NCBI GenBank assembly: GCA_022842645.1
Contig: JALHPE010000002.1
Coordinates: 149,047-213,046 of the forward strand
DNA length: 64,000 nt
Source of the DNA: Minisyncoccota bacterium
Lineage (GTDB): Bacteria > Patescibacteriota > Minisyncoccia > Phycocordibacterales > UBA2100
Reading direction: 5' to 3'
The notes beneath the pieces were generated by a model that worked only from the letters and a program-made list of their open reading frames with translations, was not told where the DNA came from and ran no database searches. This document shows positions 1 through 64,000 of this stretch, piece by piece; position 1 is the first letter of the stretch; each line of letters opens with the position of its first letter. The position numbers were made by a program, and so were the translations under genes.

Positions 1-743
<743 letters not shown>

Positions 744-785
744 TCATATGCTCCGAGCGCAGCGGTGATATAAATATATAAACGT

Positions 786-1721
786 TTAGAGTGAAATTGT
801 CTCGCCGTAGGTGGCGGTATAGCGTTCTGCTAGATCGGTCTTTGAGAAGCGATGGGCTTGGGTGCCGGCCTTTTCCACACAATAGGCGGCTGTTGCGCTT
901 CCGAGCTGCGCGCACTTCTGTGGTGCCCAGCCAAGGGTCATGCCTTTTATGTAGCCGGCGCGGTAGGCGTCCCCTGCGCCAGTCGGATCAATCACTTCTT
1001 TTGCAAAAACCGGCTTCACAAGTGTCTCTCCTTCCCTTGTGATGACACGAGAGCCCTGAGCACCAAGCGTTACGATAAGAGTCTTGGCTACACGCAGTAT
1101 CTCTGGCTCCCTCCACCCCGTTGCTACTTTGATAAGTTCGAATTCGTAATCGTTGACGAAAACTACTTCGGCGTCGGTTATGCCATTACGTATATCGTCT
1201 GCTGTCAGAGCGGGTATCGATTGCCCGGGGTCAAACAGGAAGCGAGAACCATAGCCACGGTAGATATCCGGGAGGGCGCGGATATCGTCGATACATCCGG
1301 CGGAAATGAGGGCAATTGCATTCTCTCCCGGATTTACATCGCCATAGGGCACCGCCCCAGCACCCGGATGGAACGCGGCAATCTGGTTGTCCCCCTTATC
1401 GGTCACGATATAGGCAAACGAGGTCTTCTTTCCTTGATCAACATGAATACTCTTCGTAGAGATCCCTACCGACTCAAGGTATTTTTGGTACCGCTCAAAA
1501 TCATTCCCCACTGTTGCAAGAATAGTAGGCTTCTCGCCAAGAAGCGCGAGTGAATATGCCACGTTCGCCGCGGTGCCGCCGAAATGCTCGTCGTGATCAG
1601 GCACAAAAAAACTAACGTTGATGTTGTGCAGTTTCTCGGGTAAAAAATGATCCTTGAAAAACCCAGGAAGATCCATGATGTGGTCGTAGGCGATGGAGCC
1701 GGAGAGAAAAATGGAGGACAT
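786..1721 (-). CDS. PfkB-family carbohydrate/nucleoside kinase, probably adenosine kinase
   Basis: ORF 786..1745; likely start MSSIFLSGSIAYDHIM; PfkB motifs (GGTAANVA, DPTGAGDA). Adjacent to ahcY, consistent with adenosine salvage. Confidence 0.7.
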   Translation of the reverse strand: MSSIFLSGSIAYDHIMDLPGFFKDHFLPEKLHNINVSFFVPDHDEHFGGTAANVAYSLALLGEKPTILATVGNDFERYQKYLESVGISTKSIHVDQGKKTSFAYIVTDKGDNQIAAFHPGAGAVPYGDVNPGENAIALISAGCIDDIRALPDIYRGYGSRFLFDPGQSIPALTADDIRNGITDAEVVFVNDYEFELIKVATGWREPEILRVAKTLIVTLGAQGSRVITREGETLVKPVFAKEVIDPTGAGDAYRAGYIKGMTLGWAPQKCAQLGSATAAYCVEKAGTQAHRFSKTDLAERYTATYGETISL

Positions 1722-1825
1722 GGGAGAAAGTATAAGTTTCAGCACTTATTTTGCCTATTCTTGAAAACGTGTTATAGTAAAAAAAGTGCATGCGTATCAA
1801 CCGACTCAGCAAAAAGGATTAAACT

Positions 1826-2153
1826 GATGCTAAGCGAACTCGAACGAAAGCGTTTTCTGCGCATAGCTAATCGAATCGGGGCAAATCTTTCGAATTACGA
1901 AGAAGGAATGCGACAGATCAACGGCTCTGTGGCAGAACTACACCGACTCGTCGGCGATTACGCCGAGCGCCTCAGAAAAGTACCGGGAGCGGATACGCTC
2001 GCAATAGATCAGATCATTGCAGAGTCGGAGGCCGCTTTTCGTGTATTCGAAGATCCTAAAGTAATACCAGCACTTGATGCTGTACTTCTGACGTTTGGAG
2101 ATTCCGCGGAAACTCTTGCAAAAATGACCTCGGCAATTCCCACAGACGAGTAA
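1826..2153 (+). CDS. hypothetical protein
   Basis: Internal ATG (MLSELERKRFL...) of ORF 1647..2153; the upstream part overlaps the kinase gene. Confidence 0.4.
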
Positions 2154-2211
2154 ACTTGTCGTGTCGCTACTTGATTGTGGCGACACGATCTTTTTAATAC
2201 ACTCTCGATAT

Positions 2212-2835
2212 ATGGAAACGCACCATTTCTCAGACTCCCTTTCTTTCCTTGCAAAGTATCCGTGTTTTAAAGCCCTCATCAAAAAACACGGACATCCCGA
2301 TCTTTCCGATTACTTTCCCAAAACCGGTGGTGTATTTGGATCCATTGTACGATCCATCACCTATCAACAGATTTCCGGCAAAGCCGCTGGGGCGATTTAT
2401 GCGCGGTTCGCCAAACTCTTCCCCCGCAAAACACCAACTCCAGACAGGCTTTTGAAGCTTTCCGAAGCACAACTTCGTGCCTGTGGATTCTCTACTCAAA
2501 AAATAAAATACCTGCGCGATGCGGCGATTAAATTTTCTGACGGCACGATAAACCCCAAGCGTTTCCCAAAGATGACAAGCGAGGAAATTATCGAACATTT
2601 CGTGCAAATACACGGTGTTGGCGTTTGGACGGCACACATGGTGCTTATTTTCACCCTGCACCGCTTGGATATCCTACCAACGGGTGATCTTGCTATTCGC
2701 AAAGGGTTTCAAAAAGTGTATCGACTCAAGTCACTTCCCTCTCCTGCGGAAATGGAAAAACTTGCACGTCCCTGGCGCGCCCATGCCTCAGTCGCTTCTT
2801 GGTATTTGTGGCGGGTGGTGGATGAAAAAAAATAA
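2212..2835 (+). CDS. alkA: DNA-3-methyladenine glycosylase II (HhH-GPD family, AlkA-like)
   Basis: HhH-GPD signature HGVGVWTAHMVLIFTL...LPTGDLAIRKG; start at METHHF. Confidence 0.7.
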   Translation: METHHFSDSLSFLAKYPCFKALIKKHGHPDLSDYFPKTGGVFGSIVRSITYQQISGKAAGAIYARFAKLFPRKTPTPDRLLKLSEAQLRACGFSTQKIKYLRDAAIKFSDGTINPKRFPKMTSEEIIEHFVQIHGVGVWTAHMVLIFTLHRLDILPTGDLAIRKGFQKVYRLKSLPSPAEMEKLARPWRAHASVASWYLWRVVDEKK

Positions 2836-2857
2836 GAATGACTGTAAAGAGCGAATG

Positions 2858-3550
2858 TCAGATCTCTTTGTCTTTTAAAATGGATGATTCACTATCGCTT
2901 AATAAGCCGTCTTTCATCCAAATAACTCGATCTACATATTTTTTATCTTCTGGCTCATGGGTAATCATGAGGATGGTTTGTTCCAGTTCTTTGTTGAGTT
3001 TTTGAAACAGTTTTAACACAACTACAGAGGCTTCAGTGTCGAGATTCGCCGTCGCCTCGTCTGCAAAAAGCACCTCGGGGTCATTGATAAGCGCGCGAGC
3101 GATTGCGACACGTTGCTGCTCACCCCCTGAAAGTTCTTTCGGATAATGATCGAGACGGTGTCCGAGACCAACAAGACCGAGAAGTTTCGTGGCCTTGTCT
3201 TTATCCCACACTCCCCCATGAAGCACCGAGGCCGGAAAACCGACATTTTCCAAGGCGGTGAATTCCGCAATAAGCGCATATTCTTGAAACACATAGCCAA
3301 GTCGTTGTAAGCGAAATTGTGTTTTTTCTTCATCAGAAAGATGCAATACATCCGTGCCACCGATGCGGATAGAACCTGCCGTTGGCGTGTCAATAAGTCC
3401 GAGCTGATGAAGGAGCGTTGATTTACCGCAACCGCTTCGCCCCATCAGAGCAACAAACTCACCCTTTTTAATATCGAACGAGACGCCGCGCAGGGCAAAT
3501 GTTGGCACTGCCCCCGGATACGTTTTTTCCAAATTTTTTACTGAAATCAT
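2858..3550 (-). CDS. ABC transporter ATP-binding protein (MacB/LolD-like)
   Basis: Walker A GRSGCGKST, ABC signature LSGGEQQR, Walker B LFADE. Confidence 0.85.
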   Translation of the reverse strand: MISVKNLEKTYPGAVPTFALRGVSFDIKKGEFVALMGRSGCGKSTLLHQLGLIDTPTAGSIRIGGTDVLHLSDEEKTQFRLQRLGYVFQEYALIAEFTALENVGFPASVLHGGVWDKDKATKLLGLVGLGHRLDHYPKELSGGEQQRVAIARALINDPEVLFADEATANLDTEASVVVLKLFQKLNKELEQTILMITHEPEDKKYVDRVIWMKDGLLSDSESSILKDKEI

Positions 3551-3559
3551 ATGCGTGTC

Positions 3560-4780
3560 CTACCCCCAGATTGCCTGGAGGATTGATTCTTTGGTAACAA
3601 TACGCGACGGAACGAGGCCGCCAAGAAATCCCGCAATCATAAGAGCGAGCACGCTATACGAGATCTGGAACTGAGTAAGAACCAAGCTCGTGCCACCAAA
3701 TGGTAATTGGATTGGATGTACATTGAGATACGGCTGGACGATACCAAACACCAAAATCGAACCAACCGCGATACCGCACACCGCATAAAAGAGCGACTGG
3801 AGAATGTATGAGTACACGATGATTGAGGGCGTGATGCCGATTGCTCGCAAGATCCCTATCTGGCGTTTCTTATTTATGGCGTTCACATATACGAGCACAA
3901 ATATCGTCACTGTGGCAACAGCAATCGAAATAACACTCACGAAGATGCCGATCAGATTGAAGGCATTGAGCAGTGTCCCGATATCAGCAAGAAGTTCTAT
4001 ATAACTCTTAATCTCGAGTGTCGGGAAAAGTGATTGCAGTCTGTCGCGAAGCTCGTTGATTTCAATTTTTTCCTCATTCATTTTCAAGGAAATTGACGAT
4101 GCTGCATTGAACGTGCCGAGAATCGACTCGGCTTCTTGTGTACTCACAAACGCTTGTGAGTTTGCTGGACCAAGACCCGATTCGGATATCCCGACTACGG
4201 TGTATGTTCTTGTGCCGGATGAAAAGGTGACCAATACTTTGTCTCCAATAGTTACTCCTCCCAAATCTCGATCGCTCGGGCCGGATCCACCACCCGCAAG
4301 TCCCGAACCGAGAACAATCTCATCCTTTCTCAGGGGATTAAACATGCGCCCTTCTATGATCGTTTCTGCCGTCTTAAAAACGCCTGATTCTTCATCGATG
4401 TCTATACCGTTCACATTCGCGGAAACGTAGGTATATTTACCGTCTTTTTCTTTATCATAGGCAAACGAACCGTTCACACTGTATCTGCGCACCGTCGCCG
4501 TCACCCCCGGTATTGTTTCGATTTGTGCACGGACGATGTCCTGATTTTCGATAAAATCTTTCTTTGTTGGTTCCTCCTGTGGACGAACTTGTATATCGCC
4601 TGTTGCGGTAGTGCGTACGCCTTCAGTGATACTGCTCCCAAGGCCACCAAGAATGCCTGTAATGAATAATATGTTTAAGAAGGAGAAGGAAAGAATACAG
4701 ACAAGCAGTATGGCCGTGGATTTGTTGCCCTGGGTTATGGTTTTATAGGCTAAAAAGAAAGCCGAACGAAACGTTTTCAT
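3560..4780 (-). CDS. ABC transporter permease, FtsX/MacB family
   Basis: N-terminal TM, large periplasmic domain and C-terminal 3-TM FtsX-like region; forms an operon with the adjacent ATPase. Confidence 0.75.
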   Translation of the reverse strand: MKTFRSAFFLAYKTITQGNKSTAILLVCILSFSFLNILFITGILGGLGSSITEGVRTTATGDIQVRPQEEPTKKDFIENQDIVRAQIETIPGVTATVRRYSVNGSFAYDKEKDGKYTYVSANVNGIDIDEESGVFKTAETIIEGRMFNPLRKDEIVLGSGLAGGGSGPSDRDLGGVTIGDKVLVTFSSGTRTYTVVGISESGLGPANSQAFVSTQEAESILGTFNAASSISLKMNEEKIEINELRDRLQSLFPTLEIKSYIELLADIGTLLNAFNLIGIFVSVISIAVATVTIFVLVYVNAINKKRQIGILRAIGITPSIIVYSYILQSLFYAVCGIAVGSILVFGIVQPYLNVHPIQLPFGGTSLVLTQFQISYSVLALMIAGFLGGLVPSRIVTKESILQAIWG

Positions 4781-4783
4781 GAA

Positions 4784-6358
4784 TCATTTTTTTGCAAGAA
4801 TCACAAGCTCTCCCTCGCGGACGCCGCTCATAATCTCAACATTCCCACGCGCATCGTAAATTCCGGTTGTAATTTCTCGCTCTTCCTCGGTGCGACCAGA
4901 CAGTACGCTTACATATTTGAGACCATCGCGCGTCTGTATGGCCCCGGCAGGCACAAAGAGCACCCTTTCTTTTTGAGCGACCTGGATCCAGATGTTCGCA
5001 GTCATACCCGATCGTATGCGCTCATCTTTTTGGTCAAACACCACGGTCGCTTGATAGTAAATAGCACCACTAACATTTGTTTCAGCGGGATCAATATGCG
5101 AAACAGTTCCCTTCCAGTTAAGTTCGGGAAATGCCTCAAGGGAGATGCGCACGGATTGACCAACGCGCACGAGCGCAACATTATTTTCAGAAACGTTGAT
5201 GGTGATCTGGAACGTTGCATCAGGGATCATTGAGACGATGGTGTTATTCGCTGCAACATTTTCTCCCAGTTCAGCTGTAGTGTTTGTTATGGTTCCCTTG
5301 ACTGGCGCATAAATGGCATAGTCGTTTCGCTCCGCAATGACTTGCTCAAGCGATGCACGGGCTTGTGCAATCTGGCCTTCATACACCTGAATGTCCACCG
5401 GTCGTGGAGAGGAGGTTTTGGAGCGTAACTGATTTTGCGCAGTGACAAGTGATGATTCTGCAGATCGCAACGTCCCCTGATGAGCAGTTAAATTCGTAAG
5501 CGTTGTGTTTATCGTCGTTCGAGCGGTCGCAACATTGGTTTTGTACGTATCGATATTTGTCTGCGTCACTCCACCACCTACAACCGCGGCGTTTACTAAA
5601 AGCGAAAGGTCGTCAAGATAATTGGCAACCATATTGATATTTTGGATGGCTGTGTCTCCCTTCATCACTATCGAATCTAAAGTGGAGAGCGCAGCTATGT
5701 CGGTTTGCCAGGCAATAAGCATAGATTCAAGCGCAACTCGTTCATCCTCGACGTCGAGTTGAAGCTGAGAGTCCGGAACAAGAAAAAGCAGTTGGGGGTA
5801 ACTCTTGCGTGGGTTCAAGAACATAACATCCGTCTTTGTGCGCACTGCATCGTCGGCTTTTGAAAACGCATCGCGAATAGTTGCGGCGAGATTTTGTTCA
5901 GCGTTTTTGCGCGCGGCTTCTGCGGCGATCACGCTTGATTGCGTAATGGCGATATCTTCTTGCGTTGCCCCCACGATAAGTTGTTCCAGTTTTGCTTTCT
6001 GAATATCAAGCGCCGCGTCCATGCTTGCTATCTGAGATTCAATCTGACGCGCATCAAGCTGGGCTAATAGCTGCCCCTGCTCCACCGAGTCCCCGGCCGA
6101 GACGGGGATTGATTTTATTTTTCCTGCCGCCTTAAAAGCGAGACTAATATTTGACGGACTTTCAACCGCACCATTTGCAGAAACCTCTTGCGTCAGCGTG
6201 CCTTTCTCTACTGGTGCTGTGGTATACAAATCGGCGTAGAGTATTGGCTGGAGTATCAAAAAAACAATTACAAAAAGTGGTACGAAAGCGATGAATACGG
6301 TTGTCCATGTATGCGATTTAAGGTACGCAACCACACCGGTAAGTAGATTTGTGTTCAT
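4784..6358 (-). CDS. efflux periplasmic adaptor subunit (HlyD/MacA family)
   Basis: N-terminal TM (start MNTNLLTGVVAYL...), long coiled-coil region and a beta-barrel C-terminus; lies upstream of the permease and ATPase. Confidence 0.7.
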   Translation of the reverse strand: MNTNLLTGVVAYLKSHTWTTVFIAFVPLFVIVFLILQPILYADLYTTAPVEKGTLTQEVSANGAVESPSNISLAFKAAGKIKSIPVSAGDSVEQGQLLAQLDARQIESQIASMDAALDIQKAKLEQLIVGATQEDIAITQSSVIAAEAARKNAEQNLAATIRDAFSKADDAVRTKTDVMFLNPRKSYPQLLFLVPDSQLQLDVEDERVALESMLIAWQTDIAALSTLDSIVMKGDTAIQNINMVANYLDDLSLLVNAAVVGGGVTQTNIDTYKTNVATARTTINTTLTNLTAHQGTLRSAESSLVTAQNQLRSKTSSPRPVDIQVYEGQIAQARASLEQVIAERNDYAIYAPVKGTITNTTAELGENVAANNTIVSMIPDATFQITINVSENNVALVRVGQSVRISLEAFPELNWKGTVSHIDPAETNVSGAIYYQATVVFDQKDERIRSGMTANIWIQVAQKERVLFVPAGAIQTRDGLKYVSVLSGRTEEEREITTGIYDARGNVEIMSGVREGELVILAKK

Positions 6359-6486
6359 ATGCAGGCATAGTGTAATATGAATTATCTTTACAGTAAAGAT
6401 AATATGTGGACAACGCAAACCGGGGTAGACATCTCTACGGATAAAGATACTTTGAAGTCCTGCTAAAGTTGTGGAAAGATACACAT

Positions 6487-6948
6487 ATGTCAGATATATC
6501 AAACAAACGACGTGAGGTGATGGAAGGCATGAGATCGTCTAATGAGACCGCGCTTAAGTTTTTGCGCATTTCGGCGGAACGTTCGGGCCTCCACCCTACC
6601 GATATGCGATCATTAGAGTTTCTTGCAAATAAAGAGGTTGCAACGGCGGGTGAACTATCGGCGTTTCTTGGCCTTACTTCGGGCGCAACAACGGCGCTTA
6701 TAAATCGTCTTGAAAAGCTCGAGATGATTGTTCGGAACGCAGATACCCACGACAAACGCATTATTCATATCCGCACGAATCCTCACAAGGCACTCACTCC
6801 CATGCTTCTCATGGGGCGGTTTATTAAGAAATTAGAGAAGTTTTTAGAAAAATATTCGGAGTCCGAGCTTGATGTAATCGCACGATGGAATGCCGACGTC
6901 GATGCCGCGTTTAAGAAAAGCACTGAAGATCTACTCAAATCGAAATAA
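6487..6948 (+). CDS. MarR-family transcriptional regulator
   Basis: Winged-HTH MarR-like sequence (ATAGELSAFLGLTSGATTALINRLEKLEMIVR...DKRI); divergent from the efflux operon. Confidence 0.65.
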   Translation: MSDISNKRREVMEGMRSSNETALKFLRISAERSGLHPTDMRSLEFLANKEVATAGELSAFLGLTSGATTALINRLEKLEMIVRNADTHDKRIIHIRTNPHKALTPMLLMGRFIKKLEKFLEKYSESELDVIARWNADVDAAFKKSTEDLLKSK

Positions 6949-7019
6949 CTAACCATGCTGCACTCATATTGCCATCAAGGTGTTTCCCCTATTATCGCCC
7001 ACTCAATGGGAAGGCACTT

Positions 7020-7650
7020 CGCTTAGAGTCAAAAAATTGACCTGCGGAATTTTTTGAACAAATCATATACTTTGCGCGAACCTTTTTCGAGGGGCGAAGC
7101 CCCTGACTTCGCACGCGCCGCGTGCGTGGTGGCTTGAGACCGCCAAGTACGCTCCGATCGCGCTGACAAGCGCCTCGGCGTGCGCGAGGACGCGCGCTGC
7201 AACCCCAAACATTTCCTTTCAATTTTTTGCGGCTCCCCCCTGACCCCCCGCCGAAAAGCGAAAAACAGAGGAAAGGAAATGTTTGGGTTGCTTCGCCGTT
7301 TTGAAAACTCCACAAGGGGCAACAAAGGCAAAGCCAATGAAGCCCCTTGCTCCGTAATCAAAACGGCGATCGAGACGCTTCAATGCGGTCTGCGTAAGGC
7401 GCAGTCATATTTGTTTATGTGCCTTGCCCCACCCGCCCAGTGCGCGGCGCGAAACCCGCCGCTACGCGGCGGCTCCCTGTGGATAACTCGCCTTGCGGCG
7501 ACATATACGTTTCGTATAATAATCGTGCGAGGCGGTTCTTTGAAAATCAATTCAGTGTTAGCGGCTATTCAATCGAAGATTGAGATGAACGCGCAAGCGC
7601 GCATCTGACCCCTCCCAAACGCGGAGGACACATTGCCCCGGCCATGTACA
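7020..7650. ncRNA. GC-rich, hairpin-dense non-coding region; candidate structured RNA (retron msr/msd-like or other large ncRNA); strand unknown
   Basis: No credible ORF; the six-frame ORFs here are Arg/Pro-rich artefacts of GC-rich DNA. Many perfect stems: GGGGCGAAGCCCC (7092-7108), CGCACGCGCCGCGTGCG (7115-7131), 21-bp inverted repeat GCAACCCCAAACATTTCCTTTC/GAAAGGAAATGTTTGGGTTGC (7199-7220 with 7276-7296), nested CGCCGTTTTGA/TCAAAACGGCG (7298-7308 with 7367-7377), CCGCCGC-TAC-GCGGCGG. It lies directly upstream of the HTH-RT gene pair. Confidence 0.4.
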
Positions 7651-7811
7651 TGCATTCGCATCACTACGATGCAGGCATGAACGTAGTAGGCGCACACATT
7701 GTCGTTGAACGACGCAGTGATTTAGTCATGTTAGTCATCCAGGCGAAGCATGTCAGCAGTTATATAAACTGCAATATAAATTGCTAGAAGTTCAAGAGGC
7801 AGGGACTATCC

Positions 7812-7878
7812 AAAATCGCGGTTACCAAACTCCCGTTTTGGGTATTACCGGATGCCCCCGATCGAAATTGGTAACCGC
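7812..7878. repeat. 11-13 bp inverted repeat ATCGCGGTTACCAA / TTGGTAACCGCGA enclosing a 41-nt loop
   Basis: Perfect inverted repeat read from the sequence, about 215 bp upstream of the HTH gene. Confidence 0.5.
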
Positions 7879-8092
7879 GAGAGTAGGATATGTCCCACAA
7901 CTTTATTAGCAGTCCGTCTCGTTAGCTAATGGATGTGGCCTATGAAAGACATTCGTATCTCACCTGAATTGTGGCATCCGTATCACGAGCCGGTTATCGC
8001 CTTACATGAGGTTTCTCAAGCTCTTGTGGCTTATCCTCCGGATAATCCGCATCTTGTACGACCTTTGGCGGTAATCGGCTCGTAGTCTTCCC

Positions 8093-8413
8093 ATGTATTC
8101 ATTCCCAGAACTAATCAAAAAAATACGAGAAGCGGCCGGCATGACGCAGGCCGATTTTGCGCGGGCGCTCGGCGTATCCGCCGTGCTAATTGCAATGGTG
8201 GAAACTGGGCAAAAAGAGGTTTCTAAAAATTTGCTTCGCAAAATTGCCGAGCAGTTAGATGTGCATCCGTCCTCCATAACACCTTTCCTGTTCGCGGATG
8301 AGAAAAAAGATACCCTGTCGCCAGTCGAGAAAAAGTTTATTCAGTGGGGCGAGCAACTACAGGAGCATTTGATAAAAGACCGTGCAAAACTTCTCAAAAA
8401 CCATGCGGCGTAG
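8093..8413 (+). CDS. XRE-family helix-turn-helix protein (Cro/C1-type)
   Basis: HTH_3-like GMTQADFARALGVSAVLIAMVETGQKEVSKNLLRKIAEQLDV; its stop overlaps the RT start (ccATGcggcgTAG). Confidence 0.7.
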   Translation: MYSFPELIKKIREAAGMTQADFARALGVSAVLIAMVETGQKEVSKNLLRKIAEQLDVHPSSITPFLFADEKKDTLSPVEKKFIQWGEQLQEHLIKDRAKLLKNHAA

Positions 8414-9401
8414 GCGATACCCAAAAATCCATATACAGAGCAAGAACGAGCTGGCAAAGCATATAGACAGCGCACGTCTCCCATATGAGAAAGCCCTGTC
8501 GCTCATAAACGATGTGCAAACTAACTTTGATACTTACTGGAAAGACCACCCTACGCAGTCCAAACCAGATAAACGTAAATGGGTACGAAATGCCGCAGGC
8601 ACACCTCTCGCACGGCTTCTTGATTTGATAAACGCAAAAGTTCTCACCCCCGCCGATCTGCTATTGCCAAGTTTCATCTTTGGCGGGATTGGCGGTTTGA
8701 ACCATAAAGCTGCCGTATTACATCTGCTCGGCAATAAGCGAAAACGGATTTTACTCAAACTAGATATAACGAGGTTTTTTGAGCAGATACGCCACGAGCG
8801 GGTCTATCACTTTTTCCGCGATAAGTGCAAATGCAGTGATAAGGGCGCAAAGATACTTGCTGACCTTTGCTGTGTCCGCCACGGCCCGAAGGAAAAACCG
8901 GACGCATATAAAACGATTGCTCGCGGCTTCGCCACTTCGTCGCGCCTTGCTGTCTGGTGCAATGTAGACACCTTCCTGCGCCTTGAGCGGCTTGTGCAAA
9001 AAGAATTGCGAGGCAAAGACCCCCGCATCGCCGTTTATGTAGACGACATCGGCATTACCGCAAGTAGGGCGTCGAAGGAGGATATGTTGCGGCTATATGT
9101 AAAAATAAAAACACTTTTGGAACAGGACAAGAATCAACCACTACCTCTAAACGACGACAAGACAAAAGTGATCTTCCATAGTGGCGAAACTTATGACAAA
9201 GACGGAAATTATCTTGGTAAATGGGCGTTTGAACATTTGGGCTTGCAGATGAATCGCAACTCCGTAACTATCGGTTCAAAAACGAGGGGAAAACTGGATA
9301 GAGCAACAAGCGAATTAGAAAAAAGTGATAAGAAAGACCAAACAACCAAACGACGCAGAGGAGCGTTCTTGAATTACAAACGGTATATCGAGGCAGAATA
9401 A
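8403..9401 (+). CDS. reverse transcriptase, retron-type-like
   Basis: RT motifs LLKLDITRFF (motif A Asp), RGFATSSRLA (retron QGxxxSPxLA-like), YVDDIG (YxDD), SVTIG (retron VTG-like). About 333 aa, the size of retron RTs. Overlaps the HTH gene by 11 nt. Confidence 0.75.
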   Translation: MRRRRYPKIHIQSKNELAKHIDSARLPYEKALSLINDVQTNFDTYWKDHPTQSKPDKRKWVRNAAGTPLARLLDLINAKVLTPADLLLPSFIFGGIGGLNHKAAVLHLLGNKRKRILLKLDITRFFEQIRHERVYHFFRDKCKCSDKGAKILADLCCVRHGPKEKPDAYKTIARGFATSSRLAVWCNVDTFLRLERLVQKELRGKDPRIAVYVDDIGITASRASKEDMLRLYVKIKTLLEQDKNQPLPLNDDKTKVIFHSGETYDKDGNYLGKWAFEHLGLQMNRNSVTIGSKTRGKLDRATSELEKSDKKDQTTKRRRGAFLNYKRYIEAE

Positions 9402-9409
9402 TTGCGCGA

Positions 9410-9649
9410 TTATACCGTTATTCTCTCGTAAATCATTTTTGAACCCTCCGACTGTCTAGGGAAATTGCCTTTTTCATCTGTGAACGACAGTTCTTTAGCT
9501 GGATGATTTGCTTTTTTCGGGAAAAGCGACAAAATATTTTTGATATCTGTGAATGGTGGTACTTCCAACTTTTCTCCCGCAACTTCTGAGGTATGAGCAC
9601 CTGATGAGAGCGACCCTGTGTTTGGATTTTCCTTCACAAGATTTCCCAT
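9410..9649 (-). CDS. hypothetical small protein (79 aa), convergent with the RT
   Basis: ORF only; weak RBS. Confidence 0.25.
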   Translation of the reverse strand: MGNLVKENPNTGSLSSGAHTSEVAGEKLEVPPFTDIKNILSLFPKKANHPAKELSFTDEKGNFPRQSEGSKMIYERITV

Positions 9650-9841
9650 CGCCTCGGCAGCTATTTGCCGATAAGTACAAACTGCAATTAGGTGTTCGGC
9701 AGTAGTTCATTCGTGATATTTCTCAAGGTCTTCGATTAACTCTTCCGTGAGATTCCACAAAGTATCCCATTTTTGGGAACCTTCTGAATAATCGATTCGC
9801 GGCGCGGCCGCCTCGGCCTTTCGGCCGGAGAAGTATTACTT

Positions 9842-10018
9842 AGTGACTCTAGCGGGAATCGGCCAAGAGCTCGTTTTGATTCCGTCGAATCAAAACTCCT
9901 CTCGGCCCTGCTCGCGCGACCCGTTCTACTAAACGGGTGCCCGCGCTCCCTTTCGATTCCCGCTAGAGGTCTACAAAAATATAGTTGGCCGACACGATGT
10001 GTCGTCCTCGTTATTTTT
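9842..10018. repeat. tRNA-Glu 3'-end partial duplications: direct 19-bp copy GTGACTCTAGCGGGAATCG (9842-9860), inverted copy TTCGATTCCCGCTAGAG (9946-9962), and an intervening hairpin-rich ~158-bp segment
   Basis: Exact 19-mer shared with 10019-10037. The segment between contains the perfect hairpins GTTTTGATTC-CGTC-GAATCAAAAC and ACCCGTT-CTACTAA-AACGGGT. Confidence 0.6.
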
Positions 10019-10019
10019 G

Positions 10020-10091
10020 TGACTCTAGCGGGAATCGAACCCGCCTTCCATCCTTGAGAAGGATGTGTCCTAGCCGATAGACGATAGAGCC
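10020..10091 (-). tRNA. tRNA-Glu (anticodon CTC)
   Basis: Cloverleaf folds by hand: acceptor GGCTCTA/TAGAGTC, D-stem GTCT/GGAC, anticodon stem CATCC/GGATG with loop TTCTCAA, T-arm GCGGG-TTCGATT-CCCGC. Confidence 0.8.
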
Positions 10092-10193
10092 GTAAGGTAA
10101 CGCCACTCAAAAGTAGCAAACATTGACCATGTAGACAAGGTATTGCGTGCGCCTGAGACGGGTGCATACTGACTGCGGGAGAAAGGAGGAAAC

Positions 10194-10361
10194 ATGGAAG
10201 AAATCGTCAACACCCCCGCCCGAAGCTCGTTGTATGAAAAATACATCGAGGAGCTTCGATGCTTCATCTGCGCATACCGCGAAAAAGATCAGGCAGGACT
10301 CGTTCATTGGGCTTCTCAAATACGAATGAGTCGCTGGGCTTTGCGCACACTGCCCGGATGA
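10194..10361 (+). CDS. hypothetical small protein (55 aa)
   Basis: Strong SD GAAAGGAGGAAAC before the ATG; followed by a rho-independent terminator (10389-10415). Confidence 0.4.
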   Translation: MEEIVNTPARSSLYEKYIEELRCFICAYREKDQAGLVHWASQIRMSRWALRTLPG

Positions 10362-10388
10362 AGTTGAGCGAATTACAGAACATCTGTG

Positions 10389-10415
10389 GCGGCCGGGAAA
10401 CCTCGGCCGCTTTTT
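10389..10415 (+). terminator. rho-independent terminator
   Basis: GCGGCCGGG-AAA-CCTCGGCCGC followed by TTTTT. Confidence 0.6.
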
Positions 10416-10417
10416 CC

Positions 10418-11716
10418 TTATCGCATGCGCCAATCCTTATCCATACGCACGAGAAGTTCTCCGGCGCGTTCGGGTTCCGCCATAATTTCAAAGACTGTCT
10501 TTTCCATGCGTATTCCCTGCGAACCTTTGACTAATACCACCACCCCCTCTTTTAATTCTGGCTCGAGTTCCTTTCCTGCGCGAGCAGATTCGTAGTGTTC
10601 ATACGAGCGGATATGTGTTTCAGGCATTCCGTTATTCAAGGCCACTTCCCCTATCGCTTTAGCGCGAAAGCCAACAGTCACAAGAAGATCAGTGGTTTTA
10701 CGAGCTACCTCACCCGCTTCTGTGTGTGCAATTTTAGAGAAACGGCCAAGCTCCAGCATATCGCCTAAAACAGCAATTCGTTTCTTTACGCCTTTGATTT
10801 CTTTGAGAGTTTCCAGTGCGGAGAGGGTCGCCGCGGGAGAGGCGTTGTAGGTATCGTCGATGATAATCGAGCCACGAATTCCCTCGAGGAGGCGCATGCG
10901 CCCCGGAGGCGGAGCAAAATGCGCAAGTGCCTCTCCCGCAGTTTCGAGTGCAATACTCGCGGCCTCAGCAACCGCGAGCGCGCAAAGAGCAGAATAAACA
11001 CGCGGTTTACCGAGTGCACCTGGAATACTTACAGAAATACGCGCATTCGAGTGCTCGCAATAAAAATGCATGCCGATCGGCTTCTTTTCTTCATATTGAA
11101 TACCTGCATCTCTCGCTACAAACGCATTCTGTCCTTCAAAGCCAAAGGTGACTGCAGAATCGGCAAACTCAGCATGGATTTTCTTTGTGTATTCGTCGTC
11201 CCCGTTGATGATGAGGAGTCCGTCAGGGCGCATATGTTCTGCAAGACGTCGCTTCTCCTGCGCGAGAGCGTGAGGAGAATCAAAGTATTCCACATGTACC
11301 GGAATACTTGGAATCGAGGTAATAACCACAATATGCGGGCGGAGCCACCGAGCGATGCGATTGATATCGCCTGGTCTGTCCGCTCCCACCTCAACTACAA
11401 GCCATGCCGGATAGGGATCATTTCCTAGTGCAGTAATGAGTCCCTGCACGAGGTTCACGACCCAGCGCCACGGCGAACCCCATCCGCTCTCAAGCCCGAG
11501 AATGGTGAGTGGTACGCCAAACTCAGAGTTATAGCTTTTTTCGCTTTTGCGCACTGAAAGCCCAGCATGAGAGAGCACGGCAAAAATCGCGTCTTTTGAC
11601 GATGTCTTCCCGGCATTCCCCGTGACAGCGATAATCTTCGGATTGCGACGTTTCAATACAAGCTTTGCTTCCCAGGTGAGGATGGCGACAACAATTGCTC
11701 TTAACACGCGATACAT
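10418..11716 (-). CDS. murF: UDP-N-acetylmuramoyl-tripeptide--D-alanyl-D-alanine ligase (Mur ligase family)
   Basis: Mur ligase P-loop IIAVTGNAGKTSSK; placed downstream of ftsI in the dcw cluster; likely start MYRVLRAIVV (ATG at 11716). Confidence 0.7.
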   Translation of the reverse strand: MYRVLRAIVVAILTWEAKLVLKRRNPKIIAVTGNAGKTSSKDAIFAVLSHAGLSVRKSEKSYNSEFGVPLTILGLESGWGSPWRWVVNLVQGLITALGNDPYPAWLVVEVGADRPGDINRIARWLRPHIVVITSIPSIPVHVEYFDSPHALAQEKRRLAEHMRPDGLLIINGDDEYTKKIHAEFADSAVTFGFEGQNAFVARDAGIQYEEKKPIGMHFYCEHSNARISVSIPGALGKPRVYSALCALAVAEAASIALETAGEALAHFAPPPGRMRLLEGIRGSIIIDDTYNASPAATLSALETLKEIKGVKKRIAVLGDMLELGRFSKIAHTEAGEVARKTTDLLVTVGFRAKAIGEVALNNGMPETHIRSYEHYESARAGKELEPELKEGVVVLVKGSQGIRMEKTVFEIMAEPERAGELLVRMDKDWRMR

Positions 11717-11813
11717 AGGGTTGCTTACACATTGTACTTGAAATAGATATCTAGCACATACTTGCATCCTGTGTATTTCCCCTCTATATTCATAAGAGAA
11801 AGGAAGGTGTGCG

Positions 11814-12044
11814 ATGAAAATCAAAGATCTCCCGCTTGGTACAACTATCGTAACTATCGTTTACGTCGAAACTGAAAGCACGTTTATCGGCAAACTGGCA
11901 AACGCAAGCCTTATTGCCTTCGAGTTCAAATTGGGACTAAAAGTGAAAGTAGGCGACTGTGTCACAATCATCAAAAGAGAGGTGGATTACGTAGTATTGC
12001 CAATTACACTTTCCTTTTTGCCCAAGCGAGGAGCCTCTTCGTGA
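11814..12044 (+). CDS. hypothetical small protein (76 aa)
   Basis: ORF in the gap between murF and ftsI; ends inside a terminator hairpin. Confidence 0.35.
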   Translation: MKIKDLPLGTTIVTIVYVETESTFIGKLANASLIAFEFKLGLKVKVGDCVTIIKREVDYVVLPITLSFLPKRGASS

Positions 12045-12056
12045 GGCTCTTTTTTT
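12031..12056 (+). terminator. rho-independent terminator
   Basis: GAGCCTC-TTCGT-GAGGCTC followed by TTTTTTT. Confidence 0.6.
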
Positions 12057-12060
12057 GCAC

Positions 12061-13782
12061 TCACCGATCGGGGGGAATTTCGTAATAGTTGATCAAAAAC
12101 TTTGCAAGATCGCTAAACGGACGCGCGAGCGTGCGTGAGGCGTACTGCTCACCGCGCGGTTCGATCGCATAGAGAAGCACGATGAAGCGCGGTTCGTGCG
12201 CCGGGAAATAACCAAAAAATGAGTGGAGCCAGCGATCGGTGTAGTAGCCGCCTCCGCCCGGGATCGCAATCTGCGCCGTACCAGTTTTTGCAGCGATAGA
12301 ATGATGTTCCTGCTTGAGCACGCCTTCAAGAAGTGCCTTGTCGTACACAGTAACAAGCATGTTTGTCACTGTTTCTGCCGTTTCGGGCTTAAGCACACGC
12401 ACACCATCGGCAACAGGAATCCTTCGCTCAATACCCGCTTCGGTGCGAATCGCAGTTGCTACATGCGGTTCGGGCATGACACCATCATTTGCCAAAGCGG
12501 CGAGTGCGCGAATCATTGCAATCGGCGTGATTGCGATCGATTGACCAAATGATGCTGAAGCAAAATCCACATCCGCCGCGCCTTGGACGAAGAGTGAATC
12601 AATCGCGCCAGCGATTTCGCCTGGAAGATCAATACCTGTCTCTTCCCCGAGCCCAAAACGCTTCATGTAATCAGCAAAAGCTGCGTTCCCCATTTTGTCG
12701 ACTGCAAACGAGACGCCCGTGTTGAGAGATTGGGAAAGCACTTCTTGCATCGGCACCACACCACGAGCCTTGAAATCGAAATTGCACAGTTTGTAACCCG
12801 TCTTTGTGATACAGCCCCGATCTTCGTATGTAGTTTGTGGCGTAATTGCACCCGCATCGATCGCCGCCGCAATGGTGAGAGGCTTTACAATAGAACCCAT
12901 TTCATAACGCCGCTCAACAAGGGGGTTGGTGAAAATGCTGACATCCTCCACTAAATTAAAAGTGTTGGGGTCAAAACTTGGCGCGAGTGCAAGCGCAAAA
13001 ATTTCACCGCTTTTTGGATCCATCACAATCCCACCTGCTTGTCGTGGGCTGTACCCCTCCATGACTTTTGCGATCGTGTTTTCAAGCTCGCGTTGCGCAA
13101 TCGGCTCAAGTGACGTAATAATGCTTCCCTCCTGTTCAGAAGGGTCAGCAACAAGCGCGCCGAGATTAGAAAAAATCTCTGCAAATGGATTCACGTAAAG
13201 TCCACTCCCTTCGTGGCGAAGTACATCTTCCCAATACCGCTCGAGGCCATAGGCACCTTCTTTGCGCGCACCGCGATAACTTACAAAACCGATCGTGTGC
13301 GCGGCGAGTGTTTCCCCGGGGTAAAAGCGCCATTCATCACGAACGGTAAAAATGCCAGGGATGTCTGCCTTCCGTACTGCGAGCGCTTGCTCATTATTTA
13401 AACGAAACACAGTGTCTTCGTAAGGATCCTCTTTTTTTGCGGCACTGGCTCTAAAACGAGTCTCATCAACCGGTACGATTGCGGAGAGTCGTAGAAGGGC
13501 ATCATCGGGATTCTCAAGTGCTCGCGGATCCATTGCGACACGCCAGCCCTTCTGCATGAGTGCCGCTGCCACGCGCTCACCATCCTTCTTTTTAAAGAAA
13601 ATCTCACCGCGCGGCGCATCATCCGTCACCGCCTCCATATACTGCCCCTCTGCTTTTCGGGCATATTCATCTCCTTTTATGATCTGGAGCTGGTAGAGAC
13701 GCCCCACAAGCACGATGGCGACAAACACCATCCCGATTGAAAGTAAGCGCACGCGAAGTACAAGCCGTCCACGCATGGCCAC
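12061..13782 (-). CDS. ftsI: peptidoglycan D,D-transpeptidase FtsI / penicillin-binding protein 2-type
   Basis: Transpeptidase motifs SIVK (SxxK), SLN (SxN), KTGTA (KTG); N-terminal TM; dcw cluster position. Confidence 0.85.
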   Translation of the reverse strand: MAMRGRLVLRVRLLSIGMVFVAIVLVGRLYQLQIIKGDEYARKAEGQYMEAVTDDAPRGEIFFKKKDGERVAAALMQKGWRVAMDPRALENPDDALLRLSAIVPVDETRFRASAAKKEDPYEDTVFRLNNEQALAVRKADIPGIFTVRDEWRFYPGETLAAHTIGFVSYRGARKEGAYGLERYWEDVLRHEGSGLYVNPFAEIFSNLGALVADPSEQEGSIITSLEPIAQRELENTIAKVMEGYSPRQAGGIVMDPKSGEIFALALAPSFDPNTFNLVEDVSIFTNPLVERRYEMGSIVKPLTIAAAIDAGAITPQTTYEDRGCITKTGYKLCNFDFKARGVVPMQEVLSQSLNTGVSFAVDKMGNAAFADYMKRFGLGEETGIDLPGEIAGAIDSLFVQGAADVDFASASFGQSIAITPIAMIRALAALANDGVMPEPHVATAIRTEAGIERRIPVADGVRVLKPETAETVTNMLVTVYDKALLEGVLKQEHHSIAAKTGTAQIAIPGGGGYYTDRWLHSFFGYFPAHEPRFIVLLYAIEPRGEQYASRTLARPFSDLAKFLINYYEIPPDR

Positions 13783-13796
13783 AGTATACGCGAACC

Positions 13797-14129
13797 TTAC
13801 AGGTCGTTTCGAGATTCCGCAGCGCCGAGAGCGCCCGGCATACGTACAAAACTACGGTCGTCAACAGGCACAAGCCCGAGACTCACGGCACGATCTTCAC
13901 CAATACCCTTCGAAAGTTCAAAATATTCCTGCTCCAGAAGACCAAGCTCGCTGCGCAAACTCTCACTCTCTGCCACTGCTTCGCGATAAGCAATGACATT
14001 CATAATGGAAAAAGAAACAAACCCCACATAGGCAAATATACAAACACCGAGCGCAATACCAAGGAAATGCAGTGCGTGTTCCTCGCCTCGAAAAGCGTGT
14101 ACTCGTATGGAAAAATTAAGTGGTTGCAT
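13797..14129 (-). CDS. ftsL: cell division protein FtsL-like (septum formation initiator family)
   Basis: Small single-TM plus coiled-coil protein located between rsmH and ftsI. Confidence 0.55.
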   Translation of the reverse strand: MQPLNFSIRVHAFRGEEHALHFLGIALGVCIFAYVGFVSFSIMNVIAYREAVAESESLRSELGLLEQEYFELSKGIGEDRAVSLGLVPVDDRSFVRMPGALGAAESRNDL

Positions 14130-14134
14130 GGTGG

Positions 14135-15067
14135 TTAGTGTTTCTGAATAATCCGAAGTTTTGCACTTCGCGCACGAGGATTCATTCGCAGCTCTTCTCG
14201 AGACGGTTTCAAGGGTTTTTTCGGGGTGAGTACTCCTCCCTCTGCTTCAAATTCCCGAAAGAGTCTCTTCACTTCTCGATCCTCAACAGAGTGAAAGGTT
14301 ATGACTGCCAGTCGCCCTTCTTTACGCAGGAGCCCCCAGGCCGCACTGATACCCTCCTTCAGCGCCCCCATTTCGTCGTTAACTGCGATCCGAAGTGCCT
14401 GAAAGGTTTTCGTTGCCGGATGCATCCGCCGGCTGGCGGAGCCCTTGCGATACCATACTGGCACCGAAGAACGAATCACCTCAGCAAGTTCGCGAGCCGT
14501 TTCTATAGGCTTTTCACGTCTTGCCTCGACAATGCCGCGCGCGATGCGTCGCGCATGCGCTTCCTCTCCCCATCCGTCGAACACGTTTACTAACGATTCT
14601 TCTTCCCACGTGTTCACAATCTCGCGCGCGGTGAGTACGTTCTCTCCGGGCTCGCCATACGTCATAAGAAGTGGCTCGTCGGCGAGAAAAGAAAATCCCT
14701 TCCCTTCCGCGAGTTGAAATCCGCTCCAGCCAAGGTCGAATAGCGCCTTATCCAATGCGGATATTTCGGCATCCTGCACAATTGAGGCAAGATTTCGAAA
14801 ATTTCCATGACGAAGAATTACGCGAGGAGACACACCCTTGAGTGCCACCTCGGCTCGTGCGAGTGCCGCGTTATCTGCATCAATTCCAAGAAAGATTCCC
14901 TGCTTTCCCAGTCTTTCACACATAAGGCGAGCATGCCCAGCACCACCGAGAGTCGCATCGAGGACGGTATCCGTCTCACGAATCTCCAGCCCTGTCAGAA
15001 TCTCATTTGAAAGAACACTGATGTGACTCGCTTCCCGTTGAACCACATCGCGATGCCGAAACGGCAT
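14135..15067 (-). CDS. rsmH: 16S rRNA (cytosine1402-N4)-methyltransferase
   Basis: MraW family motifs (HISVL, DATLGGAGHA); start likely MPFRHRDVV. Confidence 0.85.
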   Translation of the reverse strand: MPFRHRDVVQREASHISVLSNEILTGLEIRETDTVLDATLGGAGHARLMCERLGKQGIFLGIDADNAALARAEVALKGVSPRVILRHGNFRNLASIVQDAEISALDKALFDLGWSGFQLAEGKGFSFLADEPLLMTYGEPGENVLTAREIVNTWEEESLVNVFDGWGEEAHARRIARGIVEARREKPIETARELAEVIRSSVPVWYRKGSASRRMHPATKTFQALRIAVNDEMGALKEGISAAWGLLRKEGRLAVITFHSVEDREVKRLFREFEAEGGVLTPKKPLKPSREELRMNPRARSAKLRIIQKH

Positions 15068-15139
15068 CGGGTAGCTAGAGGATGAAAGACGTCGCGTGCG
15101 CATGACGATGATATCCCCTAGCAACCCGGTGCCACTGCG

Positions 15140-15222
15140 TTTGTAGACTGTAGTCTGTAGATTGTAGTTGAATGCATACGATTCCCGTCTTTAACTACAA
15201 ACTACTTTCTACAAACTACACA
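15140..15222. repeat. REP-like imperfect palindrome of TGTAGTTTGTAG/CTACAAACTACA units (copy 1)
   Basis: Left arm TTTGTAGACTGTAGTCTGTAGATTGTAGTT, right arm AACTACAAACTACTTTCTACAAACTACA. The 27-mer ACTACAAACTACTTTCTACAAACTACA is identical to 63157-63183. Confidence 0.7.
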
Positions 15223-15226
15223 CTGC

Positions 15227-15661
15227 TCATAAAGCGCCCACTTCCCCCAGTTTCTCGGCCAAGGCATCTGCTTTCTTTTCGATTGCCGCCTTGTACTCGT
15301 TCCAGCGCTTTGCGTCCCACACCTCGACCCGGTCCGAGACTCCTGCAAAGATCAGAGTTTTTGAAAGACCCGCAAATGCTCTCTGATGTTCTGGAATAAG
15401 AACGCGTCCTGCAGAATCCACTTCAACTTCCGCTGCTCCTGAAAGGATGAAGCGATTGAAGCCGCGTGTGTCTGCCTGTGCGAAAGAAAGTTCTTGCAAT
15501 TTTGCTGCCACTTTCTCCCAGCTCGAACGTGAATAGACGAACAAACAATTATCCAAGCCTCGCGTCATGACCACCTTCCTCCCGAGACCCGTACGGAATT
15601 GCCTCGGGAGAGAGACGCGGCTTTTTTCATCAAGAGTATGTTCGTATTCTCCGATAAACAT
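15227..15661 (-). CDS. mraZ: transcriptional regulator MraZ
   Basis: MFIGEYEHTLDEKSRVSLP... with a duplicated MraZ domain; first gene of the dcw cluster. Confidence 0.85.
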   Translation of the reverse strand: MFIGEYEHTLDEKSRVSLPRQFRTGLGRKVVMTRGLDNCLFVYSRSSWEKVAAKLQELSFAQADTRGFNRFILSGAAEVEVDSAGRVLIPEHQRAFAGLSKTLIFAGVSDRVEVWDAKRWNEYKAAIEKKADALAEKLGEVGAL

Positions 15662-15893
15662 GGCTAAATTTTTTGGGAGGATGGAACGTGCGCGCAACCG
15701 CATTTCCCACTTTCTCCCACTAGATTAGAGTATATTCCACTATATCCCACGCTGCCTCACTTATCCACAAAAAATACCATTCAAAAGCGTCATGAAATAA
15801 TAAGAGGCGCCCGTCAAATGCATTACAACGACGAACGTTTAGGATTACTGCAGGAGCTCCGCACTGGGCGGAGTGACTGGTGAAGGAGGCACT

Positions 15894-16250
15894 ATGACGT
15901 ACGTCCAAAACCCTGGACCACGAGTATGGTTCTATACCGTGCCCTGGTTCGTATCCCTCATGATCTGCGCCGCACCTGCGGGCATGTCTGCACTTGCTTT
16001 ACTTGGTGTCACATTTTCTGATTGGGCATGGAGTGCTCATGTTCTGATAGGCATCGGCATTCTCTTGCTATGCGGCTTGTTTTCGTTGCACATCAGATAT
16101 CCATTTAAAGCGATTGGCTTTTTTATGGGCGCGGGCACGCTTTGGTATATCTGGCACATTCCAGAAATTGAACCCCTTGCATATGCGATGAGCACGCTCA
16201 TTTCATTCATGGGCGCGTTGGTGTGCCACGGCCTTGGGCAGGACGATTAG
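15894..16250 (+). CDS. hypothetical membrane protein
   Basis: Three predicted TM segments; followed by a strong terminator. Confidence 0.4.
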   Translation: MTYVQNPGPRVWFYTVPWFVSLMICAAPAGMSALALLGVTFSDWAWSAHVLIGIGILLLCGLFSLHIRYPFKAIGFFMGAGTLWYIWHIPEIEPLAYAMSTLISFMGALVCHGLGQDD

Positions 16251-16258
16251 TAGTAAAA

Positions 16259-16290
16259 GCGGCCGCCCTCCGGGCGGCCGCGTCTTTTTT
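16259..16290. terminator. bidirectional rho-independent terminator
   Basis: GCGGCCGCCC-TCCG-GGCGGCCGC followed by TTTTTT; A-rich on the other side. Confidence 0.65.
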
Positions 16291-16292
16291 GA

Positions 16293-16718
16293 TCAAAGAT
16301 CACTTTCTCCTGGACAAGCATTTCCTCCGTCTCTAGTCAGCGTAAAATTTCCCCCGTACAACTCCTCACCTTGCACACGCACGATAGTAAGCAGTATTGT
16401 TTCGCGCGCATCGATGTCTTTAGTGATTTCCTCGAATCGACGCAACGTCATGTTGTGTATAGGAACAGCATTGATACCAACAATCCTATCCCCAGCTCTA
16501 ATACCCTGTTTGTAGGGCGAGCTCCCGCAGAGCACAGAGATAATGATCACCTTCCCAATGAATATCTGCGCCGGGTCTACGTTTTCACAAGACTCCTTAT
16601 CGTTGCATACGAAATGCTCTTCGTAGCTGAATTGGAAGCCGAAGCTTGGTTTCGTGCTTTCTGCAGACGCCACTACTACCATCCCGAAAAGGAAGATCAG
16701 TGCGAAAAGTCGAGCCAT
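16293..16718 (-). CDS. secreted PDZ-domain protein
   Basis: Signal peptide MARLFALIFLFGMVVVASA; PDZ-like GIRAGDRIVGINAVPI. Confidence 0.55.
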   Translation of the reverse strand: MARLFALIFLFGMVVVASAESTKPSFGFQFSYEEHFVCNDKESCENVDPAQIFIGKVIIISVLCGSSPYKQGIRAGDRIVGINAVPIHNMTLRRFEEITKDIDARETILLTIVRVQGEELYGGNFTLTRDGGNACPGESDL

Positions 16719-16781
16719 GAGAACACCTCCTATTTTTACTCAACTACCCCCATCTAATCACCACGTATCGCTACGGGCAAG

Positions 16782-17312
16782 CTATATAACTTCTAAAGCC
16801 GGTGCCTCAGGAGACGACTCTTCAGTCGATGTCGGACTCTCTACTGGCGTCGATTCTTCAACTGATACGGGTTCAATTGGTTCCACTTCTTCCTGTGTCT
16901 CACTCGTCACATCAATGTCCTCGCTGGAAAGAGTATCTTGTGTCAGTTCTTGAGAGGCACCTTCTTCCGTCTGTTCAACGGACACAACCGCTTCGGACAC
17001 AGCACCACCAGAACCATCTCCACCACCCCCGCTCGAGGTTGGGTCTTCTGGGATCTCGGACCCTGCCTGATGTGGTGCCTCTTCTTCTTCGATAATCAAA
17101 TCTTCTGTCGTTGTACCGAGAACTGCAGCAAACATCATTTGCTCCGGAAGAACTGGCGGCGACCATTCACCTGCACGAAATACATTGCCAATGGAGCGTT
17201 CGATGTCACTAAAGTAGGAAATGGTTCCCCCTGCACCCCCTGCCATCATAGAAGACATGAAAACGAGTCCTAACACGAGCGCGGTTGATGTGCCGTAGGT
17301 GTCTTTATGCAT
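16782..17312 (-). CDS. possible nested or fused SipW-substrate protein (internal start MHKDTYGTSTALVLGLVF...)
   Basis: In-frame Met at 17310-17312, followed by a hydrophobic stretch and the AGGAGGT-ISYFSDIERSIGNVFRAG motif, then a low-complexity acidic tail; same frame as sipW with no intervening stop. Confidence 0.3.
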   Translation of the reverse strand: MHKDTYGTSTALVLGLVFMSSMMAGGAGGTISYFSDIERSIGNVFRAGEWSPPVLPEQMMFAAVLGTTTEDLIIEEEEAPHQAGSEIPEDPTSSGGGGDGSGGAVSEAVVSVEQTEEGASQELTQDTLSSEDIDVTSETQEEVEPIEPVSVEESTPVESPTSTEESSPEAPALEVI

Positions 17313-18008
17313 ACGAAATTGTGTGTGCCACCACTCCGCGTGCATGAACTGCGGCTTCATATACATTGGAATGAAAATCTCGTCCATCGCGCGTTCGCGT
17401 CCATAAAAGAGACGTAGAGGCGCACCCTCTTCATCCACTGAGCCTGCACCGCCTTTGGGCGTATCATCCTCGCCACGGCGTCTGCGCAGTGCCGCACGCG
17501 CTTCTTTTGCAATCGTGATTATCTCTTCAAGAATAATGAGTCCTGCTGGAAGTCCGATGAGAAGAGCAAAACCAAGCGGCTGGCGTGCAAAATCAAGCAC
17601 AAAGCCCGCGCCCGGCACATGTACCAATACTTTTCCTATCACTTCCCGCAGGGCCACAGAGTCTTGATCGATCTCCTCGTTCGCATCCCCCTTCGTGATG
17701 AAGATTCGTTCAGAGCCAGTGCCTTCCACAGCGACAATGCGGTGGGTGGTGGGAATCTCACTTGCGGTGTCGGGGCCAAAGGTGATTACGTCGCCAACGC
17801 TGTAAGAGAACGACGAGGAAGGCTTCACGATCACCAGTGAGCCCGTCGGAATCGCGGGCTCCATCGAACCCGATTTCACAATCTTAATCTCAATGTTCCC
17901 CGGAATCGGGAGCATCGAACCCACCAGAAGCCCCGCGACACCAAGGAGAGCCGCGATGAAAATAGTGGTGAAAAGTATGTTAATGAATTTGATCATATTA
18001 TCTTCCAA
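16782..18008 (-). CDS. sipW: signal peptidase I, archaeal/SipW type (S26B), with a ~240-aa in-frame C-terminal extension
   Basis: N-terminal TM, catalytic motifs KSGSMEP, THRIV and ITKGDAN, then a second TM. The extension contains ...ALVLGLVFMSSMMAGGAGGTISYFSDIERSIGNVFRAGEW (a SipW-cognate class signal motif) and an acidic S/T/E/P-rich tail. Confidence 0.8.
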   Translation of the reverse strand: MEDNMIKFINILFTTIFIAALLGVAGLLVGSMLPIPGNIEIKIVKSGSMEPAIPTGSLVIVKPSSSFSYSVGDVITFGPDTASEIPTTHRIVAVEGTGSERIFITKGDANEEIDQDSVALREVIGKVLVHVPGAGFVLDFARQPLGFALLIGLPAGLIILEEIITIAKEARAALRRRRGEDDTPKGGAGSVDEEGAPLRLFYGRERAMDEIFIPMYMKPQFMHAEWWHTQFRMHKDTYGTSTALVLGLVFMSSMMAGGAGGTISYFSDIERSIGNVFRAGEWSPPVLPEQMMFAAVLGTTTEDLIIEEEEAPHQAGSEIPEDPTSSGGGGDGSGGAVSEAVVSVEQTEEGASQELTQDTLSSEDIDVTSETQEEVEPIEPVSVEESTPVESPTSTEESSPEAPALEVI

Positions 18009-18993
18009 TCAAAAGCCGTATCTGGTTGATGATGTTGGTGGTCGAAGAGGTTGACGACGCGTTCCCTGTTATGACGGTTCCGCCGCCGCCCGCATAATTA
18101 CCGCCGGTATTCGAGCTTGAAGTTGTCGTTGAATTCACTACAGCATTGTTGTTCACGTTAATCGTGACGGGACCACCACAGCCTCCATTACACGCATATT
18201 CGCAGGTCGTCCCTTTCTTCACACAGGTGAATTTCTTGTTGTCTTTCACAGGGACAGCGCGGAATGAAATGTCGACTGAGAAGGAATCTGTTTGTGCTTC
18301 GTTACCCAAGACCGTCCCGTCACAAGTAATCGTCGCCGCGGGCACATTCACCACCAAATCTCCAGCGCACCACTCAATTCCGATGTAGCGTGTGCTTGAT
18401 GCGGTGAGCGGATTTCCTGTTTTCGAATCCGCAATCGCATAGGTCATCTGATTCAACACCTTTGTCGCCGCTTGTTTATTGGTCGACGTTCCGAAAAGTG
18501 GAATCTCCCCAACTTCAAAGATATTGTCTCCGTCGTCATACCAGCCGAAAAACTCTGTCCCATCAGCCAGTTCCCCCGAGTTCGCGCCGCCGGAATTGTC
18601 TGCAAGCAATTCCGGCTCATTTCTGCCGTTCTCTTTCTCCTTCAGTTTCTCAAAGTCCAAGCAGATCCACGCATCCTTATTCACGTGGAGTGAAATGGTC
18701 GCTTCGCCTCTGTCGCCTGGCTTCACGTCAGAAATGTTGAAGAATTTATCCGAGTGTGGATTGAGGTTTTTGAGATTCCACGTGGACGCGGGTTGGATGA
18801 CCCCATTCCACGAAGCCTTGCTGTCGATCTTCAGGTCAAACGCATTGCCCTTCTTACCTGTCGCAAAGGTGAATCCTGTCGCTTCTGTCCTAAACCCAAA
18901 CGCAAGCACCACCGCCGACATAACGAGGGCGGTGAATACTATGCGTGCTGAGAGTTTGAGACGAGACATATCGGTTTTCCAGCTAGAGTGCAC
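17998..18993 (-). CDS. TasA/camelysin-like secreted protein, paralog A (SipW-cognate signal class)
   Basis: Signal region ...AVVLAFGFRTEATGFTFATGKKGNAFDLKIDS; conserved FNISDVKPGDRGEATISLHVNKDAWIC and C-terminal WCAGD...TITCDGTVLGNEAQTDS...C module shared with paralogs B and C. Confidence 0.65.
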   Translation of the reverse strand: MHSSWKTDMSRLKLSARIVFTALVMSAVVLAFGFRTEATGFTFATGKKGNAFDLKIDSKASWNGVIQPASTWNLKNLNPHSDKFFNISDVKPGDRGEATISLHVNKDAWICLDFEKLKEKENGRNEPELLADNSGGANSGELADGTEFFGWYDDGDNIFEVGEIPLFGTSTNKQAATKVLNQMTYAIADSKTGNPLTASSTRYIGIEWCAGDLVVNVPAATITCDGTVLGNEAQTDSFSVDISFRAVPVKDNKKFTCVKKGTTCEYACNGGCGGPVTINVNNNAVVNSTTTSSSNTGGNYAGGGGTVITGNASSTSSTTNIINQIRLLIGR

Positions 18994-19021
18994 TCAGCCC
19001 TCTTGCATTCCTCGGTATCAC

Positions 19022-20386
19022 TTAGAGATCTACCACTTGATTCAAGCTCGCACACTGGAAGTTTGCGTTGTTGCGCTGTTGCACTGCGCTGAAGACGAGG
19101 CTGGAGGTAAGAATGTCCGTCTGCGCCACGTTGTAGGACGGACTCGTACCATCACAGGTAATCGAACCATCGCCATTCACTGTCTGTTCGCCGAAGCACC
19201 ATGCGCTTCCAAGATATGCGGTTGTTGTTGCCGTGAGCGGAAGACGCGTCATGCTAACGTTCTGAAAACCACCCGTGTAGAGCGAAGTCTCTCCACTTCC
19301 CGGCTCGTAGACCCCATCGCCGTCTGTATCCCCCCAGACAAAGAGTTTGATGAAATCTGAAAGCTCACCGTTTGGAATTCCGTCGAGGAGATCGTCCCCT
19401 GCTTCAATTTCTGGTTCGATCGGCGTATTTTCGTTATCGCTCACATTTTGCGTGAGCATACATGCGTATGCATCGTTGTCATACACGTGGAGCGAAATCA
19501 CGTTCGTGCCACGATCACCTGGCTTCACGTCGTTGAAGTTCCAGAACACATCGCCGTCGGCGAGATCTTTTTCACTCCAGAGTTTGCACTGACCGTTCGT
19601 GATGACCGTCTGACAATTGAGCTCTTGTACGCGGAAATCATCCACAAATGTACCCAGAGAGTTTGCAGTACCGAGGTCGGTAAAGCGTACGCGTGTGAGG
19701 TTTGTTGTTGCAGTCACCTGCACCGTTTCTTCCTGCCACGCAATCGGACCGCCGCCGCCCGCAACATTCCCTGTGTCATCAACAACCACACCACCCCACT
19801 GTATTTCGAGTCGATTGTCGGATGCAGGTGTGTTCGGACGTGGAGCAAACTTGTATTTAATAATGTAGTTCTTGCCCGGGACTGTCGGAATGTCTCTGTA
19901 GAACGAGACAGATGCTGGCTCCCCTTGCCCGCCATCGCTCGGACCTCCCCAATCAGTGTCGAGTTCTGCGTACTGGTCGCCCTCTGCCGCAGCGCCAACT
20001 ACATTCTCGTGATATTCCATCTTGGCGACGGCCGGACGATTTTGAGAACCGAACGTCGCCGGAATATCGCTACGCCACTCAACAGTCCACCCACCCGCAG
20101 GAGAATCGAAGATGTCCCACTGAGAACCGTTTGTCACTTCTGGATCTTCAAACCCTGCTCCCGAGATTGCTAAAAGATTCCCCGGCACTTCCACACACCC
20201 GTTCTGACACTCGTCTCCGTTATATGTCTGTCTGGTGTGGTCGATTTTCAGGTCGATCGCCCCTGCGGTGAACGTGTTTCCGGTCGAAGTTTCTGTATCG
20301 GAAAAGAACGCACTCGTGCCTGTCGCAACGGCACCTCCTGCCGAGACGATGAGGAGAAGCCCCAAAACTATTCTTGATATGTTCAT
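19022..20386 (-). CDS. TasA/camelysin-like secreted protein, paralog B, with an inserted beta-sandwich (carbohydrate-binding-like) domain
   Basis: AFFSDTETSTGNTFTAGAIDLKIDH signal motif; FNDVKPGDRGTNVISLHVYDNDAYAC; ~170-aa insertion ending ...TNLTRVRFTDLGTANSLGTFVDDFRV. Start chosen at ATG 20386 (the track uses an upstream GTG). Confidence 0.65.
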   Translation of the reverse strand: MNISRIVLGLLLIVSAGGAVATGTSAFFSDTETSTGNTFTAGAIDLKIDHTRQTYNGDECQNGCVEVPGNLLAISGAGFEDPEVTNGSQWDIFDSPAGGWTVEWRSDIPATFGSQNRPAVAKMEYHENVVGAAAEGDQYAELDTDWGGPSDGGQGEPASVSFYRDIPTVPGKNYIIKYKFAPRPNTPASDNRLEIQWGGVVVDDTGNVAGGGGPIAWQEETVQVTATTNLTRVRFTDLGTANSLGTFVDDFRVQELNCQTVITNGQCKLWSEKDLADGDVFWNFNDVKPGDRGTNVISLHVYDNDAYACMLTQNVSDNENTPIEPEIEAGDDLLDGIPNGELSDFIKLFVWGDTDGDGVYEPGSGETSLYTGGFQNVSMTRLPLTATTTAYLGSAWCFGEQTVNGDGSITCDGTSPSYNVAQTDILTSSLVFSAVQQRNNANFQCASLNQVVDL

Positions 20387-20402
20387 AATTGTTGTTTTTA
20401 AT

Positions 20403-20485
20403 GTCACGGATATTTCTTTGGTAAGAAATTCCGCAACCCCGCCTCAGCATCGACATGCTTCCGGCCTTGCGATGGGGCCCCGTCC
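20403..20485. promoter_or_regulatory. about 85-bp module, copy 1, with palindromic operator-like site GGATATTTCTTTGGTAAGAAATTCC (20408-20432) 25 nt upstream of the paralog B start
   Basis: Imperfect palindrome; the module is about 75% identical to 20585-20665. Confidence 0.5.
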
Positions 20486-20584
20486 CCATCTCACCCCCGA
20501 ATTTTTAATGTGGCGCTGAATCTTGTTCAGCTTGCCGAGCACCTCGTGAGATGCTCGACCTAGCTATCCAAGACCTTGCGGTGC

Positions 20585-20665
20585 GTCACGGATATTTCTT
20601 TGCTAAGAAATTCCGCGACCCCGCCTCGGAGCCAAGCTCCTCCGGCCTTGCGACGAGCCCCCGGC
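20585..20665. promoter_or_regulatory. about 85-bp module, copy 2, with palindrome GGATATTTCTTTGCTAAGAAATTCC (20590-20614)
   Basis: Direct duplicate of 20403-20485, 182 bp away. Confidence 0.5.
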
Positions 20666-20816
20666 TCGTCGCACCCGCCTGCCGGATTTTCAGCTCTTTG
20701 GAGCTGAAAATCCGGCGAAAGTACGGCTATACCCGAGCCTCATTCGTGCAATTTCGGGCGAAATTGCACGCAAGCTCGTTTTGACCCTATCTCCTCACAA
20801 CGCGCGTTGTGAGGAG
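20651..20816 (-). terminator. cluster of four consecutive perfect hairpins immediately downstream of the paralog C stop
   Basis: Perfect 26-nt palindrome CTCCTCACAACGCGCGTTGTGAGGAG (20791-20816); CGTGCAATTTCG/CGAAATTGCACG (20745-20770); CCGGATTTTCAGCTC-TTTG-GAGCTGAAAATCCGG (20682-20715); CGACGAGCC-CCC-GGCTCGTCG (20651-20671). Confidence 0.45.
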
Positions 20817-20840
20817 ATCCTGGGTCAGGCTAGAGAACTA

Positions 20841-21773
20841 CTAGCTCTGAGGATTGCAAGAGAAGTTCGGATTGTTTCGAGACTGCTCTACGTAGAATGT
20901 CAGGTCGGCATTCCATGAATCGGTTTGTGCTTCGTTGCCCATAGTCGCACCGTTACAAACGATTGGATTACCTGGAGTTGGAGTTCCAATATCGCCCGCA
21001 CACCATGCGAGACCAATGTAACTGGTTGAACCGCCCTCAATTGGGGTATCGCCACCCTCTGCAAGTGCCCACGTTGTGGCTGCGAGCGAGCTCGCAGAAA
21101 CGGGCCCACCAAGTGCTGTTTCGCCAAGTTCAAAGACGTTATCGCCGTCGTCTGTCCATGCGAAGAACTCAAGATTGGTGTCGAGATCTCCATTGTTAGG
21201 GGTTGCATCTTCCCCTACAAGACCTCCAGATTCATCTTCTGGCTCGGTAATGCTGTTATCAGCATCGCCAATGTTTGCAATCGATGCACACATCCATGCA
21301 TCATTGCTGCCGACGTGAATCGAGATGGTGTTTTCACCATTGTCGCCCGGCTTGATGTCATTGAAGTTAAAGAATTCATCCATGCCAAGTGTGTTTTCGC
21401 TCAGGTTACCCACTGGCCATGTGCCCGTACATGCCGAGCCTGCTGTTGGGAACTGCGCAGGATTTGCAAGATTGTATGCATCCCATTCAGTTTGCTCATT
21501 CATGTTTCCAGCTGCTACAGGAGAAGACGAAGCGTTCAGTGTCACACTCGTCTCTGGAATGTAGTGGTAGGTGGCACCAACGAGTGTGCAGACCATGCCG
21601 TTGTAATGAGCGACGCTATCGATCTGAAGATCAATATCGCCCGCTGTAAACGTATTTCCCGTCGACGTTTCCGTGTCGGAGAAGAATGCGCCCGTCGAGC
21701 TTACGACGACCGCGCCCACAAACACAATCATCGCAAGAGATGCGAGGATGCGTGTATTAAGAAGTGCTGTCAT
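20841..21773 (-). CDS. TasA/camelysin-like secreted protein, paralog C
   Basis: TM plus AFFSDTETSTGNTFTAGDIDLQIDS; FNDIKPGDNGENTISIHVGSNDAWMC; C-terminal WCAGD...IVCNGATMGNEAQTDS...C. Confidence 0.7.
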   Translation of the reverse strand: MTALLNTRILASLAMIVFVGAVVVSSTGAFFSDTETSTGNTFTAGDIDLQIDSVAHYNGMVCTLVGATYHYIPETSVTLNASSSPVAAGNMNEQTEWDAYNLANPAQFPTAGSACTGTWPVGNLSENTLGMDEFFNFNDIKPGDNGENTISIHVGSNDAWMCASIANIGDADNSITEPEDESGGLVGEDATPNNGDLDTNLEFFAWTDDGDNVFELGETALGGPVSASSLAATTWALAEGGDTPIEGGSTSYIGLAWCAGDIGTPTPGNPIVCNGATMGNEAQTDSWNADLTFYVEQSRNNPNFSCNPQS

Positions 21774-21892
21774 ATATTTGTAATTTCTATTACCTACTTT
21801 TCTAATAACTACTATCTAATTTCTATTTTTTAATGTGACTCCTTGTCGGGATCGACCGTCCGACTCCGCCAGCCGGCGGACGCTCACGACAA

Positions 21893-21942
21893 AGAGCCGC
21901 GTTTTTTTTATTGAATCAGAAAACAAACGCGGCTCGTCGCGA
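21893..21942. other. long hairpin CGAGCCGCGTTT...AAACGCGGCTCG (12-bp perfect stem) upstream of paralog C
   Basis: Read directly from the sequence. Confidence 0.4.
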
Positions 21943-21985
21943 TGAGCTTAGCTTGTAAACAAGTGATGGTGAGATACACCATGCG

Positions 21986-22169
21986 GGTGAACATGCCTTC
22001 ACGTTCCCCGCCGTGAGACACTTATAGAGTAATAGCACGCGTGAACACCTGTCAATTTTTTACACAACGTTTATTTCGGTGGAAAACTATGTGGACAACC
22101 TGTCAAAGGAGTGTGGATAGTCTAGGGGCGAAAAAAGTGTACAACGTGTGAACAAACCTGTGGAAAAGC
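21986..22169. promoter_or_regulatory. array of direct repeats GTG(A/G)ACA(A/C)(A)CCTGT(C/G)(A/G)A with about 50-bp periodicity
   Basis: GGGTGAACATGCC (21986-21998), GTGAACACCTGTCAA (22041-22055), GTGGACAACCTGTCAA (22091-22106), GTGTACAACGTG plus GTGAACAAACCTGTGGAA (22137-22165). Confidence 0.45.
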
Positions 22170-22285
22170 TCTTTATTATGATATTGACATAAGGTAAAAC
22201 ACCACGGGCTACTTGCGCACTTTTCTAAGAGGTATGCCGTGAAGGCAGTGCCTACATTCCGTGGGACACAGCAAAGGAGAGTGTC

Positions 22286-22372
22286 ATGGAAGTATTGGGA
22301 ATGGAATGGTATTTGTGGCTCGCCCTGGCGATTATAGTGTGGTTCATCTACCACGTCGTCAAACCTGGGTGA
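22286..22372 (+). CDS. 28-aa hydrophobic micro-protein MEVLGMEWYLWLALAIIVWFIYHVVKPG
   Basis: SD AAAGGAGA 7 nt upstream of the ATG; single predicted TM; followed by hairpin GCCGCCTCGAG-AGCTTGC-CTCGAGGCGG. Confidence 0.4.
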   Translation: MEVLGMEWYLWLALAIIVWFIYHVVKPG

Positions 22373-22505
22373 TGTCGCGCCGCCTCGAGAGCTTGCCTCG
22401 AGGCGGTTCTGCATTGAGCACATCATGCTCGACAAGAAAAAGGTACGGGTGTAGGGTTACTCACTGGCATGCGCGCATACCTGTAGCAAAGGGAGAAGAA
22501 AGACA

Positions 22506-22703
22506 ATGCCTCAGGAAAAGCAAAAGGAAACGGACCTATCGGGGCTTCCCCCGATACCGAATCAAAACGCGGGTGAAGAAATGGGAGAGGCAAGAATTGT
22601 TCCCACTCCTCGAAGAGTGGTTGATCTTTCGGGGTTCCCGGAAGACTGCGGGGGTCATAGCATCGGAAGCAAACCGCGCTTTACTCCTCCAAGCGAACAT
22701 TAG
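22506..22703 (+). CDS. hypothetical small protein (65 aa)
   Basis: SD-like GGGAGAAG upstream; terminator hairpin downstream (22741-22771). Confidence 0.3.
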   Translation: MPQEKQKETDLSGLPPIPNQNAGEEMGEARIVPTPRRVVDLSGFPEDCGGHSIGSKPRFTPPSEH

Positions 22704-22740
22704 AAAAACATCTAACTAATCATTCATCCGCGCGCTTGCT

Positions 22741-22771
22741 GACCCTCACTTCGGTGAGGGTCTTTGCTTTT
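22741..22771 (+). terminator. rho-independent terminator
   Basis: GACCCTCAC-TTCG-GTGAGGGTC followed by TTTGCTTTT. Confidence 0.6.
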
Positions 22772-22775
22772 CCAC

Positions 22776-23177
22776 TCACTTCCCTGCTACCTTGAAATTA
22801 ACGTAAAGATTCATGCCGTAGGTCCAGAGCCCAACAAACCCAGCAATAATGATACGACTGAGAATATAGCTAAAACCAAGCACATCCACCGCCAGATACA
22901 TAAGTCCCATCACCGTAAAAAGCCCCACCCCTGCAATTGCCAGAAAAATAACATACCCCGACTCCAGCGCACGTTCCGTCTCGGGAAACACATGCTCTCG
23001 GGATAGCCAGTAGTTTAAAGAAACGGCAATAGCAAACGCGATACCCGCGGAAAAAACATAGTAGACGCCAAGAACGTCCGTAAGGAAGAAAAGAAGTGCC
23101 AGATCGAGGGCGAATGTGGAAGTGCCCACTGCGGTGTATTTGAGAAAACGCTGAATGCCTTTGGGTGGTGAGAACAT
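22776..23177 (-). CDS. GtrA-family membrane protein
   Basis: Four TM segments; GtrA-like sequence (MFSPPKGIQRFLKYTAVGTSTFALDLALLFFL...). Confidence 0.55.
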   Translation of the reverse strand: MFSPPKGIQRFLKYTAVGTSTFALDLALLFFLTDVLGVYYVFSAGIAFAIAVSLNYWLSREHVFPETERALESGYVIFLAIAGVGLFTVMGLMYLAVDVLGFSYILSRIIIAGFVGLWTYGMNLYVNFKVAGK

Positions 23178-23246
23178 ACCGGGTGATTGTAGCAAAATGG
23201 TGGACTACTCGCCTTCCGTAAAATCTTCTGGTAAAGTACTCGGAAC

Positions 23247-23319
23247 GGGCCCTTAGCTCATCTGGTAGAGCACCTCATTTGCAATGAGGGGGTGGCAGGT
23301 TCGAGTCCTGTAGGGTCCA
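23247..23319 (+). tRNA. tRNA-Ala (anticodon TGC)
   Basis: GGGCCCTTAGCTCATCTGGTAGAGCACCTCATTTGCAATGAGG...GGTTCGAGTCCTGTAGGGTCCA; G3:U70 identity pair; followed by a terminator hairpin. Confidence 0.85.
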
Positions 23320-23330
23320 CAGCGCACTAA

Positions 23331-23355
23331 AATCCTCCCCTGCGGGAGGATTTTT
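23331..23355 (+). terminator. rho-independent terminator after tRNA-Ala
   Basis: AATCCTCCC-CTGC-GGGAGGATT followed by TTT. Confidence 0.6.
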
Positions 23356-23572
23356 GGCGCTGTGGAAAGCGGAGCGTTATGAGGCCAGTAGGCCGAATCG
23401 CGAGCTAGGGTCGTGGAATTTTTTGAGCGACGGCGAGAAAAATATCCCTGACCACATACTGGAGGGCGCAAACGATGTCGCATCAGCATATGCGACCGTG
23501 CGCCGGGGTCGCGAAAAAATTCGTCCGGCGGGACGAATTTTATTTGTGACCACAACCTGCAATCTTTTTCCC

Positions 23573-24541
23573 TCATCTCCGCGCGAGTCCGATGGCATGC
23601 GTAAGATACTCCCCTCTCGAGGCTCCTACACTCTCCAGCATTGCAGGAAATGCCGCCCCATCGTAAAGCCCCGGAAGAGCATTCACCTCCAGAAGATAGG
23701 GACCACGTTTCGTTACAATAAAATCCGAACGCGAAGAATGTGAAAGCCTCAGTGCTCGGTGCGCCGCACGTGCCATTTCGGCAAGCTCCGCCTTTTCATC
23801 ATGTCCGAAATCACTTGGCACAATAAATCGTGCCTCGCCAGAGTGATGATGATCAAAGTGGAGAAACGGCGACTCTTCCGGATACATCACCCGCGCAGGC
23901 GGCAACACATACAGCTCTTCTCCACGAAAATCGTCTATCACACCTACCGTTGCCTCCTCCCCCAAAAGGTATTCTTGCACCACAGCACTTCCAAATGCTT
24001 CAAGCATGTCGGCTATTCTCTCTCCAAGTTCAACAAATGTTGCCACCAAGACGACACCATGCGAAGCGCCTTCGCGCGCCGGCTTCACGATGTAAGGGGG
24101 GCCAAACTCTTGAAACACAAAACGGCTCATCTCTGCCGTGTTCAAACCTGATGAGAGTGTGAAGCCAACCGACAGAGGCATGCGAATCCCAGCTTTTTTG
24201 AGCTCAATACCTGCTTGAATTTTGTTGAGTGAAAGGCCGGAAGCGAGCGCATTTGAACCTGTGAACGGCACACCAAGAGTCTGTAAAATCCGCTGCACCG
24301 TGCCGTCTTCCCCCGGGCCGCCGTGTAAACCATTAATCACAACATCCACCTGCGCCAGCGCACGAGCAGGCTCAACTGGAATACCGCGTGCGTGCCAATA
24401 TCCTTTTCTATCAATGAAAATATCGCGGAGGTCGTACTCGCTTTCGGGAAGTGCATTCAAAATGCTCGTACCCGTTTTGAGCGAAAGGTCGTACTCACTT
24501 GACGGGCCACCACGAAGAACACCAACAATCGTTCGTGCCAT
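23573..24541 (-). CDS. ddl: D-alanine--D-alanine ligase
   Basis: Start MARTIVGVLRGGPSSEYDLSLKTG; ATP-grasp motifs; C-terminal LLEVNALPGL. Confidence 0.8.
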   Translation of the reverse strand: MARTIVGVLRGGPSSEYDLSLKTGTSILNALPESEYDLRDIFIDRKGYWHARGIPVEPARALAQVDVVINGLHGGPGEDGTVQRILQTLGVPFTGSNALASGLSLNKIQAGIELKKAGIRMPLSVGFTLSSGLNTAEMSRFVFQEFGPPYIVKPAREGASHGVVLVATFVELGERIADMLEAFGSAVVQEYLLGEEATVGVIDDFRGEELYVLPPARVMYPEESPFLHFDHHHSGEARFIVPSDFGHDEKAELAEMARAAHRALRLSHSSRSDFIVTKRGPYLLEVNALPGLYDGAAFPAMLESVGASRGEYLTHAIGLARR

Positions 24542-24548
24542 TCGCGCA

Positions 24549-25781
24549 TCATACCATCGCGCGCCGTTGTCGTTTGCGGTGATAGTTGATAGCGAAACGA
24601 TGCGCTTCACTATTCGCAAGAAGTATTTCCTTCTCTCGCTCGAGAATCGCTTTCTGATCCCCCACCAGCCGCGAAGGACGATGAAATTCATCTTTTACTA
24701 CACCCACCAAAGGGATGAGCACGCCCGCTTTCTCTAAGACGCGCTTTGCCGCATTCATCTGCGCGGTCGAACCATCCACGATGATGAGCCGCGGAAGGTG
24801 CCACTCAGGATGCATGAGGCGACGTTGAAGTATTTCACTCAGCGCACCCGGATCGTTGTTGGTAAATCCTTTCACCTTAAATTTTCGATACTCGCTCTTT
24901 TGCGCTTCGCCGTCTTCTACCACCACCATAACTCCTACCGTCTCCGTGCCCGCAGTGTGCGCAACGTCATATGCCTCGATGCGATTGCCGCTCGCACGCA
25001 CAGAGCCCCCGCTGGCAAAACGAGCATCATCTTTTATCAGTGCCACATCACGAATATGTGTGAGGGCTGCAACTTGGCGACGAAGTGCACTCGCGTCCTC
25101 AAACCGCTCACCCTTCGCCGCCTTCGCCATTGCACGCTCGAGCTCTTTCAGGAGAGTTTGTTTCTTGCCGGAAAAGAGAAGAACGATATGCTTCACACGC
25201 TCAGCATATTCTTTCTCACTCATCTCACCGGTACATACACCAGGACACAGTCCAATCTGCCGATTAAAGCACGGCTTTCCTTTTCCGGGAGTACATTTTG
25301 AATCACGATAGGGCAAAATTTTCCGCACCAATTTCATCGCCTCGCGCAGCGCTCCTCCTTGAGGAAATGGTCCAAACAAATGCTTAATTTTTCCCCCTTC
25401 CCACTTCGTGAAAAGTTCCCTGCCGCGCACGACGATAAGCACAGGAAATGCTTCGTCAGTTATCACGAGATAGTTGAAGCTCTTATTGTCTTTTTCGTCG
25501 GTATTAAAGGGCGGTTCAAGTTTCTTGATTTCGTTTGCTTCCAGAATCAGTGCTTCAAGGACGGAATCCGTCTCTTCCCAGGTGAGGGAATCCGCCTCAA
25601 GCACCATCCCCGCAATTGCGGGAGAACGCGCCTCCACCAAATCCTTTGAAAAATAGCTCCGCACACGATCGCGCAGTGACGTCGCCTTCCCCACATAAAG
25701 CACCCGCTTCCCTTTCTGAAAGCGGTAAATACCCGGACTATCTGGCAGATCGTAGGATGTGAGTGTTTCGCGTTCCATCAA
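24549..25781 (-). CDS. uvrC: excinuclease ABC subunit C (short form, 410 aa)
   Basis: N-terminal GIY-YIG (GIYRFQKGKRVLYVGKATSLRDR), UvrBC region, RNase H-like endonuclease domain; appears to lack the C-terminal HhH pair. Confidence 0.8.
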   Translation of the reverse strand: MMERETLTSYDLPDSPGIYRFQKGKRVLYVGKATSLRDRVRSYFSKDLVEARSPAIAGMVLEADSLTWEETDSVLEALILEANEIKKLEPPFNTDEKDNKSFNYLVITDEAFPVLIVVRGRELFTKWEGGKIKHLFGPFPQGGALREAMKLVRKILPYRDSKCTPGKGKPCFNRQIGLCPGVCTGEMSEKEYAERVKHIVLLFSGKKQTLLKELERAMAKAAKGERFEDASALRRQVAALTHIRDVALIKDDARFASGGSVRASGNRIEAYDVAHTAGTETVGVMVVVEDGEAQKSEYRKFKVKGFTNNDPGALSEILQRRLMHPEWHLPRLIIVDGSTAQMNAAKRVLEKAGVLIPLVGVVKDEFHRPSRLVGDQKAILEREKEILLANSEAHRFAINYHRKRQRRAMV

Positions 25782-25799
25782 AAGAGTGTGCCGCAGGTT

Positions 25800-26057
25800 T
25801 TACTCTGCGGCAAGTAATTCGGATTCAGGTTTTTCTTTGTTCCACGGGAAGGCTTCATAAAATTCCGCTACTACATACGGAGGCAGGTATCCATTCTCCT
25901 CGTAATTTCGGTAATCAAGGCGTGCGGCTTCAGCCCCCTCGGACATATTCTGTCTTCGATGGGAGACAATAAACACCTCGACAGGGGATTCCACTTTGAA
26001 GTGCCCAAGCAAACAGCGAACCATCCACTCGTAGGGCGTGAGGACACGATTATGCAT
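25800..26057 (-). CDS. hypothetical protein (85 aa)
   Basis: ORF fitting compactly between uvrA and uvrC. Confidence 0.3.
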   Translation of the reverse strand: MHNRVLTPYEWMVRCLLGHFKVESPVEVFIVSHRRQNMSEGAEAARLDYRNYEENGYLPPYVVAEFYEAFPWNKEKPESELLAAE

Positions 26058-26148
26058 GTGACACCTCGCTACTACTGGTGAGAGAACACACTAAAAATTA
26101 ACTATACTTCACGGAACGTGAAATAATTCTGCACACAACTGGGGAAAA

Positions 26149-28749
26149 CTATTTTTTCTTGAGTACCCGCTTCAAATAATGCCCGGTGTGAGAGCCTTTT
26201 GCGTTTGCCACCTGTTCGGGCGTTCCCTTTGCAACAATAGAGCCGCCTCGCGAGCCACCTTCTGGCCCCATGTCGATGAGATAGTCTGCGGATTTTAGAA
26301 CGTCGAGATTATGCTCAATTACTACAACCGAATTCCCACGATCGACAAGGCGCTGGAGAATCTCGATAAGCTTCGCCACATCATCGTAATGAAGCCCCAC
26401 CGTTGGTTCATCTAGGAGATACATCGTTTTGTTCTGGAGGGGACGATAGAGTTCTGAGGCGATTTTCACACGCTGCGCTTCGCCGCCCGAGAGCGTCGTC
26501 GCGCTCTGCCCGAGCTCAAGATAGCCAAGCCCCACATCAGAAAGTGTTTTGATGCGGTCAGAAATTGCGGGGATGTCTTCAAAGAACGCGAGCGCTTCTT
26601 CGACCGTCATCTTCAAAATATCGTGAATGCTTTTTTTCTTGTATTTCACTTCAAGCGTCTCCTTCATAAAACGCTTTCCATTGCAGACGTCGCACGTCAC
26701 ATAGACTGTCGGCAAAAAGTGCATTTCGACCGCAATGAGACCATTTCCTTCGCATGTCTCACATCGCCCGCCTTTTCTGTTGAATGAAAATCGCCCCGGC
26801 CCCCAACCACGCGCACGCGCCTCCTCGCTCATCGCAAAAAGATCGCGAATGTGCGTCCACGCACCGGTGTAGGTGGCTGGATTTGAACGGGGAGTTCGTC
26901 CGATTGGTGATTGATCGATGAGAATGGCGCGAGAGAGATACTCAGTGCCGGAGAATTCAGCGACGTTGTAGAGCTTTGCGGTGCGATAGCGTTTATCAAA
27001 CCGCGCCTGCATGTTGCGATGCAGAATTTCGTAGAGAAACGTGGATTTCCCCGAGCCTGAGACGCCAGAAATGACCACAAGCTTACCCAGGGGAATATCT
27101 ACATCCTGGTTTTTAATTGAAAATTTATTCGCGCCGCGAATTTTTAACTTGCCTTTATCTTGGCTACGACGCTCTTTCGGCACCTCGACGGACGCTTCCT
27201 CGCGAAGGTACGCGAGCGTACGCGAACCACTTTTGTTTGTCTTTGCCGTAAGCAAATCCTCAAGCCAGCCAGAAGCGACGATGTTTCCGCCGTGAATACC
27301 CGCGCCCGGACCAATATCCACAATGTAGTCCGATGCAAAAATAGTGTCTTCGTCGTGCTCAACAACAAGAACAGTGTTTCCCAAATCGCGCAGGCGCTGA
27401 AGGGTTTTTATGAGGCGTTCGTTATCACGCTGATGAAGCCCGATTGTCGGTTCATCTAACACATACAAGGCGCCCACGAGCCCACTTCCGAGCTGCGAGG
27501 CAAGACGAATACGCTGTGCTTCGCCGCCGGAGAGCGTGGAGGCTCTACGATCGAGCGTGAGGTATTCGATGCCCACGTTGAGCATAAACTGAATACGGCT
27601 TGTAATTTCTTTAATGACTGCCTTTGATATTTCTTTTTCTTTTTCGGAAAGACTCAGTCCATCAAAAAATTTCTTCGCGTCTTCGATAGACATGGAAACT
27701 ATTTCCACGATATTCTTTCGCCCCTCTTCCTTTCCCTCCTTGGTTTTAAGAAAGACATGAAGCGCTTCAGAACGAAGGCGGGCACCATTACATGCCTCAC
27801 AAGGCTCGTCGCCCCACACGTATTTCGTGCCGAGTCCATTACACGTAGGGCATGCGCCATACGGCGAGTTGAATGAAAAGAGACGTGGCTCCACTTCCGG
27901 AAATGAAAAGCCGTCGTATGGGCACATGAACTTCGCCGAGACAATGCGCTCTGCACCATTTGGCTCGACAATCTTGACCAACCCTTCCGACTCACTGAGC
28001 GCACGTTCAATCGCTTCCGAGACGCGTTCGTGCGCCGCTTTCGGATCATCGGCAAATTCGCTCACAAAAAGCTCGTCAACGACGATATCGATGGAGTGCT
28101 TGAAATGCTTTTTAAGCTCAATACGCTCGCGGAGCGAGTGCTCTTTTCCATCCACGACCGCCTTCTCGAACCCCTTGTTCAGCATGTCGTAGAGGAGTTG
28201 GTAATACTCGCCTTTTCGCCCCACCACAACGGGCGCAAGAATGCGCACTTTTGCTTTCGTCACGCCCGCGGTGAGCGCGTTCGGATTCGCTTTCTTTAAA
28301 TTCTTACTGGTGGTTTCCACAATTTTTACCACCGACTCAAGAATCTCTTCGTTTGAGAGTTTGCGCACTTCCCTGTCGCAGGTAGGACAATGCGGGTGCC
28401 CGATGCGCGAGTAAAGCACGCGCAGGTAGTCATAAATTTCTGTAATAGTTGCCACCGTCGAACGCGGATTGTTAGAGCGTGATTTTTGGTCAATAGAAAT
28501 TGCGGGAGAAAGTCCAGAAATTTCGTCCACATCCGGTTTTTGCATCTGCCGGAGGAATTGGCGCGCGTAGGCGGAGAGAGACTCCACATATTTGCGCTGA
28601 CCCTCGGCGAAAATGGTATCGAATGCCAGAGACGACTTTCCGCTTCCGGAAAGCCCCGTGAACACCACCATTTTATTGCGCGGCACTTCAACACTCACGT
28701 TTTTGAGGTTGTGAGTCCGCGCACCTTTGACAATGATTTTGTCTTCCAT
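26149..28749 (-). CDS. uvrA: excinuclease ABC subunit A
   Basis: Two ABC ATPase modules ([12 protein letters not shown]; [10 protein letters not shown]) and zinc-finger Cys pairs; start [17 protein letters not shown] (ATG 28749). Confidence 0.9.
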
Positions 28750-28788
28750 GTAAATCCGCCCCCTCGTTCGAGATAGGGGGTAGGTGCA

Positions 28789-28830
28789 AAGATTATACCA
28801 TAAACCCGGACGCTCTGCGCCCGGGTTTAT
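28789..28830 (-). promoter_or_regulatory. hairpin plus possible extended -10 (TGGTATAAT on the minus strand) about 40 nt upstream of uvrA
   Basis: Minus-strand sense reads ...AAACCCGGGCGCAGAGCGTCCGGGTTTATGGTATAATC. Confidence 0.3.
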
Positions 28831-29061
28831 TTTTTCTATTTCGTAGCAATACGAGCAATTTGTTGCACTGCCCGAATCTGTATAAGGGCGGGGCTCCACT
28901 GCGTGACTGTTGTCGCGATTGTAGTTGCAACAATGCGCACAGAAGTGTTTGCAAGAACTACCACAGAGGCAGACATCATCAATGTTTCTCTTCGTGTCAA
29001 CATCGGTTTTCTCCCTGTTGCTTCCGGAAGTCTAGTATGGCTAGAGAAACGGGTCAATATT

Positions 29062-29973
29062 TCAAAGCACCACCGCTTCCTCCTGCAGAACAACTTCGAA
29101 CTGATCTTTCACCGCTTTCTTTATCTTCTCCGCAAGTTCTCGCACCTCACTCGCCTTTGCTGAACCGGATTCATTTACCAGATAATTAGGATGCATCGTG
29201 CTTGAGAGTGCACCGCCGACGCGAGCACCTTTCATACCCGCTTTTTCAATAAGCCACCCTGCGGGCACCCGCCCGCCACGACTTTGCATTCCCTTCTCAG
29301 ATTCAAACTTGGCAACAACTGCGGCAGACGCGACCGGATTCATAAAATACGAACCTGCGGCTCGCACATTCTGAATATGGCGCTTCTCGCGCTCCGCTAT
29401 TGTTTCGTCGATGAGATGTTTCTGTGGTTCTCCGAGCGCCACACGTACACGAAGTATGAGAAGTTCCGGATGCTTTTTGAAATGACTCGTGCGGTACTCA
29501 AACGCACATTCAGTGTTCGAGAATTCATGTATCTCAAGTGTGTTCGTATCCAATACTTGCACCCACGTAACGAAATCTTTTATTTCAGAACCAAACGCTC
29601 CCGCATTCCCTCGCACAGCGCCTCCTAAGGAGCCGGGAATCCCCGAAAGTTTCTCGCACCCACCTAAACCTTCTCCAGCTGCCGCGCAAATAAGTGAAAG
29701 CAAATTACACCCCGCGTCTGCCTCAAGGGTTCTCTCAACAAAACTAAAAGCACTGCTCACAATATGAATTACAAGCCCGTTAAAGCCCTCGTCAGGAATA
29801 AGGAGATTACTTCCGCCCCCCATCACAAAGAATTTCTCGCCATGCTCACGCGCCCAAAGAATCGCCTCGCGAATCTCCTCTTCATTCTTGACCTCCACAA
29901 AATACTTCGCCGCCCCGCCGATCTGGAAGGTGGTGAGATTAGAAAGTGGCTTGTTTTCTATGATATTGAGCAT
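29062..29973 (-). CDS. murB: UDP-N-acetylenolpyruvoylglucosamine reductase
   Basis: FAD-binding N-terminus (LSNLTTFQIGGAAKYFVEV...VMGGGSNLLI); MurB C-terminal domain. Confidence 0.85.
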   Translation of the reverse strand: MLNIIENKPLSNLTTFQIGGAAKYFVEVKNEEEIREAILWAREHGEKFFVMGGGSNLLIPDEGFNGLVIHIVSSAFSFVERTLEADAGCNLLSLICAAAGEGLGGCEKLSGIPGSLGGAVRGNAGAFGSEIKDFVTWVQVLDTNTLEIHEFSNTECAFEYRTSHFKKHPELLILRVRVALGEPQKHLIDETIAEREKRHIQNVRAAGSYFMNPVASAAVVAKFESEKGMQSRGGRVPAGWLIEKAGMKGARVGGALSSTMHPNYLVNESGSAKASEVRELAEKIKKAVKDQFEVVLQEEAVVL

Positions 29974-29975
29974 AT

Positions 29976-31994
29976 TTATTTCTTCGCCTCCAATTTCCGC
30001 AATTCATCACGAATGAGCGCCGCGGTTTCAAAATCCAATCGATCTGATGCCTCGTGCATTTCCAGACGCTTCTGTTTGATGAGTTTTTTCACGTCTCCTC
30101 CGAACGCATTCTTGTCGAGTTCGGCGAGTTGACCGACTGCCTTTTCCCGAGCACGCTGAATGTCGCCGATGATGTCGTGGATTTTCTTCGCGACGGTTTT
30201 CGGTGTGATGTTGTGCTTCGTATTGTAGGCAATTTGTTTTTCACGACGGCGATTCGTTTCCCCAATCGCACGCTCCATAGAGCCGGTCATATTATCTGCG
30301 TACAAAATGACCCGACCGAGAACGTTGCGCGCCGCGCGACCGATTGTTTGAATGAGCGAGGTCTCAGAGCGCAGGAACCCTTCTTTATCAGCATCGAGGA
30401 TGGCGACGAGCTCCACCTCGGGAAGGTCGAGTCCTTCGCGCAGGAGATTCACACCCACAATGACATCAAAAAGACCCTTTCTAAAATCGGTGAGTGTCTC
30501 GATGCGCTCAATGGTCTTCACGTCCGAGTGAATATAGCGCGCGTTGATTTTTTTCTCTTTCAGGAATTCATTCAAATCCTCTGCCATTTTTTTGGTAAGG
30601 ACAGTCACCATCGAGCGCCCGCCGCGCTTCGTAACGATTTCCGCTTCGCGAATAAAATCGCGCACCTGTCCTTCGTAGTCGCCCTTTGCAACGATGGGAC
30701 GCAGAACGATTTCGGGATCAATGAGTCCTGTCGGGCGGATAATCATCTCGGTCATCTTTCCGCTTTTCTCTATCTCGTATTTTCCTGGTGTCGCCGAAGT
30801 ATAAATAGTCTGCCCTGTCTCTTTCAAAAATTCGTCGAATTTGAGTGGGCGATTATCAACCGCGCTCGGAAGGCGAAAACCGTGCTCGATGAGGGTGAGC
30901 TTGCGCGCCCGATCCCCCGCATACATGGCTCCAATCTGGGGCACCGTGACGTGTGATTCATCGATGATGGTGAGGAAATCCGCTGTACCGTCGGGTTTGT
31001 GCGGAAAATAGCTTAGCAGCGTGTAGGACGGCTCACCCGGCTTTCGGCGGTCGAAATGCCGTGAGTAGTTTTCAATACCATTACAGAATCCAAATTCCTT
31101 TATCATCGCCACATCTTGTCGGGTGCGGCGTTTGAGGCGTTCTGCTTCGAGAATCTTTTTATCTCTATCCAGCTCCTTGAGGCGTTCCTTCAACTCTGCC
31201 TCAATGTCTGCCACCGCCGCATCAACGACGTCTTTTGGCGTCACATACTGCTTTGCGGGAAATAGAAATATCTCAGGAAGTTCTGAAGAGATCGCACGCG
31301 TGATGTGATCCATCTCTTCTATCTTAGAAATAACGCCGCCTGTTAGATCAATGCGCAAAATCACCCGAAGCCCGGCGGGCATAATCTCGACATAGGAACC
31401 AAGCGCACGGAATGTGCCAGGCGAAAGGTCACCGGTAGTCCGCTCGAAGTACATCGAGATGAGCTTTCGTGTGAACGCAGCACGCGTCATCGGCTCACCC
31501 TTCACCAGTTTCAGTATGTACTTTTCGTATTCCCGCGGATTACCGAGGCCGTAAATGCAAGACACTGATGCCACAATGATCACGTCTTTGCGTGTGAGAA
31601 GCGCTTCGGTTGCTGCGTGGCGGAGACGTTCGATGTCTTCGTTGATCATTGCCTCTTTCTCGATGTAGGTGTCCGTCACCGGCATATAGGCTTCCGGTTG
31701 GTAGTAGTCGTAATAAGAAACGAAATAGTGAACGGCATGCTTCGGGAAAAATTCGCGATACTCGGCCGCAAGCTGTGCCGCGAGTGTTTTGTTGTGCGCA
31801 ATAACGAGTGTCGGCTTACCCCATGTTTCTATAACATTCGCAATGGTGTAGGTTTTACCCGATCCGGTGACTCCGAGAAGCGTTTGGTCTCGCTTCCCTG
31901 CGTGCAGCCCCTCAACAAGTGCAGAAATAGCCGCGGGCTGGTCGCCCGCAGGTTTATATCCACTTTCCAGATTAAAGAGTGATTGCGCTTTCAC
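29976..31994 (-). CDS. uvrB: excinuclease ABC subunit B
   Basis: Helicase motifs (GVTGSGKT); beta-hairpin region; C-terminal UVR domain (ALIRDELRKLE). Confidence 0.9.
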   Translation of the reverse strand: MKAQSLFNLESGYKPAGDQPAAISALVEGLHAGKRDQTLLGVTGSGKTYTIANVIETWGKPTLVIAHNKTLAAQLAAEYREFFPKHAVHYFVSYYDYYQPEAYMPVTDTYIEKEAMINEDIERLRHAATEALLTRKDVIIVASVSCIYGLGNPREYEKYILKLVKGEPMTRAAFTRKLISMYFERTTGDLSPGTFRALGSYVEIMPAGLRVILRIDLTGGVISKIEEMDHITRAISSELPEIFLFPAKQYVTPKDVVDAAVADIEAELKERLKELDRDKKILEAERLKRRTRQDVAMIKEFGFCNGIENYSRHFDRRKPGEPSYTLLSYFPHKPDGTADFLTIIDESHVTVPQIGAMYAGDRARKLTLIEHGFRLPSAVDNRPLKFDEFLKETGQTIYTSATPGKYEIEKSGKMTEMIIRPTGLIDPEIVLRPIVAKGDYEGQVRDFIREAEIVTKRGGRSMVTVLTKKMAEDLNEFLKEKKINARYIHSDVKTIERIETLTDFRKGLFDVIVGVNLLREGLDLPEVELVAILDADKEGFLRSETSLIQTIGRAARNVLGRVILYADNMTGSMERAIGETNRRREKQIAYNTKHNITPKTVAKKIHDIIGDIQRAREKAVGQLAELDKNAFGGDVKKLIKQKRLEMHEASDRLDFETAALIRDELRKLEAKK

Positions 31995-32253
31995 GATAGC
32001 AATGGTATTTCTTTTGTAGGCTTAGCGCAACGAGGGAGCGTGCTATGACTCGTCATAAAAAGCCTAAAAAACTAAAAGGAGATCGGGTAGATATAAGTAT
32101 TTTAAAAGCATCTGATTTCCCCAATGCACCTCCGCTCCTTGCACGCATGTATGCAGGAACGGTTGCGCATACGGTGAAAGCAAAACGCTACGCACAGGTA
32201 GCAGACGGCCATGACTAGATTTCGGCGACCCTATGTGGGTCGCCTCTTCTTTT

Positions 32254-33501
32254 CTACTCTAAAACCAATACGGCAACGTTCTTCTTGCCTCTCCTTACAA
32301 GCGCAAGACCACTTTCGAAATCAGATTCCTCAAGTACGCGTTCAAGATCCTGTACTACCGTGCTTCCGAGTGTTATTGCACCATCTTCGATGAATTGCCG
32401 TGCTTCGCGCTTCGAAGACGCAAGGCCAGATTCCACAAGCACATCAATGATTGATTTACCGAGCTTGATGCCCGTACTTGGTGCTTCTTCAGCAAGCAAC
32501 GCACGCGCTTCTTTTGACACTTCAGCAAGCGACCTCTCCCCAAAGAGCATCGCGGACACACTCGCCGCATTCTCTGCCGACTCACCACCATGCACGAGTG
32601 TGGTTACCGCACGTGCAAGCTCTTTCTGCGCCGTACGCGTGCCGGGAGAAGCGCGATGCGCGGTCATAATACTTTCTACTTCATGATACGGGAGGAGCGT
32701 GAGCTTCAAGAGTAACTCCTCGATCGCGTCGTCTTCAACGTTCAAAAAGAATTGGAAAAATTGATACGGAGACGTCTTTTTCGGATCAAGCCAGATGGCA
32801 CCTTGTTCGCTCTTTCCGAATTTCTTGCCAGTTGATTTGTTCACAATAAGCGGCCAGGTGAGGGCAAAAACTTCTTTCCCCTCTTTCCGTCGAATAAATT
32901 CGACGCCGGCAAGAATGTTTGACCACTGATCTGAACCGCCCACTTGTACATCGACCCCGTGTTCCTGATTCAAATGCAAAAAGTCGTAGCCCTGCAGAAG
33001 TGAGTAACTAAACTCGGTGAAAGAAATGGGAGACTCGGCATCAAGACGATTCTTCACGATGTCTTTTTTGATCATCGCATTTACGGTGAAGTGTTTGCCG
33101 ATGTCGCGGAGGAACGGCAGGAGTTTGAGTTTCGAGAGCCACTCCGCATTATTCACCTCGATAAAATCAGATGAGCCAAATACTTGGCGAATTTGTTTTG
33201 CAACGGCTTCGGTGTTGTGAGTGATAGTCTCTTCATCCAGCAAATTCCGTTCCTCACTCTTTCCTCCAGGATCGCCTATCATCCCCGTACCCCCTCCGGT
33301 GAGGATCACTACACGATGCCCATCTTCAAGAAAGCGACGAAGCACAAGGAGACCCACGAGATTGCCCACATGAAGAGAGTCTGCGCTTGGATCAATACCG
33401 AGATAGACGGTGCGCTTTTCGCCATCAGTAATCACCTCGAGTGTTTCCGAAGAATATTGATGGACGAGGCCGCGTTCACGAAGAATATGAGAAAGACTCA
33501 T
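32254..33501 (-). CDS. tyrS: tyrosine--tRNA ligase
   Basis: HIGH-type motif DSLHVGNLV; KFGKS (KMSKS variant); C-terminal S4-like domain. Confidence 0.85.
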   Translation of the reverse strand: MSLSHILRERGLVHQYSSETLEVITDGEKRTVYLGIDPSADSLHVGNLVGLLVLRRFLEDGHRVVILTGGGTGMIGDPGGKSEERNLLDEETITHNTEAVAKQIRQVFGSSDFIEVNNAEWLSKLKLLPFLRDIGKHFTVNAMIKKDIVKNRLDAESPISFTEFSYSLLQGYDFLHLNQEHGVDVQVGGSDQWSNILAGVEFIRRKEGKEVFALTWPLIVNKSTGKKFGKSEQGAIWLDPKKTSPYQFFQFFLNVEDDAIEELLLKLTLLPYHEVESIMTAHRASPGTRTAQKELARAVTTLVHGGESAENAASVSAMLFGERSLAEVSKEARALLAEEAPSTGIKLGKSIIDVLVESGLASSKREARQFIEDGAITLGSTVVQDLERVLEESDFESGLALVRRGKKNVAVLVLE

Positions 33502-33755
33502 GCGGCGAAATATACCACAAAAAGAGGCTGCGTTACCGCAGCCTGAGTTTCGGAACGAGGGATGTGCCAGTGGTGGCATTCGACTGACGTGAGTCCCCCG
33601 ATCCGTACTACCAAGAGTACCACGAGCATGAAAAAGGGCCGCACACCATTGCGGCCCAGGAGGGAGTCAGGAGTTATCCCGACGAGAGGAGGAAAGTAGT
33701 CGCCGAACCACTTTCCCAACTCCGTTTTCAAGAATAATTAATCGGTATCATGATG

Positions 33756-34145
33756 TCAAATACGTCGGCGCATGTCTTCGCGAAAACGAACTTCGTGTTC
33801 ATCCATCCCGAAATGGTGGGCGAACTCGTGCCAAATCGTCTCTGCAATCACTTGAGCAACAGGGATGCCGTCTTCTTCTGACGCTTGTTCAATCGACTTT
33901 TTATAGAGCGTAATAGTATCTGGCATCGTACCGCCGATTCCATAGTGTTCACCGCGTTCAGAAAGTGGAATGCCCTGGTAGTAGCCAAGAAGCGTCTCGT
34001 CCGATTCCAATCCCTCCCGTTTTCGCACTTCTTTTGAAGGCTCATCTTCAATGAGGAGTGCAACATTCTTGATTTTCCCTCGCACCCATTCCGGAAGCTT
34101 CGCGTAGCCTTCTGCAATCAAAGTCTCAAAATCGTCTTTTGGCAT
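33756..34145 (-). CDS. zincin-like metallopeptidase family protein (DUF1025-like)
   Basis: HEFAHHFG metal-binding motif in a C-terminal region with the expected family size. Confidence 0.5.
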   Translation of the reverse strand: MPKDDFETLIAEGYAKLPEWVRGKIKNVALLIEDEPSKEVRKREGLESDETLLGYYQGIPLSERGEHYGIGGTMPDTITLYKKSIEQASEEDGIPVAQVIAETIWHEFAHHFGMDEHEVRFREDMRRRI

Positions 34146-34197
34146 GCACACCACTCTACAAAACAAACCGCCCAGCGCAAAGACTGGGCGGTCAGGT

Positions 34198-34803
34198 TCA
34201 TGAGATATATCCATGCGCACGCATGAGGGGTGCGAATGTCTTTTCCCGATATTCTCGCTTATGCGCATAATACACTGTGGCTTTCTCGGCGGTGATGATG
34301 TGTGGAGAAAGTCGGAGTGCAGTGATAAGCATGTAATATACCGCACGCGCAGTCCTGCCATTTGCACTCTTGAAAGGCTCGAGGGAAATGATGAAATCGT
34401 GCTGATCCCATACCCAGGCACGTTGTCGCTCTTCATCCCACCTCATGACGCGCACAATGTCCCTCTGCACCCCAAACCACCACATAAGCAACAATGTCCT
34501 CACATACCGCGCATCAGGCAAGTATTCAGCTTCCGCCGCGCGCGTTCCCCGACGATACTGGGCGCGTTCGCGATGTCCGCAGAGGTCCATGTTTATGATG
34601 AGCGGATGCGTGAGTGCACCTGTCGTGCAACTCAGAATATCCCGCAATATGCGACAGTGTAGATTAAATTGCTCGTCGTGTTTTTGTGGATCAAATCCAC
34701 TGATGAGCGCACTCTCCCGAGCCGCTTCTTCCGCGATGCTTTTCCAATCCATGCCTGATTCTCCTTCTAGTTTCTGGAACAGATCTGCATCCACTCTAGC
34801 CAA
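34198..34803 (-). CDS. Fic/Doc-family-like protein with non-canonical motif
   Basis: EPFKSANGRTAR aligns to the Fic motif HPFx(D/E)GNGRxxR but with the catalytic His replaced. Confidence 0.35.
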   Translation of the reverse strand: MARVDADLFQKLEGESGMDWKSIAEEAARESALISGFDPQKHDEQFNLHCRILRDILSCTTGALTHPLIINMDLCGHRERAQYRRGTRAAEAEYLPDARYVRTLLLMWWFGVQRDIVRVMRWDEERQRAWVWDQHDFIISLEPFKSANGRTARAVYYMLITALRLSPHIITAEKATVYYAHKREYREKTFAPLMRAHGYIS

Positions 34804-34820
34804 GAGAAACTATTCGTCAA

Positions 34821-35372
34821 CTAATGATTTGAACTAACCAATTCTGCAAAACGCTTTCGTACTTTTTCAAGCTTTGGCTCGATAACCAGTTGGCAGTAGG
34901 GCGCAGAAGTGTTTGAGGTGTAATAATTTTTGTGATAATCCTCTGCTGGAAAAAAGTCCCCGGGCGCTGACGCAAGTGGAACTACCTGCGTCACCACACG
35001 CGTGCCGTCATGGAGCGATTCGTTTACGCTTTCAATTATGCGTTCCGCAGAACGCTTCTCATCGTCGGTCTCATAAAAAATCACGGAGCGATACTGTTCG
35101 CCCACATCATTACCTTGTCTATGTGGCGTCGTGGGATCATGTGAACCGAAAAAGACCGTGAGGAGGTCATCATACGAAATCCGCGCCGGATCGTACGTAA
35201 CCCGAACAACTTCTGCATGCCCCGTATCTCCCCTACTGACCTCTTCGTAATTCGGGCTCATCACGAATCCGCCAGCGTAACCCGGCTCCACATGTACGAC
35301 ACCTTTCAACATCTTGAAGACTGCCTCAGTACACCAAAAACATCCCCCACCGAAAATTGCAGTGCGCATCAT
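34821..35372 (-). CDS. msrA: peptide-methionine (S)-S-oxide reductase
   Basis: GGGCFWCTE active-site motif. Confidence 0.9.
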   Translation of the reverse strand: MMRTAIFGGGCFWCTEAVFKMLKGVVHVEPGYAGGFVMSPNYEEVSRGDTGHAEVVRVTYDPARISYDDLLTVFFGSHDPTTPHRQGNDVGEQYRSVIFYETDDEKRSAERIIESVNESLHDGTRVVTQVVPLASAPGDFFPAEDYHKNYYTSNTSAPYCQLVIEPKLEKVRKRFAELVSSNH

Positions 35373-36253
35373 GTCTTCAGTGTAGAGACTTTATACATGG
35401 CATACAAGAGGACGAAAGCTGCGAGGTACTGACTCCAAGCGAGTACCGTACCATAAAGAACATAATCGACACCAACGGCAATGGTGGGATACGCAAGCTC
35501 CATAATCGTCGCAACAGCAACCGGAGTTGTTTGCAATCCTTTGTAGTAAATAAACAGTGCCACCATACCGGTTGAGAATGCGATGAGTGTGAGAATTGCG
35601 TATTGTGTATCAGACACCGTCAAAAGCGAGGGGGCGGCATCAAGCGCGAAAAGAAAGATGAGCGCAATGGGTACTGTAATAAGAAATCGAAGGCCGGTAA
35701 TAAAAAGTGGTGAGTGATTCAGAAGTGTGAGACGAGAGAGTGCTGTGGAACCACCCCAACATGCGGCGGCGGCGAGTGCAAGAAGCGCCGCTGTCACGTG
35801 TGCGCCATCACTCGCAAGATTAACAACGCCGAATGGGAACGTAACAAAATATCCTGCCACAAGTGCAAGAGCTGCCCAACCAAGATACGAACGCGACACC
35901 CTCTCACCCAGTACGAGCCAGGCCACTAAGACGGCAAAAAGCGGCTGAAGTTTTTGGAGGAGAATAACAACGGAAAATGATATGAAATTAACCTGAAGGA
36001 GTGCCGTAGTGAAAAAGAGTGTACCGAGCACACCAGAAAACAATGCGACAATACCAAGTGCACCCCACTCTTTTCTTGTAAGCACTTCTTTCTTCCACGT
36101 GCGAAAAAGAAAAGGCGCGAGGATAATGAGCCCAATCACGTGTTCAAGAAGTACGATTGTGATTGGTGGGAGCGAGTAGAGCGAGCGGCGCAGGACGCCA
36201 TCCAAACCCCACAAAATGGCCGCAATAAGAATGAGAATCGCGCCGTACTGCAT
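35369..36253 (-). CDS. EamA/DMT-family transporter
   Basis: Ten predicted TM segments with two EamA-like halves. Confidence 0.6.
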   Translation of the reverse strand: MQYGAILILIAAILWGLDGVLRRSLYSLPPITIVLLEHVIGLIILAPFLFRTWKKEVLTRKEWGALGIVALFSGVLGTLFFTTALLQVNFISFSVVILLQKLQPLFAVLVAWLVLGERVSRSYLGWAALALVAGYFVTFPFGVVNLASDGAHVTAALLALAAAACWGGSTALSRLTLLNHSPLFITGLRFLITVPIALIFLFALDAAPSLLTVSDTQYAILTLIAFSTGMVALFIYYKGLQTTPVAVATIMELAYPTIAVGVDYVLYGTVLAWSQYLAAFVLLYAMYKVSTLKT

Positions 36254-36255
36254 GA

Positions 36256-37713
36256 TTAATTCTTTGGGCGCAAGAGTGGAAACAGTTGTGATTCATGTGC
36301 AGAACGATTCTCAAGGAAGGCAAAGAGACGCTCCGAAACACCGAATCCAAAAGCCGGTGGCATGCCATATTCCATTGCTTGGACATATTCTTCATCGAGG
36401 CGCTGCGCCTCATCGTCCCCTCCATCGCGCATTTTCTGTTGTTCTTCAAAACGCGCACGCTGATCCTGTGGATCATTGAGTTCGCTAAAACCCTTCCCCA
36501 TTTCGGAGCCGGCAAGCAGTACCTGGAAACGTTCGACCACGTCGGGGTTAGTGCTTGAGCGCTTTGCAAGCGGCTCAAGATACACGGGAACTCCCACGAG
36601 GAATGCAGGCCCCGCGATATTCTTGCGAATGCGTTTCCAAAGGTTATCAATCGCACGCGCTTTGTTCGGATCTTTCCCTAGTTCGACTTTTGCATTACGC
36701 GCTGCTTGAATCGCCTCTTCTTCAGTACATGTTACCGGGTTCACACCATACTCCTTTTCAATTGCCTCACAGAAATCTACAAGCGGCCATTCCTCGGCAA
36801 AATCAACAGTATGGTCACCAATTTGAAATGTATATTTTCCATACACAGCGTTCACGAGGTGGCGATAGAGATCTTTCGTAAATTCCATCCCCTTCTTCAT
36901 GTCGCTAAAAGCTTCGTAAAATTCAAGTGCTGTATAGTCTTGCAAATGCTCACGTGACTGCCCTTCGTTCCTAAAAATGCGTCCTATTTCAAACACTTTC
37001 GGAAAACCAGCAACAAGAAGACGCTTTTGCCAAAGTTCGAGCGAAATACGAAGATACACCTCGATATCGAGTGCATTGTGTTTGGTGATGAAAGGGCGCG
37101 CATCAGCGCCTCCCGGTGATGTTTCGAGTACTGGTGTCTCGACCTCGAGAAACCCACGTCCATGCAAAAATTCTCGCGCCGCACTCCAAAAGCGCGCACG
37201 ACGTTCAAACATGGCGCGCAAATCTTCATCAAGAAGTAGAGAGAGATATCGTTGACGAAGGATTGTTTCCTCGTCTTTGAGCCCAAACCACTGATCCGGA
37301 ATCGGTGCGAGTGATTTTGCAAGCATTTTCCAGGAAGTAGCTTTCAGCGAGTTGTGGCCACGATTGGTTTTGTAGGCGACTCCCGCCACCTGAATGAAAT
37401 CACCGACGTCTGTCGCGTTGGAGAAAAGGTGAAAAAGAGCTTCGTCGAACTCATCTTTTTGAAAAACCACCTGCACCTTGCCCGAGCCATCAAAAAGATC
37501 CACAAAGACAATCCCACCCTGACCACGTTTTGACATCACGCGCCCGGCGAGAGTTTTACTATTTCCTGAAGAAAGGAGATCTTCGAATTGCTCGAGAAAC
37601 ACCGACGCATCCGTGTCGCGCTCGGTTTGCGCCGGATATGCCTCCATCCCCGCAAGGCGCAGGAGTTCCATTTTTTTTAGACGATCTGCTCGAATTTCAT
37701 CGCCACTCGACAT
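36256..37713 (-). CDS. lysS: lysine--tRNA ligase (class II)
   Basis: OB-fold N-domain; class II motifs (FRNEGQSREH...EF; GFGVSERL). Confidence 0.85.
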   Translation of the reverse strand: MSSGDEIRADRLKKMELLRLAGMEAYPAQTERDTDASVFLEQFEDLLSSGNSKTLAGRVMSKRGQGGIVFVDLFDGSGKVQVVFQKDEFDEALFHLFSNATDVGDFIQVAGVAYKTNRGHNSLKATSWKMLAKSLAPIPDQWFGLKDEETILRQRYLSLLLDEDLRAMFERRARFWSAAREFLHGRGFLEVETPVLETSPGGADARPFITKHNALDIEVYLRISLELWQKRLLVAGFPKVFEIGRIFRNEGQSREHLQDYTALEFYEAFSDMKKGMEFTKDLYRHLVNAVYGKYTFQIGDHTVDFAEEWPLVDFCEAIEKEYGVNPVTCTEEEAIQAARNAKVELGKDPNKARAIDNLWKRIRKNIAGPAFLVGVPVYLEPLAKRSSTNPDVVERFQVLLAGSEMGKGFSELNDPQDQRARFEEQQKMRDGGDDEAQRLDEEYVQAMEYGMPPAFGFGVSERLFAFLENRSAHESQLFPLLRPKN

Positions 37714-37768
37714 CCCGCGATTCTACCATGAGAGAAGGCCCCGTGCGTTTTCGCACGAGGCCTCGCGT

Positions 37769-37932
37769 TATCGGCTGGATGCAATAAGTGCGATCCCAGC
37801 GCCAACAAAGAGCATGATAATGCCCGCTGCGCCAAGCACCATATCTCCAGACGATCCAATCTCACGAAATTCTATGAGGAGCACTGTGCCTCCCAGAATC
37901 CCGCCGAGACCGACAAGCGAACCAACGTTCAT
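37769..37932 (-). CDS. hypothetical small membrane protein (54 aa, 2 TM)
   Basis: MNVGSLVGLGGILGGTVLLIEF...; below the ORF-track size cutoff; found by manual translation. Confidence 0.3.
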
Positions 37933-37987
37933 AGAAACCTCCTTTTCGCTGGTTGAAAAGCATTATACTACAAAAAACTACGTAATG

Positions 37988-38401
37988 TCAATTCGTGACG
38001 CAATTGGCATACGTGGCGCCCCCTCCTTCAACGAGAGACGCCTGCTCCCCCCCCCCCCGAAACTCAATGGTTTGCGTATTGTTGAGGTAACGAATACCAG
38101 AATCAGACTCTGCTTGTCGGAGTGTAATCTGTCTCCCATCTGAAAGTGTGAGGCCGAGAATATCGCGTGTAAAAACAGCCGTCATAGTCTTCGCTTCAGC
38201 GCAGGCAAATTCTACGAGATTCTCCTCACCGATGGATGCCCCTTGGCGTTCGGTTGGAGCGGGTGGTTTTTCCTCGTGCGCGGTCTCGATCGGTTGTGAA
38301 ACCGTTACGGGCTGAGCGAGAGGCACAGAATCTTCCCGCATGAAGAAGAAGGCTGAGAGAGCGATTAAGGCGAGTATGGTGATGGAAACCGCCACCTTCA
38401 T
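37988..38401 (-). CDS. MliC-like (C-type lysozyme inhibitor family) secreted/lipoprotein-like protein containing a G12 homopolymer
   Basis: Signal/TM N-terminus; ESDSGIRY ... FRGGGEQASLVEGGG...C resembles the MliC SxSGAxY...C pattern. The RGGGE codons are encoded by a 12-G run (plus-strand C12 at 38047-38058). Confidence 0.45.
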   Translation of the reverse strand: MKVAVSITILALIALSAFFFMREDSVPLAQPVTVSQPIETAHEEKPPAPTERQGASIGEENLVEFACAEAKTMTAVFTRDILGLTLSDGRQITLRQAESDSGIRYLNNTQTIEFRGGGEQASLVEGGGATYANCVTN

Positions 38402-39519
38402 TACTCCATGCTAGCACGCCTCTCGGATACCAACATACGCACCGAAACCCACGTGGTGATCGGAACCGCGAGCACCAGCCCGATTGAGCCGACGAGGATA
38501 CGTACTATTTCCGTCGCAAATATTTCGCGATTAATGGTGAGTCCCAGATTCAAATCACCTGTTTGATAAAAGAGAAGAAGAAGCGGAAGTGCCGCGCCGG
38601 CATAGGCGATGGCAAGCGTATTCACCAAAGCACCCACGTGCTCGCGACCAATACGAAGCGCACGACGATAGATTTCCGCTCGAGAAAGGTGCTCTCCTGC
38701 GCTCGCAAGTTCTTCCACTGCCACTGCTTGCCCGATAGCACCGTCGTAGAGGACACCGAGGAGGCCAATCAAAATCCCTCCAAGAAGAAGCCCTGCAAGA
38801 TCGATCGCTCCGCGTGCGTTCAGGTTCAAATAGGTCACCTCATCCCCACTCCAACCCTCCAGGTGCGTCCATTCAATAGAAAGCCACGCGAGAATACCAG
38901 TGATGCCGATGGTAATAATCATTCCGAGCACAGCTGCGCTTGTTGTCTTAGTAAAACCGTGTGTCACGTAAGAGCCAAGCGTCACAATGACCGCGGCAAC
39001 CGCAATTGAAACCAGGACCGGCGAATACCCCGCAAGAATTCCTGGCAGGAGAAATGCGCCGATGAAAAAGAAACTGCCGAAAAGCGCAAGGAGTCCGCGC
39101 GCACCTTGCTTACCACCAAAAATAAGTGTCACAAAAATAAAAAGCGCCGCAAGTATAAAGAGCGGCGTGGTTCTTTCACGCTCCACCACAGAGTAGTAAT
39201 CAGTACCATCAAGATCGCTCAAAGTATGGTTTACGTAGAGTACGTCGCCTTCGTCGAGCACGAAGTAATCATTTTCAATGGTAACTATTTCACCTTTTTC
39301 CGGCTCTTCAAGAATTTCGACACGAATGGTCTGATAGGTACCCGTCACATTCGTTCCTGGCACCTGCTTTGTTTCTTGCGCAACCACCTCGACGACCCGA
39401 GCTTTCATGATGTAGACCGTGTCGCGCACCAATTCCTGTGCAAAAAGTGACGCGGGAAGTGCAAAGAAAAGAAGTGCAAGAAAGAGTCGCATGTGATTAG
39501 TATACGCGCTCAGGCACAT
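38401..39519 (-). CDS. YibE/F-family membrane protein
   Basis: N-terminal signal plus soluble domain, then about eight TM segments. Confidence 0.5.
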   Translation of the reverse strand: MCLSAYTNHMRLFLALLFFALPASLFAQELVRDTVYIMKARVVEVVAQETKQVPGTNVTGTYQTIRVEILEEPEKGEIVTIENDYFVLDEGDVLYVNHTLSDLDGTDYYSVVERERTTPLFILAALFIFVTLIFGGKQGARGLLALFGSFFFIGAFLLPGILAGYSPVLVSIAVAAVIVTLGSYVTHGFTKTTSAAVLGMIITIGITGILAWLSIEWTHLEGWSGDEVTYLNLNARGAIDLAGLLLGGILIGLLGVLYDGAIGQAVAVEELASAGEHLSRAEIYRRALRIGREHVGALVNTLAIAYAGAALPLLLLFYQTGDLNLGLTINREIFATEIVRILVGSIGLVLAVPITTWVSVRMLVSERRASME

Positions 39520-39908
39520 TTATTGCAGAGCCCGAAGAATTCAAGTGCATGCTCGGAAATAGTCTTAAACCCGCGTGAGTTTTTGAGCACCTTTTTTTCA
39601 AGAGGTTCTACGTCGCACGCTTCAAGCTCTTCAACAACCCCACAGTCGGTGCACACGAGATGGTGATGATGCCCCCCAGAGAGTTCGTAACGCATCACGC
39701 CATCCTTAAAGCGTACTTCATGCGCAAGCTCTGCTGCGTGGAGGCTCTGGAGCGTGCGATAGACCGTCACCAGATCGACGTCGGCTACACGCGCGCGAAC
39801 CTCTTCTGCAGTTAAAGGTCCGGTGCAACTTTGCAAAATTTTCATGATGGACAGACGCTTTGGTGTGGCACGCAGACCCTTGGAACGAAGGAGGTGACTC
39901 AATGGCAT
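39510..39908 (-). CDS. Fur-family metal-responsive regulator (Zur/Fur-like)
   Basis: TPKRLSIMKIL...; HHHH and CTDCG...C metal sites. Confidence 0.7.
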   Translation of the reverse strand: MPLSHLLRSKGLRATPKRLSIMKILQSCTGPLTAEEVRARVADVDLVTVYRTLQSLHAAELAHEVRFKDGVMRYELSGGHHHHLVCTDCGVVEELEACDVEPLEKKVLKNSRGFKTISEHALEFFGLCNKCA

Positions 39909-39944
39909 GCATACACGGTACTTTAAATGCAACCGTTCTGCAAA

Positions 39945-40529
39945 CTATGCGTGCACGAACGTGCAGACCGTGTGCCCGCCGAAAAGATAGATGCGCCGGG
40001 AACTCTGCATGCGAAGCCCTGCACTCTCTGCGAAACACTCTACCTCCGGAAGCGTGTAGTAGCGTTCAAAGTGATATGGCTCGGGACAGCCGTCGAAATT
40101 CTTGAAAAGCTGGAGCGCGTGATTGCGAGGCATGATATCGATGATGTGCGCCACACCTCCCCGCCGAAGCACGCGCGCTATTTCAGAAAAAACTTTCAGT
40201 GGTTCTTTATAGTGATGGAGTGACATAGATGTGAGAACCATGTCAAATGTCGCATCTGGATATGGCAACTGCACTGCATCTGCCTGCACGAACGTTGCTA
40301 AAGGACAACGCTTCTTCGCTCGCTCGAGAATGGAGGGCAGGATATCAACGCCATGCAGGAAGAGAGCTGGAAAATAATCGGATACGCACTTTAGAAAAGC
40401 TCCCTCTCCGCACGACAGATCAAGAAGTGTGCCCTCGTTTTTCAGATCGTAGATAGAGAAAAAACGTGCGCGCATTCGCGAAGCGAACCATGCTTTAAAC
40501 GACGCACGAGCCGAATGTACCCATTGCAT
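39945..40529 (-). CDS. class I SAM-dependent methyltransferase
   Basis: LLDLSCGEGAF (motif I); DMVLTSMSLHH. Confidence 0.65.
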   Translation of the reverse strand: MQWVHSARASFKAWFASRMRARFFSIYDLKNEGTLLDLSCGEGAFLKCVSDYFPALFLHGVDILPSILERAKKRCPLATFVQADAVQLPYPDATFDMVLTSMSLHHYKEPLKVFSEIARVLRRGGVAHIIDIMPRNHALQLFKNFDGCPEPYHFERYYTLPEVECFAESAGLRMQSSRRIYLFGGHTVCTFVHA

Positions 40530-40605
40530 CCTCGCATCCTACCTGACCCACATATAGATGCAAATGAGTTGCATGTAATTCATTTTCATGTTACGCTCCC
40601 CCTAC

Positions 40606-41331
40606 ATGAAAATCGCATTCTTAGGAAAAGGCGGGAGCGGGAAATCAACCCTCGCAACGGCGTGCGTACGGCATTTGCATACATCAGGACGGCGTGTGCT
40701 TGCCATTGATGCCGACCACAATATGGATCTCATATTGAACTTGGGAGCTGATTCCCTCCCCCACTATTTAGGTGATGACCCCGCGGCAATCAAACGACAT
40801 GCGAATGTGCCGGAGGATGTAAGCAGCTATACAAAGGCGGCAGAAATCGCACGTGCAAATGATGTCGTTTTTCGCCTTTCTCCGCCGGATGCTTACACTG
40901 CACATTTTGCGCATGAAGTAGCGCCACGTCTGCATCTCATGGCGGCGGGGCCGCACACCGACATCGTGAGAAGCGGCGAACACTGCTCACATTCGCTTGC
41001 GGCACCCTTAAAAGTGCACCTGCCGCTTTTACAACTTGCTGAGGATGAAGCGGTCGTCATTGACGAGCGTGCAGGGACCGACCCTGTCGCCACCGGCATA
41101 CTGAAAGGCGTTCATATCGCGATCATCGTCGCAGAGCCGACGGTGCATAGCGCACGCGTTGCGAGGCAGATTGCAGAGGAGCTCTCCCGCGCGGGCGTGC
41201 GACACGAATTCGTTGCAAACAAGGTACGCAACGAATTGCCAATACTGCCACGCTCCCCACTTGCCGTCGTGCGCTTCGGCGCAGAGCCGGAGGCGAGCGA
41301 AGCGATTGAGAAGATACTTGAGGCTCTGTAG
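40606..41331 (+). CDS. P-loop ATPase, CooC/MinD/ParA-like
   Basis: MKIAFLGKGGSGKSTLA deviant Walker A. Confidence 0.6.
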   Translation: MKIAFLGKGGSGKSTLATACVRHLHTSGRRVLAIDADHNMDLILNLGADSLPHYLGDDPAAIKRHANVPEDVSSYTKAAEIARANDVVFRLSPPDAYTAHFAHEVAPRLHLMAAGPHTDIVRSGEHCSHSLAAPLKVHLPLLQLAEDEAVVIDERAGTDPVATGILKGVHIAIIVAEPTVHSARVARQIAEELSRAGVRHEFVANKVRNELPILPRSPLAVVRFGAEPEASEAIEKILEAL

Positions 41332-41409
41332 TCGGCATGCGACGGGTGATCGATACCCCGTCGCATGCCGGTTATTGGTGACCGGCGCTTGTTCTTTACG
41401 GAGAGTGCA

Positions 41410-41814
41410 ATGTCACTTCCTTCTATTCCTCTTGTTGCGCGTCAACTTGGTGTGTTGATCAAAAGCGCGAGCTCAGACGAGCTCGAGCGCGTCATCGTTG
41501 GTGCGATGCGCAGGGATCTTCCGCTCGCGGTCGACTATCTCGAACGTCACGCACGAGAAACGCGCGCAACCGGGAAATCAACCTTCGGCAACGAAGACCC
41601 TAACTCAACTCTCGGGAAGCAGCTTACTCGCATCTGTGCAGGCACGGTTCTACGCGAACTTGCGGAAAAGCATTTCTGCGGTGGACTCAGACTTTCATTC
41701 CTGAATTGCTGTGGACCGGTTTTGAGCCCTCAAGGTGAGAAGCCGGACAAAGACGCGCTCATCAAGCGTCAGATCTCTATGCAGGACGGAACCATCGCGC
41801 ACGCCGATTGCTAA
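41410..41814 (+). CDS. hypothetical protein
   Basis: ORF only; start ambiguous (41365 or 41410). Confidence 0.35.
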   Translation: MSLPSIPLVARQLGVLIKSASSDELERVIVGAMRRDLPLAVDYLERHARETRATGKSTFGNEDPNSTLGKQLTRICAGTVLRELAEKHFCGGLRLSFLNCCGPVLSPQGEKPDKDALIKRQISMQDGTIAHADC

Positions 41815-41858
41815 ACGTGCAGAAAAAAATGAACGGAGCCTCGCGGAAACGCGGGGCT

Positions 41859-42077
41859 CTATTTTTTCAGGCTTTTCCCGCTTTCGTAGCGCGCGTAGGC
41901 GAACGTATGCAGGAAACTCGTCATTTTCCCATACAATCTCTTCGCAAAAAGGCGAAGCATGCCGAGTCCTGCGCCGCCGACAACAAGCGCGGTCGCCGCC
42001 ATCTGTTGCAGAAATGGTCCACAGGGCCCAAACGCGCCACAGACGGGAACCTGGGTCACGCCACAAAACATGCACAT
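41859..42077 (-). CDS. hypothetical small Cys-rich membrane protein (72 aa)
   Basis: MCMFCGVTQVPVCGAFGPCGPF followed by a TM segment. Confidence 0.3.
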   Translation of the reverse strand: MCMFCGVTQVPVCGAFGPCGPFLQQMAATALVVGGAGLGMLRLFAKRLYGKMTSFLHTFAYARYESGKSLKK

Positions 42078-42150
42078 GTACTTATTCTACCCGACGCCAT
42101 AGAGCACACGCTCCCCACCTGTGAATTGCAAATGATTTGCATTTATAAAA

Positions 42151-42972
42151 ATGTGCGGTACGCTGGGGTGCATGTCTATTACACTCATGTCGTTCCTTGC
42201 CGCGCTTGCGGTCATGCTTATTTCATTATCAGGTGTCCTCTTTGCCTCGGGATTTCTGCGCACATGGATGCATCGCAATCTTCCCTACCTCGCTACATTT
42301 GCGGGCGGTGTTTTTCTTATCGTCATTTTCCATCTTCTTGAGGAATCGCTTCACGAAGGCTCGGTTGCGCTCGCGGCGGGTTCGGTACTTTTTGGTGCGG
42401 CTCTTATTGAAGCCTTACATCACCTCCTCCCTTCCGGGCACCATCACCACTCAATCGAGCACGGACACGAGCACTCTCCCATCGATGGCCGCCGCGTCCT
42501 CGCGAGCGATGCGGTGCATAACGTGGGCGATGGCGTTTTAATTGTCGCCTCGTTCTCCGCGGGGCCAGTAACAGGCATCGCTGCAACAATCGGAATTTTA
42601 GTCCATGAATTTGTGCAGGAAATCTCTGAGTTCTTTGTGCTTCGTGGCGCCGGCTACTCGGTGCGTGATGCACTTCTGCGCAATCTTCTTGCCTCATCGA
42701 CCATTCTCATAGGCGTAGCACTTGCAGCCTTCCTCTCCTCATCAGAAGAAATCGCAGTCTTGTTTGCCGGAGTTGCCGCAGGCGGTTTCCTCGCCGTCAT
42801 TCTCCGCGACCTTATTCCACACACGGCGGACGCTATTCGCGCGCACGGCGGCGCCCTCATGCACGTCCTTGCACTCGTTCTCGGCGTGAGCCTGATGCTT
42901 GGAGTGCAGGCGCTCAGTCCACATACACACGAACACGCCGATGAAGAACATACAACAGAACACCTCGGTTAA
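42151..42972 (+). CDS. ZIP-family metal transporter (ZupT-like)
   Basis: HNVGDGVLIVASF and HEFVQEISEF ZIP motifs; His-rich loop GHHHHSIEHGHEHS. Confidence 0.8.
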   Translation: MCGTLGCMSITLMSFLAALAVMLISLSGVLFASGFLRTWMHRNLPYLATFAGGVFLIVIFHLLEESLHEGSVALAAGSVLFGAALIEALHHLLPSGHHHHSIEHGHEHSPIDGRRVLASDAVHNVGDGVLIVASFSAGPVTGIAATIGILVHEFVQEISEFFVLRGAGYSVRDALLRNLLASSTILIGVALAAFLSSSEEIAVLFAGVAAGGFLAVILRDLIPHTADAIRAHGGALMHVLALVLGVSLMLGVQALSPHTHEHADEEHTTEHLG

Positions 42973-43008
42973 GCCGAGGTGTTCTTGTTTTTGGAACCGA
43001 AGAAACAC

Positions 43009-43263
43009 TTAGGAAAGGTGCTTTGAGACGAGTTTCGTCATCTCAAACATTGAGACCGTACCCTTTCCGCCAAACACTTTCTTGAGCTTGTCATCGCCGT
43101 TGATGTTGCGCTTGTTCTTCGCGTCCTGAAGGTCATGCTTCTTAATATAGACCCAGAGAGCCTTCACAACCTCAGAGCGAGGCATAGGACCCTTCCCCAC
43201 AACCGCCTCGAGTTCATCCGAGAGAGTCATTGGTTTCATAAATGCTGAATTGCTCTTTGCCAT
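43009..43263 (-). CDS. SWIB/MDM2 domain protein
   Basis: DELEAVVGKGPMPRSEVVKALWVYIKKHDLQD...MFEMTKLVSKHL. Confidence 0.7.
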   Translation of the reverse strand: MAKSNSAFMKPMTLSDELEAVVGKGPMPRSEVVKALWVYIKKHDLQDAKNKRNINGDDKLKKVFGGKGTVSMFEMTKLVSKHLS

Positions 43264-43336
43264 AGAAATGTGATTTTAGAGCTTAATAATCGTCATGCGT
43301 CTGACCCCTACACTAAATACGAGTGCGTCCCTCTCG

Positions 43337-43756
43337 TCAATCGACTTTTCCCTCACCCTGTGTAGAGCTATTTTCAGGTTCAAACTGGAGGCAGACCGAA
43401 TTTATGCAGTGACGCTTACCTGTGGGAGTCGGTCCGTCGTTAAAAACATGCCCTAAATGCGACTCACACTGCGCGCACACGACCTCAGTGCGGTGCATGC
43501 CGTGGGAATCGTCCTCGATAAACTCAACGGCTCCAGGCAAGGCCTCATCGAAGGATGGCCATCCCGTGCCAGAATCAAATTTCTTCGAGGATTCAAATAA
43601 CTGATTACCACACGCAGCACATCGGAACATACCAGAGCGCTTCTCCCCCAAAAGAGAGCCGCTAAAAGGCGCTTCTGTCCCCTTTTCACGCAAGACGGCA
43701 TACGCCTCAGGGGTAAGCCTCTGTTTAAATACATCATCCTCTTTCGTATCGCTCAT
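43337..43756 (-). CDS. msrB: peptide-methionine (R)-S-oxide reductase
   Basis: CxxC pairs (CAACGNQL ... CAQCESHLGHVFNDGP) and RHCINS. Confidence 0.85.
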   Translation of the reverse strand: MSDTKEDDVFKQRLTPEAYAVLREKGTEAPFSGSLLGEKRSGMFRCAACGNQLFESSKKFDSGTGWPSFDEALPGAVEFIEDDSHGMHRTEVVCAQCESHLGHVFNDGPTPTGKRHCINSVCLQFEPENSSTQGEGKVD

Positions 43757-43858
43757 AACACAACTATACACCTTGAGAATATTGACGCATGCAGGAGAAA
43801 GAGTATAAGAGAACGAGAGTGTAAATGTTCTTGCGCTCTTCAGAAAGAGGTACTGCAC

Positions 43859-44164
43859 ATGAAAAAAATGTTGCTTGCGGGAGTGTGTGCGCTCTCTCCC
43901 CTAATCCTCGTTCTTTCCAACTTCAACTCAAAACCATTCGTATCCGGGCATGAGGCTTACGCGCACTACATGCCAGAAGGATACGGTGTGAAATCGTGGT
44001 CGTGTACGGTAGATGTACCAGCATTTGGTGACTACACATACTACGTGCGCGATGCCTACATGCGCTGCTCATTGCAGTATGCGGCAAAACGAAACTGTCC
44101 AGCATGGATGCCCCACCAATGGTGTCCCGCAAACGTGCGAATGTTGGCCGAGGCACCGCGTTAA
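43859..44164 (+). CDS. hypothetical secreted Cys-containing protein
   Basis: Signal peptide MKKMLLAGVCALSPLILVLS. Confidence 0.35.
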   Translation: MKKMLLAGVCALSPLILVLSNFNSKPFVSGHEAYAHYMPEGYGVKSWSCTVDVPAFGDYTYYVRDAYMRCSLQYAAKRNCPAWMPHQWCPANVRMLAEAPR

Positions 44165-44283
44165 AACTACAACCGACCCCGCTCTGTATGGCGGGGTCGC
44201 ACTTTTACAAGATAACTCACACACAAACCTTGACTTGATGTCCATTCATGAGAAAGTCTTGGAAGAAGTGGAGGAACCGACCC

Positions 44284-44616
44284 ATGCTTACAAAAGCCCT
44301 GTTTATGAGCATGACATGTGTCATGCTCGCGAATGGCACTGCGTGCGCACAAACATGCGCACGAGACAGACCGCTTGATGTAAAACTTTTTGTCACTGCC
44401 GAATGCCTTCAATGTGATGAGGCGCGTCGTTTTTTGTATAGCCAAGGCATTCCCTTCCGAGAATTCGATGCACGATATCCTGAAATCGCACGAAGACTCC
44501 TCGACGGACCGGCGCAAGGCGCTGTTCCTGCCATATATATCTGTGGTGAGTGGTTCGTGGGGTTTGGTGCGATCACTAAGCATCAGATTCTGAATCTCTT
44601 CCCACAACCCACCTGA
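44284..44616 (+). CDS. secreted glutaredoxin/NrdH-like thioredoxin-fold protein
   Basis: Signal peptide; VKLFVTAECLQCDEARRFLYSQGIPFREFDA...VPAIYICGEWFVGF. Confidence 0.5.
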   Translation: MLTKALFMSMTCVMLANGTACAQTCARDRPLDVKLFVTAECLQCDEARRFLYSQGIPFREFDARYPEIARRLLDGPAQGAVPAIYICGEWFVGFGAITKHQILNLFPQPT

Positions 44617-44762
44617 AGACCGCCTTATACAAGGCGGTCTTTACTTTTATGGGGATAACTGTACCCCTTTACAAACAGAGTGAGGGGTGTACGGTTTAGG
44701 TAGTGGTTCCTTCCGTGTGATTCGGGGTTGACTAAGTAGTTTTGATAGAAAAGGAGACACAC

Positions 44763-44969
44763 ATGCTAGAGCTGTTAATGACGGTATGCCTTCTTAGCGA
44801 TCCGAGTCGCTGCAAAGACGTACCTCTCACGTATTCGGCTGAACACTTGACGCCAATGCAATGCATGATGGGTGCACAGCCGGAAATCGCCAAGTGGATT
44901 GACAGTCACCCCAAGTGGACGCTCAAGCGCTGGACCTGTCAAAAAGCAGGAACCTTCGCAAAGATCTAG
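44763..44969 (+). CDS. hypothetical small Cys-containing protein
   Basis: SD AAGGAGA before the ATG at 44763. Confidence 0.35.
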   Translation: MLELLMTVCLLSDPSRCKDVPLTYSAEHLTPMQCMMGAQPEIAKWIDSHPKWTLKRWTCQKAGTFAKI

Positions 44970-45054
44970 GAGGCTCCCGTGGAGGAGACGCAAAAAGGAA
45001 TACGATAAGGGCCGAGACGTGAACCAACGCTCCCGGCCCTTTCGACGTTTAACC

Positions 45055-46290
45055 TTAGAGTACGAACTCGCCGTCTTTGTAGATAACTTTTGTTGAGCCG
45101 TTTTTGAGATGCGCGGTTACGGTGCGGCGGGTGGTTGAGATGATGTCGGTGTGCACCGAGGAATCATTGAAGCCGAGCTTCTCTGCCTGCTTTTTAGTGA
45201 ATGTTTTGAGATTCCCGCTATAGGTGTCTTTGTAGCTCGTGCCGACAGCGAGGTGAGTATTGCCATACGGACCTCCCATGTTTTCGTCGAAAAGCGTCTC
45301 CGCCATAAATTTAGTGATGCGCGAATGGCGACGGTCGGTAAGTGAATACTCACCCATCTTGTCGGCGTCTTTTGTCGCAATCATTTGCTTCAAGAGCTTT
45401 TCGTTGGTCTTTGCAGTCGCTTTAATCACTTTACCGTCCTTCCACCACAGTTGAATACCCGTAATCTTTGCGCCATAGCGATAGAGAGGCTGGTTAAAGC
45501 GAATCCAGCCATTCGTGCCACGCCAATCGGGTGATGTGAAGATCTCAAAGCTTGGAATGTTGCGGCCTGAGCCCGCAAGCCACTGACGTTTTTCTCCGAG
45601 TGTAATCCAAAGATCGGCATCCGCCCCTTTCACATGGAGCTTGTCGATCTGTGACGAAAGCTTATTTAAGCGCGAACGATATTTCTCAATATCCGCGTAA
45701 ACCTTCTTCCACTCACCAATCGGATCCTTTTTATCGAGGAAACATGCTTTCACAATCTCATTCCAGTATTCTTTCTCAGAGAGACCTGCTTCTTTAGCCA
45801 TGGCGGGCGTGCCATAGAGTGCTATCGTCCAGAAAAATTTGCCCTGCATTTCTTTTTCGTTCTGCCAGTCACGTGATTGCTTCCACGCAACGCCGCGGCG
45901 CATTATTTTTTTAGGATCAATACCTTCAAGTTCTTTTTTGTTTGCCTCAGAAATAATATGCACGACGTGGTCCATCTCGTCGACGAGTCCACGAACATAT
46001 TTTTTAGGAAACCAATCGAGCTGGTCGTCGCTCGCGTATGTGTAAAAATAGCGCGCCAAACTTTCTTTTGGGTCGCTTGAATCAGGTGCGTACTGCGCAA
46101 TCACGTGTCCACCCGCATTAATGACCGCATTGCGCACAGCAATAAAAAGCGGTTTACAGCTCTCTGAGCCGGTAATTTGCACCACTTCCCCTTTCTTAAT
46201 GCCCTTCCCCCCGCCGAGGGCAAAGTTAACGAGAACATCGGCGTACTTTTCGAGTATCTGTTTCGAGGGCGTGTATGGTTTTTGAGACAT
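45055..46290 (-). CDS. aminopeptidase, M29 family (AmpS/PepS-like)
   Basis: C-terminal TLFDENMGGPYGNTHLAVGTSYKD aligns to the M29 DTLFDENAASHIAFG region; 411 aa. Confidence 0.6.
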   Translation of the reverse strand: MSQKPYTPSKQILEKYADVLVNFALGGGKGIKKGEVVQITGSESCKPLFIAVRNAVINAGGHVIAQYAPDSSDPKESLARYFYTYASDDQLDWFPKKYVRGLVDEMDHVVHIISEANKKELEGIDPKKIMRRGVAWKQSRDWQNEKEMQGKFFWTIALYGTPAMAKEAGLSEKEYWNEIVKACFLDKKDPIGEWKKVYADIEKYRSRLNKLSSQIDKLHVKGADADLWITLGEKRQWLAGSGRNIPSFEIFTSPDWRGTNGWIRFNQPLYRYGAKITGIQLWWKDGKVIKATAKTNEKLLKQMIATKDADKMGEYSLTDRRHSRITKFMAETLFDENMGGPYGNTHLAVGTSYKDTYSGNLKTFTKKQAEKLGFNDSSVHTDIISTTRRTVTAHLKNGSTKVIYKDGEFVL

Positions 46291-46322
46291 TCGGAGAGGA
46301 TACTCGCTCCAGTGCGCGCTGT

Positions 46323-47390
46323 CTAGGAATGTGTGCGGTGCGAGATGTCTGTGTAGATTGAAAGGAACGCAAATAAAAGACTTAGTGTAAGGGGGCCGAG
46401 GAAAAGACCGACGGGACCAAAGAGTGCAAGACCACCGAGGACGGAAAGAAGTACGAGGAGTGGGTGAAGATTCACACCCCTACCAATAAGCTGGGGGCCG
46501 AGGAAGTTATCGATAAGACCAACAGCGAGGAAGCCCCAGATGGTGAGACCGAGCGCGGCTGGGGCGTTTCCTGTAAAGAACATAAACAGTACGGTGGGAA
46601 TAAAAACAAGTCCAGTGCCAATGCCCGGGATTAAAGCACCAAGTGCGGCAACGGTGCCCCACAAGAAGCTATTGGGTACACCAAAGATGGTGAAGCCGAT
46701 GCCGGTGAGAATGCCCTGGAGGAGTGCGATTGTGAGGTTTCCCTTGATGACAGAATTTACCGCCAGCTCAAGTTTCTCAAAAATCTGCTCGTCGTAAGTA
46801 TCGCGCAAGGGCGAGAGTTCAATAATTTTATTCTTGAGCTTCGCACCATCACGGAGGAGATAATAAAGCGCGATAAAGAAGAGGAAGAATTTTAGAAAAA
46901 CCCCGGCAATACCAGTTGCGGCAGAGCCCACATGCTGAATCACCCACTGGAGGGCTTTTTGAGCATAATCGGAAAGGTTGGAAGAAAGATCATTAGAAAA
47001 GCCCCGGGCGGATGGTACATATGGCACAATCGTATTCTCAAGCGCGAGCGCAGAATCCTGTACGAGCGTGCGAGCATCACCTCCCTTGAAACCACTATAG
47101 AGATCGCGCGCCTCAATGCCAATTTGCGTTCCCACTACCGCGAGCGGCACGAGAATGCACACGACGGTGATAAGAACGGTGAGAAGCGCCGAGAGCGACG
47201 GCCACAGCGGGAGTTTTGAGAGAATACGGCGATAGAGTGGCTGAAGCACAGCGGCAAAAACGGCAGCAAGAAAAAGAGGTGCAAGAAACGGCTCGAAAAT
47301 GAAATAGGTCAACACTGCGGCGCCCGCAAGAAGGGTGACCAGAAAATATGTTCCCGCAATTCGGGTGTGCATGGTAGGAGTATAATTCAC
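46323..47390 (-). CDS. AI-2E family transporter (PerM/UPF0118)
   Basis: Eight TM topology. Confidence 0.6.
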   Translation of the reverse strand: MNYTPTMHTRIAGTYFLVTLLAGAAVLTYFIFEPFLAPLFLAAVFAAVLQPLYRRILSKLPLWPSLSALLTVLITVVCILVPLAVVGTQIGIEARDLYSGFKGGDARTLVQDSALALENTIVPYVPSARGFSNDLSSNLSDYAQKALQWVIQHVGSAATGIAGVFLKFFLFFIALYYLLRDGAKLKNKIIELSPLRDTYDEQIFEKLELAVNSVIKGNLTIALLQGILTGIGFTIFGVPNSFLWGTVAALGALIPGIGTGLVFIPTVLFMFFTGNAPAALGLTIWGFLAVGLIDNFLGPQLIGRGVNLHPLLVLLSVLGGLALFGPVGLFLGPLTLSLLFAFLSIYTDISHRTHS

Positions 47391-47476
47391 CCATAAGAAC
47401 TTGACAAAATGTCATTTACAGTGTATAAAGGATCGAGCAGAAAGATCTCTGCGGTTTGAACAAAGGAAATGCAAAG

Positions 47477-47908
47477 ATGAAAACATTCATGATGCTCATC
47501 GGCTTGTTTCTTGCTCTTCCGACCTCGACTGAGGCAGCAGACGTGAGACAAGTTGGGATCATCTGCAACAGCGAAGAAGCAGCCGGGTACTTCATGCTCG
47601 AGAAAAATCTCGGGGCTCACTCCGACAACAGCACCGTCGTGAAGGAAATATCGATTCCAAGGCACTGGTGCATTCTCGGCTTCGTCCGCTCATCACGATC
47701 GAACGCGAGCGTGGAACACTTCGAAGACGCCGCCGCGTTTTTTGGCATTATGCACTTGGTCGGCGGCACGTTTACCGCAACCCTGTCGCATAGTCCGCTT
47801 AAGATGTGGGCGGCTATGTTTCAAAGTGAGCAACTCTTCAACGTAGGGTTGCGACGCTTCAAGCGAGAGAACGGGAAACCAGGCTACTACCTCGTGCTCC
47901 GCAACTAA
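47477..47908 (+). CDS. hypothetical secreted protein
   Basis: Signal peptide MKTFMMLIGLFLALPTSTEA. Confidence 0.4.
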   Translation: MKTFMMLIGLFLALPTSTEAADVRQVGIICNSEEAAGYFMLEKNLGAHSDNSTVVKEISIPRHWCILGFVRSSRSNASVEHFEDAAAFFGIMHLVGGTFTATLSHSPLKMWAAMFQSEQLFNVGLRRFKRENGKPGYYLVLRN

Positions 47909-47953
47909 AAACAAGCGAATAAACTCAAGGACTCTCCTGACCGGGAGTCCTTT

Positions 47954-49132
47954 CTACTTCAACACATCCCACATTTTAGGATCCTGTCCGCCATCGATCT
48001 TGAAGATTGCGACGCCGCGGATGCCGAGACGTTTTGCGAGCGCAACTTTGTCGGCAATTGCTTTCGAGTCTTGCCACGTCACCATGCGATAGGAGAGATT
48101 GGTGTTTTGTGCAGTTGAGAGTGCAGAAGCCGCTGAAGCAACGAGATTGAAGGGCCACGCGCTTTGTGGGCGTGGAAGTGAGAGCGTGCTCCCTTCTGGG
48201 AAATACGTGAAGCCGAGTTCCCCGCCCGCATTTCTCCCCGGCGTAATATTGTGTTTGGCGGCAAGATCAATCCCATACTGCGGATTAAATGTCCACAGAA
48301 GGTCGTAGGTGTGTTCGTTATTTGCGTAGGTCGTAACGTTCCATTCGTAACCATACGTAGGGATGCCAAGGACAATTTTGTTTTTCGGAATGGTTTTCAT
48401 TGCTTCACGAATCGCTTTTTCAACCCACACAGTGTCCGCAACGGGACCATAGGGCTCAGTGATTTCCGCCTCGCGTTTTTGATCGATCGTCTGCTGGTCG
48501 TACGTCATAAAGCGCACCCGGTCGCAATATTTGTTTATTTCCACAAAGTCGTTCGCGTATTTACCTGCGTCTTTTGACGGAGTCGTACCGTAGTATCTGT
48601 CACTAAGCGGTGTGCGACTTTCAATGGTACACATCACCCACTTGTCCCCCATGGCTTTATAGAGCTCTTTCAAAAAGAGGGAGAAATAGGGGCGCGTCTT
48701 TTCATATTTCCCTTCGTAGTCAATATCAATGCCGTCGAAATCGTTTGCTTTGGCCTCATCGACTATCATCGCGATGTGGCGCGCGCGGAGTGTTGGATCC
48801 GAAAGAACATTGTGAATTGCATCGGCATTCGACCACATAACGGTTGGCACGTAACGCACGTTTTTCTTTTTCGCTTCAGCACGGAGTGTCGTCCAGGGCT
48901 CAACAGAAATTGCCGCGGCATCCCAAAGGCGACCATCTTCCTGCACGGTGTAGCCGAAAGGATTTATTTCTTTGAACGTATCGAGGTGCGCGAGCGTCTC
49001 TTGCGTGCCCGTGGCTGCTCGCCAATACGGAATCCAGCCCGAAATTTCAAACGGTGCTGACCAGACCGCAGCAGAAGTCGCGCTTGGCGCGAACAGACAA
49101 AAAACCACCAATGTGAGAATCCCCTTTTTCAT
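47954..49132 (-). CDS. secreted glycoside hydrolase family 18 (chitinase-like)
   Basis: Signal peptide; catalytic DGIDIDYE (DxxDxDxE). Confidence 0.75.
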   Translation of the reverse strand: MKKGILTLVVFCLFAPSATSAAVWSAPFEISGWIPYWRAATGTQETLAHLDTFKEINPFGYTVQEDGRLWDAAAISVEPWTTLRAEAKKKNVRYVPTVMWSNADAIHNVLSDPTLRARHIAMIVDEAKANDFDGIDIDYEGKYEKTRPYFSLFLKELYKAMGDKWVMCTIESRTPLSDRYYGTTPSKDAGKYANDFVEINKYCDRVRFMTYDQQTIDQKREAEITEPYGPVADTVWVEKAIREAMKTIPKNKIVLGIPTYGYEWNVTTYANNEHTYDLLWTFNPQYGIDLAAKHNITPGRNAGGELGFTYFPEGSTLSLPRPQSAWPFNLVASAASALSTAQNTNLSYRMVTWQDSKAIADKVALAKRLGIRGVAIFKIDGGQDPKMWDVLK

Positions 49133-49168
49133 AGCTACATACTAACAGACGCTCTTATGCTCGAAACC

Positions 49169-49711
49169 TTACTCTAAAAGTGCTGTCCCACCAAAAAGCG
49201 TGAATATCGCAAGAAGGCCGCTCACAAGCGCAACTTCCGCCTCACGTGCGCGCGCCTGAAAGATTCCCATCGAGACGAGCGTGAGCATTTCACCATTTTC
49301 AGCTGGTACATACACATCAATTTTCCCGTTCGTGCCGAAACCACCACATCCCTCGACACGCACAAGCTCAGTGCCATCGGTGAGAGTTATTGTAAAAAAA
49401 GTACCTCCTATATCTGTGTGCCACAGATACTCTTTTTCATACAGGATGAGCTGTGCTTCACGTGCGAGAAATGTGCGATGCATGGCACCCACAACGTGCC
49501 CCCATTCATCGCGCACCTCACCAAGAGAAAGCCTCCAGGAGCTATAGATAAACGTACGCGTGGCACCCCCCGCTTCGCCCTCGCCTTTAAAGTAGCCAAA
49601 ACGGCGGAGCGTTCGGAAAGCGCCGATGCACCCGCCGTAGGCATTGACGATCTCCCACGTGCGTGAAAATAAGCTCTTTTTAGCGATTGAGAGTGTTTCG
49701 CCCGCCTCCAT
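49169..49711 (-). CDS. hypothetical protein with C-terminal TM
   Basis: ORF only. Confidence 0.35.
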   Translation of the reverse strand: MEAGETLSIAKKSLFSRTWEIVNAYGGCIGAFRTLRRFGYFKGEGEAGGATRTFIYSSWRLSLGEVRDEWGHVVGAMHRTFLAREAQLILYEKEYLWHTDIGGTFFTITLTDGTELVRVEGCGGFGTNGKIDVYVPAENGEMLTLVSMGIFQARAREAEVALVSGLLAIFTLFGGTALLE

Positions 49712-49751
49712 GCGCGCATCCTACCGCGCTCATCCCACGCCTCCAACTAGA

Positions 49752-50279
49752 CTAGCCTCGAGGAGTGTAGCGTCGTAGTTCGGTTCGACGGACACGGAAA
49801 TCGGGTAGCATTTTCTCTACAAGCGTCCAAAAGCGACGGCTGTGATTGTGTTCTTTAAGATGACACAGTTCATGTACGATAACGTAATCAGCAAGTTCGC
49901 GCGGAAGAAACAGAAGTGTGTAGGAAAAATTGAGATTCCCCTTTCGCGAGCAGCTGCCCCACAGTCGCCGCGTGTTTTTTATTGCCACACGATTGTACGA
50001 AAACCCATACACCTGATTCCAATACGCAAGGCGCTCCTGCACAAACGCACGCGCTTCTTCTTTGTGCCGCACATATCCCCGACGGCCAGAAACGGGAAGA
50101 ACGCGCATCTCTCGCATACGCGCAACGCTTCGTGCGAGCCACAGGTGTTTTGAGGCGACAAATCGCTCAATCTCGCCGAGAAGCATGGTCCGCGGTGCCG
50201 TTACCACCACAACACCCCCCGGCCGCACCGTTAAGCGCATATGCCTTGCATGAGACGAACGCTTCAAGGTGTATTCCAC
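49752..50279 (-). CDS. M48/YgjP-family metal-dependent hydrolase (DUF45)
   Basis: YVIVHELCHLKEHNHSRRFW. Confidence 0.7.
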   Translation of the reverse strand: MEYTLKRSSHARHMRLTVRPGGVVVVTAPRTMLLGEIERFVASKHLWLARSVARMREMRVLPVSGRRGYVRHKEEARAFVQERLAYWNQVYGFSYNRVAIKNTRRLWGSCSRKGNLNFSYTLLFLPRELADYVIVHELCHLKEHNHSRRFWTLVEKMLPDFRVRRTELRRYTPRG

Positions 50280-50284
50280 ACAAA

Positions 50285-50989
50285 CTACTTCAAAACCACT
50301 CCTTCAATCACTATCGGCTGGACCGGACGATCAGATGCGCCTGTTTGGGTATTTTCAATTTTAGCTACCACCTCCATGCCTGAAATTACTTTGCCAAACA
50401 CCGTGTGTTTAGGGTCGAGGAAATTATTGTTTGCAACGTTAATGAAAAACTGGCTGCCATTTGTGTTGGGTCCTGCGTTTGCCATTGAGATCGTGCCTAC
50501 ATCATTTCTATTATTTACATGGATTTCATCAGCGAATTGATACCCGGGGCCCCCTGTCCCCCAACGAGCCATCATCGAATCGTCTTTGGTCAAGGGATCT
50601 CCCCCTTGAATCATGAATCCTTTAATTACGCGATGGAATTTTGTACCGTTGTAAAAACCATCTCCCGCGAGCTTCACGAAATTAGCGACCGTGTTGGGCG
50701 CATCAGAAGAAAATTCGATGGTGATGTCTCCTTGGTTTGTGGTGAGTGTTGCCTGCATGATTTTTTTGTTTGAATTTGTAGTAGTGCTGTTAGCAAAAAC
50801 GGGGGCGGCCACTGCGGCCGTTTGTGCCTGATTCGTGCGTGCGTCGTAGTTCTCTAAAAAACTCGCTGCCATTTCTCGCGCCTCATCGCTCGTTGCCATT
50901 TTCTCACCCGCGCTTCCCTGCCCACTATACCAGAAGCCGATTCCCACAAGCATCACGAAAACAAGTACTCCAAAAACTATTTTGTGCAT
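50285..50989 (-). CDS. secreted peptidyl-prolyl cis-trans isomerase, cyclophilin type
   Basis: FHRVIKGFMIQGGDP; signal/TM N-terminus. Confidence 0.85.
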   Translation of the reverse strand: MHKIVFGVLVFVMLVGIGFWYSGQGSAGEKMATSDEAREMAASFLENYDARTNQAQTAAVAAPVFANSTTTNSNKKIMQATLTTNQGDITIEFSSDAPNTVANFVKLAGDGFYNGTKFHRVIKGFMIQGGDPLTKDDSMMARWGTGGPGYQFADEIHVNNRNDVGTISMANAGPNTNGSQFFINVANNNFLDPKHTVFGKVISGMEVVAKIENTQTGASDRPVQPIVIEGVVLK

Positions 50990-50991
50990 GG

Positions 50992-51369
50992 TTAAACTCG
51001 TAAGTGCTTTTTAATGGCGCTTACAATATCCGCCATACTGGAATCCCCTTTTACCATGTAATGGAATGCTCCTTTTTCCATCGCACTCTGAAGTGTCTCG
51101 AGATCGCTTAAATTTGAAAGTATGAGAACGGTGACGTTTTTTCCCCACTCATCTGCACGAAGTTTCTCAATCATCTCAAGACCTGTCATAACAGGCATCT
51201 TCAAGTCCGTTACCACGATATCGGGATGATTATCAAGTGCTTGCGTGAGGCCATCTTGTCCATCTGTTGCACTGAGGACGGTAAATCCTTCTTTAGTAAG
51301 CGTGTCGGTGAGCGCAAGCGCAACTGCTGGCTCATCCTCAACCACAAGCACTGTTTTTGTGTCAGTCAT
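50992..51369 (-). CDS. single-domain response regulator (receiver only)
   Basis: VLVVEDEP...DLKMP receiver motifs. Confidence 0.8.
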   Translation of the reverse strand: MTDTKTVLVVEDEPAVALALTDTLTKEGFTVLSATDGQDGLTQALDNHPDIVVTDLKMPVMTGLEMIEKLRADEWGKNVTVLILSNLSDLETLQSAMEKGAFHYMVKGDSSMADIVSAIKKHLRV

Positions 51370-51396
51370 AACGCTAGTATACGCCGCGTAGGCAAA

Positions 51397-52641
51397 TCAT
51401 GCAGCTTTTTCCCCACTCCTCCACACGACCGGCATCGAGACGAAAAATGTGGTTCCTTTTCCTTCTTCAGATTCAAAGGTGATACTGCCCCCCGCACGCG
51501 CGAGTACAATTTTGATCACATAGAGCCCGAGCCCCGTGCCATCCGGCACGAGTTTCTGCGCATTGCTTGCGCGGTAGAGGCGCTCAAACACCTTTTCGCG
51601 CTCACTTGCAGGAATGCCAATGCCACTGTCTTTAACCGTGAGGTAGATGGTGTCATTCGGTACGCTGACAAGGGAAAGTGTGTAGTCGACTGTTCCGCCT
51701 TCACGCGAATATTTAATAGCGTTGGAGAGCAGGTTCTGCAACATCATGCGCACAAGCTTCTCATCGGCGTGCATCGTGGGAAACGAAGAATCAGACACGA
51801 GATTCACCGTCACTTTTCTTTGTGCTGCCGCATGCTCCTGCTCGCGAAACACGTCGCGAACCAGAGTATCAATATTAAAATCCGAAAGCGTCATCGCAAG
51901 CGTACCGAGCTCGATGCGCGACATATTCAAAAGGTCGTTCACCATTTCCACCATCTGCTGCGCAGAACTTTTGATGTTTTTGATATATTCTTCCTGTTTT
52001 TTTGTGAGCGGTTCCGCACCCTCTGCGACAAGTATTTCTGAGAGCCATTTAATGGAGGTGAGTGGCGTCTTAAGCTGATGCGAGGCAAGTGAAACGAATT
52101 CTGACTTTGCGCGATCCACCTCCATCTCTTTCGTCACATCGTGGGCAACGCCACGCACTGAGCGCGTGATGCGATTCACGACCGCCGACTTTCCTTCAAT
52201 ATTGAGATTGCGGACTTCGCCACGATTCGAAACAGTACGCACCGTAAAACTAAAGACTCCTGGCTGCGTCGTCGCTCTCTGCCATGCGCCTTTAAAGCGC
52301 TCACGATCACCCTCGTGAATATACGGCTCAAGAGAGTCGATTGTCGGGATGTTTCTTCGTGGCACAAGCCCGAAAAGCGCATACATCTCATCCGACCAGT
52401 ACGAGCGCGTTGGATCTTCAAAATCCCAAAGAAAGCTCCCCACCTTTCCAATTACCTCAGCTTCATGCAAACGCTCTTCAGCTCGCTTCCGAGCATCCAC
52501 CAGAAGATCCATACCCTTCCCTGCACGCGCGCGCGCAGTAATGGCGAGATAGATAGCAACCACCGCAATACTCACGAGCAACACCCCCACAAACATAATG
52601 AGTGATGAACTCCAGAACGTAGGGTTTGCAAGAATATCCAT
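51397..52641 (-). CDS. sensor histidine kinase (TM + PAS + HisKA + HATPase_c)
   Basis: H-box LASHQLKTPLTSI; N, G1, G2 boxes (NLLSNAIKYS, DSGIGI, GTGLGL). Confidence 0.85.
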   Translation of the reverse strand: MDILANPTFWSSSLIMFVGVLLVSIAVVAIYLAITARARAGKGMDLLVDARKRAEERLHEAEVIGKVGSFLWDFEDPTRSYWSDEMYALFGLVPRRNIPTIDSLEPYIHEGDRERFKGAWQRATTQPGVFSFTVRTVSNRGEVRNLNIEGKSAVVNRITRSVRGVAHDVTKEMEVDRAKSEFVSLASHQLKTPLTSIKWLSEILVAEGAEPLTKKQEEYIKNIKSSAQQMVEMVNDLLNMSRIELGTLAMTLSDFNIDTLVRDVFREQEHAAAQRKVTVNLVSDSSFPTMHADEKLVRMMLQNLLSNAIKYSREGGTVDYTLSLVSVPNDTIYLTVKDSGIGIPASEREKVFERLYRASNAQKLVPDGTGLGLYVIKIVLARAGGSITFESEEGKGTTFFVSMPVVWRSGEKAA

Positions 52642-52743
52642 ATCTGTATTGTATCAACAGGAATGAGGCTTGCCTTCTCTTCGCATCTCTACTACAGTCG
52701 CGGCAGGCCTATGATGTTTCGTAGGCAGACAAGGGAGCTCACG

Positions 52744-53208
52744 ATGACATGGACTGATGAACGAGTAGCGCGTTTAAAAAAGCTTTGGGCAGATGGCTGT
52801 TCTGCTTTGCAGATCGCCTCAGACCTAGGAGGGGTGACACGGCATGCGGTCATTGGCAAAGTGCATAGACTCGGCCTCTCAGGACGAGCTGTGGTATCTC
52901 GAATGAAACCGGGTAGGGCGGCTCAGCAAAAGAGGCCTCAACCCCGGCAAGTCGAACCTCCCTCAGTGCCTCAAAAGGCACCAAGTAAGTCCGCTGAGTT
53001 TGAAGAACTGGTGATACCCATATCTAACAGAAAGACATTGGACACCATTGAAGAACACCACTGCCACTGGCCTATAGGCGATCCGGGTTCGCGTGATTTC
53101 CACTTCTGTGGAAAAACGAAGATACATGGATCCTACTGTGAATTTCATGCACGGAGGGCATTTCAACCTGGCTCAGCGCGCCCTATACGGAACCGAGAGC
53201 TTGCATAG
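52744..53208 (+). CDS. gcrA: GcrA-family cell-cycle regulator-like protein
   Basis: MTWTDERVARLKKLWADGCSALQIASDLGGVTRHAVIGKVHRLGLSGRA plus C-terminal CHWPIGDP...FCG...YC module. Confidence 0.7.
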   Translation: MTWTDERVARLKKLWADGCSALQIASDLGGVTRHAVIGKVHRLGLSGRAVVSRMKPGRAAQQKRPQPRQVEPPSVPQKAPSKSAEFEELVIPISNRKTLDTIEEHHCHWPIGDPGSRDFHFCGKTKIHGSYCEFHARRAFQPGSARPIRNRELA

Positions 53209-53261
53209 ACAAGACGAGACGGCCGAATATTCGGCCGTCTTTTTGTACACAAAAGCAACGT

Positions 53262-54227
53262 CTACAGAGTGTCCTCACGCAACATTTTCAAGATTGATGT
53301 TACATTTTTCATCTTCGCATCATCAATGACTGAGATCGCGAACGTGTTTTTATTTTTTGTCTCTAATTTTTTCAATGTTTCTTTTACCGCTTCCTCACTC
53401 AGCATGTCCGCCTTTGAGAGGCATATGTATTCCTGTTTTTTGAGCAGTTCGGGATTAAATGCAGCAAGTTCCGTGCGAACGATGTCGTAATCACGCAGGA
53501 CGTCATCACTCTCAGCAGAAATGAGATGAAAAATAACACGCGTACGTTCAATATGGCGTAAAAATTTGTCGCCCAAGCCCTTTCCTTCAGAAGCTCCTTC
53601 GATGAGCCCCGGCACATCCGCAAGGATGAGGCCGTAGTAGGCTCCAAGATGCGGCTCGAGGGTCGTAAAGCTGTAATTTCCCACTTTCGAGTGCGCACCA
53701 GTGAGTGCATTCAAGAGGGACGACTTGCCGGCGTTCGGAAGTCCGATGAGTCCCACGTCCGCAATCATTTTTAGTTCGAGCCGGAAGGTAAAACTCTCAC
53801 CCTCTTTGCCTTCTTCAAATTCCTTCGGTGAAGTGTTTGTAGAGGCGCGGAAATGGTAATTTCCTCTACCGCGATAGCCACCGTGGGCAACGGTTATCTG
53901 TTCGCCCTCCTTTGTAATTTCATGTGTTTCCCCAGTGTCTTGATTGGTGATTACGGTGCCCACCGGCACCTTCAAAACCAAATCTTCGCCACGCTCACCG
54001 TCGCGCAGGCGCGTGGAACCAACGCCGCCATCGGCCGCTTTAAATTCTTTATTGAAACGAAACTGGAGGAGTGCCGAAATATCATTTATTCCTTCCAGAA
54101 TAATGTCGCCGCCAGGTCCACCGTTTGCCCCTGTGGGGCCAAGATTCCCTTTCGTGCGCGCAAAACCAACAATCCCCGAACCGCCGTCACCGCCGGAAAG
54201 ACGCACTGTTACGTCATCAACTAACAT
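53262..54227 (-). CDS. obg: GTPase Obg (short form without C-terminal extension)
   Basis: Gly-rich Obg fold domain; G1 GLPNAGKSS, G3 DVPG. Confidence 0.85.
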   Translation of the reverse strand: MLVDDVTVRLSGGDGGSGIVGFARTKGNLGPTGANGGPGGDIILEGINDISALLQFRFNKEFKAADGGVGSTRLRDGERGEDLVLKVPVGTVITNQDTGETHEITKEGEQITVAHGGYRGRGNYHFRASTNTSPKEFEEGKEGESFTFRLELKMIADVGLIGLPNAGKSSLLNALTGAHSKVGNYSFTTLEPHLGAYYGLILADVPGLIEGASEGKGLGDKFLRHIERTRVIFHLISAESDDVLRDYDIVRTELAAFNPELLKKQEYICLSKADMLSEEAVKETLKKLETKNKNTFAISVIDDAKMKNVTSILKMLREDTL

Positions 54228-54246
54228 GGAATGATACTAGCACGTC

Positions 54247-54654
54247 CTACTCGCGTGACACTTCTTCAACTTTCATAAGACCCTGCAAAAAATAGACGCT
54301 CCACTGATCTGAAGAAATCTCTTCGATTGGCACGAAAATACCGCCTACCGTTATTTTTTCACCCACACGAAGCCCGAGCTCGGCGCCGGCTTCAATGGCC
54401 TGAGCGAGATCCAGCGCGTAAAATTCACCACCCATCTTGATACTCGGTATACAATCGCGCGTTGTAGTGCCATCTAAGCGCTGTAAGCAGGCATAGGTGC
54501 CTTCCATAATGGCAAGCCCTTTCGGAGCCTCTACCTCGGGAGTTGGGATGCCTTGCTGCTCAACGTGCCACAAATAGCCGCCAAGACCTGCGATACATAC
54601 AATAAGTACGCCAAAGACGACAAAGAGTATCCGCTCGAACTGAAAGATTGACAT
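54247..54654 (-). CDS. hypothetical membrane-anchored protein
   Basis: ORF with N-terminal TM. Confidence 0.35.
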   Translation of the reverse strand: MSIFQFERILFVVFGVLIVCIAGLGGYLWHVEQQGIPTPEVEAPKGLAIMEGTYACLQRLDGTTTRDCIPSIKMGGEFYALDLAQAIEAGAELGLRVGEKITVGGIFVPIEEISSDQWSVYFLQGLMKVEEVSRE

Positions 54655-54687
54655 AGCGCAAAAAGAGACGATGCCGACAGGTGTATA

Positions 54688-54984
54688 TTACCGCGCCCCG
54701 CGCATCTGCTCAACTTGTTTTTGAACCTCCTTCTGAATACGCCCCTCGAATATACGCCACAAGAGTGGAAGCTTTGCGTCAAGAACAAAATCGTTTTCGG
54801 TGATTTCGAGCGTGCCGGTGATCTCCTTACCTTGCACCAAAACAGCGAAGGAGAGCGTGTCGCCCTGCCACTCTTCTTTTTTTATCTCTACCTGCCCTGC
54901 CAGAGCGGGACGAGCTTCTTCGATAGCATCTTTAATCTTCTGCTTTGCTTCACTTTTGAGCTTCTTGTGTGGTACTTGAATATG
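54688..54984 (-). CDS. PHA-granule-region-like (PHA_gran_rgn / DUF) small protein
   Basis: MHIQVPHKKLKSEAKQKIKDAIEE...WQGDTLSFAV...LEITENDFVLDAKLP pattern. Confidence 0.4.
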   Translation of the reverse strand, partial: HIQVPHKKLKSEAKQKIKDAIEEARPALAGQVEIKKEEWQGDTLSFAVLVQGKEITGTLEITENDFVLDAKLPLLWRIFEGRIQKEVQKQVEQMRGAR

Positions 54985-55108
54985 CATTCGGATGATTATA
55001 CCGAAGCTCACCCCTTGAGGGAAGCTTGGGGGCAACTGGCTCAAATGGCGCCATATGAGCCAGTTGCCCGAGACATGCTAGGATGCGCCTGTGACCGACT
55101 ACCCCATG

Positions 55109-55783
55109 CGCATCAATAAGTATCTCGCGCACAAGAATCTCTGTACGCGCCGCGAGGCGGACACGCTCATTTCCGCAGGAAAAGTGCTTATAAATGGTTC
55201 TCCGGCAAAGCTCGGCGACAAGGTTAATGAGAAAGACGACGTGCAGGTGCGCTTTCGTGTAAAGAACTATCGCTACTACGCCTACCACAAAACTCGTGGC
55301 GTCATCACCCACTCTGCACAAGAAGGAGAAAAAGAAATTGCCGATGTTTCTCCCGTGAAAGGAGTCTTCCCTGTTGGTCGGCTCGACAAAGATTCGAGCG
55401 GACTCATTATCCTCACCGACGACGGGAGAATTACCGACAAACTTCTGAACCCTGAATATGTTCACGAAAAAGAATACATCGTCACCACGAAAGAACCATT
55501 AAAGTCGAATTTTAAAGAGCGCATGGAGCGCGGTGTTGATATTGAGGGGTACAAAACTAAAGAATGTAGGGTGGAAATGCTTGGTGAGAAACGCTTTTCC
55601 GTCGTGCTTACTGAGGGCAAGAAGCACCAAATCCGCCGCATGTGCGCAGCGCTCGGGTATGTTGTCGCATCACTTGAGCGCGTGCGCATCATGAACATCC
55701 ACATCTCGGGACTGAAAGCTGGAAGCCACCGCCCAATTACGGGCTCGGAACTCTCTGCGTTTCTTAAATCTCTCGGCTTCTAA
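55109..55783 (+). CDS. pseudouridine synthase, RsuA/RluB family
   Basis: S4 domain MRINKYLAHKNLCTRREADTLI; catalytic VGRLDKDSSGLIILTDDG. Confidence 0.85.
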   Translation, partial: RINKYLAHKNLCTRREADTLISAGKVLINGSPAKLGDKVNEKDDVQVRFRVKNYRYYAYHKTRGVITHSAQEGEKEIADVSPVKGVFPVGRLDKDSSGLIILTDDGRITDKLLNPEYVHEKEYIVTTKEPLKSNFKERMERGVDIEGYKTKECRVEMLGEKRFSVVLTEGKKHQIRRMCAALGYVVASLERVRIMNIHISGLKAGSHRPITGSELSAFLKSLGF

Positions 55784-57244
55784 TCACTTCGCCAAATCGA
55801 GCGTTTCGTCGATGCGGATCTGCTTCACAAATTCGGGAACGTGCGAGACGAGTATCATCGCCCCCTCGAACTGATCAAGTGCTTTTGCGATAACGGGCAA
55901 GTGCCGAAAATTCATGTGATTTGTTGGTTCATCGAGAATAAGAAGCCCGGGGCGTAGGAGCACGAGTCTCGCAAGCGCGACAAGCCCCTTCTGCCCTTCC
56001 GAAAGATGCCCAATCTTCGCGTGGATCATTTCCGGTGAGATGAGAAAGCCTGCTGCCGTTGCTCGCAATTTCTCTTCAATCTCAAGCTTCATCACCTTCG
56101 CTAGTTCTTGGTACACCGTTGCTTCAAAATCAAGGTTGGAGAAATCTTGGCGGTAATACCCGACGCGGATGCCGCGCAGTATTTTTGCTCCTTCCGCACT
56201 TCCGCCCGCAATTGATTCGAGGAGCGTTGATTTTCCAATACCATTAGGACCCGTGAGGAGAAGGTGCGTATTTTTCTTGAGCTCAATGTTTTTTGTATGC
56301 GTCTTCGGCTTGTGATCTTTCAAGGTTGTGTACGAGGTAATCATGAGGATGGGACCGGAGAGATCTTCTTGTGCGGGAATAAGAAATGGCTTGATGGTTT
56401 TATCTTCCTTGCGCACATCCACAACATCCTCTTCTGCCTCTTCAATCTTGGTGCGCATTTTTTTCGCAACAAGACGCATCTTGCCTCCTTTTTGTGCAAA
56501 GAAGTTCATCTTCTCTTTGCTTGCGGCAATGGTTTTCTCCAGCTGTGCGTTTTTCATGTTTTCCTTCTCCACGCGCGCCGAGATATCACGAAGCACATTC
56601 GAGTAGTTCCCCACATACTGCTCCACCTTGTGCGTATGCACATCGAGATAGAGAACACCCTGCGTGAAAGAATTTAGGAATTCTGCATCGTGCGAAATGA
56701 CGATGACAGTCTTTTGGTAGTCGATGAGGAATTGTGTGAGATGTTTGATGCCCTCTTTGTCGAGATTGTTCGTCGGTTCGTCGAGGAGAAGAAGGTCGGG
56801 AATCTGAATAAGCGCAGAGGCAAGAAGAAGCCGCGCCTGCTGGCCGCCGGAAAACGACTTTATGATGCGCTCATGCATTTTTGCATGACCCTTCAAATTA
56901 ACGACCTCAAGAGCTTCATCGATGCGCGGATCAATGTCGTACACTTTTTCAGGAAACATTTTTTGGAAAAATTCGCGTACCGTGAGATCCATTTCGGCGC
57001 GTGGGATCACTTGTCGCGCCGTGGCTATCGAGAGCTTACCCTGTCTATGTATCTTCCCGCTCTCAGGGACTATCTCCCCCGTCATTAATTTGAATATGGT
57101 GCTTTTCCCTGCGCCGTTCTGGCCCATGAGTGTAATTTTTGAGCCGCGACGTATGGAAAAACTTGCCTCTAGGAGGATGGGTTTGCGTGGTCCGAATTCG
57201 TGTGAGACGTCTTCGAAGCGTAGTATAGTTTCGTCTTTTGACAT
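55784..57244 (-). CDS. ABC-F family ATPase (tandem ABC domains)
   Basis: Two Walker A sites (GQNGAGKST; GPNGIGKST) and two signature motifs (SGGQQARL; SEGQKGLV). Confidence 0.85.
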   Translation of the reverse strand: MSKDETILRFEDVSHEFGPRKPILLEASFSIRRGSKITLMGQNGAGKSTIFKLMTGEIVPESGKIHRQGKLSIATARQVIPRAEMDLTVREFFQKMFPEKVYDIDPRIDEALEVVNLKGHAKMHERIIKSFSGGQQARLLLASALIQIPDLLLLDEPTNNLDKEGIKHLTQFLIDYQKTVIVISHDAEFLNSFTQGVLYLDVHTHKVEQYVGNYSNVLRDISARVEKENMKNAQLEKTIAASKEKMNFFAQKGGKMRLVAKKMRTKIEEAEEDVVDVRKEDKTIKPFLIPAQEDLSGPILMITSYTTLKDHKPKTHTKNIELKKNTHLLLTGPNGIGKSTLLESIAGGSAEGAKILRGIRVGYYRQDFSNLDFEATVYQELAKVMKLEIEEKLRATAAGFLISPEMIHAKIGHLSEGQKGLVALARLVLLRPGLLILDEPTNHMNFRHLPVIAKALDQFEGAMILVSHVPEFVKQIRIDETLDLAK

Positions 57245-57297
57245 TGTGGCACCTTACCATGCATCGCGTAGTACTGGGAGATACGCAAAAACTTTTA

Positions 57298-57546
57298 TCA
57301 AAGCACCTGGCTTCTGACAAGTGTTATTTTCTGAGACCGTGATAGTTTTTTAATTGCCGCTTCGCGCTTCGATGCACTGCTTCGGTTTCGTTTTCGTTCG
57401 AGATACATGATTGTTCCCGCACGTTTTGCACGCGTATATTTTGCTCCTTTCCCGCGTTTATGTTCATCGAGTCGGCGCACTACATCGGTCGTTATACCGC
57501 AGTAGAGCGAGCCATCGTTGCATTTGAGAAGATAGACGAAATACAT
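57298..57546 (-). CDS. GIY-YIG nuclease family protein (UPF0213-like)
   Basis: MYFVYLLKCNDGSLYCGITTDVVRRLDEH. Confidence 0.7.
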   Translation of the reverse strand: MYFVYLLKCNDGSLYCGITTDVVRRLDEHKRGKGAKYTRAKRAGTIMYLERKRNRSSASKREAAIKKLSRSQKITLVRSQVL

Positions 57547-57774
57547 ACTGCGCCTGTATCAATAGATTACTACTTTTGCTGAACCTGTATATGAACTACT
57601 GGGGAAGAATGATGCGGAGCATCTTTCTTCCGGTTTTTCCAGTCACGCATATTCGCCTGGTGACGAATTGCGCGACCCCATCTCGGCGCCGTCGCGCCTG
57701 CGATCTTGCGAAGTTGCTCAGCAACTTCTCACCTTCCTCCACGGGAAAACAAGATGTTTTCCCGACCCCTTTCT

Positions 57775-57841
57775 CGTTCGAATCCAGGTCGGAGTGTGCG
57801 CAGGCACACTCCTTCCGGCAATAAAACGCCATGCTCTTTTA
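57775..57841. repeat. inverted partial copy of the tRNA-Gln T-arm/acceptor (CGTTCGAATCCAGGTCGGA) plus hairpins downstream of tRNA-Gln
   Basis: GGAGTGTG-CGCAGGC-CACACTCC hairpin; CCGGCAATAAAA...TTTTATTGCCGG perfect 12-bp stem overlapping the tRNA 3' end. Confidence 0.5.
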
Positions 57842-57912
57842 TTGCCGGACCTGGATTCGAACCAGGATAGAGAGCTTCAAAGGCTCCAGTCCTACCATTA
57901 GACGATCCGGCA
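57842..57912 (-). tRNA. tRNA-Gln (anticodon TTG)
   Basis: TGCCGGA acceptor, D-arm GTCT-AATGGTA-GGAC, anticodon stem GGAGC/GCTCT with loop CTTTGAA, T-arm CCTGG-TTCGAAT-CCAGG. Confidence 0.75.
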
Positions 57913-57933
57913 GCTAATCCGCCTTATAGTGCC

Positions 57934-58986
57934 CTACTTCTCACTCGACTTCAAATTACTCTGCGTACTATCAATAATCGCCATCTCGAGCGGGAGGTGC
58001 GGCACGGCTGCGTAGGTCATGGTCGCGTATGCCTCAAGAATTGTACGGAGCATATCGGAATTGACGCTCGGAAGTTTTGCAAGCCCTTGAGCGAACACAA
58101 CATCCTCAGCGGAAAGCTCTTTCGCAAACGAATCGGCTAATTCTGGCGCATAGCGCATGAGGAGTGCCACGCGAAGGCGATGAATGAGAAGCCGTGCTAA
58201 GACGCGCATGTCGAGATTATCGTGCACAGCACTCTCTAGAGCTGCAAGCGCAGCTGCAGTATCTCCGTGCGCAATTGAGCCAAGAATTTGGCGCACCACT
58301 TCGCTTTTTGGGGCACCCGTCACTTTGAGAGCCTCCTCCACGCTCACTTTCTTATCCGATGAAATGGTGAGGATCTTCTGCAAAATAGAGAGTGCGTCAC
58401 GAAACGAGCCGTCTGCTAGCATAGCTACCAATTCTGCAGAACCACGCTCCATGCTAAAGCCCTCCTTCTGTGCGATATCGGTCACAATTTCTGCGAGCAT
58501 TTCGCGTGTAGGCTGCTTGAAGGTATACACTTCACAACGCGATTGAATAGTGTCGGGCACTTTCTCACGCTCGGTTGTTGCGAGAATAAAAAGGGCGTGC
58601 GCAGGTGGCTCTTCGAGTGTCTTCAAAAACGCATTCCACGCCTCTTTGGTGAGCATATGCGCCTCGTCAACGATGTAGCACTTATAGGGGCTCTCAAACG
58701 GTATGGCGTAGACTCCCTCACGAAGTTCGCGCATTTCGTTAATGCCACGATTGGAAGCAGCATCAATTTCATACAAATCTTTTTCACTCACCCCAAGCTC
58801 ACGCGCAAAGATGCGCGCCACAGTCGTCTTCCCCGTCCCTCGCCCGCCATGAAAAAGATAGGCATGTCCGATCTTTTTATTCTTAATTGCTGCTTTGAGA
58901 GTCTCCGTCACCTGCTCTTGGCCGCGCACACTTCCCCATTCTTGAGGGCGATAGGCACGATAGAGCGTTTGGTGTATCGTTTTCAT
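57934..58986 (-). CDS. dnaX: DNA polymerase III subunit gamma/tau (short, 350 aa)
   Basis: AAA+ Walker A GGRGTGKTT; sensor and box motifs. Confidence 0.85.
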   Translation of the reverse strand: MKTIHQTLYRAYRPQEWGSVRGQEQVTETLKAAIKNKKIGHAYLFHGGRGTGKTTVARIFARELGVSEKDLYEIDAASNRGINEMRELREGVYAIPFESPYKCYIVDEAHMLTKEAWNAFLKTLEEPPAHALFILATTEREKVPDTIQSRCEVYTFKQPTREMLAEIVTDIAQKEGFSMERGSAELVAMLADGSFRDALSILQKILTISSDKKVSVEEALKVTGAPKSEVVRQILGSIAHGDTAAALAALESAVHDNLDMRVLARLLIHRLRVALLMRYAPELADSFAKELSAEDVVFAQGLAKLPSVNSDMLRTILEAYATMTYAAVPHLPLEMAIIDSTQSNLKSSEK

Positions 58987-59069
58987 GCGAGCAGTATACC
59001 CCCACATGTATGCGAAAAATAGGTGCGAGAGTACAAGAAGCGGCGTGCCTTGTCGACACGCCGCTACCA

Positions 59070-59585
59070 TCAGAATCCAAGCTGCTTCCTCAACTCAGGA
59101 TCGTTTTTCATCATACGACGAAGGAGGTTTCTGTCCCTGTGCATACAGCGCGCGACAAAACACACGGTGAGCTGCTTCCCTGGGTAGAGTACGCGAAGCC
59201 ACTTTACACGATTCACAATACGATGGCGATGCAACGCAGTTGTCTTCACAACGCATAAACCTTCGCAGATTGACGCCTCGTGACGTTTCAACCAATTACG
59301 TACAGTATTCTCACTCGCTTTCGAGAGTACTGCCACTCTACGTAGAGTAACGAGTACATCGCGTTCCGCGAGAAGCCGCATACTATCAACGTATGCACCA
59401 TCAAGCGGCTTGCGTCGTACCACACCAAGCTCCTGAGCAAGTCCAGTAACTCGCGTAACATAGTTACGTGCAGTTTCAATGGTGACTCCCACCTCTAAAG
59501 CAAGATGATCAATGGTCACCTCTGTGCCTTTACCGCGAAGTGAATGACTTGCTCTTCGCAGTGCAGCGATCGAGACTTTTTCCAT
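59070..59585 (-). CDS. hypothetical protein, possibly DNA-binding
   Basis: ORF; two HTH-like segments. Confidence 0.3.
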   Translation of the reverse strand: MEKVSIAALRRASHSLRGKGTEVTIDHLALEVGVTIETARNYVTRVTGLAQELGVVRRKPLDGAYVDSMRLLAERDVLVTLRRVAVLSKASENTVRNWLKRHEASICEGLCVVKTTALHRHRIVNRVKWLRVLYPGKQLTVCFVARCMHRDRNLLRRMMKNDPELRKQLGF

Positions 59586-59624
59586 ACACACAACCTTTCA
59601 TTTCAGGGTTTTTCTCAAAGAACA

Positions 59625-60608
59625 TTAATCGATTGAGGTAAGAATTTCAAGCGCCATTCGTGCATTAGAAGCCTCCATCATTTTCGCACGCAACTCCTTC
59701 GCATGATCCCAACCCGAAAGATACGCCTTAAAATGCTTTTTCATAGTGGCAAAATTTGAGGTCTCTCCCAACAGTTCGTCAAAAAGACGGATGTGCTCTG
59801 CCAAAGCTTCGATCCGCTCTTGCGGTGAGGGTGGTGCTGCACGATCGGCATAGAGCCATGGGTTGCCATAAATCGCACGGCCGAGCATAACACCGTCGCA
59901 GCCAGTCGCTTCGGCTTTTGTGCGCGCGTCAGTAAGATCTATGACATCACCGTTACCAGTGAGGCGTGTTTCCGGACTCACGCGATCACGAATCGCAAGT
60001 GCGCGCGGAACGGCATCCCAATGCGCCGGCACAAGGGACATTTCTTTGCGCGTGCGCAAATGGAGTGTCAGATTCGCTATTTTTTCTGCCAACAGTTCTG
60101 GAAGCCAAGCATCCATTTCATCGACGTTGTACCCCATGCGCGTCTTCACAGATATTGGGAGGTGCGGCGCACCACGTCGTGCGGCACGAATAAGCTCTCG
60201 CGCGAGTTTTGGTGTTTTAATAAGTGCCGCGCCGCAACCGCTCTTCTCAACAGCTTTGTCGGGGCAGCCCATATTGATATCAATGCCATCAAAACCAAGA
60301 TCAGCCACGATCGATGCAGCTTTTTCCATGCGCTCAGGGATGGCGGAAAAAAGTTGCGCAACAATCGGCCGCTCCTCTGGCACAAACATGAGTTTCGTCC
60401 GCAGTACTTTCTGGCCATGTTCTGGGGCAAGCACGAGTCCATCCGCAGAAGTAAATTCCGTGAAAAAGACATGGGGTTTACCAAAACGCACAATAAGCCG
60501 CCGGAACGCAGCGTCTGTCACATCCTCCATTGGTGCTTGTATGAAAAACGGACGTGGCAATTGTCCCCAAAATCCGAGCATGGTTAGTACCATATCACCC
60601 TTGCGCAT
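59625..60608 (-). CDS. dus: tRNA-dihydrouridine synthase
   Basis: FMN-binding Dus motifs (APMEDVTD; IDINMGCP). Confidence 0.85.
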   Translation of the reverse strand: MRKGDMVLTMLGFWGQLPRPFFIQAPMEDVTDAAFRRLIVRFGKPHVFFTEFTSADGLVLAPEHGQKVLRTKLMFVPEERPIVAQLFSAIPERMEKAASIVADLGFDGIDINMGCPDKAVEKSGCGAALIKTPKLARELIRAARRGAPHLPISVKTRMGYNVDEMDAWLPELLAEKIANLTLHLRTRKEMSLVPAHWDAVPRALAIRDRVSPETRLTGNGDVIDLTDARTKAEATGCDGVMLGRAIYGNPWLYADRAAPPSPQERIEALAEHIRLFDELLGETSNFATMKKHFKAYLSGWDHAKELRAKMMEASNARMALEILTSID

Positions 60609-60682
60609 GTACGCGAACTGTTGCAGGATGAGGCAAGAGAAACGAAGCGGTCACGAAAACCGCCTAACCCGAGGAGACTGCA

Positions 60683-60904
60683 ATGTGCGGATTCGACGAA
60701 CTGGAAGAACACCTTAAACCTCCCCAAGACAATAGAAGACCGCTTCAAGATGTGGCCGGGGAAGAGATGATTTTCTTCCAAGAGGATGATCACAAACCAC
60801 ACCAGGAGTGGTCATGGTCGTCCTTCGGAGCAGCGGCCTATGATGTGCTTGAAATTGTGCTTATGCCGTTTCGAGCACTGATGCGGCTGATGCCACGAGC
60901 CTAG
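60683..60904 (+). CDS. hypothetical small protein
   Basis: ORF only. Confidence 0.25.
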   Translation: MCGFDELEEHLKPPQDNRRPLQDVAGEEMIFFQEDDHKPHQEWSWSSFGAAAYDVLEIVLMPFRALMRLMPRA

Positions 60905-60922
60905 AAACGTAAAAAGCGGCGA

Positions 60923-61846
60923 CTACAAATCGCCGCTTTCGTTTTGCACACTTTCACTTTGATTTTCAAATGTGTAGTACACCTTATTACCAAAACGGAG
61001 ATCGAGAGACACAAGTTCACCCTGTCTTCCCTCTAACGCTTCGCTCTGGAGTGCGTTTTTTAGATTACGCACGGCAGCTGTATCTGCGCCTTCAAACGAG
61101 AAAACGGCGGTAAATCCTGGTTCGAGGGTCACCGAAAAGTCTTTATCATTTTCTATCGTAATTTCGCGAGGTGGGAATCCTTCGGCGGTGAGAATCTCAA
61201 GAAATGTGCGCATGGGGTCAAACCGACCTTGCAAAAATCTCTGGCCAATCGGTGGTGTATCGGGGAAGAGTCCTCCACGAAAAAGGTACCCCGAAAGAAC
61301 ATCATTCCCTTCCGCAAAGATAAAGCCCTCGTCATCCATAAAGAAGCACGAGCCCCGACCGCACCAGAGCGCAAAAGATTCGCGTTCGCGCACTGTGATG
61401 TTAAGGGCTTGCGCCATGAGAGATGTGCGTGAGATCTGGACAAACTCAACGCGCGGAAATTGTTGATACAGGATTGCTTCAATATGCTCTTGGGGGTACA
61501 AAAAAATGTTTCGTTTCGAAAAAAGCGAGAACCACTCTTCTGAAAGGATGGTGTCAGTTAATGAACGAATATCGCTCTCTGGTGTTCGCTCTGCGCCCGC
61601 AATAGAAATATCAGAAACTTGAAAGCGCTCGGCGCGCGAGGCATATGCAAGCCCAAGCACGAGGAGGGAGAGTACTAGTACAACCACAAGAAGTGCGATG
61701 AGACGTTGTTTGCGTCTTCGTGCTTTGAGCCGCGGCTGTTTGGGCGCGGAAAAGAGCGGGGCCATGCGCGTTTGCGCACGCACACGGCTTAACGCGGGTT
61801 TCGCGCTTTTCCGAATATCAAGAACGTTGCGTGTGTAAGATGACAT
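60923..61846 (-). CDS. ftsQ: cell division protein FtsQ/DivIB-like (POTRA)
   Basis: Basic N-terminus, single TM, POTRA-like FQVSDISIAG...; FtsQ-type C-domain. Confidence 0.65.
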   Translation of the reverse strand: MSSYTRNVLDIRKSAKPALSRVRAQTRMAPLFSAPKQPRLKARRRKQRLIALLVVVLVLSLLVLGLAYASRAERFQVSDISIAGAERTPESDIRSLTDTILSEEWFSLFSKRNIFLYPQEHIEAILYQQFPRVEFVQISRTSLMAQALNITVRERESFALWCGRGSCFFMDDEGFIFAEGNDVLSGYLFRGGLFPDTPPIGQRFLQGRFDPMRTFLEILTAEGFPPREITIENDKDFSVTLEPGFTAVFSFEGADTAAVRNLKNALQSEALEGRQGELVSLDLRFGNKVYYTFENQSESVQNESGDL

Positions 61847-63098
61847 CTTTCCCTATATAGCCCCTCAGGACTTCCGGCACTGCAATAGAGCCGTCGGCCT
61901 CTTGATTGTTTTCAACGATGTGCGCGAGAATGCGCGGAAGTGCGAGTGCTGTGTTGTTGAGTGAGTGTACGAATTTCACGGTGCCATCCTCATCTCGATA
62001 TCGAATGTTGAGGCGGCGCGTCTGAAAATCGTGAAAATAGGATGAAGAATGCGTCTCACGATACCGCTTCTCTGATGGCATCCATGCCTCAATGTCGTAT
62101 TTCTTCACCTGCCCTAGACCAATGTCGCCCCCACAATTCACAACGACGTGATATGGAAGCTTCAACTCCTGCAAAAGTTTCTCAGAATTTTCGGTGAGCT
62201 CTTCATGGTGCTTAACACTCTCATCGTGACGCGCTTCACAGAGAATCACTTGTTCGTACTTCACAAACTCATGCACGCGGAAAATTCCTTTTTCATCCTT
62301 ACCATGCGAACCTGCTTCGCGACGGAAACAGGGACTAAACGCAAAATATTTTAGCGGCAAATCTTTTTTCTCCAGAATCTCATCCATAAAGTAGCCCATC
62401 ATGGCAACCTCTGCTGTGCCTGCGAGATAATCCCCGTCCTGCGTCTTGTAAAGATCGTCCTCGCTCTGTGGTAAATAGCCGGTGCCTACAAACGGTTCGC
62501 GACGCACAAGCGACGGCACGATAATAGGCTCAAAGCCTTCGCGATTCATAAAACGATCCTGCACGAAACGCTCAAGCGCCCAGACGAGGCGTACGCCATC
62601 GTTTTTCAAGAAGTAGCCGCGGAAGCCGGCAACCTTTGCACCACGCTCTGTGTCTACCATATCGTGCATCGCCAAAAGCTCGGCCGCGCTCTTAGGTTCA
62701 AATGAAAATGTCGGGATTTCACCCCACGTTTTTACCTCCTGATTGTCTGCATCGGATTCTCCTTCTGGCACTGAAAAATCGGGTACGTTTGGAACGCGCA
62801 CCATTAATGCGCGCCACTCCTGCATGATAGTTTCTAGTTCACCTTCTGCTGTCTGCATTACCTGCTTCACTTCGGCCATGCTTGCGATGAGCTTTTGTTT
62901 TTCCGCAGGATCACTGATCGAAACAATTTTCTGCGAAGCAGCGTTTTGCTCAGCACGCTTGTCATCAATGATTTTCTGAAGTTCTTTGCGCTTGTCGTCG
63001 AGGGAAATCAGGCGCTCGACATCCACCTCGATGTGTTTCTTTTTCGCGCCGGCAATGACAATGTCCTTATTCTCGCGGATGAATTTTATATCAAGCAT
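61818..63098 (-). CDS. serS: serine--tRNA ligase
   Basis: Coiled-coil N-domain; class II motifs (FRREAGS; GYFMDE). Confidence 0.9.
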   Translation of the reverse strand: MLDIKFIRENKDIVIAGAKKKHIEVDVERLISLDDKRKELQKIIDDKRAEQNAASQKIVSISDPAEKQKLIASMAEVKQVMQTAEGELETIMQEWRALMVRVPNVPDFSVPEGESDADNQEVKTWGEIPTFSFEPKSAAELLAMHDMVDTERGAKVAGFRGYFLKNDGVRLVWALERFVQDRFMNREGFEPIIVPSLVRREPFVGTGYLPQSEDDLYKTQDGDYLAGTAEVAMMGYFMDEILEKKDLPLKYFAFSPCFRREAGSHGKDEKGIFRVHEFVKYEQVILCEARHDESVKHHEELTENSEKLLQELKLPYHVVVNCGGDIGLGQVKKYDIEAWMPSEKRYRETHSSSYFHDFQTRRLNIRYRDEDGTVKFVHSLNNTALALPRILAHIVENNQEADGSIAVPEVLRGYIGKDVILHTQRS

Positions 63099-63107
63099 GG
63101 AAATAGT

Positions 63108-63183
63108 GTGTAGAGGGTAGTTTGTAGTGTGTAGTAATACAAAAACCCGACTTATTACTACAAACTACTTTCTACAAACTACA
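63108..63183. repeat. REP-like imperfect palindrome, copy 2 (same family as 15140-15222)
   Basis: GTAGTTTGTAGTGTGTAGTAAT ... ATTACTACAAACTACTTTCTACAAACTACA. Confidence 0.7.
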
Positions 63184-63203
63184 GACCGTGCAATCATAGC
63201 ACT

Positions 63204-64000
63204 ATGTCGAAAGAGCTCAAACAGCTCTCTGTTCTTAAATTTCCTCCCCTCCTCCACGAAATACCTGATGCACCAAAACGGTTATATGTGCGGGGGGAGC
63301 TGCCGAGTTTTGAAAAGAAATGGCTCGCGGTCGTGGGTGCACGCGCCCTTACGCCATACGGCAAACAAGCGTGTGAACATCTTGTTAAAGGACTTCGAGG
63401 CTACCCTATTGTAATCGTCTCTGGCCTCGCTTACGGTGCGGATGCGTGTGCGCATAAAGCTGCGCTTGAGGCAGGGCTCCCCACTGTTGCCGTCCCTGGC
63501 TCCGGACTTGATTGGAACGTGATGTATCCTCGCGCAAACGTCTCACTCGCACGAGAAATCATTGCCGAAGGCGGCGCGCACCTCTCTGAATTCGAGCCAG
63601 ATCAAAAAGCCGCTGATTACACGTTTCCCCAAAGAAACAGGATTATGGCGGGCATGTCACATGCGACACTCGTCATTGAGGCAAAAGAGCGCTCGGGCTC
63701 GCTCATTACCGCGCGTCTCGCCACTGAATACAACCGAGAACTTCTCGTCGTACCTGGCTCAATATTTAGCGAAACATCGCGCGGCACACATCAATTCTTA
63801 AAGCTCGGCGCAACGCCCGTAACCGAACCTGCAGACATTCTCCGTACGCTCAACCTCGATGCGGGACTTACGAAGTCCCACATACGTGACGATCTTTCAG
63901 AACATGAGCGCCGTGTCGTTGAAATTCTTGCCACGCCCTGTTCGCGCGACGAGCTCCTCGCAGGGCTTGAGATTCCTATTTCTGAAGCCAGCATTCTTCT
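63204..64000 (+). CDS. dprA: DNA processing protein DprA (Smf); 3' end runs off the window
   Basis: Rossmann-like DprA motifs VVSGLAYGADA, VPGSGLD, IMAGMSHATLVIEA. Confidence 0.85.
   Translation, partial: MSKELKQLSVLKFPPLLHEIPDAPKRLYVRGELPSFEKKWLAVVGARALTPYGKQACEHLVKGLRGYPIVIVSGLAYGADACAHKAALEAGLPTVAVPGSGLDWNVMYPRANVSLAREIIAEGGAHLSEFEPDQKAADYTFPQRNRIMAGMSHATLVIEAKERSGSLITARLATEYNRELLVVPGSIFSETSRGTHQFLKLGATPVTEPADILRTLNLDAGLTKSHIRDDLSEHERRVVEILATPCSRDELLAGLEIPISEASIL

Follow-up and report, generated by a model that had tools for sequence, protein, structure and literature searches.

The hairpin-dense block at positions 7020-7650 of the window (the whole 64-kb stretch of DNA analysed here) is a composite, whose limits cut across three features: a structured element that we call module X, a predicted retron promoter and the start of a type VI retron RNA. 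On balance, we regard the block as a separate ~400-nt element of gene-cassette ends (X), to which cassette roles can be ascribed conditionally, followed by the retron promoter and the beginning of the retron RNA. X is the novel part, while the retron part is a member, from the candidate phyla radiation (CPR), of a known kind. Specifically, the block holds 45 nt left of X, X itself (7072-7477) and the promoter region (7478-7527), and it ends ~120 nt into the retron RNA; structured non-coding DNA extends past it up to 8092. The earlier note had treated 7020-7650 as one unit, which these boundaries do not bear out. The features are listed in Table 1.

Table 1. Features in and around the block, in window coordinates.
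Feature	Position	Strand	Remarks
A/T-rich hairpin (TCAAAAAATT / AATTTTTTGA)	7029-7057		Just beyond the outer edge of X
Module X	7072-7477	- (probable)	~400-nt multi-hairpin element; 5' end GGGAGCC at 7477; solo copy in the window
3' half of X	7078-7298		Inverted duplicate at the other cassette end in relatives
GGGGCGAAGCCCC mini-hairpin	7091-7103		Within a variable insertion; missing from some X copies
Long hairpin I2	7199-7291		Arms 7199-7220 / 7271-7291; one bulged C
Hairpin I1	7293-7369		Minus-strand reading: invariant G.U pair, symmetric GGA/GGA internal loop
Short GC hairpin B (CTGCG-TAAGG-CGCAG)	7390-7404
Hairpin A (CCGCCGC-TAC-GCGGCGG)	7456-7472		Shortened form of the 17-bp first X hairpin of other loci
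TGTGGATAA	7478-7486		Equals the DnaA-box consensus when reverse-complemented; spacing to the downstream -35 is fixed
Predicted retron promoter	7493-7520	+	-35 TTGCGG 7493-7498, 16-nt spacer, -10 TATAAT 7515-7520
Palindrome TATACG-TTT-CGTATA	7504-7518		Overlaps the promoter; operator-like
Predicted type VI retron hybrid RNA	7528-8092	+	~400-nt non-coding domain, then small-protein ORF; start placed from the promoter
Hairpin AGAUG...CAUCU	7583-7606	+	Near the retron RNA 5' end; compensatory changes at 3/5 pairs
CCUCC/GGAGG hairpin	7611-7627		Next after the 7583-7606 hairpin
Hairpin I4 (TCGCGGTTACCAA / TTGGTAACCGCGA)	7816-7880	+	Conserved
SP ORF, 50 aa	7933-8085	+	ELWxPY motif; second ATG at 7942 may be the start
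Cro/C1-type HTH protein, 106 aa	8093-8413	+	Pfam HTH_3 3.8e-14; PADLOC HTH_VI 1.7e-15
Reverse transcriptase (RT), 332 aa, ATG at 8403	8403-9401	+	YVDD catalytic motif; Pfam RVT_1
Pseudogene	9416-9805	-	Matches residues 88-217 of the sister lineage's 221-aa protein; in-frame stop
19-nt direct repeat of tRNA-Glu 3' end (10019-10037)	9843-9861		2 matches found, 0.01 expected
tRNA-Glu (CTC)	10019-10091	-

No credible ORF lies in the gap 6949-8092, between the MarR gene (6469-6948) and the HTH gene (8093). The ORFs that do occur in the block are Arg/Pro-rich; those at 7180-7608 (+) and 7029-7361 (-) have no Pfam match, and alignment with 79%-identical relatives revealed indels of 1, 2 and 4 nt that break the frame, in line with the non-coding nature and artefactual ORFs reported earlier. 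The block is also hairpin-dense as claimed, folding far more strongly than shuffled sequences (z -7.5 on the plus and -6.2 on the minus strand; -8.3 and -8.5, respectively, for 7072-7477). The stems that had been named are present (GGGGCGAAGCCCC, the 21/22-nt inverted repeat and CGCCGTTTTGA/TCAAAACGGCG), except that the 3' arm of the inverted repeat runs from 7271 to 7291 and not from 7276 to 7296. The unusual base composition is real, with a GC content of 57-61% where the window averages 50% (sd 3.5%, 300-nt windows), but modest, as a coding region at 40.9-41.1 kb is equally GC-rich.

Rfam 15 (4227 families, both strands) was scanned with the whole window at the gathering threshold, and with 6900-8450 and a copy of X from locus L062 at E <= 10. 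The gap contained nothing at gathering score, and at E <= 10 both it and the L062 copy gave chance-level matches only (best E = 1.1; in the gap, best 14.7 bits against a gathering score of 74). Retron msr, GOLLD, ROOL, HEARO and group II introns, the families suggested in the earlier note, were thus without a match, as were the models for OLE, group I introns, RNase P, tmRNA, SRP and 6S. By-eye resemblances of X to the last four were short and chance-like, without support from the models, and ARAGORN detected no tmRNA.

From its sequence, the HTH-RT pair downstream of the block is identified as a type VI retron. PADLOC RT_VI was the best of 44 RT models (8.6e-24, 82 bits), followed by RT_IV at 1.5e-16, and the HTH gene overlaps the RT start at 8403. 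Among 461 homologues of the RT, the named ones belong to Saccharibacteria/Patescibacteria. A phmmer search of solved structures with the RT gave no match, and a profile search led to the RT of retron Ec67 (E 0.005). The SP ORF, which ends 7 nt before the HTH gene and is 66% identical to the corresponding ORF of locus L039, is a candidate toxin gene; 26 of 27 related loci have an equivalent ORF of 47-81 aa (47-59 aa in 20 cases), placed 6-38 nt ahead of the HTH gene.

The retron RNA, to which only 7528-7650 of the block belongs, is conserved over at least 20 loci (nhmmer), has a fold z of -7.1 and shows covariation at long range. The I4 loop (7851-7856) pairs with 7973-7978 inside the SP ORF, covarying at 6/6 pairs, and a stem between 7986-7994 and 8074-8082, covarying at 9/9 pairs, closes most of that ORF. 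As a lead, the 5' end (7527-7535) seems to form a helix with 7914-7922, in a position that is consistent by eye in ~12 loci; in the longest-helix statistic this closing stem did no better than shuffled sequences (8.3 vs 7.9), and gaps in the MAFFT columns precluded a count.

The segment 7478-7527 would be the retron's own promoter, with an operator-like palindrome. The promoter is conserved across CPR loci, including retrons that lack X, where it occupies the position equivalent to 7493-7520, and the palindrome recurs in 24/25 related loci. A 9-mer within one mismatch of the DnaA box in either orientation (we take TTATCCACA to be its consensus) was found in 12 of these 25 related retron loci.

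The architecture of this retron matches that of the published type VI hybrid RNA, which measures ~470 nt in Vpa2 (bioRxiv 10.1101/2025.10.22.683967, 10.64898/2026.04.27.721009). As in Retron-Vpa2 and the ncRNA-SP transcript of Retron-Sen3, the genes are arranged as SP-HTH-RT, the HTH and RT genes overlap, a non-coding domain rich in hairpins is situated upstream, and the structured RNA takes in the SP ORF, most of whose codons are bracketed by a long-range stem. The window retron differs in its Saccharibacteria/CPR host, in the length of the RNA (~565 nt versus ~470 nt in Vpa2), in the covarying pairing between loop 7851-7856 and SP codons at 7973-7978, in the TATAC-N5-GTATA promoter palindrome, and in the DnaA-box-like 9-mer present in half of the loci. 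The SP-HTH-RT arrangement with its hybrid RNA is conserved in many CPR phyla, and the covarying pairs would pin down the RNA contacts that mask the candidate toxin ORF.

Module X is a conserved structured element of at least five hairpins. In alignment A3, 96% of the cells are paired, and 13 compensatory pairs were counted against 5.0 +/- 1.6 after shuffling (0/500 reached 13) and 0-4 in slid controls. Five compensatory pairs support the 17-bp first hairpin that follows GGGAGCC in other loci. I2 shows compensatory C-G to A-T and T-A to C-G exchanges in relatives (its loop is C-rich on the plus and G-rich on the minus strand), and the GGGGCGAAGCCCC mini-hairpin covaries with GUCGC/GCGAC in other copies. 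In the stem of I1, CGCCGTTTTGA (7294-7304) pairs with TCAAAACGGCG (7358-7368). Between the X copies of the window and locus L054, paired columns diverge by 16% and unpaired columns by 29%. At the edge of X marked by the 7029-7057 hairpin, L062 carries a comparable, stronger palindrome. Comparative alignment, which had been proposed as a check, thus yielded covarying pairs in X as well as in the retron RNA.

These data bear on the possibility of a region without function, be it coding sequence in decay or a spacer that happens to be GC-rich, which we consider scarcely credible. It would account for the Arg/Pro-rich ORFs and for the state of the window copy, whose pairing (90%) is the lowest among full-length copies, with 10 pairs broken relative to the consensus. 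The missing Pfam matches and frame-breaking indels oppose it, however, as do the 76-94% conservation of X across many contexts, the compensatory changes beyond both shuffled and slid controls, and a fold z of about -8. For the X family this explanation is refuted; the window copy may still have lost its function.

X is independent of the retron. A search with a 24-nt X pattern returned 22 metagenome contigs carrying X at 76-86% identity beside unrelated cargo. In 21 of them, homology to the window is confined to 7070-7446 (up to 7477 by profile) and never includes the retron; the exception, L054, is the same record as retron locus L039. X and the retron occur together in the window, in L039-L044 and probably in L001, and X was absent beside retrons whose RT identity is 70% or less. 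This distribution weighs heavily against reading 7020-8092 as one oversized retron ncRNA, i.e. an msr-msd with a lineage-specific extra 5' domain. That the structured non-coding DNA is contiguous and lies directly upstream of SP-HTH-RT, and that X and retron co-occur in the loci just named, would fit such an RNA. Against it stand the 21 contigs with X and no RT, the CPR-wide retrons that keep the promoter without X, the ~470-nt length of the known type VI hybrid RNA, and wobble pairs that favour the other strand for X. The comparative data largely refute this reading, which we hold to be very improbable, and the big hairpin block should not be annotated as an oversized retron RNA. Both suggestions of the earlier note were therefore partly right: a retron ncRNA is present from ~7528, but the bulk of its "additional structure" (7072-7477) is separate and retron-independent; and X is a distinct element with tRNA and recombinase links in relatives, but ~7528-7650 belongs to the retron RNA.

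The sense strand of X is probably the minus strand of the window, as suggested by wobble pairs and gene context. Two G.U pairs, one invariant and one in 13/15 copies, and the GGA/GGA loop form only on that strand. In 15 of the 22 X copies checked (~12 distinct contexts), a long same-strand ORF ends 0-18 nt before GGGAGCC, and a tRNA-Arg takes that place in L056, at a distance of 4 nt. X itself may be transcribed. Folding energies and z-scores do not separate the strands, and the wobble bias over helices common to both is small (13 vs 4 cells). On the opposite strand, X could be a leader or sRNA read from the promoter-like sequence at 7037-7066 (+) and feeding or regulating the retron operon. 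In keeping with this, ~7060-7080 is conserved with L039, L056, L060, L061 and L062, some copies read on the plus strand have a GAAA tetraloop, and the plus-strand fold z is -8.3. Promoter-like matches, however, are at a chance-like level (4 vs 1.7 +/- 1.4 expected), a strongly conserved promoter of the retron itself lies downstream of X, the plus-strand reading meets the 3' end of a convergent gene and not a retron in most loci, and the conserved G.U pairs become A.C mismatches. We therefore judge a plus-strand role to be quite improbable.

How accessory genes enter and leave the tiny genomes of Saccharibacteria and other CPR bacteria is poorly understood. In one Saccharibacteria lineage, the previously unclassified X family appears, by a modest preponderance of the evidence, to mark the ends of gene cassettes. 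The cargo beside X includes a pyrophosphatase with an APH-family kinase, an inositol monophosphatase with a NUDIX protein, and proteins without a Pfam match. An inverted copy of the 7078-7298 part is often present at the opposite cassette end (L047, L062, L039 and others), so bounding cassettes of 1.7-3.5 kb. These inverted repeats, 245-268 bp long, are 99% identical within a contig and ~85% identical between lineages, and their inner boundary is exact, always ending in GCGTCGCC. Identical inverted repeats enclose a 3.5-kb segment of the sister lineage (L039-L044), in which two gene sets converge. In L051, 5.2 kb hold two full and one partial X copies, the two full ones in tandem, each behind a gene. 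Cassettes carry their own promoter-like -10 boxes. Neither a target-site duplication at the outer repeat ends (L047, L062) nor an evident core motif common to the two cassette boundaries was found. The X pattern was absent from viral contigs, BLAST of X against plasmids and phages returned nothing, and our literature search on Saccharibacteria repeat or recombinase elements found nothing relevant.

X often lies near serine recombinase and tRNA/tmRNA genes, which supports the link to tRNAs and mobile elements that had been proposed. The repeat is adjoined by a 202-aa resolvase in L039, by a Pfam-confirmed 519-aa large serine recombinase in L047, where the gene is divergent from the cassette, and by a 532-aa large serine recombinase with a similar N-terminus in L060; the 3' ends of the latter two genes overlap tRNA genes. 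Several X loci have no recombinase within the contig DNA examined. Serine recombinases act on double-stranded sites, and the covariation of the hairpins is not explained by them. Relative to the recombinase, the inner segment of L039 is oriented oppositely to that of L040, and the same holds for L047 and L060. L039 and L040 are otherwise 99.7-99.9% identical, although they come from different samples and their identical repeats make assembly paths ambiguous. The opposite orientations could also stem from a longer repeat with the recombinase gene inside it, or from the route taken by the assembly through the identical repeats.

The window holds a single copy of X, the repeat search having otherwise returned only self-complementary matches, and neither a second repeat copy nor a recombinase gene or remnant was found in its 64 kb. 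Behind the RT lies a pseudogene, related to the protein encoded next after the RT in the sister lineage (55% identity by tblastn, E 1.6e-46; the N-terminal 87 residues are unmatched). The direct repeat at 9843-9861 looks like an att-type scar at the tRNA-proximal cassette end. With its right repeat and recombinase lost and a cargo gene turned into a pseudogene, this tRNA-Glu-linked cassette has decayed, and X is left as a solo copy at its far end.

X usually comes directly behind the last cassette gene's stop codon, on that gene's strand. An inverted copy of the 3' half of X is located at the other end, and the unit as a whole neighbours a tRNA or tmRNA gene and, in some loci, a serine recombinase gene as well. 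Two roles can be envisaged. X could be transcribed as the 3' trailer of the cassette, its hairpin stack closing, stabilising or insulating the transcript, and the two inverted copies could serve as sites, or homology, for cassette inversion and exchange. Inversion or exchange at the repeats is something we infer, as is all of the retron biochemistry. The trailer role is inapplicable in the window, L039, L060, L045 and L059, because the gene beside X points away from it; in the window, X might at most shield the retron promoter from the MarR side.

X could instead be purely an RNA element, a minus-strand ncRNA or 3'-UTR module that stabilises, terminates or processes transcripts, with repeats and recombinases as by-products. 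We consider this somewhat unlikely. It draws on the compensatory pairs in the non-repeated half (hairpin A, I1), the conserved strand-specific G.U pairs and purine-rich symmetric internal loop, starts 0-18 nt past stop codons in ~12 contexts and 4 nt past a tRNA, and the slower evolution of paired columns. Yet X showed neither a promoter nor a terminator of its own, five contexts including the window lack a co-oriented upstream gene, and 99% vs ~85% repeat homogenisation, exact boundaries and links to serine recombinases and tRNAs are unexpected for a UTR element.

Going further than a marker of cassette ends, X might be the defining site of an undescribed Saccharibacteria cassette system, in which each cassette is closed by this strand-specific folded element and has an inverted copy of the 3' half of X at its other side, and in which serine recombinases encoded beside tRNA/tmRNA genes act with these sites to invert, capture or swap the cargo; this we consider unlikely. 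Equally doubtful is the corollary that such a system is functionally integron-like or Gin/Cin-like but built of other parts, its cargo including, for example, a type VI retron or enzymes of nucleotide metabolism. As a conserved, structured marker of exchangeable cassette ends beside tRNA genes and serine recombinases, X would offer a concrete, testable handle on cassette turnover. X cassette ends could also explain phase variation of defence systems in Saccharibacteria and other CPR, and for strain engineering X might provide a landing site in those few naturally competent strains that can be cultivated.

Compared with what is generally known of the Gin/Cin/Hin segments (Mu G, P1 C), L039-L044 likewise have a segment bounded by inverted repeats, with a small serine recombinase gene outside one repeat, and both orientations are seen, in different samples. 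The P1 C segment, too, is known to have long inverted repeats. Unlike these systems, the window has one repeat copy and no invertase, X repeats contain covarying internal hairpins, with one repeat extended by a 180-nt unique structured part, the cargo is wholly different between lineages, and the recombinase is of the large serine type in some loci and missing from others. Nor was a crossover site found.

Set against integron cassettes and attC, again as generally known, X is similarly strand-specific, hairpin-forming and placed right behind the cargo stop codon (in the window it follows no ORF), the cargo is variable, L051 has tandem cassette-plus-element units, and the recombinase of L047 is divergent from its cassette. 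An attC site has 57-141 nt, R/L boxes and one hairpin, whereas X has ~400 nt and several hairpins. No tyrosine integrase (IntI) was seen, the recombinases adjoining X all being of the serine type; the second site is an inverted partial copy and not attI, and the cassettes have their own -10-like boxes. From the widely known REP/BIME, ERIC, BOX and Correia elements and MITEs, X differs in its much larger size, its single copy in 64 kb, the absence of a target-site duplication and its flanking of whole cassettes as long inverted repeats. Like them, X is non-coding, palindrome-rich and located just 3' of genes, and it is modular, with optional hairpins and scattered partial copies.

The block at 7020-7650, which the earlier note had described as a GC-rich, hairpin-dense non-coding region, lies in an ORF-free gap between two genes. 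The best-supported reading is a composite, in which module X (a multi-hairpin element of about 400 nt) is followed by the retron promoter and then by the 5' part of a type VI hybrid RNA, and we hold this three-part anatomy with high confidence. Compared with shuffled sequences, folding gave z values of -7.5 and -6.2 for the two strands of 7020-7650, -8.3 and -8.5 for those of 7072-7477, and -7.1 for 7650-8095. The ORFs inside the block had no Pfam match and are disrupted in relatives by indels of 1, 2 and 4 nt. Because the folding lies far beyond that of shuffles and the ORFs are unmatched and broken, we regard the block as real, non-coding and structured rather than as decayed or chance sequence. 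All stems reported earlier were found in the sequence, though the 21-nt repeat has its 3' arm at 7271-7291 instead of 7276-7296. The GC content is raised, at 57-61% where the whole window averages 50%, but not unique within the window.

Features of the locus and of related contigs (window positions unless a contig is named)
Feature	Position	Strand	Remarks
MarR gene	6469-6948		
ORF-free gap	6949-8092		1.14 kb, between MarR gene and HTH gene
Module X	7072-7477	minus (probable)	
Sigma-70-type promoter	-35 TTGCGG 7493-7498; -10 TATAAT 7515-7520		16-nt spacer; first conserved feature
SP (small-protein) ORF	7933-8085		50 aa; 7 nt upstream of HTH gene
HTH gene	8093-8413		PADLOC HTH_VI, 1.7e-15; overlaps RT gene
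RT (reverse transcriptase) gene	8403-9401		PADLOC RT_VI, 8.6e-24, best among 44 RT models
Pseudogene	9416-9805	minus	of the 221-aa protein after RT in the sister lineage (L039); in-frame stop
tRNA-Glu	10019-10091		
Second repeat pair, contig L047	6407-6581 and 8055-8224		
Second repeat pair, contig L060	751-890 and 2311-2461		

The order SP-HTH-RT is the type VI retron arrangement, in which a hybrid RNA of ~470 nt combines the reverse-transcription template with a masked toxin ORF (bioRxiv 10.1101/2025.10.22.683967; 10.64898/2026.04.27.721009). An equivalent small ORF precedes the HTH gene by 6-38 nt in 26 of 27 related loci from several CPR phyla; these ORFs range from 47 to 81 aa, with 20 falling within 47-59 aa, and have an ELWxPY-like motif in common. 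On these sequence features we assign the genes next to the block to a type VI retron. The named RT homologues are from Saccharibacteria or Patescibacteria, and the source genome appears to be Saccharibacteria-like (CPR). The retron is of a known kind, here in a CPR host, and its variant features are a promoter palindrome, a DnaA-box-like site and a loop-to-ORF pairing. Conservation of the SP-HTH-RT retron, at RT identities of 42-75%, holds for 32 of 33 loci (L001-L033), the outlier standing at 35%. The loci are spread over many CPR phyla: Saccharibacteria and Wolfe-, Jorgensen-, Harrison-, Doudna-, Moranii-, Magasanik- and Taylorbacteria. Mis-binning may account for a few bins that bear the labels Gammaproteobacteria, Bdellovibrionales, Bacteriovorax or Planctomycetota.

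When the gap was compared with 33 RT loci on genome contigs, conservation began only at ~7465-7500 and extended to the HTH start. The -35 box is TTGACA in most relatives, as opposed to TTGCGG in the window. The palindrome TATACG-TTT-CGTATA (7504-7518) overlaps the -10 box and recurs in the form TATAC-N5-GTATA at 24 of 25 loci; it is likely an operator through which the retron's own HTH protein regulates itself. About 7 nt upstream of the -35 box lies TGTGGATAA (7478-7486), a perfect reverse complement of the DnaA-box consensus. Of 25 related loci, 12 have a 9-mer with at most one mismatch to it, facing either way, at the same distance from the promoter, a hint that DnaA or another factor may regulate a defence retron.

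Given the conserved promoter position, the retron RNA would start at ~7528, so that only 7528-7650 of the block would belong to it. Its hairpin AGAUG/CAUCU (7583-7606) covaries, and a long-range stem (7986-7994 with 8074-8082) that encloses most of the SP ORF shows covariation at all nine pairs. The loop at 7851-7856 of a conserved hairpin (7816-7880) pairs with the Trp-His-Pro codons of the SP ORF at 7973-7978, again with covariation at every pair (6/6), and this pairing may help to keep the putative toxin from being translated. G.U pairs in these stems are consistent with the plus strand. A candidate closing stem joins the RNA 5' end (7527-7535) to sequence shortly before the SP start (7914-7922); its position is consistent by eye, with differing sequences, in ~12 loci, and a simple test of helix length gave no significance.

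The earlier idea of a retron ncRNA thus holds for 7528-7650, but the majority of the block, 7072-7477, is an element other than retron RNA. One giant retron RNA would fit the co-occurrence of X and the retron in the closest relatives, the sister lineage L039-L044 (RT 76% identical). These align to 7106-8088 at 79% identity and, downstream of their cassette, carry 7106-7298 again in inverted form. Against a giant RNA, X was absent from retron loci whose RT is at most 70% identical. A 24-nt pattern from the X region matched 22 metagenome contigs, where, except in L054, which is the same record as L039, homology ends at ~7446 by BLAST or 7477 by profile with no retron after it. The cargo beside X is unrelated: a pyrophosphatase with an APH-family kinase, an inositol monophosphatase with a NUDIX protein, or proteins without a Pfam match. 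The earlier note had proposed covariance-model scans against Rfam; X gave no match there, nor in viral contigs, plasmids or phages, and X matches no described family among those tested.

The structure of X was scored on an alignment of 15 sequences with a minus-strand consensus. In this alignment 96.1% of cells are paired and 13 pairs are compensatory, above both shuffles (5.0 +/- 1.6; 0 of 500 reach 13) and slid controls (0-4). Between the window and L054, divergence is 16% in paired columns, roughly half of the 29% in unpaired ones. Consensus folding energy is -127 kcal/mol on the minus and -100 kcal/mol on the plus strand, although wobble pairs favour the G-rich strand anyway. Two G.U pairs within Watson-Crick helices (one invariant, the other shared by 13 of 15 copies) occur only on the minus strand, as does a conserved GGA/GGA internal loop; we therefore take this strand as sense with moderate confidence. 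The hairpins could act either in RNA or in single-stranded DNA. A plus-strand leader fits these features less well.

Read on the minus strand, X starts with GGGAGCC (7477) and a GC-rich hairpin. A long same-strand ORF stops 0-18 nt before GGGAGCC in 15 of 22 copies checked (~12 distinct contexts), and in L056 GGGAGCC follows the end of a tRNA-Arg by 4 nt. Contig L051 carries two tandem copies in the same orientation (3132-3435 and 4824-5068), each after a different gene and downstream of SmpB-tmRNA (tmRNA 603-987, repeat 1073-1273), a layout that resembles a cassette array. The 3' half of X (window 7078-7298) is present again in relatives, inverted, 1.7-3.5 kb away; the inner boundary of these copies is exact, ending in GCGTCGCC before cargo-specific -10-like boxes. 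Since the two inverted copies on one contig share 99% identity (245 bp in L047, 268 bp in L062) and those of different lineages ~85%, their sequences imply ongoing recombination between copies. Serine recombinases adjoin the repeat: a 202-aa resolvase in L039, a Pfam-confirmed large enzyme of 519 aa in L047 and one of 532 aa in L060, the genes of the latter two overlapping tRNA-Glu and tRNA-Leu, respectively, at their 3' ends. Relative to the recombinase, the inner segment is oppositely oriented in L039 and L040 (99.7-99.9% identical) and in L047 and L060. No target-site duplication was found at the X repeats.

We lean slightly towards a dual role, in which X, read on its own sense strand, would be a structured 3' trailer and cassettes would be inverted or exchanged at X via its inverted partial copy. 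An RNA-only element would accord with the compensatory pairs, the near-identical inverted copies and the adjacent recombinases being less expected for it. Invertible segments, attC sites and intergenic repeats each resemble X in part, yet X lacks defining features of each; it deserves follow-up as a candidate for a new kind of system.

In the sister lineage (e.g. L039 1-4572, L040 1-4525), 100%-identical inverted repeats enclose the retron and three minus-strand genes (140 aa, 221 aa and a 141-aa HTH); the two orientations come from different samples, and the segment could flip-flop so as to alternate two convergent operons. A second inverted-repeat pair, 80-89% identical, brackets the large serine recombinase genes of L047 and L060, one arm lying inside the tRNA-side 3' end of the gene.

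On the minus strand of the window the order is tRNA-Glu, a 19-nt repeat, the pseudogene, the retron (antisense) and X. The last 19 nt of tRNA-Glu (10019-10037) are exactly repeated at 9843-9861, 157 nt further downstream (2 matches found against 0.01 expected). This resembles an att-type scar left by an integrative element; through an inverted partial copy at 9949-9961, the stretch 9844-9961 becomes a long hairpin. The pseudogene is 55% identical over residues 88-217 of the 221-aa protein, which is probably membrane-anchored, whereas the first 87 residues have no counterpart; a 79-aa gene-caller ORF (9410-9649) is the tail of the pseudogene. L047 has the same tRNA-Glu/Mur-ligase neighbourhood, plus the recombinase, the right-hand repeat and different cargo. 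Because the right repeat and any recombinase are absent from the window, where no second copy of X was found, we consider its X a solo end, left from a decayed cassette of which the retron is the cargo that survives. This copy has the lowest pairing (90%) among full-length copies.

Follow-up and report, generated by a model that had tools for sequence, protein, structure and literature searches.

The stretch of DNA analyzed here, 64,000 nt long and hereafter called the window, contains two overlapping genes, one encoding an XRE/Cro-C1-type helix-turn-helix (HTH) protein (positions 8093-8413, 106 aa; Pfam HTH_3, 3.8e-14; PADLOC HTH_VI, 1.7e-15) and the other a retron reverse transcriptase (RT; 8403-9401, 332 aa; Pfam RVT_1, 1.4e-09, above the gathering score) with an intact YVDD motif. 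These and all features below lie on the forward strand unless stated otherwise. Both open reading frames (ORFs) had been called in a first-pass annotation made from the sequence alone, and both are present where it placed them. It had also placed the RT start codon inside the end of the HTH gene, and this holds: the RT start ATG (8403-8405) precedes the HTH stop TAG (8411-8413), giving an 11-nt overlap in which the string ATGCGGCGTAG is present, and the RT stop is at 9399-9401. The two genes likewise overlap or abut in most of the 34 related genome loci compared, so that the arrangement is not due to chance. A GTG at 8382 is an alternative RT start that gives 339 aa, but the ATG at 8403 is favored because the N-terminal sequence MxxxRYPKI is conserved. 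No Shine-Dalgarno sequence precedes the RT start, and the HTH start lacks one family-wide, with a median duplex of +0.7 kcal/mol and a duplex of -6 or stronger in 2% of loci.

A phmmer search of the PDB with the RT gave no match, and a profile search of the PDB detected only the retron Ec67 and Ec83 RTs, with weak similarity. The segments LLKLDITRFF (motif A), ARGFATSSRLA (at the QGxxxSP position), and YVDDIG align with the matching motifs of the Retron Ec67 RT, whose structure has been solved, and are invariant or nearly so among 24 homologs; the assignments of LLKLDITRFF, RGFATSSRLA, and YVDDIG in the first-pass annotation are thereby confirmed. Its further proposal that SVTIG is a VTG-like motif was probably a mis-assignment, SVTIG being downstream of EHLGLQMN, which is the more likely RT7 segment; the latter was placed by judgment from the sequence, as the Ec67 alignment ends at residue 260. 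L279 and G280 within EHLGLQMN are invariant in the 24 homologs, and the V-T of VTG is replaced by H-L. The general retron RT signatures are region X, NAxxH, located just N-terminal to motif A with H as the most conserved residue, and region Y, VTG in RT7, with G as the most conserved (PMC7736814). Region X of the window RT reads K102-A-A-V-L-H107 (KAAVLH), giving the pattern xAxxH with the literal NAxxH absent; across the 24 homologs A104 is invariant and H107 is the majority residue only.

The first-pass annotation mentioned an HTH-associated retron type, and that type exists as Type VI (Mestre et al. 2020, PMC7736814), with Retron-Vpa2 and Retron-Sen3 as examples. Type VI is recognized by a Cro/C1-type HTH protein of 91-110 aa (cluster 2_1) encoded directly 5′ of, or overlapping, the RT gene, and published operons have the order noncoding RNA (ncRNA), small protein (SP), HTH, and RT, with the SP start sequestered by structure; functionally, the type is defined by anti-phage defense that depends on RT catalysis and by a toxic SP that the HTH protein neutralizes. 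The gene order at the locus (ncRNA, small ORF, HTH, RT) agrees with this arrangement: HTH_VI is the best model for the 106-aa HTH protein encoded by the gene that overlaps the RT gene by 11 nt, a small coding region lies between ncRNA and HTH gene in more than 90 loci, and the start of the small protein is sequestered in a conserved RNA structure. Profile comparison of the RT with retron, Abi, UG, and DGR families, which had been proposed as a check, gave RT_VI as the model outscoring every other (8e-24, 82.4 bits), followed among retron types by RT_IV (58.6 bits, 1.4e-16) and RT_V (38.7 bits). RT_VI was likewise the top model in 24 of 24 tested family members, ranking over types IV and V as in the window. 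The placement of the RT in Type VI (RT clade 3, apart from types IV and V) is profile-based, and the window score of 82 bits is low compared with the 207-335 bits of canonical members. Alignment of the RT with a canonical Type VI RT gives 28% identity over 172 aa (E 9e-15), and the HTH protein is 37% identical to that of a canonical Type VI locus. PADLOC, PDB similarity, and nearest relatives all place the RT within the retron RT lineage, and the nearest full-length RTs outside the clade in a library of 1.84 billion proteins are canonical RT_VI proteins (206-267 bits on RT_VI), which identifies the locus as a Type VI retron. By its sequence, the region 7478-9401 is probably a complete Type VI retron operon of a clade confined mostly to Patescibacteria (CPR). 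The clade is a large uncharacterized branch of Type VI in CPR bacteria, which are tiny symbionts. More than 100 loci belong to it, and at 50% identity with E <= 1e-30 they fall into 57 clusters; these and the other counts given here come from related sequences and lack phylogenetic independence. Synteny of the gene pair with the RNA upstream of it extends over more than 90 loci.

The operon starts ~570 nt upstream of the HTH gene, at a predicted sigma-70-type promoter (7493-7520) consisting of a -35 box TTGCGG (7493-7498), a 16-nt spacer, and a -10 box TATAAT (7515-7520), from which transcription is predicted to start near 7527. At least 54 of 97 related loci carry the pattern TTGACA-N8-9-TATACGTTT[CT]GTATA[AT]A.T, with unconserved flanks, 484-601 nt 5′ of the HTH start. 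Overlapping the -10 box is a perfect 6+3+6 palindrome, TATACG-TTT-CGTATA (7504-7518, no strand assigned), which occurs once in the window and is near-invariant across the family. This palindrome (sequence TATACGTTTCGTATA) is a candidate operator that a dimeric XRE-HTH protein could bind in autorepression. Just 5′ of the -35 box is a perfect DnaA-box sequence, TGTGGATAA (7478-7486), which we regard as an associated element only; two copies are present in the 64 kb, compared with 0.35 expected, and some related loci also have the motif, 5-15 nt 5′ of their -35 box and in one of them (L083) in reversed orientation.

Downstream of the promoter extends a structured "hybrid" RNA of ~560 nt, with folds of the upstream region giving z = -7.0 and -6.5; the structured noncoding region seen in the first-pass annotation is thus real and lies upstream of the genes. 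As in retrons generally, the ncRNA is contiguous, with a1/a2 inverted repeats around an msr and a long msd hairpin. The 5′ arm, a1 (7527-7535, GCGAGGCGG), pairs with a2 (7914-7922, CCGUCUCGU), located 17 nt past the msd-like hairpin (arm 1), in both the minimum free energy (MFE) and centroid folds of 7527-8095. A contiguous a1/a2 helix of 6-12 bp was found in the same relative places in 41 of 41 unique loci, in many different sequences; scored by contiguous helix against shuffles, it gave modest p values of 0.04 in the window and 0.07 as the per-locus median. RNAduplex comparison of leaders with downstream windows was set aside as too permissive, yielding long bulges and shared conserved blocks. 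The msr-like 5′ domain (7536-7801) is structured in the fold, and its comparative support is the pairing of b1 (7548-7555, CAATTCAG), within this domain, with b2 (7964-7971, CTGAATTG), within the first of the two nested ORFs described below. The b1/b2 helix is 91% paired over 41 loci and has compensatory variants such as CAGTTTAG/CTAAACTG and CGATTCA/TGAATCG. An extension helix, CCGUAU/UAGUCG, was rejected as unsupported (79% paired, with a double change at one pair only).

Arm 1 (7802-7896) is a long msd-like hairpin with a 13-bp inner stem (UCGCGGUUACCAA/UUGGUAACCGCGA) and a conserved apical UUACCGGAUGCC, folding at -54.6 kcal/mol (z = -4.9), and is the candidate template for reverse transcription. 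Its consensus was derived from clade-wise alignments: in the window's own clade there are 19 consensus pairs, 10 of them with compensatory changes, and in other clades a 10-bp inner stem with eight compensatory pairs. When arm 1 of all 51 loci was aligned together (MAFFT, RNAalifold), gaps were too numerous for a consensus to emerge. Covariance model R1, derived from the non-Saccharibacteria clades, recovered arm 1 in 27 loci but not in the window (E <= 0.01); since it missed the window and also matched reverse strands of near-palindromic hairpins, its alignment (A5) was left out of the counts. Retrons are characterized by a branching G and by msDNA (multicopy single-stranded DNA) production; no conserved priming G was singled out in the leader alignment. 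Rfam, searched with gathering thresholds over the whole window and with permissive E-values over 6900-10200, gave tRNAs only and no retron or intron RNA family.

The small coding region consists of two nested frames. The outer, frame-1 "leader" ORF (7942-8085) encodes 47 aa (MKDIRISPELWHPY...AVIGS; alternative ATG at 7933) and encloses a frame-2 ORF (8006-8074) encoding a candidate toxin, the SP equivalent, which is a 22-aa cationic amphipathic helix (MRFLKLLWLILRIIRILYDLWR). The first-pass annotation was therefore wrong in stating that no other effector gene is visible, and its suggestion that the HTH protein might be the effector is contrary to published Type VI retrons, in which HTH is an antitoxin or repressor; by analogy, the HTH protein here would have that same role. 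Of 93 loci, about 92 have an open frame 1 and 91 have both frames; the frame-1 stop is 7 nt before the HTH ATG in the window and 5-20 nt before it in most loci. When frame-2 codons were resampled synonymously, frame 1 was expected to be open in 18.7 +/- 3.5 of 72 unique sequences, and it is open in all 72. The frame-2 peptide is 22-31 aa long across the clade, shorter than any published SP; it is amphipathic, with a hydrophobic moment of 0.71, and resembles the C-terminal helix of published SP toxins.

The toxin ORF is embedded in a further hairpin, arm 3 (7985-8083), whose 17-bp basal stem (7985-8001 with 8067-8083) buries the purine-rich, Shine-Dalgarno-like segment 5′ of ATG 8006 against the region around the frame-2 stop. 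In 53 nonredundant loci, the 11-bp core of this stem is 95% paired with compensatory changes at 11 of 11 pairs, and the double-change cells number 131, compared with 37.7 +/- 7 in shuffles and 8-14 in slid controls. The frame-2 ATG is 3, 6, or 9 nt past the 5′ strand of the stem in 48 of 53 loci and 8 nt past it in one more. A Shine-Dalgarno-like duplex of -6 kcal/mol or stronger is found at the frame-2 start in 58% of loci and at 4.6% of control ATGs; that before ATG 8006 in the window is weak (-2.9 kcal/mol). A similarity between the stems of arm 1 and arm 3, by which multicopy single-stranded DNA (msDNA) might invade the toxin stem, was dropped because it is not general across loci.

Gene callers annotate frame 1, and the annotated ORF (47-50 aa) might itself be the SP toxin, with the conservation of frame 2 a by-product of RNA structure. 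Frame 1 is the longer ORF, it has a good Shine-Dalgarno start in the Saccharibacteria subclade and a length fitting published SPs (49-79 aa), and selection on RNA structure, which acts on the small-protein region, can mimic conservation. However, the frame-1 protein is unconserved, its amino-acid identity being at the level of a noncoding control frame (20% vs 22%), whereas frame 2 reaches 41%, and the frame-1 "ELWHPY" block has no codon periodicity. Positional entropy in frame 2 follows the order pos2 < pos1 < pos3, and among 175 isolated substitutions in close pairs, 119 are synonymous in frame 2 only (2.9x expectation), compared with 16 synonymous in frame 1 only (0.42x). Published SPs are helical, whereas the frame-1 product is hydrophilic, rich in proline, and low in hydrophobic moment; it also gave no match to Pfam or PADLOC and no similarity to known SP clusters. 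We consider a frame-1 toxin unlikely. Programmed +1 ribosomal frameshifting could instead fuse the two frames into a toxin of ~47 aa with a polar N terminus and an amphipathic C terminus, like the Aeromonas and Vpa2 SPs. Such a fusion would match the canonical SP architecture and length, the frame-1 start site is better in some clades, and frame 2 is open far 5′ of its own ATG in many loci; yet the fixed distance of that ATG from the stem, together with the Shine-Dalgarno-like motif 8-14 nt upstream, is the geometry of a start site, and in several loci (e.g., L004 and L020) frame 2 is closed just 5′ of the ATG, making the fusion highly unlikely. The toxin of the system is thus likely the 22-residue peptide in the second frame, and database small-protein annotations in loci of the clade are probably in the wrong frame, so that searches for SP homologs miss the real peptide.

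Other readings concern the system as a whole. The RT might be a stand-alone DRT/UG or Abi defense RT, or the remnant of a group II intron or DGR, beside an HTH gene that is an ordinary neighboring regulator; there are weak profile matches to Drt3a (2.3e-11) and to group II intron RT (3.1e-07), and the RT lacks literal copies of the retron VTG and NAxxH motifs. The matches are nevertheless poor: Drt3a scores 41.8 bits in PADLOC and 46.4 bits in NCBIfam against a cut-off of 200, with no Drt3b-like second RT nearby, the group II intron model TIGR04416 reaches 29.9 of the 300 bits set as its cut-off, and the NCBIfam Drt2 score is likewise far under its cut-off. A group II intron RT would be expected to have an intron RNA (domains I-VI) around its ORF and a maturase X domain, and a DGR to have a template/variable repeat pair and an Avd accessory gene. 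No Rfam intron was found in 6900-10200 or in the whole window, no direct repeat longer than 22 nt and no TR/VR-like repeats in 6500-10500, and no DGR model among the PADLOC and NCBIfam matches, so that neither profiles, Rfam, nor the repeat scan group the RT with those of group II introns or DGRs. RT_VI tops all models, with all family members in agreement, HTH_VI is best for the neighboring gene, and the synteny of the RT-HTH pair with the upstream RNA described above also speaks against this reading, which we regard as extremely improbable; the Abi/UG-type alternative kept in the first-pass annotation is accordingly unsupported. The locus could also be a genuine Type VI relative that no longer defends its host in reduced symbiont genomes, persisting instead as a regulator or as a selfish cassette of the toxin-antitoxin addiction type. 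No RT relatives were found in the viral contigs scanned, the cassette is in a core chromosome context adjoining the dcw cluster, what may be inverted hairpin elements flank it in close relatives, a hint of mobility, and the Type VI HTH-SP of Sen3 acts as a toxin-antitoxin pair independently of its RT. Against this stands the conservation of the RT catalytic motifs and of the msd-like hairpin with a1/a2 over about 60-80 sequence clusters, by which reverse transcription is arguably still under selection; we consider loss of the defense function decidedly unlikely and retain the reading of the locus as a Type VI retron operon with a nested toxin.

We compared the locus with Retron-Vpa2, Retron-Sen3, and Retron-Cle1 by their published descriptions. 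Retron-Vpa2 of Vibrio parahaemolyticus (Zhang et al., bioRxiv 10.1101/2025.10.22.683967), with triggers lambda Red and RecBCD, has the same operon order, and there too the toxin ribosome-binding site and start are buried in stem-loops and long-range inverted repeats tie the arms together. The Vpa2 SP, however, is a single ORF of 55 aa, whereas here the +1 frame within a longer, unconserved ORF encodes the peptide under selection, of 22-31 aa; the locus further differs from Vpa2 in an HTH start without Shine-Dalgarno, a CPR host, and an RT only ~28% identical to canonical Type VI RTs. Retron-Sen3 of the cl2075 lineage in Salmonella (Garcia-Rodriguez et al., bioRxiv 10.64898/2026.04.27.721009) is an SP toxin/HTH antitoxin/RT module, as here, in which the SP coding sequence is under RNA-structure selection within an extended transcript and the SP has a C-terminal amphipathic, hydrophobic helix resembling the frame-2 peptide. 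The Sen3 SP differs in being a 79-aa protein with a helical-bundle fold, the Sen3 single-stranded DNA (ssDNA) is constitutive, the small proteins have no detectable sequence similarity, and a nested frame is unreported for Sen3.

The Aeromonas caviae plasmid p12BC1_GES-5 (LC735978.1; locus L119) served as a canonical comparator. Its HTH gene (103 aa) overlaps its RT gene (317 aa) as in the window, and an upstream small ORF encodes a product with an amphipathic C terminus (MNTKPNHNQQALSKTKSKKWKGYVWKGIKWILKLGVWMYRINQLLDGDS). The plasmid proteins score 335 bits (8e-101) on RT_VI and 116 bits (1.8e-34) on HTH_VI, compared with 82 and 55 bits in the window, to whose pair they are 28% (RT) and 37% (HTH) identical. 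Unlike the nested frames in the window, the plasmid SP is a single-frame ORF of 49 aa with its own Shine-Dalgarno sequence, and the plasmid HTH gene, 34 nt after the SP, has the strong Shine-Dalgarno sequence (AAGAGGAG) that the window HTH gene lacks.

The hok/mok/sok type I toxin-antitoxin system has a short toxin ORF of the membrane-active type nested in mok, whose translation governs that of the toxin, and the Shine-Dalgarno sequence of hok is sequestered by long-range mRNA pairing. It is not a homolog of the locus; the likeness lies in the nested toxin ORF and sequestered Shine-Dalgarno sequence. No antisense RNA is evident here, control presumably being exerted by the retron RT, msDNA, and HTH protein, and translation of the overlapping ORF seems, in addition, to supply ribosomes to the antitoxin and RT genes downstream. 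A coupling role of this kind for frame 1 is suggested by its being kept open, by the position of its stop, and by the lack of a Shine-Dalgarno sequence at the HTH start. Ribosomes from the leader ORF would bring translation to the HTH gene by termination-reinitiation, and those from the HTH gene would pass on to the RT gene via the ATGnnnnnTAG overlap. The HTH dimer would repress the promoter through the palindrome over the -10 box and may also restrain the toxin, reverse transcription, or both, as in Retron-Sen3 and Retron-Vpa2. From a priming site near a1/a2, the RT would reverse-transcribe the msd hairpin, yielding ~100 nt of ssDNA. Upon phage infection, accumulated msDNA or lost HTH control might open the toxin hairpin, and the amphipathic peptide then made would arrest growth in infected cells, as abortive infection. 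In this scheme the nested ORFs would work in the manner of hok/mok, where the toxin ORF is sequestered by structure and the ORF overlapping it controls translation. We know of no cultured host or phage for the organism. The two published Type VI mechanisms differ from one another, that of Vpa2 being msDNA-dependent translational derepression (10.1101/2025.10.22.683967) and that of Sen3 post-translational HTH-SP neutralization (10.64898/2026.04.27.721009). For the CPR-wide clade, we give roughly even chances to the full model, in which the effector is the +1-frame peptide of ~22-31 aa, the enclosing ORF is an unconstrained leader that both carries ribosomes to the HTH/RT genes lacking Shine-Dalgarno sequences and gates the toxin start, a hok/mok-style switch resides in the hybrid RNA, and the operator over the -10 box, with a DnaA box in some lineages, adds transcriptional control.

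Type VI retrons are a known kind of anti-phage system, and the locus is a regulatory variant of it; that part is new. Type VI is the least understood retron type, with two preprints of 2025-2026 proposing different control logics, and in this clade the translational layer takes a naturally different form, with a nested frame for the candidate toxin, covarying pairing that sequesters the Shine-Dalgarno sequence, and a proposed, obligatory leader-HTH-RT coupling. Membership of CPR bacteria was already on record through Retron-Cle1 of Candidatus Levybacteria (Mestre-729; Khan et al.), which is reported to be the only CPR Type VI retron tested, to have been tested as RT and predicted ncRNA only, and to have given no detectable ssDNA. 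If the promoter/operator and a1 of such a retron are ~570 nt 5′ of the HTH gene, as here, clones limited to RT and ncRNA, as reported for Retron-Cle1, would omit them. The sequences suggest that ultra-small CPR genomes keep a retron of the abortive-infection type.

Downstream of the RT gene, on the reverse strand, is a real tRNA-Glu(CTC) gene (10019-10091). The first-pass annotation had counted RT and HTH genes beside a tRNA gene as a feature of retron modules. The tRNA gene was correctly recognized, but we rejected it as part of the system: besides the window's own contig (L115), a tRNA is nearby in only 8 of 28 related loci of the genome collection, with differing identities and isoacceptors, and its proximity here is incidental.

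The HTH and RT genes lie on the forward strand at 8093–8413 and 8403–9401, as first placed, and encode proteins of 106 aa (Pfam HTH_3, 3.8e-14) and, from the ATG at 8403, 332 aa (Pfam RVT_1, 1.4e-09, exceeding the gathering score). The RT start codon falls within the final HTH codons (ATGcggcgTAG), an 11-nt overlap that had also been recognized. When the RT was aligned to the solved Retron Ec67 RT via a profile of 24 homologs, the previously noted segments LLKLDITRFF, ARGFATSSRLA, and YVDDIG fell on motif A, QGxxxSP, and YADD, and their residues were invariant or nearly so. Reading SVTIG as a VTG-like motif was probably a mis-assignment; the RT7 position more likely corresponds to EHLGLQMN, in which L279 and G280 are invariant in the homolog alignment.

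Judged by profile matches, the locus, from approximately 7478 to 9401, is a Type VI retron, a type defined by Mestre et al. 2020 (PMC7736814). The best PADLOC model for the RT was RT_VI (8e-24), followed by RT_IV (1.4e-16) and Drt3a (2.3e-11), and that for the HTH protein was HTH_VI (1.7e-15). In NCBIfam, the RT matched retron St85, Drt3a, and group II RT models only below threshold, and RT_VI was the top-ranked model in 24/24 aligned homologs. An exhaustive HMMER search over 1.84 billion cluster representatives delimited a discrete RT family of 57 clusters at E ≤ 1e-30 and 82 at E ≤ 1e-10; the out-of-clade matches tested were 27–35% identical to the query, and six of the 10 were canonical Type VI RTs (RT_VI 206–267 bits). 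The canonical comparator from an Aeromonas caviae plasmid (RT_VI 8e-101, HTH_VI 1.8e-34) shares 28% identity with the window RT (E 9e-15) and 37% with its HTH protein (E 1e-10), and the unusual segments FF..K..CS...A..L.DLC and LA.W.N.D.F are common to both RTs. The retron interpretation of the first-pass annotation holds for the kind of system but is incomplete as to anatomy: the system reaches upstream to approximately 7478, and an effector candidate precedes the HTH gene. In the Type VI retrons studied experimentally, Retron-Vpa2 (10.1101/2025.10.22.683967) and Retron-Sen3 (10.64898/2026.04.27.721009), the operon runs from the ncRNA through a small toxic protein (SP) and the HTH gene to the RT. 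The kind of system is already known, since a Type VI retron from Patescibacteria (CPR), Retron-Cle1, has been recorded; what appears new here is a candidate variant of Type VI with nested putative toxin and leader frames, an HTH start lacking a Shine-Dalgarno sequence, and a conserved candidate operator.

Although no other effector gene had been seen initially, an effector candidate lies upstream of the HTH gene, where two overlapping open frames are found in 91 of the 93 related loci with enough upstream DNA. Frame 1, the one annotated by gene callers, has 45–70 codons, starts at an ATG a few codons past an in-frame stop, and in most loci ends 5–20 nt short of the HTH ATG; the window copy encodes 47 aa at 7942–8085 on the forward strand. 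Frame 2 is shifted by +1 nt, stops 11–14 nt earlier in most loci, and has an ATG (ATG2) 18–36 codons (mode 22–24) ahead of its stop in 89/91 loci; the window copy, at 8006–8074 on the forward strand, reads MRFLKLLWLILRIIRILYDLWR. The two exceptions are a Paceibacterota locus (L008, ~3560–3670), with an in-frame TGA early in frame 2, and L082, where frame 1 ends 25 nt ahead of the frame-2 stop, the only truncated frame 1 among ~93 loci; decay of the copy, sequencing error, or lineage variation could account for either case.

In 69 unique sequences, the final 16 codons of frame 2 had positional entropies of 1.40, 0.95, and 1.62 at frame-2 codon positions 1, 2, and 3; amino acid identity in this stretch was 41% in frame 2, compared with 20% in frame 1 and 22% in frame 3, which is never open. 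Among 175 isolated substitutions in 53 close pairs, 119 were synonymous in frame 2 alone (2.9 times the mutational expectation), 16 in frame 1 alone (0.42 times), and 39 were nonsynonymous in both (0.41 times). For the peptides of frame 2, the median length is 24 aa, the hydrophobic moment 0.75, the Kyte-Doolittle mean +1.09, and the net charge +4; translated in frame 1, the same DNA gives hydrophilic, proline-rich sequences (moment 0.32). In published Type VI SP toxins, which are helical, the C-terminal helix is hydrophobic or amphipathic (Retron-Vpa2 and Retron-Sen3 preprints), and the Aeromonas SP ends in ...WKGIKWILKLGVWMYRINQLLDGDS. From the entropy, identity, substitution, and amphipathicity data, we conclude that frame 2 encodes a putative SP-equivalent peptide.

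Frame 1 was open in 72/72 unique sequences, compared with 18.7 ± 3.5 (maximum 32) when the codons of their frame-2 ORFs were resampled synonymously, and frame 3 was open in none of the 72. The frame-1 ELWHPY block has entropies of 1.05, 1.01, and 1.00, without codon periodicity, and equal identity across the three frames, a pattern pointing to a block that is conserved as RNA. Across the family the HTH start is essentially without a Shine-Dalgarno sequence (median anti-SD duplex +0.7 kcal/mol; 2% of loci at or below -6), unlike the Aeromonas Type VI HTH gene, which has its own, AAGAGGAG. The ATG2 duplex has a median of -6.4 kcal/mol and is -6 or stronger in 58% of loci versus 4.6% of control ATGs, and a strong Shine-Dalgarno at the frame-1 start is confined to the Saccharibacteria subclade (window, -7.2 kcal/mol). 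We infer that frame 1 is a leader ORF from which ribosomes would pass to the HTH start by termination-reinitiation, and then to the RT via the overlap.

The region 7780–8100 folds at -120 kcal/mol (z = -7.0) and the putative full transcript, 7527–8095, at -209 kcal/mol (z = -6.5); the elements that follow are all on the forward strand. Arm 1, the msd-like hairpin (7802–7896), is long, and its inner stem comprises 13 bp without a mismatch; the window's clade shows 19 consensus pairs for this arm, 10 with compensatory double changes, and other clades a 10-bp inner stem with 8 such pairs. Arm 3 (7985–8083) encloses the frame-2 ORF. Its basal 11-bp core is 95% paired in 53 nonredundant loci, with compensatory changes at 11/11 pairs and 131 double-change cells versus 37.7 ± 7 in shuffles and 8–14 with slid partners. 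The 5′ strand, AGGGGCG or CCGGAGG, is rich in purines and resembles a Shine-Dalgarno sequence; the spacing from it to ATG2 is exactly 3, 6, or 9 nt in 48/53 loci (8 nt in one more), and the 3′ strand covers the frame-2 stop. At the transcript 5′ end, a1 (7527–7535, GCGAGGCGG) pairs with a2 (7914–7922, CCGUCUCGU), just 3′ of arm 1. A contiguous a1/a2 helix of 6–12 bp occupies the same two places in 41/41 unique loci with unrelated sequences (e.g., GGACGGT/ACCGTCC, GGCTAGTT/AACTAGCC, GACAGCGAGTTA/TAATTCGCTGTT); in a shuffle test, p ≤ 0.05 was obtained in 34% of loci (median p 0.07; window p 0.04). A second long-range helix, b1/b2, joins 7548–7555 (CAATTCAG) with the ELW codons at 7964–7971 (CTGAATTG) and is 91% paired, with compensatory variants. 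On this predicted structure, the RNA joins the order of elements seen in canonical retrons (a1, msr, msd, a2) to a structured mRNA for the toxin, matching the three-armed "hybrid RNA" of Vpa2 (10.1101/2025.10.22.683967).

At least 54 of 97 loci keep a promoter element, TTGACA-N8-9-TATACGTTT[CT]GTATA[AT]A.T, located 484–601 nt ahead of the HTH gene; its window copy has the -35 box at 7493–7498 and the -10 box at 7515–7520, both on the forward strand. The perfect palindrome TATACG-TTT-CGTATA (7504–7518), unique in the 64 kb, overlies the -10 box and stays invariant in related loci while its flanks diverge, so we read it as a candidate operator for a dimeric HTH repressor. Six nucleotides upstream of the -35 box is a perfect DnaA box (7478–7486, TGTGGATAA, the reverse complement of TTATCCACA), whose only other copy within the window is at 15761–15769. 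The motif recurs at this position in some of the related loci (L013, L016, L023, L035, L036, L053, L058, L063-65, L069, L072, L073, L075, and L082) and inverted in L083.

In the mechanism that we propose, transcription would start at ~7527 under HTH repression, leader translation would supply HTH and RT, and the RT would prime near a1/a2 and copy arm 1 into ~100 nt of ssDNA, with arm 3 keeping the toxin start locked. Infection would lead either to msDNA accumulation, as in Vpa2, or to loss of HTH control, as in Sen3, the two published alternatives; the toxin start would then open, the amphipathic peptide would be made, and growth would stop. Production of msDNA, toxicity, defense, and HTH binding are putative functions. 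The nested-ORF layout would work like hok/mok, to which it is not homologous.

The RT homologs number in the hundreds. In the related loci fetched (34 genome, 80 metagenome), named hosts are almost all Patescibacteria/CPR: Saccharibacteria, Paceibacterota, and Wolfe-, Jorgensen-, Uhr-, Doudna-, Magasanik-, Moranii-, and Taylorbacteria. No RT relatives were found in viral contigs. Four typical CPR-clade cassettes (L001, L006, L022, and L029) are on contigs binned in Gammaproteobacteria, Bacteriovorax, Planctomycetota, or Bdellovibrionales MAGs, with short lengths (2.5–4.5 kb) for two of the contigs; this placement may reflect mis-binning or horizontal transfer outside CPR.

On its contig, the window cassette is flanked on one side by an ABC-efflux/MarR unit and on the other by tRNA-Glu and the dcw cluster (murF, ftsI, mraW, mraZ). 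The tRNA, earlier counted with the module, is incidental, since only 8 of 28 related genome-collection loci have one nearby and their identities differ. The tRNA-Glu 3′ end is duplicated (22 nt, 9840–9861 = 10016–10037) with an inverted copy at 9952–9968, and therefore, in the interval from the RT gene to the tRNA, a perfect 15-bp inverted repeat (9847–9861/9954–9968) encloses 92 nt. The 9840–10037 repeats, which had no match in Rfam, could represent an element that is MITE-like or derived from a tRNA, or else the scar of an old att site. A 79-aa ORF on the minus strand (9410–9649), convergent with the RT gene, had no match in Pfam or PADLOC. It is not a family-wide partner: L035 and L036, the two closest relatives, are the only loci in which it is conserved (55–62% identity), and there too it lies downstream of the RT.

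Upstream of the retron promoter, 7204–7287 forms a hairpin with a 17-bp perfect stem (CCCAAACATTTCCTTTC...GAAAGGAAATGTTTGGG). The closest relatives carry a second, inverted copy 1.4–2.9 kb downstream of the RT, absent from the window, arranged as if the pair bordered a mobile cassette (element positions: L035, 888–1120 and 4479–4570; L001, 4398–4448; L093, 2741–2837). An imperfect 37-nt inverted repeat (7293–7369, 73% complementary) sits in the 830-nt noncoding stretch from the MarR gene to the retron RNA. The Aeromonas comparator (L119; LC735978.1, 20330–25767), whose SP ORF (1848–1997 in the locus) is missing from the record's gene table, is on a mobilizable IncU resistance plasmid, where it adjoins two toxin genes, Hok/Gef and AbiEii/AbiGii, in a small defense/addiction island.

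What the first reader, a model, noticed from the sequence alone, without database searches (positions are those of the whole stretch)
9842..10091. tRNA-Glu followed by a 19-bp direct repeat of its own 3' end 175 bp away, with an inverted copy in between
GTGACTCTAGCGGGAATCG occurs at 10019-10037 (the tRNA 3' end) and again at 9842-9860. The 158-bp segment between them is hairpin-rich and also holds an inverted copy of the tRNA T-arm/acceptor. Direct repeats of a tRNA 3' end are the classic scar of site-specific integration (attL/attR). This places the RT/HTH/ncRNA locus on the integration side of tRNA-Glu and suggests an island boundary or a miniature element that targets tRNA ends.
Basis: partly seen in the sequence, partly recalled or inferred. 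Interest (0 to 1): 0.55.

Follow-up and report, generated by a model that had tools for sequence, protein, structure and literature searches.

The report
tRNA-trailing structured RNA, not integration scar
The repeated and inverted copies of the tRNA-Glu 3' end are the two strands of the closing stem of a small conserved structured RNA element that follows tRNA genes in this group of tiny bacteria; the layout resembles E. coli RtT RNA, and the repeat is not the scar left by the neighbouring retron's insertion.

Summary
GTGACTCTAGCGGGAATCG occurs at 9843-9861 and 10019-10037, and a 17/17 inverted copy lies at 9952-9968.

The att-scar reading does not hold. The direct and inverted copies pair to close a 129-nt Y-shaped element (9843-9971, minus strand), 47 nt downstream of tRNA-Glu(CUC).

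The same layout recurs in at least 7 other metagenomic Patescibacteria loci that have no retron: tRNA, hairpin, antisense copy of its own 3' end, two-hairpin core, direct copy of its own 3' end. Each genome's arms match its own tRNA. Similar elements follow a tRNA-Ser there and tRNA-Gln in this window.

A covariance model of the ~95-nt core finds 6 copies in the window, 4 of them just downstream of the 3 tRNAs. Covariation is strong (23 of 26 pairs have changes on both sides) and one G·U pair is conserved, so this is an RNA on the tRNA strand. No Rfam family matches.

The closest known thing is E. coli RtT/RttR. The architecture is the same, including a 178-nt period against 176 here, but no homology is detectable.

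The type VI retron and an ABC-transporter module (2823-10015) are missing at this site in a close relative, so the region is variable. The 19-mer does not bound that segment.

The parts
10019..10091 (-). tRNA-Glu(CUC) gene with no encoded CCA. Its T-loop-to-3'-end segment (10019-10039) is copy C1.
   Evidence: ARAGORN; Rfam RF00005, 55 bits.
9972..10018 (-). H0: 47-nt spacer holding a hairpin flanked by an A-tract and a U-tract. It looks like a bidirectional terminator. Its outer stem extends into the tRNA 3' end and into C2.
   Evidence: Sequence; folds. Equivalent hairpins follow the tRNA in relatives. The simple terminator scan did not call it.
9952..9971 (-). C2: the antisense copy of the tRNA 3' end (GACCTCTAGCGGGAATCGAA on the minus strand). 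It is the 5' strand of closing helix P1 and can alternatively pair with the tRNA 3' end plus trailer.
   Evidence: I3, I8. Duplex predictions: C1:C2 -35.7 kcal/mol with 23 Watson-Crick pairs; C2:C3 -31.5 kcal/mol with 19 Watson-Crick pairs.
9858..9955 (-). Conserved two-hairpin core (model R1). H1 with its enclosing short helix lies at about 9908-9951, and H2 with a GACG tetraloop at about 9861-9907.
   Evidence: cmsearch 54.4 bits, E = 7e-9; covariation; single-sequence folds.
9843..9861 (-). C3: the direct copy of the tRNA 3' end (CGATTCCCGCTAGAGTCAC on the minus strand). It is the 3' strand of P1 and ends with the same discriminator A plus C as the tRNA.
23362..23554 (+). Two tandem copies of the same core (23362-23456 and 23459-23554) after tRNA-Ala(UGC) and its terminator. 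The arms are short (GTGG/CCAC) and each unit ends in ...GACCACA, like the tRNA end.
   Evidence: cmsearch 93.7 and 79.9 bits; sequence.
57638..57826 (-). Element after tRNA-Gln(UUG). The antisense copy of the tRNA end is split in two (57814-57826 and 57776-57790) by a hairpin with loop CCUGCG (57791-57813). A core copy lies at 57638-57710.
   Evidence: (35.7 bits).
20399..20652 (-). Two further core copies (20399-20471 and 20582-20652) in an intergenic region between two minus-strand genes, with no tRNA nearby.
   Evidence: cmsearch 40.8 and 39.7 bits; sequence.
7450..9401 (+). Context only, not part of the element: a type VI retron. It comprises a conserved upstream non-coding region (about 7450-8090), an HTH gene (8093-8413) and an RT gene (8382/8403-9401).
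   Evidence: PADLOC RT_VI 8.6e-24 and HTH_VI 1.7e-15; Pfam. nhmmer shows the upstream region is conserved across 20 or more retron loci, while 9402-10018 is not.

Best explanation
The direct repeat (C3) and the inverted copy (C2) of the tRNA-Glu 3' end are the two strands of the closing helix of a ~129-nt three-way-junction RNA. It is encoded on the tRNA strand, right after the tRNA and a terminator-like hairpin.

It belongs to a family of small structured elements in this Patescibacteria (Paceibacteria/Kaiserbacteria-like) lineage. Most copies sit 40-250 nt downstream of tRNA genes, sometimes in tandem. In the long-armed members the closing helix reproduces the acceptor/T-arm duplex of the tRNA immediately upstream and changes with it from genome to genome. 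These points are shown.

The following is inferred by analogy with E. coli RtT/RttR, which has the same layout. The element is made from tRNA read-through transcripts, or from a weak promoter inside the spacer. The stable closing helix and the tRNA-identical 3' end would let the tRNA end-processing machinery (RNase Z or exonucleases, possibly the CCA-adding enzyme and RNase P) release a defined stable RNA. C2 can pair either with the tRNA 3' end plus trailer or with C3, so the unit may also act as a switch or buffer for maturation of read-through tRNA precursors, or as a mimic of the tRNA's top half. Its cellular role is unknown.

The adjacent type VI retron is an unrelated insertion into the variable DNA beyond this element.
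For: Architecture recurs without the retron:
- An antisense copy 49-81 nt and a direct copy 145-255 nt downstream of tRNA-Glu(CUC) occur in L066, L067, L072, L081, L088, L090 and L136, and after tRNA-Ser(CGA) in L121.
- Among 100 tRNAs, 10 have a downstream antisense score of 12 or more, against 1 in the upstream control.
- RT and HTH are absent from all of these loci.

Arms follow their own tRNA:
- For every locus, both C2' and C3 match their own tRNA at least as well as any other locus's tRNA, with one exception (the C2' of L088). tRNA acceptor stems differ between loci.

Pairing is at the RNA level:
- G·U wobbles keep both C1:C2 and C2:C3 paired in L088, L136 and L072.
- On 30 core sequences, 91% of cells are paired, 23 of 26 pairs have changes on both sides, 0 of 500 shuffles reach the observed score, and slid controls pair at 35-45%. 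One G·U pair is conserved in 21 of 29 sequences.

Family and position:
- Model R1 gives 30 hits in 906 kb.
- Of 29 hits tabulated, 18 lie 42-252 nt downstream of a same-strand tRNA.
- In the window, 4 of 6 copies follow the 3 tRNAs.

Known analogue:
- In E. coli the 19 nt of the tRNA-Tyr 3' end recur every 178 nt.
- The Rfam RtT consensus closes with GGGGAAGGAU/AUCCUUCCCC, which are the antisense and direct copies of the tRNA 3' end, followed by the tail CCACCACCA.
- RtT is described as released from tRNA operon transcripts during processing (PMC4986893, citing Bosl & Kersten 1991).
Against: - There are no expression data, so transcription, ends and processing are all inferred.
- A terminator-like hairpin lies between the tRNA and the element. 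Transcription therefore needs read-through or a separate promoter, and the only promoter-like match (10005-9978, 9 of 12 positions) is no better than chance.
- tRNA end-processing enzymes do not need a 17-19 nt sequence match, so the exact identity of the arms to the tRNA may instead reflect DNA-level copying (gene conversion or template switching).
- Some core copies are not next to tRNAs (20.4-20.65 kb; L047, L096, L108).
- One natural variant (L075 versus L072) has lost most of the element, so it is dispensable at least there.
- Loci L059-L138 were chosen through murF, which lies near tRNA-Glu, so the family's overall distribution is sampled with bias.
Confidence: 0.7

Rival explanations
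1. Classic att scar. An integrase-borne island, or a decayed remnant of one, integrated into the 3' end of tRNA-Glu. C1 and C3 would be attL and attR, and the retron island entered at this site.
For: - The direct repeat starts in the T-loop and runs to the 3' end, as many tRNA att cores do (general knowledge, Williams 2002).
- The region beyond the tRNA 3' end is variable: 2823-10015 is missing in L040.
- In related retron loci, every tRNA within 2.5 kb has its 3' end facing the retron.
Against: - The repeats bound only 157 bp, and the retron lies outside them.
- No integrase is among the neighbouring genes.
- No significant third copy lies at an island edge.
- The bounded segment is a conserved structured core found in at least 7 retron-free genomes, with arms fitted to each genome's own tRNA.
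- An inverted copy is not produced by simple integration.
- The other retron loci show no tRNA-end direct repeats of 11 nt or more flanking the retron.
Confidence: 0.06
2. A miniature mobile or recombination element acting at the DNA level. When single-stranded, C2 and C3 fold into a duplex that mimics the tRNA-gene target, as in the folded attP of CTX-type phages or integron attC sites. A recombinase supplied in trans would insert the unit next to tRNA ends, and tandem units would arise by repeated insertion.
For: - The order direct copy, short segment, inverted copy, ~92-nt loop, direct copy matches an integrated CTX-type element (own knowledge, Val et al. 2005).
- Units occur in tandem (window 23362-23554; L067; L124) and at non-tRNA sites.
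- Structural covariation alone cannot exclude a folded single-stranded DNA.
- Family copies are dispersed, with 6 in 64 kb.
Against: - No recombinase is linked to the elements.
- No real copies were found among IMG/VR candidates.
- Core divergence roughly tracks host divergence, and the position after tRNA-Glu is kept across genomes whose MurF is only 50-59% identical, which looks like vertical inheritance.
- The conserved G·U pair and the tandem G·U wobbles in the arms fit RNA better than DNA.
- The one presence/absence polymorphism seen (L072 versus L075) is an imprecise deletion, not an excision between repeats.
Confidence: 0.12
3. A by-product of DNA-level events with no function for the arms. 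A dispersed REP-like hairpin element happens to lie after tRNA terminators. Template switching at quasi-palindromes, and unequal exchange with the selectively frozen tRNA 3' end, then copied tRNA sequence into both flanks.
For: - The tRNA end, H0 and C2 form one long imperfect palindrome that runs into the trailer in the window, L066, L081 and for tRNA-Gln. That is the substrate for templated correction.
- Arm length varies from 3 to 19 bp between copies.
- The E. coli tyrT repeats have classically been ascribed to duplication (own knowledge, Egan & Landy 1978).
Against: - Wobble pairs in the arms (L088, L136) are not what templated copying yields.
- The boundary at the T-loop is the same in every long-armed copy.
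- The same hairpin, with a conserved CCUGCG loop and fully compensated stems, is inserted at the acceptor/T junction of the antisense arm in three different contexts (window tRNA-Gln, L088, L072). This points to a selected RNA architecture.
Confidence: 0.12

Closest known systems
RtT / RttR RNA of the E. coli tyrT-tyrV operon (Rfam RF00391)
   Same: - It lies directly downstream of a tRNA gene on the same strand.
- Its unit length of 178 nt compares with 176 nt here.
- Each unit ends with a 19-nt exact copy of the tRNA 3' end.
- An antisense copy about 60 nt after the tRNA pairs with that direct copy to form the closing helix of a multi-hairpin RNA.
- Units can be tandem.
- It is reported to be released from the tRNA primary transcript (PMC4986893).
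   Different: - No sequence or covariance-model similarity: RF00391 gives no hit in the window even at E <= 10, and R1 scores at most 5.8 bits on the E. coli locus.
- The junction topology differs. RtT has P1 stacked on a second helix that encloses two hairpins; here a three-way junction follows P1 directly.
- Here P1 extends through the whole acceptor strand (15-17 bp), whereas in RtT the acceptor strand plus CCA stays single-stranded.
- The host is Patescibacteria and the tRNA has no encoded CCA.
- No Tpr-like ORF is present.
attL/attR direct repeats of tRNA-integrated genomic islands
   Same: A direct repeat of the T-loop-to-3'-end segment of a tRNA gene, located on its 3' side and next to variable DNA that carries a defence system.
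   Different: The repeat encloses 157 bp of conserved structured sequence rather than the island. There is no integrase. An inverted copy is present. The arrangement is conserved in retron-free relatives.
tRNA-like minihelix RNAs processed by tRNA enzymes (mascRNA, viral tRNA-like structures, the tmRNA tRNA-like domain)
   Same: The 5' and 3' ends pair into a helix that reproduces the acceptor and T stems of a tRNA, and the rest of the molecule is inserted where the loop would be. The 3' end carries the discriminator base.
   Different: There is no T-loop/D-loop elbow and no cloverleaf. Neither ARAGORN nor the Rfam tRNA, tmRNA or mascRNA models score the element; they score only the real tRNA.
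Folded single-stranded attP of CTX-type phages and integron attC sites
   Same: Two inverted copies of the target sequence, about 90 nt apart, can fold into a duplex mimic of the target. The order of copies resembles the integrated state.
   Different: No recombinase, no cargo, and the evidence favours RNA (conserved G·U pair, fixed orientation relative to the tRNA).

Membership tests
RtT RNA (Rfam RF00391) | Scores at or above the family gathering threshold (45 bits) with the Rfam covariance model | tested here: not met
   No RF00391 match in the whole window at gathering score, nor in 9700-10120 or 23200-23600 at E <= 10. Positive control: four E. coli copies score 133-137 bits.
RtT RNA (Rfam RF00391) | Lies downstream of a tRNA gene on the same strand, with a unit of about 178 nt that ends in an exact copy of the tRNA 3' end | tested here: met
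   Window: 176-nt spacing and a 19/19 copy. E. coli: 178-nt spacing and a 19/19 copy, three times.
RtT RNA (Rfam RF00391) | Closing helix formed by an antisense copy and the direct copy of the tRNA 3' end | tested here: met
   Window P1 is 15 bp perfect, or 17 bp with one bulge. The RtT consensus pairs GGGGAAGGAU with AUCCUUCCCC.
RtT RNA (Rfam RF00391) | Released from the tRNA primary transcript by processing | not testable with these tools
   No transcript data are available. The property is known for E. coli only from the literature (PMC4986893, citing Bosl & Kersten 1991).
tRNA-targeted integrative island (att scar) | The direct repeats of the tRNA 3' end bound the inserted DNA, which is absent from empty sites | tested here: not met
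   The repeats bound 157 bp that is conserved in relatives. The DNA missing in L040 (2823-10015) extends far beyond C3, and its far edge has no significant tRNA-end copy.
tRNA-targeted integrative island (att scar) | An integrase or recombinase gene at or near the tRNA-proximal end | tested here: not met
   Genes called within 6 kb either side of the RT are HhH-GPD, ABC_tran, FtsX, an HlyD-like gene, MarR, HTH, RVT_1, two ORFs with no Pfam hit, MurF, PBP, RsmH and MraZ.
Retron type VI non-coding RNA (msr/msd) | Conserved next to the RT/HTH genes in homologous retron loci | tested here: not met
   The ~600 nt upstream of the HTH gene is conserved in 20 or more loci. Window 9402-10018 has no counterpart in any of them, and model R1 gives no hit in the retron loci searched (L006-L039 except L038, L006/L011/L038).
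tRNA / tmRNA / tRNA-like genes | Cloverleaf, or a tRNA-like domain with an intact T-arm | tested here: not met
   ARAGORN finds only the three real tRNAs. The Rfam tRNA, mascRNA and permuted-tmRNA models align only to 10019-10091.
Dispersed repeat elements (REP/MITE-like) | Many copies per genome in intergenic DNA | tested here: met
   6 core copies in 64 kb, and 30 hits in 906 kb of related loci.
Dispersed repeat elements (REP/MITE-like) | Terminal inverted repeats of the element's own sequence plus target-site duplication, with presence/absence polymorphism at precise ends | tested here: inconclusive
   The arms are copies of the neighbouring tRNA rather than a family-wide terminal repeat. 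The single polymorphism seen (L072 versus L075) is an imprecise 122-nt deletion.

The most novel reading that the evidence does not exclude
These elements, together with E. coli RtT, form a widespread and unrecognised class of tRNA-cognate companion RNAs. Each carries a duplex copy of the acceptor/T-arm of the tRNA it follows, plus an antisense strand able to capture that tRNA's unprocessed 3' end. Each would act as a tRNA-specific switch, decoy or buffer for tRNA maturation, or for factors (enzymes, toxins, phage proteins) that read the tRNA's top half. This would explain why the arms track each genome's tRNA sequence.
Probability: 0.2. Interest if true: 0.8.

Novelty: new variant of a known kind. 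Interest (0 to 1): 0.6.

Why it matters
A direct repeat of a tRNA 3' end is routinely read as an island boundary. Here it is part of a conserved RNA structure, which is a caution for att-site and island callers.

The element defines an RNA family that Rfam 15 does not detect, in Patescibacteria, whose tRNA biology is already unusual. It has independently arrived at, or anciently shares, the architecture of the poorly understood E. coli RtT RNA. The closing helix co-varies with the neighbouring tRNA across genomes. That gives a concrete, testable handle on what RtT-type RNAs do: tRNA precursor processing, top-half mimicry, or read-through control.

Tried and rejected
- **Y element as the retron's ncRNA.** Rejected: it is not conserved in 34 related retron loci.
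- **Exact 19-mer scan of JGI metagenomes.** No hits, so no same-species empty or filled sites were found.
- **15-mer scan of IMG/VR.** The 10 hits were left unexamined, because a 15-mer from a T-arm and acceptor stem is expected in unrelated tRNAs.
- **Core pattern GGGGTCG...TATCCGTGAC in IMG/VR.** All 35 hits are chance; none scores with R1.
- **Third tRNA-end copy at 7019-7036** (CGCTTAGAGTCAAAAAAT). Its score is no better than background hits elsewhere in the window.
- **Exact look-up of the 339-aa RT ORF.** Failed, because the called gene starts at the later ATG; P0001 worked.
- **Hammerhead or other small ribozymes, Y RNA, T-box.** No Rfam match, and the junction sequences do not fit the hammerhead core.
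- **RtT copies beside the E. coli asn tRNAs**, to see whether RtT arms also change with tRNA identity. None are there.
- **Literature searches** for a described Patescibacteria tRNA-trailing motif. Nothing found.
- **Bosl & Kersten 1991.** Not held in the library.
- **ORF79 (9410-9649, minus strand).** It has no homologue in any fetched locus and no Pfam hit, so I treated it as not part of either system.

Full report
**1. Observation**

tRNA-Glu(CUC) lies at 10019-10091 on the minus strand (ARAGORN; Rfam tRNA, 55 bits).
- The 19-mer GTGACTCTAGCGGGAATCG occurs at 9843-9861 and 10019-10037 and nowhere else, even allowing 3 mismatches.
- Shuffles expect 0.01 matches.
The spacing is 176 and the gap between copies is 157 nt.
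- An inverted copy, TTCGATTCCCGCTAGAG (9952-9968), is 17/17 complementary to the tRNA end and 15/15 to the distal copy.
- The region folds far better than shuffles, with z of -9 to -12.
- The sequence is identical in four independent assemblies.

**2. Anatomy**

Read on the tRNA (minus) strand, the order is:
- the tRNA, whose last 21 nt are copy C1;
- a 47-nt spacer, H0, holding a hairpin flanked by A- and U-tracts;
- C2, GACCTCTAGCGGGAATCGAA, which is antisense to T-loop, T-stem 3' strand and acceptor 3' strand;
- two hairpins;
- C3, CGATTCCCGCTAGAGTCAC, which is identical to the tRNA end including the discriminator A and the next C.

C2 and C3 pair (15 bp perfect, 17 bp with one bulge) and close a 129-nt Y-shaped structure at 9843-9971. 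C2 is also complementary to C1 and on into the tRNA trailer, so it has two alternative partners (-35.7 and -31.5 kcal/mol).

**3. Context**

Upstream on the plus strand lies a type VI retron.
- The evidence is PADLOC RT_VI 8.6e-24 and HTH_VI 1.7e-15, and Pfam RVT_1 and HTH_3.
- Its RT has hundreds of relatives, mostly in Saccharibacteria and other CPR bacteria.
- In 34 related loci, the ~600 nt upstream of the HTH gene is conserved. That region is the likely retron ncRNA.
- Nothing downstream of the RT (9402-10018) is conserved in those loci.

The Y element is therefore not part of the retron.

The host genes (murF, ftsI, rsmH, mraZ) place the organism among Paceibacteria/Kaiserbacteria-like Patescibacteria.

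A relative whose MurF is 86% identical (L040) has the HhH-GPD gene 36 nt from tRNA-Glu.
- Window 2823-10015 (ABC transporter, FtsX, HlyD-like, MarR, retron, Y element) is absent there, and the tRNA is inverted.
- Three other relatives (L042, L043, L047) keep the window's tRNA orientation but have different DNA beyond the tRNA.

The 3' side of tRNA-Glu is therefore a variable region. However:
- no integrase is nearby;
- no significant further copy of the tRNA end marks an edge.

**4. The decisive comparison**

I fetched 80 murF-linked loci from metagenomes and scanned every tRNA for copies of its own 3' end within 300 nt.

The same triplet appears after tRNA-Glu(CUC) in L066, L067, L072, L081, L088, L090 and L136, after tRNA-Ser(CGA) in L121, and, as the antisense part only, after tRNA-Gln in this window.
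- The antisense copy lies 49-81 nt downstream and the direct copy 145-255 nt downstream.
- Among 100 tRNAs, 10 have a downstream antisense score of 12 or more. The upstream control has 1.

None of these loci encodes the RT or the HTH protein. In L081 the unit sits directly between the murF stop codon and the tRNA, with no cargo at all.

tRNA acceptor stems differ among these genomes (TAGAGTC, TAGGGTC, TGGGGTC, TCGGGGTC, TGGAGTC and others). In each genome, with one exception (the C2 of L088), both C2 and C3 match that genome's own tRNA at least as well as any other's.

In L088, L136 and L072 the arms keep pairing through G·U wobbles. That fits pairing in RNA made from the tRNA strand. It does not fit simple DNA copying.

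In L067, L088 and tRNA-Gln the antisense arm is split at the acceptor/T-stem junction by an inserted hairpin. In L088, L072 and tRNA-Gln that hairpin has the conserved loop CCUGCG and fully compensated stems.

**5. The interior is a conserved RNA family**

The interiors align to a ~95-nt core with this consensus:

GAA.GG.GGAGC - H1 - GCGAG..GGGGUCG - H2, often with loop GAGCGACGGCGAG - CCGUGACC

- Every member folds the same way on its own.
- A covariance model, R1, finds 30 hits in 906 kb of these loci plus the window. It finds none in the retron loci and no real ones among IMG/VR candidates.
- Of 29 hits tabulated, 18 lie 42-252 nt downstream of a same-strand tRNA (Glu-CUC, Glu-UUC, Ala, Gln).
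- The window, which was not selected for this, holds 6 copies. Four follow its three tRNAs (9858-9955; 23362-23456 and 23459-23554 in tandem; 57638-57710). Two lie at 20399-20652 with no tRNA nearby.
- Covariation is strong: 91% of cells paired, 23 of 26 pairs with changes on both sides, 189 compensatory cells against 59 in shuffles (0 of 500 shuffles reach the observed score), and slid controls at 35-45% paired.
- The pair at the base of H2 is G·U in 21 of 29 sequences.

That alignment was fitted to the model, which inflates these numbers somewhat. The independent MAFFT/RNAalifold analysis already gave 14 of 18 pairs with compensatory changes.

No Rfam 15 family matches any copy, even at E <= 10.

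**6. Closest known**

I recalled the 178-bp repeats of E. coli tyrT and checked them directly. In K-12:
- the last 19 nt of tRNA-Tyr recur three times at exactly 178-nt spacing downstream of tyrV;
- this region is annotated as the sRNA RttR;
- it is matched four times by Rfam RtT (RF00391) at 133-137 bits;
- the RtT consensus structure closes with GGGGAAGGAU paired to AUCCUUCCCC, followed by the tail CCACCACCA. These are an antisense copy and the direct copy of the tRNA 3' end.

That is the architecture found here.

RtT is described as an RNA released from the tyrT and other tRNA operon transcripts during tRNA processing, with effects on the stringent response (PMC4986893, citing Bosl & Kersten 1991).

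Homology is not detectable either way: RF00391 does not hit the window, and R1 scores at most 5.8 bits on the E. coli locus. The junction topology also differs. The element works like RtT in layout, but it is not a member of RF00391.

**7. Mechanism**

Shown:
- a conserved structured RNA-type element on the tRNA strand;
- a closing helix built from a sense copy and an antisense copy of the upstream tRNA's 3' end;
- arms that follow the tRNA across genomes;
- independence from the retron.

Inferred:
- The RNA is produced by read-through of H0, or from a weak promoter-like site inside H0 (10005-9978). That match is at chance level.
- It is trimmed by tRNA end-processing enzymes, because its 3' end copies the tRNA's.
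- Because C2 can pair with either C1 or C3, the unit could protect, delay or report on maturation of read-through precursors, or mimic the tRNA's acceptor/T-arm duplex.

I put about 0.7 on "conserved RtT-like structured RNA element, not an att scar". I put only about 0.3-0.35 on the specific processing or switch role.

Rivals:
- a decayed att scar, about 0.06;
- a miniature recombination element using a folded single-stranded site, about 0.12;
- arms that are a non-functional product of palindrome-templated copying around a REP-like element, about 0.12.

**8.

The central claim is wrong: the 19-mer pair is not the integration scar of the RT/HTH locus.

**9. Novelty and interest**

This is a new variant of a known but obscure kind, the RtT-type tRNA-trailing RNA, in a phylum where it has not been described, with a new core family absent from Rfam. 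Interest is moderate to high for RNA biologists (0.6) and low as an island boundary.

Noticed in passing
window 7450-9401: A type VI retron (HTH_VI plus RT_VI by PADLOC) with a ~600-nt upstream non-coding region that is conserved across 20 or more CPR loci. The RT family is abundant in Saccharibacteria and other Patescibacteria (461 homologues at E <= 1e-5).
   Followed up: partly
loci L010-L036: In related retron loci, every tRNA gene within 2.5 kb of the retron (10 loci with 6 different tRNA identities) has its 3' end facing the retron. No tRNA-end direct repeats of 11 nt or more flank those retrons. This may reflect tRNA-proximal island insertion or mere gene-orientation bias.
   Followed up: partly
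window 2823-10015 versus L040 8682-8723: A 7.2-kb segment (ABC_tran, FtsX, HlyD-like, MarR, retron, Y element) is absent in a relative whose MurF is 86% identical. In that relative tRNA-Glu abuts the HhH-GPD gene and is inverted relative to its flanks. Across the family, tRNA-Glu occurs in either orientation relative to murF.
   Followed up: partly
window 57791-57813; L088; L072: A small hairpin with the conserved 6-nt loop CCUGCG and fully compensated stems (GGAGTGTG/CACACTCC, GGACAATG/CATTGTCC, GCACAGTG/CACTGTGC). It is inserted in the antisense arm at the acceptor/T-stem junction in three different tRNA contexts.
   Followed up: partly
L121, L136, L090: A second interior module, ACUGA-NNC-UGUAA-GNN-UCGA (a small hairpin with loop UGUAA), precedes the direct tRNA-end copy in elements whose interior does not match R1, or matches it only partly. 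The tRNA-matched arms are therefore more general than the R1 core.
   Followed up: no
L072 5966-6127 versus L075 5535-5574: Two metagenomic contigs with identical tRNA-Glu differ by a 122-nt deletion. It removes H0, the antisense arm and most of the core, but keeps the direct tRNA-end copy 22 nt after the tRNA. This is a natural variant lacking the element.
   Followed up: partly
L047 10251-10345 (minus strand): A high-scoring core copy (86 bits) lies 42 nt upstream of tRNA-Glu on the opposite strand. It would need its own promoter, or it reflects an inversion of the tRNA relative to the element.
   Followed up: no
window 57298-57546 (minus strand): An 82-aa ORF lies just downstream of the tRNA-Gln element. 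By eye its N-terminus (MYFVYLLKCNDGSLYCGIT...) resembles small GIY-YIG proteins. I did not scan it against any protein family library.
   Followed up: no
window 7204-7369; L006 both ends: Long inverted repeats (17-nt perfect arms at 7204-7220 / 7271-7287, and 37-nt arms at 7293-7369) lie upstream of the conserved retron ncRNA. Window 7244-7302 matches the far end of the 4.45-kb contig L006 in reverse orientation. L006 carries the closest RT (75% identity).
   Followed up: no
L174 (E. coli K-12 1287066-1287236): Each 178-nt unit of the E. coli RtT repeats contains an antisense copy (GGGGAAGGAT) of the tRNA-Tyr 3' end as well as the well-known 19-nt direct copy. This is the same three-copy logic as in the window.
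   Followed up: yes
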